Below, piece by piece: positions 1 to 64,000 of a stretch of DNA of 64,000 nt; within the stretch, counting starts at the first letter, position 1; every line of letters starts with the position of its first letter. The position numbers and the translations under genes are program-made. Source of the stretch: Octopus vulgaris (lineage: Eukaryota); assembly GCA_951406725.2 (NCBI GenBank), contig OX597820.1, positions 116,808,001 to 116,872,000 of the forward strand, read 5' to 3'. The notes beneath the pieces are model-generated. The model was given only the letters and a program-made list of their open reading frames with translations, did no database searches and was not told where the DNA came from.

Positions 1-305
1 CGACCCCGAAAGGATGAAAGGCAAAGTTGACCTCGGTGGAATTTGAACTCAGAACGTAACGGTAGATGAAATACCTATTTCTTTATTACCCACAAGGGGC
101 AAAACACAGAGGGGACAAAGAAGGACAGACATAGGTATTAAGTCGATTACATCGACGCCAGTGCGTAACTGGTACTTAATTTATCGACCCCGAAAGGATG
201 AAAGGCAAAGTTGACCTCGGTGGAATTTGAACTCAGAACGTAACGGTAGACGAAATACCGCTAAGCATTTCGCCTGGCGCACTAACGACCCTGCCAACTT
301 GCCCC
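1..305 (-). mobile_element. SINE family B with internal duplication. Further copies at about 2020-2500, 3771-3910, 32884-33084, 37012-37440, 37687-37845, 48770-49003
   Basis: Shared core cgaccccgaaaggatgaaaggcaaagtcgacctcggcggaatttgaactcagaacg. Confidence 0.85.
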
Positions 306-542
306 CTCATGATGTACAAATATTAAAAACAAAATCAATATGTTTATCATTCGTTGTGCCAAATCAAGCTAAACTTGTGAATTTGATTTTGTGGGTTTTT
401 CGTTTTATTCTCTATTTTTTTTTTTCCGATTAAACATTTAATAATTCAGATAGACATCATCAATATTTTATAGTAGACGTCATGCTTGTATGCTTTTTAC
501 ATGCATAGGAGTAGATGAGATGAGGACACGAACGTTAAAGAG

Positions 543-651
543 ATGTGTGTGTGTGTCATAAGGATGTGAGTTTTTGTGTATGTGTGTATCATAAGTGTGT
601 GTGTGTGTGTGTGTAAGTGACAGTATTATAGTGGTTATACCTTTGTGTATA

Positions 652-686
<35 letters not shown>

Positions 687-777
687 GTGTATGTCTGTAT
701 GTGTGCTCGAGTGTTTGGCTGAGTTTCACAGTGTATGAGTTGTTGCAGATGATGTTGTACTTTATCAATGAGTCTGT

Positions 778-818
<41 letters not shown>

Positions 819-1000
819 TATGCATGTGTGTGTGTGTGTGTGAGTATGCATGTGTGTGTGTGTGTGAGTATGCATGTGTGTGTGTGTGTGTGTGAGTATG
901 CATGTGTGTGTGTGTGTGTGTGAGTATGCATGTGTGTGTCTGTGTGTGAGTATGCATGTGTGTGTGTGTGTGTGTCTGTGTCTGTGTGTGTGTGTGTGCA
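543..1000. repeat. (GT)n microsatellite punctuated by GAGTATGCAT units
   Basis: Read directly. It is the source of the HT/VC ORFs. Confidence 0.95.
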
Positions 1001-1246
1001 TGTGGCCCACTTGTTCAGGAAAACACATGCAGAAAAACATATATTTGCATTGTTTCGTGTTGATTTCCATAATGAAATCTAGAAACCGAGATAAGATTTT
1101 ACCCTTGGGCAAATATATAAATATCAGTTTGCTGTCAGCAATTTTTAATGCAGTGGGTCATCACCATCATCACCATCATCATCATCACCACCATCATCAG
1201 CAGCAGCAGCCGTGTCTTATCACCACCAGCCACTACCATCAGTAGA

Positions 1247-1626
1247 GGCGCAATGGCCCAGTAGTTAGGGCAGCGGACTCGCGGTCATAGGATCGCGGTT
1301 TCGATTCCCAGACCGGGCGTTGTGAGTGTTTATTGAGCGAAAACACCTAAAAGCTCCACAAGGCTCCGGCAGGGGATGGTGGTGATCCCTGCTGTACTCT
1401 TTCACCACAACTTTCTCTCACTCTTACTTCCTGTTTCTGTTGTACCTGTATTTCAAGGGGCCGGCCTTGTCACTCTCTGTGTCACGCTGAATATCCCCGA
1501 GAACTACGTTAAGGGTACACGTGTCTGTGGAGTGCTCAGCCACTTACACGTTAATTTCACAAGCAGGCTGTTCCGTTGATTCGGATCAACCGGAACCCTC
1601 ATCGTCGTAACCGACGGAGTGCTTCC
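1247..1626 (+). mobile_element. tRNA-headed SINE (family C)
   Basis: ggcgcaatggcccagtagttaggg...ggtttcgattccc (A/B-box-like head). Near-identical to 7617-7996. Confidence 0.85.
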
Positions 1627-1681
1627 CCACTACCATCATTATGATGGTCATCACAACCATCATCATGATCATTATTATCAG

Positions 1682-1727
<46 letters not shown>

Positions 1728-2505
1728 GAGTGAGAGAGCAGTGCATGCCATCAAAGTGACACTGGGGTAAAATATACGAAGCCCAGTATACCCATCATAA
1801 CTACCCGTCTGATAAGGGTACACCAGGCACGTGCATCACAACCATATGTGCGCGACATGGAGATCTCATATCAAGATAAACAGCACATGACCTTGCAAGT
1901 AGGGCCCAGTTAGAATTTTCTTCAGGTTGAGTATCCAATCCTGCACAAAAGGTCCCTGAATAAAGGTTGCTTAAGGATGTTGAACGAAGCACCCATGTTT
2001 CCGGAGGTGAATTATTCAAACCGAGGTCGACTTTGCATTTCATCCTTTCGGGGTCGATTAAATAAGTACCAGTTACGCACTAGGGTCGATATAATCGACT
2101 CAATCCCTTTGTCTGTCCTTGTTTGTCCCCTCTGTGTTTAGCCCCTTGTGGGTAGTAAAGAAATAGGTATTTCATGTCTTCATGTTCTGAGTTGAAATTC
2201 CGCTGAGATCAACTTCGTCTTTCATTCTTTCAAAGTCAATAAATTAAGTACCAGTTGCATACTGGGTTGACCTAATCGACTGGCCTCCTCCCCCAAAATT
2301 TCAGGCCTTGTGTCTTGAGTAGAAAAGAATCATTAGCATGCTTTTCCTTCCCTTTATGTTCTGAGTTCAAATTCTGCTGAGGTCGACTTTGCCTTTCATC
2401 CTTTTGGGGTCAATAAATTAAGTACCAGTGAAACACTGGGGTCAATATAATCAACTAGTTCCTTCCAGCCAAAAATTTAAGGCCTTGTACCTTTTAGGTG
2501 AAAGG

Positions 2506-2559
<54 letters not shown>

Positions 2560-2573
2560 GTTATTATTATTAT

Positions 2574-3720
2574 TACTTCTTTTTATCACAGGTTTTGTTG
2601 TAACTCCTGGAGTCTTGCATGCATAGCTGTCTTACTACCTGCAGCCAAAAGTACAATCCTATCCATTCTTTTCAGCTATGAAATACCTCCTTCATTATTC
2701 TGGCCATGCCAAGGAGGCAAACCTTTTGTAACAGTTCTACTGGACACTCTATTCCAATTTCCTTTATATTCCTCTTGATGCCTTCTGATACTGTCCCCAA
2801 GGGCCCAACAATAATTGCCACCATCTTCATTTTCCATAGCTGGGCTATTTCGTACTTAAGACGGTTGTATCCATCTATCTTTTCACCTTCCTTCTTGACT
2901 ATTCCTGGCTCAAAGGGGCATGCAACATCAGCTATATAGCATATATAATATTATCATTATTATTATTGTTATCATTATTATCAAATAATCACAGAAGTTC
3001 GGGGCAGTCTTCAGCCTGTCCAGCTCTTGTGGTACCATCCCACTCATCCTAGCATGGAACACGGGCATTAAATGATGATGATGATGCCTTCTGATACTGT
3101 TCCCAAGGACCGAACAATAATTGCCACCATCTTCACCTCCTTCATTTTCCATTGCCGGGCTATTTCATAGTTAAGAGGGTTGTATTTATCTTTTTCCCTT
3201 CCTTCTTGGCTATTCGTGGATCAAAGGGGCATGCAATATCAACTATATAACACATGTGGTGCACCTTGTCCACCACCACTAGGTCCAGTCTGTTATGCTC
3301 TAGCACCTGATCTGTTCAGATTAGGAAATCCCAGAGGCTTTTGCTAGTCTCTGACTCTGCCACTCTCTGCAGTTTGTGCTCAGACCACGTCTTGCCCTCA
3401 CTTTTTGCACAGTTTCCAATGTAGCGCTTTCACTATCTGATCGTGCCATCACAACTTGTGGCGGGTTTGGGGCAAGTGTGGGGCATTCGTTTGTGATATG
3501 GACAATGGTTTCATCCACCCTATTGCAGATGCAGCACAAAGGAGACACTTGCTCATTCCTAAGGTTGACCCTCCAGTTTGTGGCCAAAGCCTGGTCTTGC
3601 TTTTGGTCCCTTTTTTTAGGGTTCCTTTCGTCAGCCAATCCCACTTATTTTTTCCAGCAACTTCTGTTGTTGCCAAATGGAATTGATTGAGTAGTCTCTT
3701 CTTGTGAAATTCTTCATGTC
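2574..3720 (-). mobile_element. R4/Dong-like non-LTR retrotransposon fragment (CCHC plus restriction-like endonuclease) set in (ATT)n
   Basis: SPLCCICNRVDETIVHITNECPTLA, WDF...LEHNRLDLVVVDK, DVACPF remnants. Both sides abut (ATT)n tracts. About 2775-2945 is duplicated at about 3083-3250. Confidence 0.7.
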
Positions 3721-3725
3721 CTTTT

Positions 3726-3772
<47 letters not shown>

Positions 3773-3959
3773 GGCAGCGAGCTGGTAGAATGATGCTGGA
3801 CAAAATGCTTAGCAGCAGCATATTGTCCATCTCTATGTTCTGAGTTCAAATTCTGCTGAGGTCAGTTTTGCCTTTCATCTATTTAGGGTCAATGAAATGA
3901 GTACCAGTTAAGCATGGCCGCAGTCAAATGACTGAAACAAGTAAAAGAGAGTAAAAGAG

Positions 3960-4170
3960 TATACTAGCCATCTCAATATGGCTAACCACTAAGGGTGGGT
4001 GTTACTGTAGCTTGTAGCCCCAGGAGATCATCGTCTCCAGCTGGCTTTAGGCACACTTTCTGTGCCCTTATGGTATTTGCAAAGGGAGGCCCTTATGGTA
4101 TTTGCAAAGGGGCTACAAGCTACAGTAACACCCACCCTTAGTGGTTAGCCATATTGAGATGGCTAGTGTA
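3960..4170. mobile_element. MITE/foldback element with 59-bp perfect inverted repeats
   Basis: 3963-4021 is the exact reverse complement of 4109-4167. Confidence 0.75.
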
Positions 4171-4949
4171 CCTTACACTGTCGTGCAGTTACTGTTTACA
4201 TCTCATTCAGAGATTTATTATTGCTATTTATTTAATGCAGATGACCAAACATTTCAGTAAATCGATTTTGTTTTTAAGTTTCTGCAATGGACACTGTTAC
4301 CCCAAATTCTAGAACCTATCCCGAGACAGGTTTACTATTTCCTCTATTGGAAACCTACATTTTATTTAAACTTCTTCTAGGTTACATTTTGACAACCTAG
4401 CATATTCAGTACAATGTTGTAGTTTTAATTATGTAGTCATTATATTTCATATAAACTCCAGATGTATAACAGGACTTGCATCTTTTGTCCTTGTTTGTCA
4501 AGTTCAAATTTAAACTTCACAATAAGAAAGAACGATTACACTGGACAATAAAGATTTTGCTGTTGGGGTAAAAGCATGTGTTTTGGACTAAATCAAGGAT
4601 GCTGATTCCAAATCTGCACTCAGAATTGTTCTAGCATGTCAGGATTTTGTGTTATGCACATGCACAAGATTATAACTATACTTTCAGCTAGATATAGGCC
4701 GTATTATAAAATTTGCTAAAATGAAAGCGGACTTAATTCAAAGTTAAAGAAAAGCAGCAATAAAACAAACGATGAGAAAGTTTGTTATTTAGTTTGGCAA
4801 TAGATGGCGCTGACGTATTGTGTGCAAGCGCCAAATACGTCAGTTTGTTCTTGGTAACTCTCAGTGTCGCTTGTGCTGCCGTCACGTGTGGTATGTTTAT
4901 CTCTTGCTCTGCGTGATTACTGTTTTAACTGTGTTCATAGTGTTAGATC

Positions 4950-6839
4950 ATGAATAGGAGAGACTGTGTGAATCCCCCCAGACAACTTTTGCTATGTCTG
5001 TGGAAAGTTTGCTCCGTGTGACCAGCGGAAGAACATTGCCACTAAATTAAAAACTGCCTATGAATATTATTTCGGGTGTAAAGTTGGGGACGAAGACAAG
5101 AGGTGGGCACCTCATATATGCTGCACCGTGTGCTGCTCGGGGCTTATACAGTGGCTGAATGGAAAACGGAAGGGAAAGTCTTTTATTTTATCAATGGTAT
5201 GACATGAGCCAGCCAATCATGTCTCTGATTGTTACTTTTGCACGAGTGGTTTCTGAAAAAAGACCAAAGCAAAAATTGTGTTTGCAGATTGTAAGTCGGC
5301 TCTAAAACCGGCCCCACATGACTTTGAGAACCCCGTCCCAGTTCCCCTCTCATATACTTCACTTGAAAATCTTGACACGTCACATGATGAACCCCCTCAT
5401 TCTCCTATTGATGAAGAGTACATAGGTGATTTTAAGAAAAATGAGCCTGGCTAGTTTAACAAAGAAGATTTGGATGATTTAGTGAGAGACTTAGCATTGT
5501 CAAAGGAGAGGGCAGAAGTTTTGGGATCCAAACTACAACAGAATCTTCTACACCAAGGAATGATAATTTCCATTTTCTGTTCTCACCATACAGGCTTATC
5601 TGTCTTTTTCAAGCAAGAAAATAATGCTTGTTTCCGTACTGATATTAATGCATTTATGCAAAAACTAGGACATGTGCATGTGGCTAACGAATGGAGATCG
5701 TTTCTAGACTCGTGTAAGATTAGCTTCAAAGCTGTGTTGCCACATAATGGTAATGAAAGAAACCTTCCGTTACTGTGGGTCATGTTGTCGGTATGGAAGG
5801 CGGTGAGCTGGCAGAAACGTTAGCACGCCGGGCGAAATGCGTAGCCGTATTTCATCTGCCGTTACGTTCTGAGTTCAAATTCCGCCGAGGTCGACTTTGC
5901 CTTTCATCCGTTCAGGGTAGATTAAATAAGTACCAGTTACGCACTGGGGTCGATATAATCGACTCAATCCGTTTGTCTGTCCTTGTTTATCCTCTCTGTG
6001 TGTAGCCCCTTGTAGGTATGGAAGAAACTTATGAATTGATGGAAGTCTTTCTGAAAGGAGTCAATTACTCTGTTCACAGGTGGAATATTTGTGGTGATTT
6101 ACAGGTGATTTCCCTCCTTCTTGGACTGCAGCTGGGATATAACAAAAATATGTGCTTCTTGTGTGTTTGGAATAGCTGTGACGACAGCAATCATTACACT
6201 CTAAAAGTAGCCTAAAAAAAGAAAAATGAGTGCAAAGTTGGTTGGTGCAATGTGCAGCATATGCCACTGGCAGACCCATAATAGACCTTTCTGTCACCCC
6301 TTCACAGCAAACTTGGCCTTGTGGAAAACTTCGTAAAAACAATGACACACGATGGTTGTGGCTTCCAGTACCTAAAATTATAATTTGGTGCAGAGAAAAG
6401 TGAAGCAAAACTGAAAGCTGGCATTTTCATTGGACCCGAGATTAGAGAATTGATATCTGGTAGCAAATTCAGAGGTAAACTGAATCCAGTTGAGCAGACG
6501 ACATGGGATTCATTCATGTTAGCTGTAAAGATCTTGGAAATCATAGAGCTGGAAACTAGGCTGATTTAATAAACAACATGCTAACAGCGTATGAAAGAAT
6601 GGGATATCGAATGTCCCTTAAAATGCACTTCTTGCATTCTCATCTTGATTTTTCTTCCAATGAATCTTGGTGCCGTTAGTGATGAGCATGGTGAAAGGTT
6701 CCACCAGGACATATCTGAGATGGAAACGAGGTATCAAGTCCTGTTCAATCCATACATGATGGGTGACTACTGCTGGTTCCTGCAACGGGAGACCAGCACG
6801 GCGCATAAGTGCAAGAGCAAGTGTCTCAAACATTTCTGA
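4950..6839 (+). pseudogene. Chapaev3-like transposase, frameshifted with stops
   Basis: N-terminal Zn-finger PDNFCYVCGK...YFGCKVGDEDKRWAPHICCTVC...NHVSDCYFC; core ICGDLQVISLLLGLQLGYNKNMCFLCVW, KLKAGIFIGP, NLGAVSDEHGERFHQDISEMETRY...MMGDYCW. Confidence 0.85.
5800..6014 (+). mobile_element. SINE (family B, ggcggcgagctggcagaa...) inserted in the transposase
   Basis: Flanked by 10-bp direct repeat GGTATGGAAG (5790-5799, 6015-6024). Removing it restores HVVGMEETYELM. Confidence 0.85.
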
Positions 6840-6939
6840 GCTGAGCATATCAAAAATAAAGTGAGCATTCCCTTAACATAAACATACTATGTACCATTAT
6901 ATTACAATACTATTTGCCTTAAACATAAATTTACTATAT

Positions 6940-7342
6940 ACTCTTTTACATGTTTCAGTCATTTGACTGCGGCCATGCTGGAGCACCGCCTTTAGTCGAG
7001 CAACTCGACCCCAAGACTTATTCTTTGTAAGCCCAGTACTTATTCTATCGGTCTCTTTTGCCAAACCGCTAAGTAACGGGGACGTAAACACACCAGCATC
7101 GGTTGTCAAGCAATGCTAGGGGTACAAACACAGACACACAAACACATACATACATATACATATATATACATATATACGACAGGCTTCTTTCAGTTTCCGT
7201 CTACCAAATCCACTCACAAGGCTTTGGTCGGCCCGAGGCTATAGCAGAAGACACTTGCCCAAGATGCCACGCAGTGGAACTGAACCCGCAACCATGTGGT
7301 TGGTAAACAAGCTACTTACCACACAGCCACTCCTGCGCCTAT
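6940..7342 (-). mobile_element. tRNA-derived SINE family A (aggcgcaggagtggctgtgtggtaag...). Other - copies at about 9030-9362, 51008-51411, 51960-52353, 54795-55171, 58520-59942 (interrupted)
   Basis: High mutual identity, B-box ggttcagtccc, internal TA/CA tract and gtaaaagag tail. Confidence 0.9.
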
Positions 7343-7616
7343 TCCTGATTCTAATATAGTATTAATATATGATTATGCACATAACTCAAAATCCTGACAC
7401 GTTACAGCAATTCTGTGTTCAGATTCGTAATCAGCGAACTCGATTTAGTTTTTAGTACAGAACCATTTGTCTGGGAAACAGGCAAGAAATCTTTCTTTGT
7501 TACCCATTGTTATCTCCCTTGTATAAATTGTCCACTTGCAGATCAAGTTTCAAACATCACTATTATTTTTACTAAAATTTGTGTTTATTTAATATGTATA
7601 ATTGACAACTTGTGGA

Positions 7617-7996
7617 GGCGCAATGGCCCAGTGGTTAGGGCAGCGGACTCGCGGTCGTAGGATCGCGGTTTCGATTCCCAGACCGGGCGCTGTGAGTGTT
7701 TATTGAGCGAAAACACCTAAAGCTCCACAAGGCTCTGGCAGGGGATGGTGGTGATCCCTGCTGTACTCTTTCACCACAACTTTCTCTCACTCTTACTTCC
7801 TGTTTCTGTTGTACCTGTATTTGAAAGGGCCGGCCTTGTCACTCTCTGTGTCACGCTGAATATCCCCGAGAACTACGTTAAGGGTGCACATGTCTGTGGA
7901 GTGTTCAGCCACTTACACGTTAATTTCACGAGCAGGCTGTTCCGTTGATTCGGATCAACCGGAACCCTCGTCGTCGTAACCGACGGAGTGCTTCCA
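7617..7996 (+). mobile_element. tRNA-headed SINE (family C)
   Basis: Near-identical to 1247-1626. Flanked by 12-bp direct repeat ATAATTGACAAC (7598-7609, 8000-8011). Confidence 0.88.
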
Positions 7997-8192
7997 TCCA
8001 TAATTGACAACAGAAATGATACTGAGAGACAAACAGCATTTAATGAATGTTGTGTAATTACTTATTTGTGAGATGTAAGTCTCCCCAGCTACCATTGTTG
8101 TTTCCTAGCTTTTGCTGTTCTTAAAAACTTGTATCCCATATAATAATGTCAAAAAATTATTTATCTTTAGTTATTGATTTATCTATTTCAAG

Positions 8193-8341
8193 GTATTCAA
8201 AGAGCGGTTCCGATTGATTGATTATATGAAGGATTATGACAAACTCAACTCTGGACGTATTATAAAGAGTAATTTTCAGCGTGCACTTGGATTGAGTCCT
8301 TTGAATCTCAGTGGATCAGAAATAACTCTCTTGGAATCCAG
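8193..8341 (+). CDS. Multi-EF-hand protein (EFCAB6-like architecture, orthology not established), third-last coding exon
   Basis: tttcaag|GTATTC acceptor and AG|gtgttt donor. Encodes VFKERFRLIDYMKDYDKLNSGRIIKSNFQRALG..., with EF-hand loop DYDKLNSGRI. Phase 2 end fits the next exon. Upstream exons were not found in the window. Confidence 0.85.
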
Positions 8342-9850
8342 GTGTTTAATTAACATTTTCTCACAAATTAACCATTTTACCAACTGTCTCGTTAAGTTAA
8401 TTTCGATGCAACCATTACTCTTTACATATGGCAGGGTATTAGCATAACACTTGCGTAAGGCAAAATATTAGCTTAAGACAAAGAATTTGTATAAGGCAAC
8501 GGATTAAGATGAGACCAATGGATTAGCATAAAGCAAAGGTTTAGCAAGAGGTAAAATATTTCAAAAGATTAAAATTTAAATCTGGCCTGAGTTGAATTGA
8601 CCTTTTATATCTAAAGAATTGGTAAGTGTCAAGAATGTGATTGAATTGGACTTTATCCAAAACAAATCTATATTATTATTTGAGAGAGAGCCTCCATAGT
8701 AAAGAATGGTAAGCACAAACCCCAACTTTATTATGTTTTAAAAGGCTTCAAAATAGTTTTTGTTGAAGGAGAGTGTCCTAGTGGTTAGGGTGTTGTACTT
8801 ACAAACATGCAATTGTGGTTTCAATTCTTGAATGAGGTGGTACTTCATTTTATACTGCTCTAGTCTGCTCAGCAGACAAAAATGATGGACACCAGTTGAG
8901 GAGGGAATGTTTTGGTCACTTATAAGCCATGGAAAATGGGTAACTGACCCTCAGAGTCCTGAAGACTTGAAGCAATGATATCCACAGGTCGATGATGATG
9001 AGAAAAATACTTTTGATATCTTTTATTTTTTTTACTTGTTTCAATCATTTGATTGTGGCCATTCTGGGGCATTGTCTTGAAGAATTTTAGTCAAATGGAT
9101 TGACCCTAGTGTTTACTTTTATTTTAAGCCTGGTACTTATTCTATCAGTTCCTTTTACTGAAATGCTAAGTCATGGGGATGTAAACACACACACACACAC
9201 ACATGTATATGACAGGTTTCTTTCGGCTCTGACTACCAAATTCATTCATAAGGTTTTGGTTGGCTCGAGGCTATAGTAGAAGACACTTGCCCAAGGCGAT
9301 GAGCAGTGGGACTGAACCCAAAACTGTGTGGTTGGGAAGCAAACTTCTTACCACACAGCCAGGATCAGCCAATCTCTTTTTTCCCTTGTAATAGGGTATC
9401 CCAGGCAACATTATCCAATATATCCTTCCTTTTAAGATGGTCGGATGCGGTTTGAGGGAGATTCAGTTGCTATTTCTAACCAGCCAAGTAATCACGTAGA
9501 GGTTCCCTTGTTAGTTCAGTAACTTGAAATGTTGGGTTACCCAACCCTCAGCATAATAAGTACCACCACTGAACACTTCATATGAAATATCAAGAGCAAT
9601 TTAGTTAATTTGACCCTAACCCCTTGAAAAAAGGAGAGGTTTAGGTTCCAGTAAAAGTCGAATTCTGGGCAGCAAGTCAATTTTACAGTGATGCTGCTGC
9701 TTATAGTGAAGAGTTGTTCTTCATTTATAGATGGAGATTTTAAAAAAAGTTAGAAAGCTTAGAAAAGGTCAATAAACTTATGTCTGATTCTGTGAACATT
9801 TTTGAAACGTTATTTTCTTTAAGCAACTGTGATTATCTTTACTTAAATAG

Positions 9851-10055
9851 GTTTGAATCACCAAGCAATCCTGGGTCCGTAGACTACAGGAAATTTTGTG
9901 ATGAAATTGAGTCTGTTTTCACCACTGCCAACCTTGATAAAAGCCCGTTGAAAGAAGTTGAGCAATATCGGCCAAAGCAGGAATGGGAAACTAATATCCT
10001 GAAAGAAGAGGAAGAATCAGAATTCATGAAAGCAATGACAAGGATAGCTGAAAAG
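9851..10055 (+). CDS. Multi-EF-hand protein, penultimate exon
   Basis: aaatag|G acceptor and AAG|gtaaga donor. Encodes (R)FESPSNPGSVDYRKFCDEIESVFT...MTRIAEK, with the second helix of an EF pair (VDYRKFC). Phases are consistent on both sides. Confidence 0.88.
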
Positions 10056-10071
10056 GTAAGAATCAAATGGA

Positions 10072-10951
10072 CAAGGTGCACTCTTGAAGGTTTGAGACTT
10101 TATCAGGAGAGACATTTATTTATTTCAAAGAAGTACAAAACTCTCGTCTCCTTTGAAGTAGGATGATTCTCTGACTTGTTGTCACACTTTAGCCCCTTCT
10201 TGAAGACCCCATGGAAGTCCTCCAAAGTGAAGGAGTCCAGGACCCTTCTGACAGTCTCCATTTTTTCTTACTTAGGGAACAATCAAAAGTCACAGGGTGC
10301 AAAGTCTGGACTGTGAGGAGCATGAAGGACAGTCCTGATGGCCATCCCTGTCAAATAATTGGTTGTTAGGATGGAATTGTTGATGGGTGAAGTGTCCTGG
10401 TACAAATGCTCTGTCTTTTACAACAAAACCTCTTCCCAAACTCCCTCAGAACCTCCCCAAAGTAGTCCTTGTTGACTGTCTAACCAGAGGGAACCCAGTA
10501 GTTGTAGATGATATCCTTGCTGTTGAAAAAAGGGATCACCATGAGCTTGCCCTGCCTGACTATGCCCTTTAGCTAAGAGGTATGCTTGTATCTTATTCAG
10601 TTCTTCAGTGAAAAACAGAAGCTGGGGTCAGACAAGTTAATCCATAAGCAGTATGGAGCATTTCATAAATTTTTGTAGCATTTTTGTCCCAGTTTAATGC
10701 AAAATTTAATTGGCCAGTGAGTTTTGAAATTGTCTTTACATCCCAGCTGCATTCTTCAAACTAATCATCTGTGACAAGCTGTGTTTATTAAGGTGTGTTC
10801 AAAGTGCTGTTACAGCCATCTCCTCCTTCCTTCAAAGGTTGGCAGGTCAGCTTATTAGATGTAATGATATACTAAAATTACAATGATTTAGGACAGTTGG
10901 AGCCGTCTCCCCTGAAAAAAAAAAATCTCAAAGTCTATGGAATGCACCTTG
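10072..10951 (-). mobile_element. Internally deleted mariner relic
   Basis: Ends CAAGGTGCAC/TTC...GAATGCACCTTG|TA. Minus-strand remnant PHSPDFAPCDF corresponds to the mariner YSPDLAPxD motif. Starts 16 nt into the intron. Confidence 0.75.
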
Positions 10952-11029
10952 TAAATTATTCAGTTGTACTTTAACTGTTGGTTCCTTAGTTAAGTTGATA
11001 ATTTCCTGAAAGTGTAGCTTTTACAGACA

Positions 11030-11328
11030 TCTTTATATATAAAAGTGAAGTTGTGTGTCTGTCTCCTACGATTTAGATTCCTAACTACTCCCACATTTTG
11101 CGGTGCAGTTTAACCAAAACCGGGTATCTTATAGTCGTGATTCATATCAAGTCCTTCTGAGTATTAGCGCGCGTCTACGATGAGTCTACGATTTAAAAAA
11201 AAATTTACCATCATTTTCCCCCATTTTTAATGCATTTTTTTGCTATTATATAAGGGAAGTAACTCTCTAAAAATGCTTATATAGTTATTTCCCTTACAAA
11301 TCCGAGCAACGCCGGGTGATACTGCTAG
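11030..11328 (+). mobile_element. Non-autonomous Helitron
   Basis: A|TC start, subterminal GC hairpin ccgagcaacgccggg, CTAG|T end, no TSD. Confidence 0.8.
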
Positions 11329-11804
11329 TCTATTTATATATCCAGGAAAGCCATTAAATTACTTTCTGCAGTTTGCTCAGTGAACACGAATGATTGGGTT
11401 GCTTGAGTACGAAATAAGAAGGTAACATTGGTACTTGATATCATATCACTGTTAGTGTGTTGGTAACCAAGGTGGATCTGAGCACGTACTGTAGGCTGAG
11501 AACAGCTGCCCAGTCAAAACTATGGCATTGAGGACAGAGACAGACTTTATTAGTTTGCAGTAACTGAGTTGAAGTTTATTGGGACTGCAGTAGACAATGA
11601 GATGTATTCGGCAATTACATGGCTGGGTGGTTAAGAAGCCTGCTTTGCATCAACATGCTTCCAGGTTCAGTCCCACTGTATGGCACTTTGGGCTGGTGTC
11701 TTCTACAGTAGTCACTGGCAATCAATGCCTTGTAAGTGAATTTAGTGGATGGAAACTGTGTGGAAACCTGTTCTGTGTGTGTGTTCTGATGGATTGGTGG
11801 TCAA

Positions 11805-12197
11805 TCTCTCCATATATAAAGCTGAAGTTGTCTGTGTGTGGCAGGTTTGGTAGCCTTCAACTAACACCATCTCCTCTGAGATCCTGCGGCGCAAATTGAC
11901 CAAAATTGAGAATATGATAGAAGAAGGCTTGCTCTTTCTTCCGTAGAAGAAAAAATTCAAATCGGACCATGTTAACACCAAAAATTATCTACATCACAAA
12001 GGTGCTTTTTTTTCTGTGAAAATCCCTATTTTTTACGATTTTTTGACTACTGTGTTGCCATTTTTCGGTGAATTTCAACCAGAAAAATGTTCACTTAAAG
12101 AGAATAACAAGCTACATAATGCAAAATTTTTACTTTTCAAAAGTTCCAATTCTAAAGGGTCGAAACAAACCTGAGCAACGCCGGACGATACTGCTAG
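11805..12197 (+). mobile_element. Non-autonomous Helitron with the same ends but a different interior
   Basis: A|TC...tatataaagctgaagttg start and gagcaacgccggacgatactgCTAG|T end. Confidence 0.8.
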
Positions 12198-12645
12198 TTA
12201 ATTGATAAATTCATATTTAATTAAATCAAGAGGGAGGTGAGGTACTAAATAATGTACGTGAAAATATTCTGATGAATTGAAATTTGTCTCTGACTGAATA
12301 AAAAATTTATTATGTGCAACAGAAGTAGGATTAGTTTAAAATAGCAATTGTATCATACGTAACTCTGTCCTTTAGCTAAGAAGTATGCTTGTATCTTATT
12401 CAGTTTTCCAGGTTGTTTAATGAGAACAAGGTCAGTGTTTCTAATAACACAACTTCTATGCAACACCAATAACAACGATAAGCTCTTATATTGACACAAC
12501 GCTCATTAACGACAAAGAAAATTACGATAATTTGCAATTAATGTATGTCTCTTTTGTAATCCGTTTTAATTATTTCGTTGTTAAAATTATTTTATCAAAG
12601 AAGCAGCTTTAAGAATTAGAATTACTTCCCTTGTCTTCCATTCAG

Positions 12646-12897
12646 GTCCGCCAAGTACGCCTACAGTTGTTCCCCCTGATGGAAGATTACGACAAGAACA
12701 ATATCGGCAGTCTGTCCCGCTCGCAATTTCGTAGAGTTCTTGTGGAATTAGAGCTGGGAAGTTATTTCACCGAGCGAGAACTCGAAATTATATGTAAAAA
12801 GTTCAAAGTGCGAGTGGGCTCAAGAGACGACGTACATTATATCGCCTTTTGCGACTTCATTTATGAGTTGGCCAAATTTATTTACAGGACTCCTTAA
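12646..12897 (+). CDS. Multi-EF-hand protein, terminal coding exon
   Basis: ccattcag|GTCCGC acceptor. Encodes VRQVRLQLFPLMEDYDKNNIGSLSRSQFRRVL...DVHYIAFCDFIY...RTP-TAA, repeating the DYDKxNxG...VxYxxFCD module of the previous two exons. Confidence 0.9.
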   Translation, partial: VRQVRLQLFPLMEDYDKNNIGSLSRSQFRRVLVELELGSYFTERELEIICKKFKVRVGSRDDVHYIAFCDFIYELAKFIYRTP

Positions 12898-12937
12898 GGA
12901 AAATCCTGTAAGCGATGAGAGATCACACAGGTTTCAA

Positions 12938-12961
12938 AATAAAATAGATTTCATGAATAAA
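12938..12961 (+). terminator. Two AATAAA polyadenylation signals of the EF-hand gene
   Basis: AATAAA at 12938 and 12956, 40-60 nt after the stop, followed by a T-rich downstream element. Confidence 0.6.
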
Positions 12962-13653
12962 TCAACAGATTTTTATTTATTCGTTTATTTTATCATTGTA
13001 ATTATACGTCGAAGGCGAAGAGCCCTGAAAATATAGGTGACACGATTTCATCAGAAATTGTGACCAAGCTTGACTTCCTGGGGTTGCTCCAATTAAATTG
13101 AACCTTAGAAAATGACCCGAATGTTACGATCTCAGTTTATTTGAACAAAGGTATAAAGAACTAATAACCCTCAGATGGTGTTCATTTGACACTGAAAAGC
13201 CTGTCGACTATCAAACTATCTGTGAGATAAATTATTTTTACGTTTGCTGGAAAAACGATCAAATATTTCTTCAGTAGCTAGGCAGGGGCCGGGAGATGCT
13301 CTGCTCGGGACGATGCTTTTATGGGTCACTTTTGGATCAGCTGTTGTGGTCTTGAAAGGCGTCAAACTCACGGGGCTTTCCGAGGTGGTACACACTCTAC
13401 TTCTGCCACTGTTTTTCTTCATCGATATTTTGCTATGTAGTTCTCTTTTTAATGATTTTAGAAAACTTTATAAGTTATTACAGATGGAGGATAACTGGCT
13501 GGATTTATTAGTTGGTCGTTAATTTGTGTGGTGTTATGGGCTGTGATGGAGCTATGTGGTGTTGGTGGAGGAGAGTGCAGATGTGGTGGACGGAAGTAAG
13601 GCTTGCAGGGCCCGGCAGAAGAGTGACAGGGCCATGCGTGGGCAGGAAGCACG

Positions 13654-14070
13654 GGATCTTTTCGGTTTGAACGGCAGTTTTTAACATAATTTCTAGGTAA
13701 CTAAAAAATGTTAAACTTCGTATACTGGTAGAATGTGTTTATAAAACATCTTTTTCTCTTGGCTTTATTGAGAAAATTCTATAGTTTGTAAGATATTTGT
13801 TGTTTTTTTTCTTCAATTTCTGCAATTTCAACCAATCAAATACGTCTATTGAGGTAAAAAACATTCTGTGCCGTATGAATATGTCCCTCGTTTAAGAAAC
13901 AGATTGGGTTTATTTACATTTGTGAAGAAAAAAAGATACCCTTCCCCCCACCCCTAACCCTAACCCTAAAACAGATTGAAATGCAATAGATCGATACTAG
14001 GGTCATAATTATGGGTGACAATTTCATATGATACCGCTAGAAAAAACTGCCGTTCAAACCGAAAAGATCC
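13654..14070. mobile_element. MITE with GG-ended TIRs and 9-bp TSD (Merlin- or Mutator-like)
   Basis: GGATCTTTTCGGTTTGAACGGCAGTTTT and its exact inverse. TSD GGAAGCACG at 13645-13653 and 14071-14079. Contains (CCCTAA)3. Confidence 0.9.
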
Positions 14071-15069
14071 GGAAGCACGTGTGGTCAGTTCCAGCAAAGA
14101 GCGCAGAGCGACAAGACGTGTTGAATTCATGACAGAGTGACCACTGATTTCGCCGAGGTAAGGCCTTTTGTATTTCTTTCTCCCGTTGCTTCTTTTTCTG
14201 TTGTCCGTTTCCTCCGTCACACTACAATTTGAATTATGGAAGAGAATTGATCGGAGAGGAACTGGTGCTAATGAAGAGAGAAGAAAATGACGACGTATCA
14301 CTTTACTTTAACTCAGGGACATCTTTATGTAATCCATGAAAACATTTGGCAAGTACATAGCCTCATGAAAATGTACAGGTCATTGCTGTAAGCAATGGAG
14401 ATGTAGCATAATTGATAAATGCATATTTAAGTAAAGCAAGAGGGAGGCGAGGTACTAAATAATGTACGTGAAAATATTCTGATGAATTGAAATTTGTCTC
14501 TTTGAGGAACCAAACGAAAACCTAGTGGGAAATGGTTGGCAGCTCTGAAAGTGAAGGGGAGATAATCTCAAGAACTTGTGAATTCATTTCACAAGAATTG
14601 TATTTTGATAACTGCTGACTTTATAATTGTTCTATGTGTATATTCGTTGATTCTTTTACTGGTTTCAGCCACAGGCTGAGGCCATGCTGGGGCACTACCT
14701 TTGTACATTTGATAGATAGATGTCCTGTTGTCTCTGATTCAGTTTGCCTCTAGTAAAGACCTGTGCTGATGGGGAGGCTGCGAGATGTACAGACACAACA
14801 GTTGGAAGTGCAGTGACACAAATCTATAAAAAATGTGGCAGAAAACTTGTTTTAACGTTGTTGTCATGTTTACTTGGACAGAGATTACTTCAGTGGAGTT
14901 TCTTAAGTCAGAGATGCCATGTTTACAAGAGCACTGCTTATCCAGTCCTGTCTGGGAAGGTGCCAGAAAAGATGCCCAAAAACTTGCCTGTCTGCTTATG
15001 CTGGTTGGTTTATTGCGACCAAAAAGTTGTTCAACAAAAATAGGCTTAACACAAAATTTTATTGAAAAG

Positions 15070-16890
15070 GTCAAAATTTTAATATTTGCTGTTGGAATAT
15101 AAGAACCCTTCTAGATCATGCGGATCATCCCGAGTATTACATTGTCCTTGTTGTTAAAGAACTGCAACATTACAAAATAGAATAGCAACCCTTTCTGAAA
15201 CCTGGCTTACTGTTGAAGATCCTTTGATAGAAGCTTCCTCTCGCTTCACAATATTCTGGGTTAGAAAACCAAGGGTATTTGAATAGATGGAGGTGCTAGA
15301 TTGGCTGTGAAAACCAGTCTATTGCAAGATTTAGAGCAACCATAGAGCATGAAATAGAGAATTCTAATGTGTAATCGTCGTTTCTTCTTTCTGCATGTGA
15401 AGAAACTGAGGTTAAAATCTTAAATTTCTGAATCTTTCAGAAATATCATTTCTTCCACACGTACACATGAAAAGCTTGTTGTTCTGAGAAAGTTTAATGC
15501 TTTTGTTGGTGGACAATCCAAAATTTGGAGTTCACTTGGCTGTCATGATATTGGTCATGAGAATAGGAATGGCTTGCACTTACTTCAGCTGTGTTCTGAA
15601 CCTAATTTAAACATTTGTAACACTTTTTAGACATTTGCAAAACCTCTGTAATCTGCACGTTTTGCACAGCTTGGAATGTGACCATAAACTAATATGGATG
15701 AGTTCAGATTTGTAAGAAAATTCTCTGGAATAGGGCAAAACTGGTAATGAGAATTGCTGTGGATATATTGGAAATTGTACAAAACAAGCTCAATGATGTC
15801 GGTTTTAATGGAACTTGGAAGAATTTCGAGAATTTGGGCATCAGTATCTTGGGAATCAAAAGAAAGATACACAGAGACTGGCTTGACAATGGTAATGAAA
15901 TATGCCAGCTGCTGGAGGGGGGGAAAAAACTAATTTCCAAGACTTTATTGAATCTCAATACAACAAAGTCCATTGAAAACTCCGAGAAGTCATGAAGCAG
16001 TGAGAATTAATCTAAAATACTCCAAAGTCACAGATTTCATCAGATGTATTCAACACAAAGAATTCCAAGGCTTTATATGGTTTTCTTAGACAAGTATTTC
16101 GACCTCAGTCATTTTCTGAAGTCCATTTACAATCAAAAGACACTCTTTAACCCTTTAGTGTTTAAATTATTCTGTTAAATGTAATACTTCTTTATTCAAA
16201 TTCATCATCATCAACTTGAATTAATCATGCATTATCTTATAGCTTTGAGGTTTCAATAATGTCACTATTTATTTTTAGAGTCTCAATGTAGGGCAGGTGC
16301 TTAAAGGCTAGATATCGCCAGTTTGAATATAAAAAATGTAAAATATTTGAGCCGGATATGGCCGGTTTAAACACTAAAGGGTTAAAGACCAGTTGACATA
16401 AAATTCAGGAAAGAACACTTCAGATCTGTTCTTCAGCCCTTCCATGGTTAACCTGGAAATAATTACTGGATCTCCACAAAGGGACATGTTCATACACATG
16501 AACAATACCTGAATATAGGGAGATTCTGTTAACAATAGCCAAGGTGGAATACATGGAACTCTTGAAAGCAGGGAACAAACTATGGTATTTGACATTACAT
16601 AAGATGATGCTTGCTAGGAAGGAACATGGATTCCAGAAAATCACATTGATGGTGCAGTGGTGTTCATTCATAAAAATAAAGGACCTAAATATGTGACCAT
16701 TTCCATGGTATCACTGTTAGAATCTGTAAAGGGTAAAGTTCTCTTGAGAGTAATTTTAAAGCCTCTTATGCAAGACATTTGTCCTTTAATTTTACCAAAA
16801 ACTCAATCTTGCTTCTGAGAGTTTGTAACACTTTTTGGACAATGGACAAGGGTTTTCTTGGCCAGTCAACTTCAGGAGAAGCATATTGGA
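15070..16890 (+). mobile_element. RTE-clade LINE fossil (AP endonuclease to RT)
   Basis: CWNIRTLLDHADHPE...LSET...FTIFW, AVKTSLL, KFNAFVG, NRNGLHLLQLCSE remnants with many stops and frameshifts. Confidence 0.75.
16151..16381. mobile_element. piggyBac-type MITE (related copy at 21396-21606)
   Basis: TTAA|CCCTTTAGTGTTTAAA...TTTAAACACTAAAGGG|TTAA. Confidence 0.85.
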
Positions 16891-17739
16891 CATAAATTAT
16901 TATTCCTTCTATATTTAAGAGATGGACAGATGTTTATCATTCATCTTAGGGGCATTTTAATTGAGTTGTAGAGAAAGCTTTTCTTCTGCCTCATCAATTG
17001 AATTCCAAACTTTTTTGTGTTGAGGAGAGATTACTGAATATTTCATCTTTGTTTAGAGAAAGTCAGTTTGACAGAATCCGTCCCTTTCTAGGTTATGTGC
17101 TTATATTGCGAACTAAGAGAGATTTTACTGATAACAGACATGGAATATGAAGGGGAAACTGCAAGGGAACAAAAATGCTGTCAATTCCAGTGGGAAGAGG
17201 AAATACAGCTAAAAAGAAGACTGTGGCTGAATTAAGTCAACGTAGTAGCTGATGTCTTCATAAATTCTAATGCTGTCTTTGAGCAGTTGCCATTATTCTA
17301 GATTTAATTACTGGTCGAGTGAGTGCTATTAGATGAATAATTGAATCAGAGGGAAATGAGACTAACAGATCAGAAAACTTACACAAATTGGGAATCAAAT
17401 GAGGAAATATTATTTAGTGACTAACTGAAAAACAGCATGCTGGGATGAAGTTTCTGCTAGTTTAATTTAATTAATTCAAAACATTGAGACCCAATGTCAT
17501 GTCTATGCAAAAATTAACCAATTATGTGCTAGAATGGTATTTCTGGTGATATATTTTATGGAGTATCAATCTCATACTCCCAGCCTCTCTCAAAGTGGGG
17601 GAACTTTACATCACAATTGAAGAACTATTTTTCATATTTTGAAGAATGACAGTGTAACCATGGATAACAAAGTTTTAGAATAATGGTGTTGGAAGAATTT
17701 TGAAGAAAGGATTTCTTTATAAAGGACATGTCACAGGAA

Positions 17740-19690
17740 AAAGTTTTTATTTAGGGTATTGTTTAAACTGGACTTGATATAGTTTCATTTGGAAGGGAAA
17801 TTCAAAACATAGAAGCAAAATCTGGAATTGAAAGCCTTAGAGTAAATTTAGCAAAAAGAAAAGTTTTATTAAGTAGGAAGGAAGATAAACTGATCCGAGT
17901 AACAAGGAAATGCCTATGATCTGTCTACAGACAAAGAATCAGTAGATATTCAATGTGTGCTCAGAGGAAATAACAGACACACATGAGGAATGAGAAGCAG
18001 GCTAACAGAGAAGGTAAATTTTATATGCATTGGGGCAATAAGCACTAAAAGCACTCATCATCATTGACTTCATTTAATGCCTACTTTCCATGTTGGCATG
18101 GGTTGGATGGTTTGATTGAGGGCTGGCAAGCCAGAAGGCTGCACCAGGCTCTAATCTGATCTGGCAAAGTTTCTACAGCTGGGTATCCTTCCTAATGCCA
18201 ACCAGTCTGAGAGTGTAGTGGGTGCTTTTTTTACGTACCACCGGCACGAGGGCCAGTCAGGTGGTACTGGCATCAGCCACTCTTGAATGGTGCTTTTTTT
18301 ACATGCTACCAGCACAGGAGCCAGTCAATATATCGATTCTCAAATGCCCAACTCAAAATAGCTGTTGGCTTTCATTCTCTAAGTGATCAAAGTAACAGTG
18401 AAAAGTGGAAGTTCTGAAAGTGTGATAAGAAGAATAAGAAAAAGTTGGTGAAAGTTCAGGGAACAATGACTTCCATTGGCAACCAAGGGCTGATCCTTTT
18501 AAGTTGAGGGCACATTATATGATACCTGTGGGCAAAGCACACTGCTGTAATAACAGTGGGACATGGGCCTTAAATGCAGAGGAACCAAAAACTAGAAAGA
18601 AATAAAGCAAGTCTATTTTGTTGGATGTACCATGCTAGTGTACATGAATAATAAGGTATAAATGGAAAGACGAATGAAGTAGAAAGGGATGTAGCATGCA
18701 AGGGAGGAGTCTGCAACGGTATGGGCAGATGGAGGTTAACAACTGCACAAGCAGATGGGCGGATGGAGGTTAGCAACTGCACAAGCAGATGGGCAGATGG
18801 AGGTTAACAACTGCACAAGCAGATGGGCGGATGGAGGCTAACGGCTGCATGAACAGATGGGCAGATGGAGGCTAACAGCTGCACAAGCAGATGGGCAGAT
18901 GGAGGCTAACAGCTGCACAAACAGATGGGCAGATGGAGGCTAACAGCTGCACAAACAGATGGAGGCTAACAGCTGCACAAGCAGATGGGCAGATGGAGGC
19001 TAACAGCTGCACAAACAGATGGAGGCTAACAACTGCACAAGCAGATGGGCAGATGGAGGCTAACGGCTGCATGAACAGATGGGCAGATGGAGGCTAACAG
19101 CTGCACAAGCAGATGGGCAGATGGAGATTAACAGCTGCACAAACAGATGGAGGCTAACAACTGCACAAGCAGATGGGCAGATGGAGGCTAACGGCTGCAT
19201 GAACAGATGGGCAGATGGAGGCTAACAGCTGCACAAACAGATGGGCAGATGGAGGCTAACAGCTGCACAAACAGATGGGAAGATGGAGGCTAACAACTGC
19301 ACAAGCAGATGGAGGCTAATGGCTGCATGAACAGATGGGCAGATGGAGGCTAACAGCTGCACAAACAGATGGGCAGATGGGGGCTAACAGCTGCACAAAC
19401 AGATGGGCAGATGGAGGCTAACAACTGCACAAGCAGATGGGCAGATGGAGGCTAACGGCTGCATGAACAGATGGGCGGATGGGGGCTAACAGCTGCACAA
19501 GCAGATGGGGGCTAACAGCTGCACAAGCAAGTGCTGTGCATTCAAAGTGAACAGTACAGGTGGAAGAGAGAGAGAGAGAGACTGAAGAAAAGTTGGGATC
19601 AGGTGGTGAAAAAGGATCTCAAGATGTTACAGTTGACAAAGGAGGTGACATGAGTGCTGTGTTGACAGGTGACACTCAACACTGTAGAAG
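17740..19690 (+). mobile_element. Second RTE-type LINE 3' part, interrupted by a retroposon tail and a minisatellite
   Basis: LRVNLAKRKVL, RIRKSW*KFRE, GTLYDTC, GTWALN, LERNKASL remnants. Confidence 0.65.
18721..19530. repeat. 34-bp minisatellite ATGGGCAGATGGAGGCTAACAGCTGCACAAGCAG with 26-bp deletion variants
   Basis: About 25 units read directly. Confidence 0.95.
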
Positions 19691-20258
19691 ACCCAATGTA
19701 TTATGAAAGTGACATATACAGGCATGGCTGTGTGGTAAGAAGTTTGCTTCCCAACCACATGGTTCCAGGTTCAGTCCCACTGCATGGCACCTTGGGCAAG
19801 TGTCTTCTATGATAGCCTTGGGCTGACCAAAGCCTTGTGTGGATTTAGTAGTTGGAAACTGAAAAAAGTCTGACATATATGTGTGTGTGCCCTCCCTTAC
19901 CTCCATCACTTGACAACTGGTGTTGGTGTGTTTATGTCCCTGTAACTTAGCAGTTTGGCTGCAGAGACTGATAGAATAAGTACCAGGTTTCTAAAAAAAA
20001 AATTCTGGGATTGATTCATTTGATTAAAAATTCCTCGAGGCAGTGTCCCAGCATGGCCACAGTCTAAAGACAGACAGAAATAAAAGCAAGTGAGATGTGT
20101 AGCATCCACTTGTTGATGGGTAGGATGGAGATGCAAATTTATCTAACCTATTTCCACAGAAGAAAAACAACTGATAAACCAAAAGTATTGGCATTGAGGA
20201 ATTACTGGAAACAGTTCTTGGATTATGTCTATTACGCCCCCCCCACCTCCTTGCCACG

Positions 20259-21262
20259 CAGCTTTCAGTGTGTTAAACTGAAACTGAGGCTGACAGAAAC
20301 TGTGATGAAGCTCGTTGGATGAACAAGTAAGTGAAATTCAGAGCTCCAGTCTGATGACACATTGTGTGGAGCTGTTCTAGTCTTGGAATTAAGTTAAAGA
20401 CATACACACACGTCTGTGGGATACTCAACCACTTACACAGTAATTTAACAAATAGTGTTCAGCAGAATGAACATCAGTTCATTGTTGAAACCAATCGAGG
20501 ATCCATCATCATGTAAGTATCTAGCTATACATACACACACAGGCATATATTGTTGAGGATCCAGGCGTAGGGTGGCTGTGTGGTAAGTAGCTTGCTTACG
20601 AACCACATAGTTCCGGGTTCAATCCCACTGCATGGCACCTTGGGCAAGTGACTTCTACTACAGCCTCGGGCCGACCAAAGCCTTGTGAGTGGATTTGGTA
20701 GATGGAAACTGAAAGAAGCCCGTCGTATATATGTATATACATGTGAATATATGTTTGTGTGTCTGTGTTTGTCTCTCCCACATCGCTTGACAACCAATGC
20801 TGGTGTTTTTACGTCCTCGTAACTTAGCGGTTCGGCAAATGTGCCCAATAGAATAAGTACTGGGCTTACAAAGAATAAAGTCCTGGGATCAATTTGCTCG
20901 ACTAAAGGCGGTGCTCCAGCATGGCCACAGTCAAATGACTGAAACACGTAAAAGAGAGTAAAGAGTATAGCACTGTCTCAATGTTTCTTCCCCTGTCTAT
21001 ACTCAGAGTATGCATACTCACATATGTCATTGGTGTATGCAATCCATCTTAAACTACAACCATACATGTATGTCCCCCCATGTTGTCAATATGCTGATGC
21101 AATCCCACCTCACCTCTCCCTTTGGGGTTTTTTTTTTATCGTTTTAGTTCTTTTTCCTCACACTGCTCCCCCCTTCTCTCTCTCTCTCATTTATTCTGTC
21201 TTCAACCTGAGGATTCGTTCAATTCTTATTGATCAACAATTTAATTTCTCAACCAAAATTGT
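20259..21262. repeat. Composite local duplication: direct copy of 26136-26397 fused to an inverted copy of 27727-28094, later split by a SINE
   Basis: Both matches read directly; the junction shares ATGT at 20511-20514. Confidence 0.92.
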
Positions 21263-23656
21263 TTATTACTAAAACTATTAGTTCTTCAATTTGATATCAG
21301 TATTTCTTACCGCTAGGTTTGTTTTCTGTAAACTTCTTATCCAAGATTACCCAGCTAATTCCTCTGTTTATGATGTCAATAATTCTTTTCTTTAACCCTT
21401 TAGTGTTCACATTATTCTGCCAAAATTAATGCTTCTTCTTCCACATTGTTTTGAACTAATCATTCATCATCTTGTAGCCATGAGATTTTGATGAGGTAGC
21501 TGTTAATTTTTAAAACAATATTGTAGGGTTGGTGTGAGAGACCAGATAGGGCTAGTTTGAACATAAAACAGGTAGAATATTTTTGGCCGGTTTAAATGCT
21601 AATGGGTTAATGCCTTTTCACATCAATTGTTGAAGAAAGAATTTATTTATTTCTCTAAAACTTATTTTTTTAATATGTATGAAAAGAATGTATGTGTATA
21701 TATATATATACATATATAATATTAAATTAGAGATAAAACCACTATTAAGCAAATCATACAATATATAACAAAATTATTAAAAAAATATAATTTTTTAATA
21801 ATTTTGTTATAGATTTAAATAATATAAATTAAATAATCTTATGTATTGGCTTAAGTTTTTCATTGTATGATTTGCCTAATAGTGGTTTTATCTCTAATTT
21901 AATATTATATAATATTTTACTATAAAATTGGATTCAATCCTAAATCTGATTTTTCCCTGTAAGTTTGGATTTATTCCCTAATATTTATTATATATATATA
22001 TATATTATCAGGAAATTCTTTAAGACTATTCCTCTATTCTATAAAAGAACTACTGTTCTCTTGTAATATTGTCACTAAAATATTCCCAGAACTTCGAAAG
22101 GAATCAACAGATAATGATGGAGGCATCTCATTTTATTTATACATTTATTATTAGAAAAGATGTCAAGAAATTGTGAAATGGCCCTCAAATTGAACCAAAA
22201 TGAAACGCTGACCAACTGAAATTATCTTGAAAATCTTTTTCTGCCTTTTCTGCTAATTCTAAAAGCAATTATTATCGCAACAACCATAGTTTCATTACCT
22301 CCTCATCCACCACCACCACAACCTCCTCTTTTTCATGCATACAAGCAACATCTAAAATACAATTTGTTGTTTTTCTTTCTTTTTATTATTGCGTTTAATT
22401 AACCACACCCCTACTTACTTTATACAGAAAAAAGTTTATATAATTAATTGGTGGAAAAAAATAAATTATACATAAAAACAACCTAAAAATACATGCAAAT
22501 TTGTTTTGAAAGATCTAATATTCACATGGAGTAAATAAAAGATTAGGGTTTTTATTTAAAACAAAAGTAAAATTTAATTGTGGCCATAGTCACTCAACAA
22601 AGCAGTCATTGTTGATTAAAAAAAATTCAAATTTAAAAAAAAAAAGGCAAAGTAATAATGATGATTATGATGATAATGATGATGATGATGATGAACACAC
22701 TTCTGAATACTCGACAGGTTGGCAATATTCTTCTGTCAATGATTTCACTAAAGGACTAAAATATCGATGGTGGAAATTTGATAGTCCTCTTTAGATAAAG
22801 GGCCGTGTTCAGACAATATGTCCATCATATCCACAACAAGGGAGAATGGCTTAAATTTCAACTGTTAAAAAAAAATTAAATTAAAAAAAAAAAAAAAAAT
22901 CATGCTTGTCCAAATCTTTTGGAAAAGATTAGGTTAAATCTTTTAGCAAGAAGGATTAATAACAAATCAGATAAAACTGGTCAGTTGAATGCATTTCAAA
23001 GAGGGTTATCATATATTTTTTTTGTTTGTTTAGTTTTCTGAAATGAAAAATAAAAAAATAATAGACATATTTAGATATAAAAAGAATTTCTTTTAAAGAC
23101 GTTTTATACAAGACAAGACAAGCGGATTAAATACACAAATTTTATAAAACCGAACCAGCAGAAGGCAGGGATGTGTTTGTTGTTCTTTCAAGTCAGTATT
23201 CAGCCTTTTTTTTTTTCCAACTGCAGCTGTAACTGTTAAAAATGCTCAGAGACAGGAATAATAGACCAGGACCCAAGTGTTGATGGTTTCGGTATTCATA
23301 TTTAACATTTTTCTTTTTTTTTTCCTTTTTTTTTTACCTTGTGTCGATTCTGCTTTTATATAATTAGAGGCAATGCTACCTGTATTTCACTATCACAACC
23401 CACCTATCCATTCAAAGGGATTTGAATTAGTAAAATCTGCTTACTGCAGCTAACATTTAGCTGCACCATTATTTTAGTTTGTTTCTTTTGGGTTTTTTTT
23501 TTGTTTTTTTTTTTCCTTTTGATCTTCTCAAGTTGACCCACCTTAGTGCAATCTTTTTCAAGAGAGTTCAGTAACATTCAGTTTTCCAGCATTAATTATA
23601 GACAAAACTCGTATAATTTCCAACCATCGACCCTATTGAGAATAAAAATAAATACG

Positions 23657-23687
<31 letters not shown>

Positions 23688-26600
23688 AAAATGGAAAGGA
23701 ATTCTCTTTGAATAAATTTTGTTAGCAGAAAAACTAGGTAAATCTTTAGAAGAGTATTAAATGCCTCCACCTGCGTAGCTAAAGATGATTGAACAGTAAC
23801 TGATTAGCAAGCGTTAGTTCCTTTGTTTTTTCACTTGAAATCTTTGTAGCAAGCTTAGACAGAAATATGGTAAGTAAAAAAAAAACTTCATTAATAAAAC
23901 TATTACATCACATAAATGCAGAAACTGCAATTAGCAGTCATTAGAACAAAATATTAGTGAAATATTTAGGAAAGAGAAATTATCAATGTTTCTCATTTTA
24001 CAGGATGCACATTTTTTAAAATTTATTTATAGAATATATATATATATACACATATATATATTTTTTTTTACTTTTCACCACCCACTTTATCAGTTTTGAA
24101 CAGAGTCATTAAATCCTAAATAGTATTTAATCCAATGAAAAAAAAAAAAAAAATGTATCAACTGGACAAAATGTGCACATCAAAAATAGCAAATACAAAC
24201 TTTACACCGATTATACACAAAGTTTGGTTTCGGAATTAGTCCATAAACTTCAAAAGGTTTTCTTTAGAAATAAATAAAGGAATAAATACTATAAAAACGT
24301 TTTCCAAGTAGAAAACAAATTGAATCAACAGTTGCTTTGGCAATTTTAGGATGGAATTAGATTTCTTTGTATAGCAATATCTGATTTGATAAATGAAGAA
24401 ATATATTTTCATGGAGAAATGGAATTTTTATTCTAGCACAGATAAATTGTATGAAAATATATATGTTGTACCTACTTTGACTTCATAAGAGAAGAAAATA
24501 ACAGATTTTATACTGAATAGAAATATAGCATTCATAAATACATCAAAGTTCTGACATGGCCTGATAGAATAGTTTTATATTACACATAATATGACAAACA
24601 TGTAGCATGTGTAAGTCTTCATTTACATGGTTATGGAAATCTAGAACCAGAATCTCTAAGACAGTCTCTAAGACACTGAAGTTGAAATTTAAGAAAAAAC
24701 AAATTGAAATGTAGAGAGAAGAGAACATGCTTTTAAAGTCTGTTAGGATAATTAACACACTAATCAACTTGGTTTCTTTAGTTGAATTATTAATTCACTA
24801 TTCTTTGTAATTAGGAATTGGGTGGAATAATAAGAAAGACTCTCAAAAAGCCCAAAGCCAACTTGAGAAATCTCAACAAAGAAATAACTAGGTTAGTTTG
24901 GTTTACAGACATGGAATATTTGATTGGGAATCCTTTGGAATTACCATATTGGGAATCCTTTAGAATTACCATATCTCTGTAGTTAGAGTGAAGTGCTACA
25001 CTATCCATTGAAACTAAACTGTGAGCTTCTGACTCAGTTTTCACCTGAAGAGGATGAAGTGGTAATCCACGTTGCAAAGTACATTGAGCCTCTCTATACA
25101 TTCATTGACAGCCATAAGGTTCTACAAGAGTATGGCATGAATGAAGAAAATTCAAGAATTCACTACTGTTGCTATATCTTTGAAAACCCTCAACCAAATG
25201 TCTTTCTTACCAAGTCTCTCTCTCTCTCTCTTTAGGTGTTAGAAACTGATGTAAACATCATAAAAGTTTAAGTCATCAATCTACCTTAAATTTTCAAAAA
25301 TGCTTAAATCAAATTAATTGGATAAAATAAGTGTTTTTCATGAAATAAATCATTGTATAAAGAATATAGCTGTAAAACTGAAGAGCTCAATAACATCAAA
25401 ATATAGAAACAAAGTAGAAATCAGGTTTGTAGAGACAGCAGCTTATAAATCCGTTAACAGACGAAGTTAACTTCATAAAATTTCTTGCTTGTCAACAAAA
25501 GAAAACCTCTCGAACCAGGAAAAAAAAAATTAGCCATAAGGAAAAGAAAATCAGGTTTGTTTCTTGCTTTCTTAATAAAATAGCAACTCAATAATTATTT
25601 GTGAATAAATAAATTCATAAAGCAGATATTCTCTTCTATCAACACAACAATGACAAAATCGTAATACTAACTTGCAATATAATGCCAATTGTGAAGAGGA
25701 ATTTAACTGTGATTCATCTAAAATATGTGAAGAGGATTGGCGAGTCAAGAATCAAGAAGGTTTTATTAATTTTTTTGTTGTTTGGATAAACTAGAAATAT
25801 AAACACTGGACAAAAATTCAATAAATTCTTAACCAACAACCAATAAAATTTACCTGAAAAGCTAAGTGAGACATATTAGTGTATGAAGGGAAGAGATATT
25901 TAACATTTTAGACAAAAAGGCAAAAAAAAAAAAAAAAAAGGCCTTGTCCACAAAATTAGATATTTCTTCAAATAGGACGTTAACATAACTGATACTTTTT
26001 TCAGAATTTTCCTTGTTGACACAAACACACCACCTGTAGTCTCCTTGAATTCCGACGATTCTGTCTAAAAAGTTATAGACTATAATTCAATAATAATATA
26101 GAGGAACACACACACACAAACATTTAAATAGCACTCAGCTTTCAGTGTGTCTGTGTGTTAAACTGAAACTGAGGCTGACAGAAACTGTGATGAAGCTCGT
26201 TGGATGAACAAGTAAGTGAAATTCAGAGCTCCAGCCTGATGACACATTGTGTGGAGCTGTTCTAGTCTTGGAATTAAGTTAAAGACATACACACGTCTGT
26301 GGAATACTCAACCACTTACACAGTAATTTAACAAATAGTGTTCAGCAGAGTGAACATCAGTTCATTGTTGAAACCAATCGAGGATCCATCATCATGTTTA
26401 CATAGAATGTCGAGTTTTGAGGTATCATGAGGCACTGTGTCTTTGTGCTTGTATGAGGTTCAGCTTTTTCAATTGTGTGTCCCCATGATTGGCCGGGACT
26501 GCAGCTATGATTAAAACCAGTCACAAGACTCACAGTAATGTAGCAAGCAGATAACAAAAGGACAAATCACATCCACAAGTGACGCTAATTTCTACCGATT

Positions 26601-28589
26601 CCAACCAATTATAAAAATAATTTTTGAAAGACTACGACAAAAAGGAAACTCATTCTGCACCAGAATAATACAGCAAAATACTTAGAAATATCTTCAAACA
26701 TCTACTATTGGTTTTAATTTTTAAACTTTCTTCAAGCAAAGAGATATTCTATCACCTCTCAGTGACATCATGATTTCTCTAGCTGCCAATGTTTAGACAT
26801 CCATCATCATCATCATCATCATCTACTCCTAAAATGGCTGCAGTCAACACAAACCTTCTCAAGGAGTGAAATATTTAGAATGAAATATCCATGTAAAAAC
26901 TTCCATTAGTGTCTGTTGTCTGCTGGGCAGAAATACACTCGGCCGAAAGCAGTTATCTGCCTGTTATTTGATATAATATCAATTGCACAATATATTTGCC
27001 ATACGACAACTGTTGAAACAAAATGAATTGTGATTAAAAAAAAATAGAAAAGAAAGAAGTCACAGGTCATAAGAAATGTCAGATGGATAAAATATTAAAT
27101 TCTTTAAATTTTAATGACGATTCATTTAAGAGAAAACTCAAATCCAAGGAAGTAAAAAAAAAAATTACATTTTTTTTTACCTTTTTTCATTTTTAGTAGG
27201 TTCAAAATTGTTTTATTTAATGCTGTTAAGTCTTTTAATCAGAATTTCAAATAATTACAAGTTGTATAATGAGAGGAGATAAGTATTAAAATAAAAAATA
27301 AAATAAAATAAAAACAAATAAAAAATAATCAGTGTGGAAGAGATAAGAGTCTTCAATTGAAATGAAGAGAGCAGGAAAGCAACTTTCAGATCAAACACTT
27401 ACAGCAGCAGAAATGAAGTAAAATGAAAATTCTTCATTCACTGTTAAGCAGTTAAAGATTTCAGAAGGATTTATTCTGGTAGAATTGGATTTTTAAACAT
27501 TACCAAAAAAAAAAAAAAAAAGAAAGAAAAAAATTAAAAAAAAAAAAAAAAACCAACTTGTGAGGGCTAAAGTTTAGATAAAAAATATAAATAAACAAAA
27601 AAAATGATAAAAGACATCCAGAGAGAAAAAAATATAAAAAAAAAAAATCAACCTACAAAGGCCATGTATGTAGGTGTGAAGTTTGTAGATAAATAATTCG
27701 AACCAACAATCACTTCTTTTGAAAAGACAATTTTGGTTGAGAAATTAAATTGTTGACCAATAAGAATTGAACGAATCCTCAGGTTGAAGATAGAATAAAT
27801 GAGAGAGAGAGAGAGAGAGGGGGGAGGAGCAGTGTGAGGAAGAAAAGAACTAGAAAAAAAACCCAAGGGGAGAGGTGAGGTGGGATTGCATCAGCATATT
27901 GACAACATGGGGGGGACATACATGTATGGTTGTAGTTTAAGATGGATTGCATACACCAATGACATGATATGTGAGTATGCATACTCTGAGAATAGACAGG
28001 GGAAGAAACATTGAGACAATGATATGTGTAGGATCCTCAACAATATATGCATGTGTGTGTATGTGTGTGTGTGTGTATGGCTAGATACTTACATATACAT
28101 ACACACACACACATACATACATATATATACATAAACACACATGCATACATACACACATAAGATGGCTACAACCCAATTTCGAGTGATGCCATTGCCTGAT
28201 GGTTCTCTTGAAGAACAGTAGCGTAAATGTGGCTTTTCAGTCTTGTTAGGAACCAGCACACTTTCGCTCAAAAATGGCAACAATAGGCGCCGCCTGCAGC
28301 AAGAGTGTTCAGAGAGCTTACCACCCACACTGACATCTACCTTCGTTCCATCATGGAATTCTTCATTGAGTGTCTGCCATTTTTTGGCTACAGTCAGCCA
28401 AAATATGCAGCAAATAAGAGAGATGTTAAAAACCAAGCGATGTCTGGACATGAAGCATTTTAAAGTCAGGAAAGGCCTTGCACAGGGCCAATCCCATTCT
28501 CTAAACAATGTATGCTTTCACCCCTGCTTTGCAAAATCAACTAGTCTACATCATTGGATGCAAACACAGTTGCAGATGTTGCATTATAC

Positions 28590-31300
<2,711 letters not shown>

Positions 31301-31464
31301 ATAAATAAATCTCTAGCCAAACTGCTAGTTGAGAAAATATTCAAAGTCGTTGCCAATGCATTTTATGCATAAAAAAAGAAAATAATAATAATAATAATAA
31401 TAATAAACTTCGACAAGGCAACAGGAGCCGCGTCATTTTTTTTGGGGTGTTTTTGTTTGCTTTG

Positions 31465-31470
31465 TTTATT
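31465..31470 (-). terminator. Candidate proximal polyA signal of Mtl
   Basis: AATAAA on - strand about 175 nt after the stop, before the (TA)n tract. Confidence 0.4.
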
Positions 31471-31641
31471 TCATTTGTTCTATTTTTTTGTTATTTTTTG
31501 TTAATTTTTCTGTTTCATTTTAAACAATGTCTGCTTTGCTGGTCTATTAAGTAGGGAACTGAGTAGATCCGATGATCCATCTTGTCACGGAATTCCAGAA
31601 AAAGATGAGTGAGTTTTGATGATGAAAACAAAGAATGAATA

Positions 31642-31719
31642 TTACAGAAGCTGACATTTGGTTCTTGGTTTCCTAGGAGGTTGTGGTTGCAAAACTGCTC
31701 TGACTGCTTCTTCAAACAC
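31642..31719 (-). CDS. Mtl: Mtl-like GTPase, terminal coding exon
   Basis: ttttgcag|GTG acceptor. Encodes VFEEAVRAVLQPQPPRKPRTKCQLL-TAA, a polybasic tail plus CAAX box (CQLL, geranylgeranyl type). Confidence 0.95.
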   Translation of the reverse strand: MFEEAVRAVLQPQPPRKPRTKCQLL

Positions 31720-31872
31720 CTGCAAAAAAACAAAAAAACAATGTTTGACACTGGTTTTAATAATTTCCCTTTGGGACACCACCCCAAGGCCATTAATTAT
31801 GCTGGTGAGAAAACAGTCAATTATATTAATGGTGCTTGGTGCTGGTGCCAAATAAAAAGCACCCGGGGTACT

Positions 31873-32075
31873 CAGAAAGAATGATGGGGAGATAGAGAAT
31901 GAAAGAGGGAGAGAACAAGAGAGAAAAGAGAGTAAGAGGGAAAGAGAGAGAGAGAGAGCAAGGAGAGAGAAAAGAGGAGATAGAAAATGCAGAGACTAGC
32001 AAAAGGGAAATGTTTTTCTCTTTATTGAAAAGGGTCTCCAAAAGTGATTAACCTGCTTGAGTCCCCTCTGCGTAA
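31873..32075 (+). repeat. Local direct copy of 36448-36691 (Mtl exon end, donor and intron start)
   Basis: 31971-32075 is identical to the source except at 32048. Confidence 0.95.
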
Positions 32076-33099
32076 AGTGGTTGACAATAGGAAGGGCATC
32101 CAGCTGTAGAAATCAAGCCAAAGTGACAATGGAACTTGGTGTAGCTCCTGTCAAACCATCCAACCCATGCCAGCATGGAAAACGGATGACAAATGATGAT
32201 GATTAGGATTGTGATGATGGTCAGTACTTGAATGGTGTTTGTTTGAAGGATAAAAGGCCAAGTTGACTTCAGCCTCCAGTACCAGAACTAAATATTGCTC
32301 CCAATATAATCTTACGATTGCCACGTCCACCCCAGCTCTACTCACCTGGGACATCTCTTCTATCCATCGTTCCTATTAATCATTCTATCTCTTCCCTACA
32401 GTGAGTAACCATGCAGCTCTTCCACAAGAACCTGTTCTGCCCTATCCCTTTCTCTCATGCTTTAACCCCTCATCCCCTAACATAAAGCTAACCCCCAGCC
32501 CCCACCAGGGTTTAGAGTCTTGGGAACTGCATGGTGACCTCAATAGTGTTGGTGGCATGAAAAACAAAAAGGAGACAGGTTTGCTACAGCTGGATGCCTT
32601 TCCTGTTGCCAATCTGCACCGTTTTGCAAGCAAGGTAATATTTCATGAAAAATTGAAAATAAACAACCTCATTTGTATGATAATGATTCTCATTTACACC
32701 CACCATGTGATGTCTAGACATGGTACACACACACACACAAATATGATGGGCTTCTTTCAGTTTCCATATGCCAAATCCACTCACAAAGCATTGGTTGGTT
32801 CAGGGCGATAGTAGAAGACGCTTATCCAAGGCACTACACAGTGGGACTGATCTCAAGACCACATGCTTGGGAAGCAAGCTTCTTATTTCTTTATTGCCCA
32901 CAAGGGGCTAAACACAGAGGGGACAAATGGATTAAGTCGATTACATTGACCTCCAGTGCGTAACTGGTACTTAATTTATCGACCCCGAAAGGATGAAAGA
33001 CAAAGTCGATTCGGTGTAAAGACAGATGAAATACCACTGAGCATTTCGCCCGGCGTGCTAACGTTTCTGCCAGCTCACTGCCTTTATTTCTCTTTTTAC

Positions 33100-33216
33100 G
33101 TTTACAGCACTAGGTTTCCCAAGCAGTCACCCATCTAAGTACTAACTAGGCTTGACGTTGCTTAACTTTGGTGATTGGACGAGAACCGGTGCTTTCAACA
33201 TGATATGGCCTTAGGT
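33100..33216 (-). pseudogene. 5S rRNA pseudogene in an Mtl intron
   Basis: Minus strand CCTAAGGCCATATCATGTTGAAAGCACCGGTTCTCGTCCAATCACCAAAGTTAAGCAACGTC...AGTACTTAGATGGGTGACTGCTTGGGAA...GTGCTGTAAAC. Full length, with CpG-type decay, followed by an A-run rather than a T terminator. Confidence 0.9.
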
Positions 33217-34468
33217 AAGCCTCTTAATCACACAATTACTTCTTCCCCTGAATAGAAATATTTAATTCTAAATGTCGTCTGCAGCATGTCAGATCAGTTG
33301 GAGAAAGATTGAGGTCTGTCCTAAAGAGAAATCTCTACTACACAACGCTAGAACTAAGTACCGGCATTCATAGAAATTGCTGGAAACTAGAAGAAATTCA
33401 TTGCTTATACTATAGTGTACTCTTCACTGCAGCCATCTGACTTTGGTTTGGCCAGCTTCACATGACTGGTTTGCTTCACAGATCAAAGCGTTGGTTGATG
33501 GTTGATACCGACATATTTGTAACTTGAGTTTCAATATGTTGCATACAATAAGCAGCATGCGAAAACAGCTGCAGAGGAGACAAATGTCAGGTCATTGTGT
33601 ACCACAGACAAGATGACACAGGAATGAAAAGAATGGCAATATGCTGTGCTGCAAACCTGACCCAGCCCAAGCTAGAATAGTGAAGTGGAGGCTAAAAATA
33701 GACAAAGAAAAAAAAAACAACAAAACTGTTTCAACTGATAACAGTGGAAAGCAGAGTGAATATAGATAGAAACATTAACCGTTTCATGTAATTCAATTGA
33801 TTTTAAAATAGTTACGAGTTTTGAACAACCAAAGTAAGCAATGTATGTCGTTGACAGCAAGACACCTGTACCTGCCCCTCTATCACATTTTAATTATCAA
33901 CACCTGGCATAAAGTCACTTCCATCAATACTACTCCCCTTTTCAGTTGAGGGCCCTTGTCTCGCAGGTTACTTGGTGACCTCACTAGTGTTGGTGCTATA
34001 TGAAAAGCACCTGGTATACTGTGTAAGGTGGTTGGTGTCAAGAAGGGCATACAGCTGTGGAAAGCCCAACCAAAGTAGACATTGGAACTTGGTGCAGCAG
34101 TCCTCTTGTTTACCAGCATGGAAAATAGTCATGAAATGATGGAATTGAAAAAGTTTTTGGAACATTATTTTAAGTAGCTTTTAAGTTGTGATGGAAAACT
34201 TCAATTGATACATAACAGGGATTGACAAACAAACATCTCTTCAGTATTTAACCCAACAACCAGCCTCTTATATTCACCTCAAATCCAAAAACCATTTTTA
34301 TTTTCCTCATTTGCAACAACAAATGCAACAGCTCAAATGTCATAATTTTCAACTTGTTTCAATGTTTTGTCTAAAAATTTATAGGAAAATAAAAATAACA
34401 TAACCGTGTGTCATTAAAGTTTTGTCCTTGCCCCATTGAATATTTTTTTTGTTCATCATCAAAACAGG

Positions 34469-34843
34469 TGTAGCAAGGCACAAGAAGCCAGCACCATTTT
34501 GAACAAGATCTCAACTGGTAGCCATTGTCATGTGCGAGACAAGAACAAGATCTCTCCTGCAACCATTTGCCATGAGCGAGATGACAATGAGACTCTCGCC
34601 AGCAATCAGTATTTAAGCAAGAGAACAATGACATTCTCTCTCTCTCTCTTCTCATACTCAACGCCAAGAAACATTGTGAAGCCAGCAGCTCATAACGGAC
34701 TCTTGCCCCACCCTGACTCCACACGCTGCTATAAAGATGGTCACTGAAAGTAAACCACATGAACAAGAACTCTGTGAAATAAACGGCTATTGAATTGTAC
34801 TCCGCTTGTGAACTTCTTCGAGTTCCAGATCCTTGAAACTACA
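34469..34843 (+). mobile_element. Probable solo LTR
   Basis: TGTAG...CTACA termini, TATTTAA box at about 34609, AATAAA at about 34778. No clear TSD. Confidence 0.55.
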
Positions 34844-36668
34844 AAAATAACTATAATGGGAGAAGGAGATATGCCACAGGTACCGTGAACCTTCCATTCC
34901 ATTATACAGGTTTAAATGGAGGTTGAATTTAATTAACATTAAATTTTTGTATCATAAAACCAGGCGTCGTCTCAGGTGAGCTGGTATTATAAAGGTTATG
35001 CATAGATCTCAGAACATGCAGGTATATGGAATTAAAAGGACAGAAAATTTCTACCTGTGCCGGTGGCACGTAAAAGGCACCCACTACACTCACGGAATGG
35101 CTGGCGTTAGGAAAGGCATCCAGCTGTAGAAACTCTGCCAGATCAGACTGGAGCCTGGTGCAGCCTCCCGGCTTCCCAGACCCCAGTCGAACCGTCCAAC
35201 CCGTGCTAGCGCGGAAAACGGACGTTAAACGATGATGATGATGATTGGCTTAACTTTTACTTGACCCCTTAAGAAATTACACAACACTGACTTAGAAAGA
35301 AGACACATTAGATAACATAATCCAAGATAAACATTCATCATTATCATCATCATTGCTTTACTGTCCCCTTTTCCATGCTCACAAGGGTCAGATGTAGTTA
35401 GGTGAGGTGGATTTTCTATGGTTGGATGCTTTTCCTGTCACCAAACCTCACACGTTTCCAATTAAATAATATTTTCCCATGATCAGGCATGCTTTTTATG
35501 GAAGACTGGAAATGAAGGGCACCACGTGCATAATGATAGCATTTACTAACAATTATCACATGATAGGTGTTAGTGAGTGACACACACACACAACGGGCTT
35601 CTTTCAGTTTCTGCCAACCAAATCTACTCAAGGTTTTGGTCAGCCTGGTGCTATGCAAAAAACACTTGGCAAAGGTACCATGCAGTGAGATCGAACCTGA
35701 AACCATATGATTGGGAATGAAACTTCTTACCACATGGCCACACCTATCTAAGAGAAAATCCAAGTCAAAAACTGGTTAAAACTGGAATGTTTTCGATCAG
35801 AGTTAAGCTGCCATTAAGCAAGCTTTCATGATAAACAACAGCATATTGGATGGAGAAAGAGGAAAACTACAAGAACAGAAATGAACGACATTTTTGTTTT
35901 CCTATAAATTTTTGGACAATTCCACGTAAAAAACACCTTCTGAGCATGATTGTTGCCAGAACTACCTGACTGGCTCCTGTGCCGGTTACAAGCACCCACT
36001 ACACTCTCAGAGTGGTTGGCATTAGGAAGAGCATCCAGCTGTAGAAACTTTGCAAGATCAGACTGGAGCCTAGTGCAGCCTTCTGGCTTCCCAGACCCCG
36101 GTCGAACCGTCCAACCCATGCCAGCATGGAAAACGGACGTTAAACGATGATGATGATGTTTAAAGTATTTTTGTTGCTGTTGTTGTTAATGGGGGGAAGT
36201 AAAAATGGTTTTGGTTTTGAGGATGGAATAAGGTGAGGAACGTTCAGTTGAAAACTTGATTTTTTTTTTTGTTTCTTGAAATGCTATCAGCACAAATAAG
36301 TGGAAGTGGTTCACTATGTTTATGTTCTGGAAGATGAGAGATGATGGAGAGGAAGAGAGAAAAGGGTTTACAAGGAGGAAGAGTAGGAGGAGAGATAAAT
36401 GGAGAAAGTGAAAAAGAATGTAGAAAAAAAAACTGAAAGGAGAGAAACAGAAAGAAAGATGGGGAGATAGAGAATGAGAGAGAGAGAGGGGGAGAGAACA
36501 AGAGAGAAAAGAAAGGAAGAGAAAAGAGAGCAAGAGGGAGAGAGAGAGCAAGAGGGAAAGAGAGAGAGAGAGCAAGAAGGAGAGGGAAAGAGGAGATAGA
36601 AAATGCAGAGACTAGCAAAAGGGAAATGTTTTTCTCTTTATTGAAAAGGGTCTCCAAAAGTGACTAAC

Positions 36669-36829
36669 CTGCTTGAGTCCCCTCTGCGTAAGTGCTGAAC
36701 ACTCCATGTATTTCACAGCCCGGACCTTGTTAGCCATCTTGATTCCCTGTTCCCTTTTAATCGGAGATAAACCCTGTGAAGCTAGAGTCCCTATTGCTTC
36801 TTTATTCTCCCGTAAATCTATTTTTGTAC
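36669..36829 (-). CDS. Mtl: Mtl-like GTPase, third visible exon (absent from the ORF track)
   Basis: tttgtag|GT acceptor and CAG|gttagt donor. Encodes TKIDLRENKEAIGTLASQGLSPIKREQGIKMANKVRAVKYMECSALTQRGLKQ (G4 box, Rho insert, G5 CSAL). Confidence 0.95.
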
Positions 36830-37061
36830 CTACAAAAAGAAATAAAAGGAATAAAATTTTAAACTCTACATTTTACCATTTCTTGCTCCAAAGACATAAA
36901 AAAAAAAAGCATCAATTACGACAAAGATTTCAAAGACAAGCGCAAAATAACAAATATTCCGGGGAAAAGAAGAAGAGGAGTAACAGGAAGGACAATTGAC
37001 CAAAACATTACTATTTCTTAACTACCCACAAGGGGCTAAACACAGGGGACAAACAGATTAA

Positions 37062-37281
37062 CCCTTTCATTACTGTATTTATTTTGAGATGTTCTGTGTT
37101 TTTTTCAATTACTTTAAATATAACAAAGAATTTAGTAAAATAACTTAGTTATCATTCAGCTAGTGTTAGGAACATAAATTGTGACTAAAGTTTGGTGGAA
37201 GATTTTAATTCAAAACTTATGAAAACAAGACATTTGTACTCAGAGCCAGGGCCGGTTTCAGCCGGGTTGGTAACGAAAGGG
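37062..37281. mobile_element. piggyBac-type MITE nested in a SINE. Same family at 40653-40857, 63022-63241, 63273-63494
   Basis: TTAA|CCCTTTC...GAAAGGG|TTAA with shared interior. Confidence 0.9.
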
Positions 37282-39532
37282 TTAAGTCGATTATATCGAC
37301 CCCTGTGCATAACTGGTACTTATTTAATCGACCCCAAAAGGATGAAAGGCAAAGTCGACCTTGGCGGAATTTGAACTCAGAATGTAGTGGCAGACGAAAT
37401 ACCGCTAAGCATTTTGCCCAGTGTGCTAACGTTTCTGCCAGGGTAAATCAACTTATTGACTTCTTCAAGGAAGTCTCTCACTCTCTGATGGATTCATCTC
37501 TATTGCTAATCTATAGACCACAACCAACTTCTTCAGATTCTCAATGTTTACACTTCTCTATCTACCACTTCTCTGCCTTACAACAACCTGGCTACAACAG
37601 CCTCAGCTCTTCTAGACCAACTACATACATACCTCCTTTGCCTGGCTCCACCCAACAACACTAGTCTTTCTTCTTTCTGTCCCTTCTTATTTCTTTATTG
37701 CCCACAAGGGGCTAAACACAGAGGGGACAAACAAGGACAGACAAACGGATTAAGTCGATGAGATCAACCCCAGTGCGTAACTGGTACTTATTTAATCGAC
37801 CCTGAAAGGATGAAAGGCAAAGTCGACCTCGGCAGAATTTGAATTATCTAATTTTAGTTCTGAACCAGAAATAGATGACAGATGGCCAGAGTTTGATATC
37901 AGGCGTCTTGCTCCAGTCTCTGCTCATTTCTATTTTTGATAGTTTAGCCTTTAGTTTTCAAAAAAATTGCTATTTTTAGAATTACAAAAAGCTCCATGAA
38001 GCCACGCTCAGCCATGCTTGCATAAAGCTGAGCACAATTCTGAGATGTTGGTACTTGGTTAAATTACCTCTGTTGTTAGTTTAGCCTCAGTTTATATTGC
38101 TGTGTTAACCATTGGTGCAGGGCATGGTTGTGTAGTTAAGAAGGTTGATTAGCAACTGCATGATTTTGGATTCAGTATCACTGTGGAGTACTTTGAACAA
38201 ATGGCTTCTACTATGGCCTTGGGACAATCAATGCCTTGTGAATGAATTGAGTACACAGAAATCATGAGGAAGCCTGTTGACAGCCAGTGTTGGTTTGTTT
38301 ATGTCCTTGTAACTTAGGAATTTGACAAAAGAGAATGATACAATAAGAACCAGACTTAAAAATAATGGGGCTGATTTGTTTGACTTAAGCTCTTGAAAGC
38401 AGTGTCCCATCTTGGCCACAGTCCAATGACTCAAACAAGTAAAAGATTAAATCACCATTCTAGTTTTTTCTTATAATTGGATATCCATTTTTTTTTATAT
38501 CAGAATTAAAATCGGTTAAAATTTTTCAAATAAAAGGGAAAAGAAACTAGTGGAGGTCCTTGGCAAAGTTTGAATTTATAAAAGCATCAAAGAAAGAACA
38601 ATTGGGATTCTATTGGATTAACAGGTTTGGAAAATATTCAAAGACATCTAATCTAACCAAACAGACTTTCATTGGTTTGAATATATGGATAGCAAAGACT
38701 TGTGAGCAGCAGAGACTTAAAAGGCTATCAGAATCCCTACAGTTCTTTAATTTACAAACATTGACATTATTTCAACCAAAATTTATTGACATAGAAGGAA
38801 GAACCAACCAGTTCTACAGAGGTAATTTTGAACCAGTGGCAGAGGTTGCTGCATAATTGTTTGACTTACTAGAAATAGCAACCAATATCCCCTCAAATCA
38901 TACTCTGCCCATCTTAAGGACATTTAAGATAATGGTCCTGGGTATAAGGTATGAAATAAAGCCAGAATAATCCTGAATGAAATATCTTTGATCCTATGGC
39001 TGTATATTTAGATCTCACCAGGGGTTAAATAACAACAGAATCAATTTAACCAGAATATTGTGAGACAAATATTGCTCTCGCTCAATTCTTGTTACTAAAC
39101 TATGTCACTGTTGAGTATTTGAAAGTGAACACAGAGTGAACTGTAGTTACATAAAGTCTACCTTGGTTCCACAACCAGCTAAGAACATTAGGCTGGCGAA
39201 TGAGAAAACTGCAGATATTGAATTTTATAGCTAAGTCCAAGTGGGAAAATAAAGAAAATTAACATCTGAAACTAGAAAAATTAAATTTCATAGTGACAAC
39301 AATTGTAAATGCTAAACAATTTCACAAAGAAAGAAAAAATTAATGATTTGAGTTTCAATGAAACATTTTAGAATATTTGGTTATCATTCCACCAATATTT
39401 TTTTCTGTCTGTCATAAGAATCTCTTCAGAGACATTATGCTGAAGAAATAAGACAAGCTTCTATCTACAGTTATACTCATAAGCTATTCTGCAAACAGTT
39501 TAGTTGAGTCATGTGACACAAAGTTTACTTAC

Positions 39533-39650
39533 CAACCAATATGATTGGTGCATCTGGACAATGGTGTTTAATCTCTGGGTGCCATTTAGTTAGAACATTT
39601 TCATGTGAAGACGGGCTAACAACACTGAAGCATATCAAAAATACATCAGT
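39533..39650 (-). CDS. Mtl: Mtl-like GTPase, second visible exon
   Basis: ttccag|ACT acceptor and G|gtaagt donor. Encodes [39 protein letters not shown](G); [16 protein letters not shown] is as in Drosophila Mtl. Confidence 0.95.
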
Positions 39651-42600
39651 CTGGAAAAAAATAAAGAGGAAATTCATGCTTTTACTCTCATTGGGTGGAA
39701 ATATCATTTTTTATTTTATTATATGAAAATATATACAAAATTACAAGTTGACAATTTAAATTGTTTGCTTGTCTGCATACAGATGTTTTTAGATACAATA
39801 GTGAACTGGTATGTCTGGTTTTTGCATTTGGCTTGTAAGATTCTTGATGTGAACTTTTATCAAAATATATTCAGTTGTATCTTGGGTGGGTCATTCTACC
39901 AATAATAAACACACACACTGGTTCTATTTTACTACTTTATTTTTATGTCAATTGGTTAATTGTGTAACCAACCAACTAATCGATTGTTTACCTGATCATT
40001 TCGTTGATCAATCAGTTATGTTTGTCGAAGTCCTTTCATTGCCATCCGCAACCTCTTCAATGAGGTCCTCTCTACTCCAGGCCAGCTTCAGGTCTGTATG
40101 TCTTCGTTTTGTTCTTAGATTATATATATATGGATGTGAGAGGGGGAAGGAGAAAGAGATAACGTGCATGTATATGTGCAACTGCACAATGTTATGTGTG
40201 TGCTGATGTGCATAGGTGTGGTATACTTGATTCTGTAAGTTAGTATATTAGAAAGAATGTGTGTGTACATACACACATTTGTGTATGTGTATGATATGGG
40301 ATTTGTGAAAGAAGTTGATAAAACATTCATTTCTTCATATCTTTATTATTCACATGATGACCCTCCCAAGAACTGGTATAGATTTGTCTTCTAAAAACAT
40401 TAAATAAAACTAGTCCAAGGTAACCTATATGCATTTAAAACATTTTCGAGACATTTCCTTTCTCTGATGAAGGGCTTTGCGCAAGTGGCAGAACTTTCAG
40501 CTTCCCATGGCATACAAATTTATCCAAATATTATGAGTTTTTTTTTTGGAAACAATTTCTTTTATGATCAATAAAATTTTGAACAAGTTGCTATTCTCCA
40601 ACTTCGTAAACTTGTGTCACTAAGCTAACTATTTTGTTAGTGACATCATTAACTCTTTCGTAACCATATTTATTTTGAGATGCTCTGTGTTTCTTTCAAT
40701 TACTTTAAATATAACAAAGAATTTAGTAAAATAACTTATCAAGAAGCTAGTGTTAGGAACATAAATTGTGGAAGAGATTTTAATTCAAAACTTATGAAAA
40801 CAAAACATTTGTACTACAGAGCCAGAGGCAGTTTCAGCCGGGTTGGTAATGAAAGGGTTAAAGTTTTTGCTTCCATGTTGAATGAGAAAACACTATTTTC
40901 ACCATAACCTTTATGTCTCTTCTTCAGATATGCAGTGCTTCTTTTTCTAATAACAATGAGATTACACTTTCCCATGGTACCTCCCTAGCCACTCCAAGGT
41001 GGACTAACCCATTAAAATTTAAGTATCTTTAAAAAGGCTATAGTATCATGCTAAACCAGAGAGATAATCCAAGCTCATTAATGACCCATCAGTAAGTGGG
41101 TGGAACTGTTTCAATGTGAACAGTCACATCACATTCAGCTTTGTAAACAGAGGCAAACAGTCATTAAAAGTTACACGCATGCCTAGCCCACATACACACA
41201 CATATACATGAGGTGCATTGTCTAGCTCACACACACACAAATTGAAAAGCACATGTTTGTTTTATGTGTGTGTGTGTGTGTCTGCATAATTACAATGCAT
41301 TACAGGATTTTAACTTGTGACAAGTGAATTTCGAAGCCCATTCATTATAATTAAAGCAGTTTGATAGTTTTATGGCTGCAGCCACACATTTCCATTGGCA
41401 GCAGACTCAATTACTTTAATTACAACAAACAATGCCTTTAGCTGAACATTATTCAACAAAGGGAGCTTTGTTCCATTGAATGGAGGATACGAGGACAGGC
41501 ACCACCGAGTGTAGATAAAAAGACACCGACCGAGAATCTAAATTGTTTGTTTTTGATAATATATGGTCGGGAGTTCAAGCCTTGGCTACAACCATTGTAT
41601 TCAATGTTGATCTCCAAGCATCTGCTATTAGCCAAATTGGTTCAGTCTGTGTTAGTGAAGGATAAATAGGTGCCATTGTTATGTTGCTGGCCATTGCTAT
41701 AATTGGCAGAAGGAAGAACAAGATGCGACAACCAGAAGAAATAGAATGGAAATGGTTAAAAGTCCTATTTAGGGTACCTTGAAGGAATACACAAGAAAAC
41801 CCCATTACCACAAATAGCATCACCATCAGCAGCAGCAGACTCTTTTGCTCCTATGCTGGTGGCACATAAAAAGCACCATTCATGCGTAGATCACTGCCAG
41901 TCCCGCCTGACTGGCTCCTGTGCCAGTGGCACATAAAAAGCACCTTTCAAGTGTGGGTGATGCTAGTTCCGCTTGACTGGCTCCCATGCTGGTGGCACAT
42001 AAAAAGCACCATTCAAGTGTGGGCGATGCAAGTGCCATTTGATTGGCTCCCATGCTGATGGCACGGAGTGGTTGGAGTTAGGAAAGGCATCCATCTGTAG
42101 AAACCTTGTCAGATCAGATAGGAGCCTGGTGGAGCTTCCTGGCTTGCCAGTCCTCAGTCAAACTGTCCAACTCATGCCAGCATGGAAAGCGGGCGTTAAA
42201 TGATGATGACTTTTAAATAAGTTGTAATTACATTGGTCAAGAGGGGGAGAGTGAGACACTTATTTAAATAATTCTAAAACATTTACCATTATTTATTAAT
42301 AGAAATCTGGGGAAAGGAAACAGCTGGAATATATCAACCCCAAAATATTTCTGATCCTCTTTTATTCTTCAGAAAGATTTAAATTCTCAGTGCAGCAAGA
42401 TGCAAACCCAGGTTCTGCTAGCTCTCTGGTCAGTCACTCAGCTAATCCGGCCAGTTCCCTGCTCCTCTTTTCTCACCTCCTACTACTAATTAGAATAATT
42501 AAGGTTTCAAATTTTGGCCTGTAATGTTGAATGGATGGGCAAGGAGATTACCCCAGTACAAGACTGGTACTCATTTTATCAACCCTGAAACAATGAAAGG

Positions 42601-43225
42601 CCGGAATTTGAACTCAGAATGTCAAGAGCTGTTAGGAATGTTGCTAAGCATTTTGTCTGATTTGCTAATAATTATGGCAACCTATTGTTTCTCATTTAGC
42701 AACAAAGCCAGCAATTTGGAGGAGAGTGAAGTTAGGTAACACCATCTACCCTAGTATTTGACTGGTACCTTATTTTATTAACCCCTGAAACAATGGAGAG
42801 CAGATGTGGTCTCAGCAGGATTTGAACTCACTAAGTAGAGAGTTGAAACAATTACAGCAAAGAATTTGGTCTGAAGCTGTATTGATTCTACCAGCAACAA
42901 AAAGAACAATTTCTTTTCGATTAAGAACAAAAGGCAAACATCTCAAGAAGAAAGCAACGAAAGAAGTAGCGTTAATCATTCTTTTCTCAAGTGCATTAAA
43001 AACATAACTGGATCAGCATTTCATCTTACAACAGCATCATCCTCATCACCATCATCAAATATCCTTGAGGTTAGCATTGACAGAATTGTTTATTGATGTT
43101 GCAGTTACACTTCAAGTCATTTACAGCTGAAATCTAAATCTTGCAGCGGAACATACCAGGTTGTAAAGAGAAAAAAAACCATAGCTGAGATTGCAGATAT
43201 CACTCAGGGGCAGCATAAACGCACA

Positions 43226-43257
<32 letters not shown>

Positions 43258-43940
43258 GACTCTCAATACACTTGGGGAATACACACACACACACACAACA
43301 TGCAAAAAAAAAAAGCAGTTACAGTCATAAAAAAATTATTTTACACACACAGTCTACATACAAACAGCATCATACACAGACACACTAACAAAATGCAAAA
43401 CATTTTGCACATTTATACACAACACAAAAAACCCCCACCAAATTATTAAAGTACTACACACACACACACACACACACACACAGTGTGTACATACAAAATC
43501 TATTACACAGACAGTCAATACTCTAAGTATTACACTAACTCACACTGTGTCATGATAGGAAACGTATTACATATTTTTTTTATTATTTCGTCTAGTTTCA
43601 GCTCACGAGCTGTGGCCATGCTGGGGCCCCGCCATTCACTACATATACATGTAGTGAACAATTAAAAAGGACCACACACACATACACCTCTACAGACTCC
43701 AAAGTAAAAATAGTTTTGTGACTGAAGACACCCCCCCCCCCCGTCCATTCCACTCCGAGTGCCATGACACACTGTTCCACACCTTTTTACTCCTTCCAAA
43801 CTGATTCATACAGCAGCTACAGACCGCCATCACCAGTCTACTAAACTCTGATGCCACCAATCCTTATTTACAATGAACTAAATATGCGTTAAACACACCT
43901 GCAGCATTGGAAGGAGCAGCAGGGAAAGGTGTGGCAACAA

Positions 43941-43979
<39 letters not shown>

Positions 43980-44697
43980 TAGGTAGGTAGGTGAGAGACA
44001 CTGATGTACCGAGGAAGGAGTGTTTATTGGCAGAGAAATACAGGAACTGGCAGCCTTTTTAGAGCCATGGATTATATTATAATACAGTGAAGGATGTGTG
44101 TGTGTGTCTGCATGCACATGTCTGTGTGTCTTTAACAAACTACAGAACTGGGCTAATGATAATGCATCTGAATCATCTCACCATCAATAAGCAGTGTGTG
44201 TGTGTGTGTGCATAAATACTGAGCTATTTGTTGTGGATAAGTCCTGTATTATTGGTTATTGATTACTTCATTTTTCTTTTTCATACTGGTTTATGATGAC
44301 ACTGACAACAACAACCCGTCAGTATTTTCCTTGCCATTCCCTACGTAATTCAGATAGAGACCCCTAAATACTCTACAGTAAAATACATGCCTGAATGTCC
44401 TGATTGGACTATATTGGTCCAAATGAGCTGGTATAAAGACGAAGATAAAAAGCCATACATTGAGCAGAACTGTTTTAAACTAACAAACTTAGTACCAAGT
44501 AACTACCGAGTCTTGATTGGTGGCAATCAAATCAGCTGAGTCACCTATTTTACACCCCCAGATATCTTAATAGTGTGTGTGTGTGTGTACATTTAGCCAT
44601 ATGGTCACATACAATTATATATTAATGACAATCATAGTTTTCCTTTTTGATAAAACATTGCAAACTGCTGTATATTTTAAATTTATATATATATATA

Positions 44698-45112
44698 AGC
44701 GCAGGAGTGGCTGTGTGGTAAGTAGCTTGCTAACCAACCACATGGTTCCGGGTTCAGTCCCACTGCGTGGCATCTTGGGCAAGTGTCTTCTGCTATAGCC
44801 CCGGGCCGACCAATGCCTTGTGAGTGGATTTGGTAGACGGAAACTGAAAGAAGCCTGTCGTATATATGTATATATATATATATGTATGTGTGTGTATGTG
44901 TTTGTGTGTCTGTGTTTGTCCCCCTAGCATTGCTTGACAACCGATGCTGGTGTGTTTACGTCCCCGTCACTTAGCGGTTCGGCAAAAGAGACCGATAGAA
45001 TAAGTACTGGGCTTACAAAGAATAAGTCCCGGGGTCAATTTGCTCGACTAAAGGCGGTGCTCCAGCATGGCCGCAGTCAAAATGACTGAAACAAGTAAAA
45101 GAGTAAAGAGAG
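44698..45112 (+). mobile_element. SINE family A. Other + copies at about 19719-20090, 20563-20965, 38120-38445, 49371-49755
   Basis: Same consensus as 6940-7342, in the opposite orientation. Confidence 0.9.
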
Positions 45113-45922
45113 AATATATATTATAATAAAGGGTAAAAATCATTAATGATTTTACTAGGGGGTCAGCACGGAAATAAAAACCTTACAGGTAAATTTTACA
45201 AATATTTTAATAATAATATACATAATTATAACAAGGGATTGGCTGTAAGCCTCCCCATGCACTAGAAAAAAGCAGATGCCAAAAGACCCTATTACCACCT
45301 TAAAAACTCTGAAACAACCCATGTTTTATTTTTTGGAGTTTTTTTAAGGTGGTAATAGTGTCTTTTGGCATCTATTTTTTTCTAGCACACGGAGAGGTTT
45401 ACATTATAATTATGTATATAATTATTAAGATATATATATACACATACATATGCATGCGCAGACACACACACACACACACACACACATACATACATACAGA
45501 AGAATGGCTCTCATATGTAAAGTAGCACTTAAAAAATTTTCATAATAAAAGAATTTACAATATTTGTGATGGATGTATTTTCTTGAAGTTTTATCTATGT
45601 TAGTGACACTATAAACATAGCCCATAGCTGAATGTTCCAGAACATATGTTCTTTTTTTTTTATATATTTTATAGGAGTATGTGTATGATCATAGTGTGTG
45701 TGTATGAGTGTGAGAGGGAAAGATACACACACAAATATATGTATACACACATATATATATACACACACATGTATATACATATATATATATACACACACAT
45801 TTATATACATATATATATACACTCATTTATATATACATATACACACATACACATATATATACATGCATATACACACATATATACATACATGCATATACAC
45901 ACATATATACATACATCTATAA

Positions 45923-45961
<39 letters not shown>

Positions 45962-46529
45962 TCATCATCATCATCATTAACATCCGCTTTCCATGCTGGC
46001 ATGGGTTGGACAGTTTGACTGAAAACTGGCAAGCCGGGGGTCTGCACCAGGTTCCGATCTGATTTGGCAAAGTTTCTACAGTTGGATGACCTTCCTAATG
46101 CCAACCACTCCAAGAACTTAGTGGGTGTTTTTTATGTGCCACTCGCACAGGGGCCAATCACCTGACACTAGCATTGGACATGACTACAGTCTCACTTGGC
46201 TTGACAGGTCAACACAAGCACAGTATATTGCCAAAGGTCTTGGTCACCTGTCGCTGCCTCCATGAGGCCCAATGCTTGAACGGTGTTTTTACATGCCAGT
46301 CAGATGGCACTGGCATTGGCCACAACTAAGATTCCATTTGGTTTGACAGGTCTCCAGAAGCACAGCATATTGCCCAGAGATTGAAGGGTGTCTTTAAAGG
46401 GTCAGTTACGTGACACTGTCATCAGCCACAACTACAATCTCACTTGGCTTGATGGCTCTTTTCAAGCACGGCATATCTCCAAAAGTCTCAGTCACTGGTC
46501 ACTGCCTCTGTGAGGCCCAACATTCAAAG

Positions 46530-47030
46530 ACCATGCTTCATCAGCTCATCCCATGTCTTCCTAAGTCTGCCTCTTCCACAGGTTCCTTCCACTGTTAGAA
46601 TGCAACACTTCTTCACACAGCTGTCCTCATCCATATGCATCACGTGACCATACCAGTGTGGTCATCTCTCTTGCACACCACATCTGATGCTTCTTATGTC
46701 CAACTTTCCTCTCAAGACGCTTACACTTTGTTGTGCATGCACACTGACATTACACAACCAGCGGAGCATAAAGACGTTGTTAGAATGAAAGGATTTATGA
46801 TTAATAGGAAGCTCAACAGAGGAACAATGCACCTGGGAAGAGAAGTGGGTAACACATTTAAAGGTCTTGAGAGGGGTCTCTAGAGCAGAAAGTTCATCAG
46901 AGCAATGACCATAGAAATGCCTATAGAAAAGGCACAACGGTGAGACATTTCAACAATGAGTGAAAGAATCCAACCTTGTAGAAAGAAGAGGACCCACCAT
47001 GCAAACAACTGAATTCTGAATTCATTTGAG
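46530..47030 (-). mobile_element. Two adjacent LINE 3' fragments (RTE-type and CR1/Jockey-type)
   Basis: GTCGRGR..KTWDE-like remnant, and CLFYRHFYGHCSDELSAL. Confidence 0.6.
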
Positions 47031-47070
47031 CATGTTCACACTTGATTAGTAGCTATGATATAGGTTAAAG

Positions 47071-47586
47071 CAGCGTTTCTCAACCAGGGTTCCCCAGAAC
47101 CTTAGGGTTCCGCAAAAGGTTCCTAAGGGTTCCATAAGAAAGAGTGAGATAAGCTAAGGCTAATTTCATGAGGGTAATATTACTATACATGCACAACATG
47201 TTATTGGTTATTGTAATATAGGCATCATCCTATCTAGCTTATTATGTTATCAAAAAATATAACAACCATATATCATCATCATCATCGTTTGACGTCCGTT
47301 TTCCATGCTAGCATGGGTTGGACGTATGACTGAGGGCTGGCAAACCAGATGGCTGCACCAGGCTTCAATCTTGATCTGGCAGGGTTTCTACAGCTGGATG
47401 CTCTTCCTAACGCCAACCACTCCGAGAGTGTAGTGGGTGCTTTTACGTGCCATTGGCATGGGGCCGGTCAGGTGGCACTGGCAATGACCTCGCTCGAATC
47501 TTTTACACATGCCACCGGCACAGGTGCCAGTAAGGCCTTCTGGCAACAATCACGCTCAAATGGCGTCTTTTATGTGCCACTGGCAT

Positions 47587-47628
<42 letters not shown>

Positions 47629-47949
47629 TACCACAAGAGTCGGCCAGGTCATGTGATGCATGTGGACGAGGACAGCTGTATGAAGAAGTGTTGCGTTCTA
47701 ATGCTGGAGGGAACCTGTGGAAGAGGTAGACCCAGGAAGACATGGGACAAAGTGATGAAGCATGATCTTTGAATGTTGGGCCTCACAGAAACATTGACAA
47801 GTGACCGAGATAAATATATTTACCATGTGAACTACGATGAAAAAATATGAGAAAGATATGGTATATAATTTTTCTTTTATGCAAGGGTTCCTTGAGGCAT
47901 ATAATTTATTTTAAGGGTTACACAAGGGTAAAAAGGTTGAGAAACACTG
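47071..47949. mobile_element. hAT-type non-autonomous element with nested retroposon fragments
   Basis: CAGCGTTTCTCAACC...GGTTGAGAAACACTG with 8-bp TSD GGTTAAAG. Confidence 0.88.
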
Positions 47950-49772
47950 GGTTAAAGTATATATCTTTTTCTTCCAGTGTAACATCCCTTGTCAACCCAT
48001 CTTTGCTAGTACCCCATCACTACATTTTTTTATCATCTTTTATTTGTTTTACTGTCATTGGACCATGAAGGGGACTGTCTCAAATGATTTAGCTGAATAA
48101 GTTGAAACCCAGTACTTAATTTTTAAAGTTTGCAACTTAGCATTTCGGCAAAATAGACTGACAGAATAAGTAAAAGGGACATAAACAAACTAACACCAGA
48201 TACAAAGTGTGTGTGGAGGGTAACAACACACATTACTCCCTCCACTTCCTGCTTCTTTCTCCATGGGACCTGCCATCCTTGATTCTCAAACTCCCTACAC
48301 TATTCTCAAAGATCATCTCCTTGCAATGCCTTCAGATGTCTCCCTCCTCTTTACCACACTCCATCTTATCACCTCATTATACCTGCTATCATTCTCAACA
48401 CCCCCACCTCATATTCACCATTATACCCACCCACTACACACACCCTTATGTACCCACATATCTCCCTCACTGCTGCTCCTACACCTTACACATTCCCCAC
48501 CCCCTATCTCTCCTCCTTCCTAAGCCGTTGATATTTCTCTCCTCTTACCCACTCTCCACAGATATTTCCCCACCAACTGCACCACCCTTTCTCATCATTC
48601 AAAACATCCACCCCTGCTCCCATCTGTCATTCTCCCTCATATGCTTATGGAACTGCTCACCCTCCCCTTTTCCCCCCTCACCCCTAATTCAATGACCTTA
48701 TCCTCTCTTATATTCTTCTGCCTTGAGACTTTGCACTGACACCGCGCATCTTCATCTTCCCAGTTAATACTTATTTCTTTATTGCCCACAAGGGGCTAAA
48801 CATAGAGGGGACAAATAAGGACAGACAAACGGATTAAGTTGATTACATCAACCCCAGTGCGTAACTGGTACTTATTTAATCGACCCCGAAAGGATGAAAG
48901 GCAAAGTCGACCTCGGCGGAATTTGAACTCAGAACGTAGCAGGGAAGGAAATACCGCTTAGCATTTCGCCCGACGTGCTAACGATTCTGCCAGCTCGCCG
49001 CCTTTACCCACCCTTGTGATTAAGTGTCTCTTCTATAGCAAGACACTACTTCTTGTCCCTCCATCGTACTTTACCCTCTCAGCACCTGGTATAAGGTCAC
49101 CCCCCCCATCGCTTCCCATGACCCTCCTCCACTTACTCAAACGAGCTTTTCTTTTTCTTGTTCTTTGCTGTCTTGTAACTTACTTGGCAACTCTATTAGT
49201 GTTGGTGGCACATAAAAAGCACCCAGTACACTCTGTAGAATGGTTGGTGTCAGGAAGAGCGTCCAGCTGTAGAAACCAAACCAAAACTGACAGTGAAGTT
49301 TGGTGCAGCCTTGTGGCTGGCCGGGTCTTGTCAAACTGCCCAATCCATGCCTGCATGGAAAATGGACATTAGGCGCAGGAGTGGCTGTGTGGTAAGTAGC
49401 TTGCTAACCAACCACATGGTTCCGGGTTCAGTCCCACTGCGTGGCACCTTGGGCAAGTGTCTTCTACTATAGCCCCGGGCCTTGTGAGTGGATTTGGTAG
49501 ACGGAAACTGAAAGAAGCCCGTCGTATATATGTATATATATATATGTATGTGTTTGTGTGTCTGTTTATGTCCCCCTAGCATTGCTTGAAAACTGATGCT
49601 GGTGTGTTTACGTCCCCGTCACTTAGCGGTTCGGCAAAAGAGACCGATAGAATAAGTACTGGGCTTACAAAGAATAAGTCCCGGGGTCGATTTGCTCGAC
49701 TAAAGGCGGTGCTCCAGCATGGCCGCAGTCAAATGACTGAAACAAGTAAAAGAGTATTAAATGATAATGATG

Positions 49773-49824
<52 letters not shown>

Positions 49825-50158
49825 ATATGAACTTCAGGTTAGTAAAAATATGTTTGTGATATATTTCAACATCTAAACTCACATCAGTTACCATGGAGAA
49901 TTTTTTTTTCCCATTGTAATTGCAGTGAATTTTGCCATTAGAAGTTGAAATATATCACAAACATTTTAACTAACCTAAAGTTCATACACACACATGCCAA
50001 CACACACACACACACACACACACACTAGAGGCTCCAACACAGATTTCATCTACCAACTTCACTTACAAAGAATTGGTCTTATAATAAGAGCTTTAGGGAG
50101 TTGGAAGAGGCACTGAACAAAACCATGAAATTGCAAAGTAAACTTCTTAACCACACAC

Positions 50159-50195
<37 letters not shown>

Positions 50196-52161
50196 CATAG
50201 CCTGTTATTTGTTGATGCTGATGTATTTGTAGCCATCCTGTTATTAATTACGGTCTCAATTCTTTGAATACCCTTCAGGCATTGTAACTCAGAAGCATGT
50301 TCGGATTCTTGGATGTTCTTCATTTTTTCTCTTCAGGTTTTCTAATGCGAACTAGGTCAATGTTTCGGATAGAGAAGGCAGGAGGGAGGGAGGGCTTCGA
50401 AGGTTGAAAAAGATGGTAGTGGACAAACTGTCAGGTTTGATTAGAAATTAAGATGATTATCAACTTTCTGAACTGTCCAATGCCACAGCAGAGGAAGAAG
50501 AATTATATGGGTGCAAACTCTTTTCTTGTCTTCTGGGGTGAAAAAAAAAAAAAAAAAAAAAAGTCTGATATTTTTTGTTGGGTGGAACCAAGTATAAGTA
50601 TTTGTCAGTCTGAGAAGCACTGAATTAGGTTATTGGCAGGTGAAACTTCTTAAATTTATGCAGAGATGAATTCCTATATTAATGCTCTCCTGGGTTAAAT
50701 TGAAGGGAAAAAAATAGCTGACAGCAGCTTATCTCAGTTTTCTAAGCAGATGGATGCCTATCTATCACATGTTATCAGGAATTTCTGGCAGAGCCAAAAA
50801 AGCCTGCAAGTTTGAGCCAGAAAACTTATTTTAGATATTTAATCATTCAATACCCCACCCTGATAGGATTTGAACCGCAGATGCATAATTACCAAAACTT
50901 GTAGCAAACAGGCCTCAGTTTTGTTGTTCTTACTTTTCTTTAAAGAAACTTTGTTGAAAAGGTTTATTGGTATCCATATTTTTACAGTTTCCCAACATAC
51001 ACACTCTCTTACTCTTTACTCTTTTACTTGTTTCAGTCATTTAACTGCAGCCATGCTGGAGCACCGCCTTTAATCGAGCAACTCGACCCCGGGACTTATT
51101 CTTTTGTAAGCCCAGTACTTATTCTATTGGTCTCTTTTGCCGAACTGCTAAGTAACGGGGACATAAATACACCAGCATCAGTTGTCAAGCAATGCTAGGA
51201 GGACAAACACAGACACACAAACACACACATATATATACACATATATACGACGGGCTTCTTTCAGTTTCCGTCTACCAAATCTACTCACAAGGCTTTGGTT
51301 GGCCTGAGGCTATAGTAGAAGACACTTGCCCAAGGTGCCACGCAGTGGGACTGAACCCGGAACCATGTGGTTGGTAAACAAGCTACTTACCACACAGCCA
51401 CTCCTGCGCCTACATATATAAGGAGACAAATGGCTAGGTGGTTAAGGTGTGGCACTTATTATTATGGTTGCTAGGTTGTAGGTTTCATTCCTGGACTGAG
51501 CAGCATCTTGTGGTCTTGAGCAAGACACTTCATTTCCCATTGCTCCAGTTCCCTCAGCTATGATGGACCAACCTTTTGATCAGGGTCAACGTTGGCCTGT
51601 TCACCAAAGCAGGGTGGCAGATTTCAAAAACGAAAAGCAATGCAAAGTGCATTGTGACTAGTGATGTATAACAAAATCTGTCTGATAGGCTCAGCAATCA
51701 CATGATCACATGATATTTTACTGAAGCTGAAAAGACTTCACAGATTTTATACCCAGAGTTTTTCATAACTGATCATCAGGCATTTGTGATACAACATTTT
51801 GATGATCGGTGACTGACAGTTTGTGAAGTCTTCCCAGCCTCAATATAATAGTCTTACTCATTTCTTAGCTTTTCAAGTGCTGTTTTCTCCACCAAGTTTT
51901 TTACCAATATAAGATTGAACAGCTGAGTTATAGAACAAATACACAACTCTCCTTTTCCTTTTATTCTTTTACTTGTTTCAGTCATTTGACTGCTGCCATG
52001 CAGGAGCACCACCTTTAGTCAAACAAATTGACCCCAGGACTTATTCTTTGTTAGCCTAGTACTTATTCTATCGGTCCCTTTTGCCGAACTGCTAAGTTAT
52101 GGGGATGTAAACTCAACAGCATTGGTTGTAAAGTGCTGTTGGGGGAACAAACACACACACA

Positions 52162-52200
<39 letters not shown>

Positions 52201-52470
52201 ACGGGATTCTTTCAGTTTCCATCTACCAAATCCACTCACAAGGCTTTGGTCAGTCCGAGGCTATAGTAAAATACACTTGCCCAAGGTGCCACACAGTGGG
52301 ACTGAACCTGGAACCATGTGGTTGGTAAGCAACCTACTTACCACACAGCCACTCTATCCAAATATAATAATTTATTGATTTACTTAGAATATGTAATATC
52401 AATAAAATATCTCTGGGTTTTTTTCTTTCTTATCATCAAAAAAGTCCATATAATTCTTTTGTGTCTAGAA

Positions 52471-52720
52471 CAACAGTTCTCAACCAGGGTATAAATGGCC
52501 CTTGGTTGGGGAGGTCCTTATAAGATTTTGCCGTTAAAATTTATCTGCAAAACACCAAATATTTTTTTTTTTTATGCAATTCCAAATAATGTTTAATTAT
52601 GAAAATATAATAGAATGTTTAAAACATCAAATGACTACAAGGGTCCAGGTGACCAAAATAGAAATCACAGGGGTCCATAAGCAAAAACAAAAAAAGAAAA
52701 AAAATGGTTGAGAATCACTA
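52471..52720. mobile_element. Older hAT-type MITE
   Basis: TTCTCAACC/GGTTGAGAA termini; TSD GTCTAGAA/ATCTAGAA. Confidence 0.7.
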
Positions 52721-53829
52721 ATCTAGAACCTGGCTTTAATTAGACCCTTATGTTAATTAACATGACATATGTTGATTAAATTTTCATAAATTCAAGGTAA
52801 TCTCTCATTATAAGATATGTAAGTGTATAAGGAATTACATTGATATTATGGCCCCTGTGCCAGTGGCACATAAAAAGCACCCACTACACTCTTGGAGTGG
52901 TTGGCATTAGGAAGGGCATCCAGCTGAAAGAAACTCTGCCAGATCAGATTGGGGCCTGGTGGGGCCTCCTGGCTTCCCACACCCCAGTTGAACCGTCCAG
53001 CCCATGCCAGCATGGAAAACGGATGTTAAACGATGATGATGATCTTTTCTTTTTTGTGCATTTCTCTGTGGACAGAAAAAGAGAAAGAATGATTCAATTC
53101 CAGTTATATTCTTATGCGAAACCATCCTCAGAGGTTATGGCTTTATAAGTCCACCGTAGATGATAGCATCAGTGATGTATAAGTTGCAGGAAAGCATTTA
53201 GGGTTAGAGAATGAACAAGTTCCTGACATCATCATCATCGTTTAATGTCCATTGTCCATGCTGGCATTAGTTGGACGGTTTGACTGAGGTTTGGCAAGCC
53301 AGGAGGCTGCACCAGGCTCCAATCTGAACTGGCAATGTTTCTACTGCTGGATGTTCTTCCTAACACCAACCACTCCAAGAGTGTAGAGGGTGCTTTTTAC
53401 ATGCCACCAGAATGGGGGCCAGTCAGGTGGAACTGGCATTGAATGGATGACAATTCAACAGAATAAAATTATTATGAAATCATAGCTCCCTTTGATGAAA
53501 TTCTACATTATGTATGGGGGCAACAATGAAGATGAAAAAGACTTGAGATCTGGAGAAAACTAGAATTCAGGTAACCTTAGAAAATGGATGTAAAACTAGT
53601 GATAGGCCCTGCTGTAGGGTCAGGAAGTTTGCTTCCTAAGCAGGTGGTTTTGGGGTCAGTGCCACTGGGTGACACCTTGGGTGAGGAAGATGGAGGCTGA
53701 CTGAAAGAGGATGAGAGACATTGATGAACACTTATGCGGGATGTGTTTGTTGGCAGAGAAAGAAAGGAACTGGTAGCTTTTTAGAGCCATGGGTTACATT
53801 ACATGGTAAAAAGATGTGGGTGCGTTTAT

Positions 53830-53867
<38 letters not shown>

Positions 53868-54201
53868 ACATCTGCAGTCATTTGTTTGAAAGGGTAGCTG
53901 GCTGTGTTGTTGCTAATTTCTCTTACCAAGAGGTCGTTTGGGTGCTTTGTGTTTTCAAAACCATGTGGAACAAATAATTCCTTAATTAAAAAGCAGGTAA
54001 AGGTTAGCAACAGGAAAAGTACCTTGGTTGCATAACAAGGCCTCAAAGAATATAATTGTCCGACCTATACAAGCATGGGAAGATGGACATGAAACAAACG
54101 TGTATGTGCGTGTGTGTGTGTGTCTGTTTGTGTGTGCATGTGTGCAAGTACATTGCGAGGAAAAGCTGCCTAAAATAAAGCAAAAATTGTTTTAGCCTTA
54201 C

Positions 54202-54316
54202 CTGTGGATAGGAAAGGGGTCGTAGGCGGTCGTAGTCCTCTTGACCTGCTGTATCCCAGAGGCCCAGGCTTACTGGTATCAGATCAACCATCATGTTGGC
54301 TGTGTAATTATCAAAT
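54202..54316 (-). CDS. Mtl: Rac-family GTPase Mtl/MIG-2-like, first visible exon (switch I/II)
   Basis: tttcag|A-TTT-GAT acceptor and CAG|gtaagg donor. Encodes [38 protein letters not shown]. The P-loop exon was not found in the window. Confidence 0.95.
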
Positions 54317-54539
54317 CTGAAATTGTAATTAAAAATTAAAATTACTAATGACTCATTTTCCAAACAACACATTCAAGAATTCTCAACTGGTTTTACAAAG
54401 CACTGGGTTTAGGGTTAATGGTTTAAGGACCTTGAGTTTTAATCTCATTGAAGTGTTTGATGGTTTAATTGGTTACAGCAATTAATTATTAGCCTCAGTT
54501 TACCTGGTTTTAAAACTATACGTTGCATCTGCTGGGAAA

Positions 54540-54730
54540 GTAGCACAAAATTCATTAGTTACCTGTCCAGATCCAACTCCTTGCCTCCAATCCCAGCAGA
54601 CCACCAGTGCCTGTCCTGCAGCAGAGCCTTCCAAGCATGCATTGGGCGGATTGGCCACAACCAGACACATTGTGCCTGTCTTCTCCATGCAATGTCCTTG
54701 GTCATCGTCAGCAATGATGGACAAACTAAG
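54540..54730 (+). mobile_element. RTE/BovB-type LINE 3' end
   Basis: CLSCSRAFQACIGRIGHNQTH C2H2-like tail followed by gtcatcgtcagcaatgatggac. Confidence 0.6.
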
Positions 54731-55689
54731 ATAAAATACTTCATATTTTAAAAGCAGGGCCAAGAATTGGCTCCTTATGACTAACCTTGAATATTTTACT
54801 CTTTTATTTGTTTCAGTCATTTGACTGCGGCCATGCTGGAGCACCACCTTTAGTCGAGCAAATCTTTGTAAGCCTAGCACTTATTCTATCAGTCTCTTTT
54901 GCCGAACCACTAAGTTATGGGGACGTAAACACACCACCATCGGTTGTCAAGCGATGTTGGGGGGACAAACACAGACACACAAACACACACACATATATAT
55001 ATATATATATACACGACGGGCTTCTTTCAGTTTCCGTCTACCAAATCCACTCACAAGGCTTTGGTCGGCCCGAGGCTATAGTAGAAGACACTTGCCCAAG
55101 GTGCCACGCAGTGGGACTGAACCCAGAACCATATGGTTGGTAAGCAAGCTACTTACCACACAACCACTCCTGGTGACATTTTACATTTTACTTTTCGTTA
55201 AATCAAATTAGTTTTATAAAAGTTAATTAATATACAAATATGCAGAACCAGAATACTTTCTTTTCTAAAAGAAACAAGGAAAAAAATAATTCATATGAAA
55301 GCAGCAGCTCACAATCAAAGAATTGGATTAGTAATTTCTAGAAAGCAACTCTTGTTGAATGAAACCCAAATGTTGCCACTGAACTTCACTTCTACATTTT
55401 CATATAAGGTATAAAAAAAAATTCTGTTCAATATCAACAATATTGTCCGTCTCATTTCATAAACATTGTATGTGTTCTCCCAATCCTAGCTTTGAAAATA
55501 AAAACCAGAGCCTACGCAAAGTAGTGAAGGCTTGCATCAGTAAAACAACTCATTTTGTAAGGTCTACAAATTTAAGTTTTATCTGTTGTTGGCAGACAAA
55601 AGAACTCTGCCAAACCGATTCCCTCTGATGCTCTCCCTCTCTGCCAGTCTTCGGAGTCACTGTCAATAATATATATATATATTATATAG

Positions 55690-55896
55690 CTAAGTTAATC
55701 CAAACAAGAAAGCACAAAAAACACAACAATGCAAGGACGTGGAACAAATATAGTATTATTGGACGCTCAGGAAAGAAGGAGGGTTTAACGTTTTGAGCGG
55801 AGCTCTTCGTCGGAAACACAGGAGAAGGAAAGATCCAGAGAAGGGAAGACAGAGGAAAAAAATCGCCAACGGTACACACGCGGTCACATTTTGAAA
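55690..55896 (-). mobile_element. Probable Penelope-like pseudo-LTR fragment in (TA)n, with a decayed hammerhead core
   Basis: Minus strand tttCCGACGAagagctccgctcAAAAcgtt resembles CUGANGA-stem II-GAAA. Confidence 0.5.
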
Positions 55897-56377
55897 CTAT
55901 TATATAGCTATATATATGATAGACTTCCATGTGGTTTCCATCTACCAAATTCATTCACAAAGCATTGGTCAGTCCAGTGCTATAGTAAATGACACTTGCC
56001 GCACAGTGGGATTGAACCCCAGAACCCATGCAGTTTGAAAGTGAGCTTCAAATCCACACAGCCATGCTGCCTGTACATGATATCTGTGGACCAAAGAAAG
56101 GGATTTCCAAAACTTAGAATATTTCTTTAACAAATTCAACATCATTATAAAAAGTTGGCATGTGCAGATCAACAAAAGAATCCAAGAACTGCGACCTTTA
56201 TTCAAAGTTCCTAGTTGGCTTGATATTTTGGCCAGATTAGTACAAACCAGACTCAAAGAAAAAAAATCTCGCCTGGTCAAGATCCAACACTTTTAATGTC
56301 ATATCCAAATATATATATATATATAATTTATTTTATAGAAGGAGCTTCTACAGGACTAGAACTGTTTCATTCAAAAG

Positions 56378-56411
<34 letters not shown>

Positions 56412-58764
56412 CCCTTGAATTTTCTTTTTACCATTTCTTTTTGAAGAAACAAATTTTATCTATTTATTCGTTTTTATTTATTTATTGACATTTGAAAATA
56501 TCTGAACTATTTTCATGTTTAAAGACTTCCAATACTATCATGCTCTTCTCCCAGATTAGGTTGTCGTTATCTTTGCCTTCCATCTCTGACCGTGACTGAC
56601 TCTACCTGCTTTCACCCACAATTATTCACTGCTCTGAAAGTCTCAAAAGAAGATGTGAAAATATCTCATGCATTAGTGAAGTAGGTTAACAACTTTGGTG
56701 GTGGTGGTGGTGGGGAGACTTAATGACTTAAAATTTTAGTGACATGTTGAAAGAGCAGTATTACACACAGCTACTTAGGAGAGGGCCCTGTTATCTGATT
56801 TACTTCACTCACACATCTATCCATCTATATGTCTACCTACCTATCTATCTATATAATTACACACACACACATACACCACTCAATCGCTGGCTCTCATGAA
56901 CCTGTCTTTCTAGTTCTTCAACTATTCCTCATGTCTGATATCTAAAAACAAGCAAGCATCATTTCTATGCTCCCTCTCTCAACACACACACACACACACA
57001 AACACACAGAGTCTCTGATGCTAAGTAAATAAACAAAGTTGAAGTGTAAAGTCTGTGTCTACCAGTAAGCTACCAACCATCATCTTTTGCTCTTTATCAA
57101 TGCAATTAGGAATAGGAAACACAGATTATCTATAAGGAGATTACAGTTTATCATCTGTTCATACCCCCACCCACACAATCATCCACACTTCACCACCAAG
57201 CCCTATTTATTATTATGAAAAGTAAGCATGGAATAAGATTTCTCAAAAGAAAAAACACGGATTTTTTTTTTGAAGAATTATAGGTTTAAACTAAAGATGT
57301 GTGTGAGTTGATGGTGGTGAGGGTATGAAAAGAAAGGGGTTTTACAGTTGAAGTGTTGCTTGAAGATAAACTTAACAGATAAAGTCGGGAACCCAATAGT
57401 GACAGTTGATGTTGAGGAGAGAAAGAGAGAGAGAGAGAAAGAGAGATTTTGATGGAGTTTTACAGATGCTCTTCTTATTTGGAATTATCATTTTAATGTC
57501 CCCTTTTCCATGCTTACATGGGTTCAACAGAGTTTACTGAAGCAGGTTTTCTACAGCCGGAATGCCCTTCCTCTCACCAATCCTTATCTGCTTCCAAGCA
57601 AGCTAATATTTCCCATGGTCACACATATTCTCATTTACAACAATTGTGTGATGTCAAAACAAGAACACAAACACACATAATGAGCTTCTGCACAGTTTCT
57701 GCCTACCAAATCCACTCACAAGGCTTTGGGTCAGCCCAAAGTTATAGAAGACACTTGCCCAAGGTGCCATGCAGTAGGATTGAACCTAGAACCACGTGGT
57801 TGGGAAGCAAGCTTCTTACCACACAACCACATTTACACCTAAATTAATATAAGGTTAAGATAAAATGAAATTATAATTTTCTTAGAATTTTTACAGAAAG
57901 TAACTACATTAAAATGAAGTGTGAGAGAGAGGGAGAAAGAGAGAAGAAAGGAGAAAGAGAGAGGGAGAGAGAGGGGAGATGAAATGTATAGTGCAAATAT
58001 CAAGAATGAATATTGATTGAAAGAAATAGCTGTAAACATGTTTTAGATCTCAATTGATTTAGTATTTTACAGATTAATTAGCATTTACAAATTTACAAAC
58101 AAACATTTAATTGTGAAAATGAACTTGATAACACTTTCACTCTCATGGAACCAACAAATTTTCTATTGGATTGCAGTCAAATAGGAAAGAAAAAGAACTT
58201 TGACTTCAAATGCGAAAAAAAACTGTTCTCTAAAAGAACTTGATCAGAGAAAGATAAAAGGCTTGAAATAATGAATGAGACCTCTACCTTGATGCTTAAC
58301 TTGCTAGAAATAGTAGTGAAATCTCTCAAATGATGCATTACAAGCTCTTAAATAGAAGGAAATGTGCAAACAATAAACACCATTTGCTTTTGTAATGGTT
58401 TCACTCACTGGGTTTAAAACCATGTGACGCATTTTTTTACCCATAAACCCCTCTGATTCCTATCTTACTCTACAGGACCCTCATAACCATTCCATGTTTA
58501 AAAAATCCTACTCTTTACCCTTTTACTCTTTTACTTGTTTCAGTCATTTGACTGTGGCCATGCTGGAGCACCGCCTTTAGTCGAGCAAATCGACCCCAGG
58601 ACTTATTCTTTGTAAGCCCAGTACTTATTCTACCGATCTCTTTTTGCCAAACCACTAAGTGACGGGGACGTAAACACACCAGCATCGGTTGTCAAGCAAT
58701 GCTAGGGGGACAAACACAGACACACAAACACACACACACACATATATATATATATATGTACATA

Positions 58765-59776
58765 TCAAAAATCAAAAATCAAACAAAATCAAAATAGATG
58801 AACATCAATGGAATTTGTATCTTTGTGGTACCAGTGCCGGTGGCACACAAGAATACCATCCGAACGTGGCCGTAGCCAGTACCGCACCGACTGGCCTCCA
58901 TGCTGTGGGCACGTAACAATCACCATCCAATCGTGGCCGATCGCCAGCCTAATCTGGCTCCTGTGTCGGTGGCACATAAAAAACACCATCCGAGCGTGGT
59001 CGTCTGCTAGCCTTGTCTGGCACCTGTGTCGGTGGCACATAAAAACACCATCCGAGCGTGGCCCAGTACCGCATCGACTGGCACCTGTGTCGGTGGCACA
59101 TAAAAAACACCATCCGAGCGTGGTCGTCTGCTAGCCTTGTCTGGCACCTGTGTCGGAGGCACATAAAAACACCATCCGAGCGTGTCCGTTCGCCAGCCTC
59201 GTCTGGCACCTGTGTCGGTGGCACATAAAAACACCATCCGAGAGTGGAAGTAAGCTAGCCATGTCTGGCACCAGTGTCGGTGGCACAAGAAAACACCATC
59301 CGAGCGTGGCCGTTCGCCAGCCTCGTCTGGCACCTGTGTCGGTGGCACATAAAAAACACCACCCGAGCATGGTCGTCTGCTAGCCTTGTCTGGCACCTGT
59401 GTCGGTGGCACATAAAAACACCATCCGAGCGTGGCCGTTCGCCAGCCTCGTCTGGCACCTGTGTCGGTGGCACATAAAAAACACCATCCGAGCGTGGTCG
59501 TCTGCTAGCCTTGTCTGGCACCTGTGTCGGTGGCACATAAAAACACCATCCGAGCGTGGCCGTTCGCCAGCCTCGTCTGGCACCTGTGTCGGTGGCACAT
59601 AAAATCACCCACTACACTCTCGGAGTGGTTGGCGTTAGGAAGGGCATCCAGCTGTAGAAACACTGCCAGATCTGACTGGCCTGGTGCAGCCTTCGGGCTC
59701 CCCAGACACCAGTTGAACCGTCCAACCCATGCTAGCATGGAAAGCGGACGTTAAATGATGATGATGATGATGATGA
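58765..59776 (+). mobile_element. Retroposon (family D, RTE-like 3' tail ending in (GAT)n) carrying a ~12-unit 62/63-bp tandem array. Shorter copies at about 18057-18330, 35055-35245, 35920-36157, 41855-42210, 45960-46520, 47272-47590, 52853-53043, 53228-53440
   Basis: Common tail gagtggttggcgttaggaagggcatccagctgtagaaac...ggacgttaaa(tga)n. This copy is nested in a family A SINE. Confidence 0.9.
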
Positions 59777-61242
59777 TACAACAGGCTTCTTTCAGTTTCC
59801 GTCTACCAAATCCACTCACAAGGCATTGGTCAGCCCGGGGCTATAGCAGAAGACACTTGCCCAAGATGCCACGCAGTGGCACTGAACCCAGAACCATGTG
59901 GTTGGTTAGCAAGCTACTTACCACACAGCCACTCCTGCGCCTATATAATTTTATAATTTTATAATTAAATATTATGAGAAACTGTATTAAAAAGTTGTGA
60001 AAATGCTCTGTGTATCGTGGAAGTATAACCAATTTATTGCAGATAAATTTTAATAAAATCTTACATGGATTCCCAGTAGAAACCAAGCTAAAACAGATTG
60101 GAGCCAGTGCAGTTCTTCAGCTTACCATTTTCAAACCGTCTAACCCATACCAGCATGGAAAATGGATGTTAAATGATGATGATGATGATTTCTGTACAAG
60201 TACGTACACATACATACATGCCATTCTGGTCATATAAGCCATTAGGTGAAACTTCAAGTCTAAGCTGAACTAATTTTATAACAATTTGACTATTTTTTGA
60301 CCAGAACATCAAATGCTTTGTTATTCCTTAAAACTCCTTTAAAATAGCACATCAAAAATTAACAGTGTGCGTGTGTGTGAGGGAAAGAGAGAGAGAGAGA
60401 GGTCTTTCTCAGAGCTACTGGTAACGTGTAACCCAGTACAACTGGTTTTATTGTTGGGCTGCCAGAAAGTAAATTAGCAACACCAAAAAGCCTGCTTGGT
60501 ACGCAGGGTGGCTTTTGGATACCCTGCAGGGTAGAAAACAACCTGGCAAAGGGTCAATGAATTCAAGAGAGCCACTGGTCAACCAGTTATGTGATATATA
60601 TATGCCCAAGGTTTTAGAAGTTTCCTGTTTGGTACCCATGGGTACATTCAGCCTAAGCCGTGGTGAAGTCAAGTGACCCAACTGATAGAGAGCAAATTGA
60701 AAAGCCTGTTCATTGTGTTTGTGGCAAATGTTTGCATCAACTTTCTGCTTATCAATATTCCCCAAAACTGTAGCTTGTCCTACACAAGCATCCGGCACAG
60801 AAAACAAGTCATCTGTGTGGATAGTTTAACAGCTGTAAAATTGATTGTTAGAACTTCATACTTCAAAGCGAACAGGAGAATCCACTATATACATATTTTG
60901 AGTCTGCTTATAATTTGACTTTAAATTTCATAGAACTCATTCCTAATACTTCATTAGGATAGACACACTCTCTAGGATGTCTGGAAAACATATATGTGAT
61001 TTAGCTGATGAATACTGGACATTTGTATTTGCTGCAATACTTGCAGCTTTAAATAAAATTGTTCTTGGTATGAAACAATTGTACTAAACTACTAATCCAT
61101 TCTTGTTGCTTTTTTCTTGGTCATAATCACCTCACATTTTTTATGGTTAATACCATAAATGAATTCTGGTGCATCTAAGTTAAGTACCATATTCATTTGA
61201 ATTCATTGGAATTCACTTGAATCTTAATTGTTTTTGCTTAAA

Positions 61243-61279
<37 letters not shown>

Positions 61280-61280
<1 letters not shown>

Positions 61281-61634
61281 TAGCAGAGACACCTGGCGTT
61301 GCTCGGGATTAAAATGGCATAGTTTGTATATAATATATTACAGTTATGTTGAAACAGGTGATTATGGGAAAGTGCAGCACAGACAACAAAACATTTGTGG
61401 AGTAAATGATAGGCTAATTCGCTCTTTTGCAGCAGTCAGCACTGTGTCTAACACGACTCATTATCTGAAATGTTGACACCTCCTTCGGGTTTGTTGTCCT
61501 ACATCACTCATAAAGTAAATTTGGAGGAACTGTGGTTGTTCATTGTGGGTAACAGGGAACCAATGAGGTGATAGACTCGCCCTTGAACTTTGACGTCGTA
61601 AACAGACAGACAGAACAGATTTTATATATTAAGA
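61280..61634 (-). mobile_element. Helitron deletion derivative retaining a RepHel fragment
   Basis: Minus strand has A|TCTTAATATATAAAA start and cccgagcaacgccagg...CTAG end. Interior reads KVQGRVYHLIGSL and EQPQFLQIYF, typical RepHel N-terminal motifs. Confidence 0.8.
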
Positions 61635-64000
61635 TATAGCCGAAATAAATATTTCAATGTTGTATTTCGAAATTATGAAATAGTCAAAGCTATCCCTCCC
61701 CCTCTTTATATGTATATATATCCACACAAACACACACAGTCATAAGATCAAGCCTTTCTGTTATATAGTTTGTGTTATGCCTCTGAGTAAGGTCTATTTC
61801 TGTTTGCCTGACAAAAAAAAAAAACAAAAAACAAAAAAAACACACGCATGAAAAATTTTGTAAACATTCATTTCCTTCAGTTAAAAATCTGTGATTTCTT
61901 TTGCTTAAAATAATATCTTCTTTGTTGTTCTACAGTCTATGGAGGTTAGACCCAAGGAACTACTAATCTAGGCCCTATCTCTGGGGACATGTCCCTGATT
62001 AAAACTGATAAACGTCCGCAAGGGCTGATTGCTTTAAATAGTGCTAGGTTTTCTACATTGAAAATAACAATAGTTGTGGTGGGGGTTTCTAACAGATGCA
62101 AGACCACAAACTTAAGGGACAAAATGACCCCTAGTACTTGGATTGGTACTTTTATATCATCAACCCTGGAAAGAAAAAAGGTTAAAAATTGATCTGAATA
62201 GGACTTGAACCCAGATCACAAAGAAACAGAACAAATGTAACAAGGTATTTTGTCTGATGTCCTATGAATTCTGCTGATCCATGTCCCCAATAATGATGTC
62301 TTAGAATAGGAACAAGGCTGGTTTTTAAGAAACTTGCATCATAGAATCAGGGGCAGTCTCAGGTGAGTTGGTATTAAAAGGGTCAAAATAGTGTGGAGAC
62401 ATCAATAAGCCCCAGACTATTCGGCAACAGAAGGGCAGCATCTGGGCAGATACAAGATGAATGTAACCACGGTTACTGAGAATTACCATGAGGAATGCTA
62501 AAGAAAGAACAAGATGATTGCACCCATGGTTACTGAGAATTACCATGAGAAAGAGCCTGACACTGTCAAAATGGAAATGGAGAATATTTAAGTTGCATAA
62601 TTTGCTCTAATTGAAGGAAATTTATCTCCATCCGCTCCATTTTCTTTCTTTACATAAATAATTAAAAGATGGAGAAGTTATTAGATTTTTTTTTTTAACT
62701 CCCCAACTGACATTTGGGATAATAAGTTTGGTTATGTATTAAGAAACACCAGTCTTGACTCGCGTGTAGATCAAAGAATTTTCTTAGACTTTTTGGGTCA
62801 TGCACTATAAAGTAATACTTAAGTAGATTACTTGTAAAAGATCAATAACTGATAATTGATATCTTCATACATATTCTACCTGATACACACCTCAGTTGTA
62901 CAGCAAAGTCTCATTTCTTATTTTGCTAACTGAGATTATGAAACTTTGATCTTAGTTCATGTAAAATATAGCAACCAAGACTTGCAAAGAAATCGAGGAG
63001 TAGGGGGTATCACAAACTTAACCCTTTCGTTACTGTATTTCTGTTGAGATGCTCTGTGTTTCTTTCAATTACTTTAAATATAAGAAAGAATTTAGTAAAA
63101 TAACTTAGTTATCATTCAGCTAGTGTTAGGAACCTAAATTGTGACTAAGGTTTGGTGGAAGATTTTAATTCAAAACTTATGAAAACAAGACATTTGTACT
63201 CAGAGACAGAAGTGGTTTCAGGCAGGTTGATACCAAAAGGGTTAAGAATTGTTTCTCTATTATGTATTTTAACCCTTTTCGTTACCGTATTCCTGTTAAG
63301 ATGCTCTCTGTTTCTTTCAATTAATTTTAAATATAACAAAGAATTTAGTAAAATAACTTAGTTATCTTTCAGCGAGTGTTAGGAAGATAAATTGTGATTA
63401 AGATTTGGTGGAAGATTTTAATTCAAAACTTATGAAAACAAGTCATTTGCACTCAGAGCCAGAGCTGGTTGCAGCCAGGTTGGTAATGAAAGGGTTAAAA
63501 GTAACAGGTTCAAATTTACCCTTTTGCAATATAATCGGTCTTCCAAAGTATTTAAGCATTCAACTTAATTCTAAAATGATGAAAGGACAGACATCTTTCA
63601 GCAAGGTCACAAACAGTTGACTAGTATCATGTCCCAGTAGGAGAAGGGAATTCTCACCGATAAGCTAAATATCAAGAAATTGAAGCTAAACATTTCTCCA
63701 TAGCCATCAAGCAGTTATCTTTATCCCCTATCTCTATTTCAGTTGTTAGACTGTGGCCATGCTGGGGCAACACCTTGAAGAATTTTAGTCAAACAAATTG
63801 ATCCCAGTACTTATTTTATTTTAGGGATGTAACAGAAAAAAGCCATCTCAACTAAGTAGGTGTGTAGCGGGGAGTGAGCATTTGAGAGGAGAAGGTGGCT
63901 TTTATGTCCCGGGCGGTGGTTCCCAACCCGTGGTCTGTAAAGGTAATATTGGTGGGGTCTGTGAACATGTTAAGCTGACAGACCTTTCAATATCCTGGGG

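Follow-up and report, generated by a model that had tools for sequence, protein, structure and literature searches.

In a 64-kb window of the Octopus vulgaris genome (the whole stretch of DNA analyzed here), the border between exon 4 and intron 4 of a Rac-like GTPase gene has been copied in direct orientation into a repeat 4.6 kb away, within the intron 4 region of the same gene. This insert is likely to be a templated DNA repair patch. On the gene strand, the copied donor and a candidate acceptor in the repeat enclose a 51-nt in-frame segment, and the reading we favor is that a local-template repair insertion probably left behind a silent pseudoexon that the spliceosome skips.

Self-BLAST of the window paired the segments 31896-32075 and 36510-36691. 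With a genome search and an alignment, the insert was delimited to 202 nt at 31874..32075 (+), a copy of 243 nt at 36449..36691 (+). The template is the native exon 4/intron 4 border including a GA-rich tract; on the gene strand it holds the final 23 nt of exon 4 followed by the start of intron 4. Of the 200 positions that align between the two (202 versus 243 nt), 195 are identical and 5 mismatched; a further 45 positions are gaps, every one within the GA-rich tract. An earlier note on this DNA had claimed that about 200 bp of the gene's own exon/intron junction were copied into a retroposon 4.6 kb away, and self-BLAST and alignment agree with it. Its further statement that the +5 base of the donor is the only difference holds within a hand-picked 105 nt (31971-32075), where the single mismatch is at 32048, but fails for the whole insert, which carries 5 substitutions and several indels. 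Among the best 40 of 1641 candidates scored in a genome search with the duplication, these two copies were the only full-length matches, and the other matches to the insert were partial and repeat-derived. The native GA-rich tract (window 36448-36587) is labile, being about 55 nt shorter in contigs of organisms B and C.

The insert interrupts a SINE-like repeat. The left part of the repeat lies at 31836..31873 (+), with an approximate left limit, as compared with the intact copies L003, L004, L007 and L008; the right part, at 32076..32205 (+), is antisense to the gene, is the candidate source of the acceptor and ends in a GAT-repeat tail. The repeat has a high copy number (a strict pattern finds 28 cores in 704 kb) and a simple-repeat GAT tail, and Rfam found no tRNA over 31500-37000; "family D" is a label from the earlier note, not from a repeat library. 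Across the insertion site, the four intact relatives and one further copy read GCACCC-N-ACTCTGTAAAGTGG, and the flanks kept in the window are ...TACTC (left) and GTAAAGTGG (right). Compared with these five relatives, from which the empty site was reconstructed in place of the true ancestor, about 1 nt was lost, with no target-site duplication and no poly(A). Four nucleotides, GTAA, at 32072..32075 (+) are common to the template and the repeat at the right joint, where microhomology had been claimed before, and the microhomology at the left joint is 1 nt (one C). A 4-nt microhomology at the left joint was considered and rejected, as it came from comparison with the wrong subfamily.

This junction anatomy upholds the earlier proposal for the origin of the insert, namely that the gene's own border was copied into the retroposon with microhomology. 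In our putative mechanism, a break would have occurred inside the SINE-like repeat, and the broken end reading GTAAAGTG would have paired with a look-alike stretch of exon 4, GTAAGTG. Synthesis on this template would then have added about 200-245 nt, and the new strand would have been rejoined to the other end by synthesis-dependent end joining or by a template switch. The template may have been DNA or unspliced pre-mRNA, which are indistinguishable here. The usual polymerase-theta insert is shorter and nearer than about 200 nt from 4.6 kb. A local template, a microhomology-primed copy and a return to the break are shared with synthesis-dependent MMEJ and MMBIR, as set out in the available parts of two accounts (PMC2943611, PMC8421209). 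On the basis of its junction anatomy against the intact relatives, we place the insert with the class 2 templated sequence insertions of Onozawa and Aplan (PMC5110952), with which, in the available portion of that paper, it shares the lack of target-site duplication and poly(A), microdeletion and microhomology at the joints, and an intronic template. The insertions described there differ in having a distant template and a polymorphic insert, whereas the octopus template lies in the same gene and the octopus insert is common to organisms about 1% apart.

Relatives were compared in 4 of 24 runs, all as contigs (sets X9, X12, X4 and X7); Logan contigs lose rare variants, and the listing for the joints is dominated by repeat noise. 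The insert is present in X9, X4 and X7, and an empty allele is absent among the records listed for these four runs. The left joint lies inside record 8 of X4 (organism B) and record 16 of X7 (organism C), both of which span 31530-31927 and so bridge it with 344 and 54 letters on its two sides. None of the contigs listed for B and C extends over 31973-32160, the stretch that holds the copied donor. Organisms B and C differ from the window at 33 of 3372 and 31 of 3458 listed positions (hand-summed), or about 1%. The insert is therefore older than the splits from these organisms, and is neither newborn nor an artefact. Looking for the insert in the orthologous intron of relatives, as the earlier note had suggested, thus met with success for the left joint in DNA contigs of organisms B and C; its "newborn exon" is not supported, because the insert is common to both organisms and RNA-like contigs skip the cassette. 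Record 24 of X9 equals 31862-32057 without any difference, including 32048 (9 letters from the contig end), and is not counted as bridging with just 12 letters left of the left joint. We regard it as very unlikely that the structure arose otherwise than by one repair event, either as an assembly error or as a 4.6-kb tandem duplication later trimmed by deletion. Such readings draw on the right joint, which rests on the assembly with no bridging contig among the records listed, and whose sequence a tandem duplication predicts identically; however, contigs of X4 and X7 cross the left joint, the exact match of X9 record 24 runs through most of the insert, and the two halves of the repeat rejoin within about 1 nt of the intact relatives, which would be rare for two independent events. 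A search of metagenome contigs with the right-joint pattern found no match, which is unsurprising since the collection is microbial.

The host gene encodes a 195-aa Rac-like GTPase (P0001), a putative Mtl by its GDGTVGKT signature. The protein carries a Ras domain (PF00071), its closest solved structures are Rac1/2/3 (Rac1, E 6e-94), and GRPIKCVVVGDGTVGKT is common to P0001 and insect matches at about 80% identity. Its sequence is identical under Octopus vulgaris and O. bimaculoides and across several octopod records; a second, separate Rac-like locus lies on C25. Coding exon 1 is located at L014:3654-3539, outside the window and about 3.6 kb past its end. Within the window, on the minus strand, coding exons 2 (54202..54316) and 3 (39533..39650) were mapped from P0001. 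Exon 4 (36669..36829) is 100% identical to part of P0001 and is covered by RNA-like contigs, and the last coding exon, exon 5 (31642..31719), supplies the remainder of the last helix, a CAAX-type end and the stop, and is joined to exon 4 in X9.

The splice layout described before, with an acceptor from the repeat and the copied donor bounding 51 stop-free nucleotides in phase 0/0, is correct on sequence. The candidate cassette occupies 32053..32103 (-) and encodes LDALPIVNHFTQRGLKQ; its final 23 nt are identical to those of exon 4. Its candidate acceptor, ttgatttctacag at 32104..32129 (-), has 14 pyrimidines in the 20 positions from -23 to -4, and the next AG is only at -33. The copied donor, CAG/GTTAAT at 32047..32055 (-), has A at +5 (32048), compared with G in the native CAG/GTTAGT. 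Paired in register with the genome's own U1, a crude measure of splice strength, the copied donor scores -5.6 kcal/mol with 7 of 9 Watson-Crick matches, and the native exon 4 donor scores -8.2 kcal/mol. Of the three host donors that were scored, this one pairs most weakly, those of exons 2 and 3 reaching -11.5 and -10.7 kcal/mol. Among the 307 GT sites of intron 4, 26 equal or beat the copied donor in U1 pairing, and 3 equal or beat the native one. The host acceptors of exons 2-5 have 13, 18, 17 and 16 pyrimidines in 20 positions, against 14 for the cassette and 11-13 in the repeat family. The cassette acceptor has no competing AG, and it is the cleanest among the five gene-strand family copies in the window. 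In the sampled family, the AG is kept in 23 of 28 cores, and in 18 of these 23, counting the cassette's own copy, an in-frame, stop-free donor equals or surpasses the copied one; pseudoexons of the cassette type are therefore commonplace. An example built from the SINE alone lies in intron 4 at 35055..35123 (-), comprising 69 nt in frame and stop-free, with the donor CAG/GTAGAA at -8.0 kcal/mol.

Other potential splice elements were observed in the same intron. An out-of-frame SINE pseudoexon of 73 nt lies at 35966-36038 (-). The best donor of intron 4 is a perfect consensus site, CAG/GTGAGT, at 32345 (-), with -13.8 kcal/mol; above it, window 32346-32395 (-) holds a 50-nt purine-rich stretch, and there is an AG; an exon here would include a stop and is a possible poison pseudoexon. 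Intron 4 also contains a full-length 5S rRNA-like copy at 33099-33216 (-) (Rfam, 70.9 bits), probably a dispersed pseudogene. Many public octopus models of conserved genes (P0121-P0138, including kinases, myosin VIIa, retinoblastoma, VPS41 and PARN) contain the repeat's antisense peptide, and these are likely annotation artefacts. Of 18 octopus gene models with this peptide, 17 read through the AG and the 18th gave no match; being predictions and not transcripts, they are weak evidence on the use of the AG.

Transcript evidence came from two RNA-like contig sets of one study, X9 and X12, whose RNA status is a guess. Record 23 of X9 is an unbroken 1059-nt contig with a depth of 19.9 in which 31717 and 36667 are directly connected, as expected of canonical splicing from exon 4 to exon 5, and records 1 and 7 of X12 are compatible with the same join. 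Native intron 4 is retained in X12 record 6, and X9 record 24 (organism A) is unspliced across the copied donor. At 36278-36696, an X12 contig keeps the start of native intron 4. Neither cassette inclusion nor either cassette junction was found among the records listed for the two sets. The junction check proposed earlier (36669>32103 and 32053>31719), run here on contigs, thus returned only skipping among the listed records, in a material where rare forms are invisible. The "exon" of the earlier note was not seen spliced in among the listed contigs, and its inclusion is not an observation. Since contigs drop rare forms and only part of the records were listed, a low level of inclusion is compatible with these data. 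At the protein level, 1 of 120 homologues listed is 100% identical to exon 4, and the cluster of that protein consists of one 195-aa member; 0 of 138 proteins fetched contain both LDALP and TQRGLK.

The simplest reading of these data is a silent pseudoexon with a drifted base, which the earlier note did not include. The short exon, the middling acceptor and the weak donor would leave the cassette unrecognized, and the +5 G>A change may belong to the roughly five substitutions acquired by drift since the insertion. A less likely reading, though one that we take seriously, is that the cassette is a minor alternative exon, included at a few percent like exonized Alus. The resulting isoform would have 212 aa, with 17 residues looping out between the G5 motif and the last helix; only a small share of such exons is functional. 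An in-frame, stop-free cassette would not trigger decay, the donor keeps 7 of 9 Watson-Crick matches to U1, and the acceptor stands above the family norm. In the available part of a study of human Alus (PMC2639721), exonizing Alus have a mean inclusion of about 10%, weak donors accompany no or low inclusion, and non-exonizing Alus have weaker splice signals than exonizing ones. The protein model bears on this reading as well. In the alignment-based model of P0001, the last helix spans residues 165-180 with a moderate mean pLDDT of 64 (34 in a single-sequence model), and the splice point after Q170 falls inside it. The claim that 17 residues enter before helix alpha5 is thus wrong about the splice point, but it would hold for the net insert, because the repeated TQRGLKQ of the cassette would rebuild the modelled helix and leave the net extra residues just after the SAL motif. 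Nevertheless, the canonical contig is unbroken, no listed contig shows a cassette junction, no protein with the insert appears among the homologue matches, and the SALTQRGLK region shows little or no variation in the columns shown or counted for 47 of 50 aligned homologues, which argues for tight constraint.

We consider it improbable that the cassette was muted by selection, that is, that the fresh insert with +5 G was included enough to harm the GTPase and that G>A was favored for silencing it. The sole change in the 105 nt does sit at +5, a key donor base, and lowers U1 pairing from -8.2 to -5.6 kcal/mol. Among the 23 sampled AG-keeping family copies, no in-frame donor comes up to -8.2 kcal/mol, although the lead of the original donor over all 23 is just 0.2 kcal/mol by a crude measure. 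In organism B the native donor shows no change (record 15, with one difference, at 36789), so G is ancestral, and the G>A change is not at a CpG. However, the post-hoc chance of a neutral change ranges over 1-21% by framing, the window and the target having been picked after the result was seen: 1.0% for the exact +5 base in 105 nt, 3.8-8.6% for any of 4-9 donor bases in 105 nt, and 2.5-20.8% with all 5 changes in 200 positions, the value for the entire insert being otherwise put at 9.7-20.8%. Moreover, the SINE-only in-frame pseudoexon at -8.0 kcal/mol persists 3 kb away in the same intron. The case for selection on +5 is therefore no more than suggestive. The most far-reaching reading, to which we give very little credence, is a working exon built in one step by repair, with a tissue-restricted 212-aa Mtl isoform carrying the 17-residue loop by the guanine-binding G5 motif, in which +5 G>A brought a harmful, high inclusion down to a minor level that is tolerated. 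Separately, A-to-I editing that would restore G at +5 was rejected: the A is paired at a probability of 0.05-0.22 in four folds, no inverted partner lies over the donor, the region folds no more stably than shuffled sequences (z 0.56), and record 24 of X9 is without a change.

The insert is one of several local duplications in the sampled sequence. With criteria of 80-600 nt, at least 90% identity, a spacing of 0.5-15 kb and uniqueness within the sample, a sample of 704 kb yielded 10 candidate local two-copy duplications, or roughly 10 per Mb; the unselected blocks, 600 kb in all, contributed 6. For two other candidates in the window a genome check confirmed two copies, and the remaining seven are unique only within the sample. 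If donors are assumed to occur once in 15 kb, copied donors might number in the hundreds genome-wide, as a rough inference. The segments 20265-20514 and 26150-26397 form a locus-specific duplication, 98% identical and 5.9 kb apart; beside it, 20967-21262 and 28025-27727 form an inverted one. The arrangement flanks a repeat copy and looks like a complex template-switch event. A 93-nt local duplication, 12199-12291 and 14409-14501, has two copies that are 96% identical, with no further genome match. A third repeat that was checked was rejected as a local duplication and stands outside the 10, since the genome check showed a dispersed family. The segments 1242-1626 and 7612-7995 belong to a young 385-nt dispersed repeat with 39 other scored matches at 98-99% identity (of 2391 candidates).

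Rac1b carries a 19-residue cassette after switch II, with a gain of activity. The octopus candidate resembles that of Rac1b (PDB 1ryf) in being short, in frame and in a GTPase of the Rac family; Rac1b, however, is a proven isoform with its cassette at another site, whereas the octopus candidate would lie beside G5 and the last helix. As in Alu/SINE exonization, in the available part of the source (PMC2639721), the acceptor comes from an antisense intronic repeat, but the octopus candidate donor is a copied own exon border and not a point mutation of the repeat. Since mammals have thousands of lineage-specific exons, according to the accessible part of one preprint (bioRxiv 10.1101/009282), even an included cassette would join a known class. 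Among titles and abstract openings in the open-access literature on octopus or cephalopod exonization, octopus SINEs, partial exon duplication and Mtl naming, neither a copied-donor exon nor this Mtl-gene locus was found.

As it stands, the locus offers little beyond a tidy case of local templated repair in an octopus. Were inclusion true, it would represent a datable one-step birth of an exon, with a copied native donor and a switch of one base, in a protein whose sequence agrees across several octopod records. The frequency of local two-copy duplications suggests that a genome-wide survey of copied donors would test this route of exon birth better than one locus.
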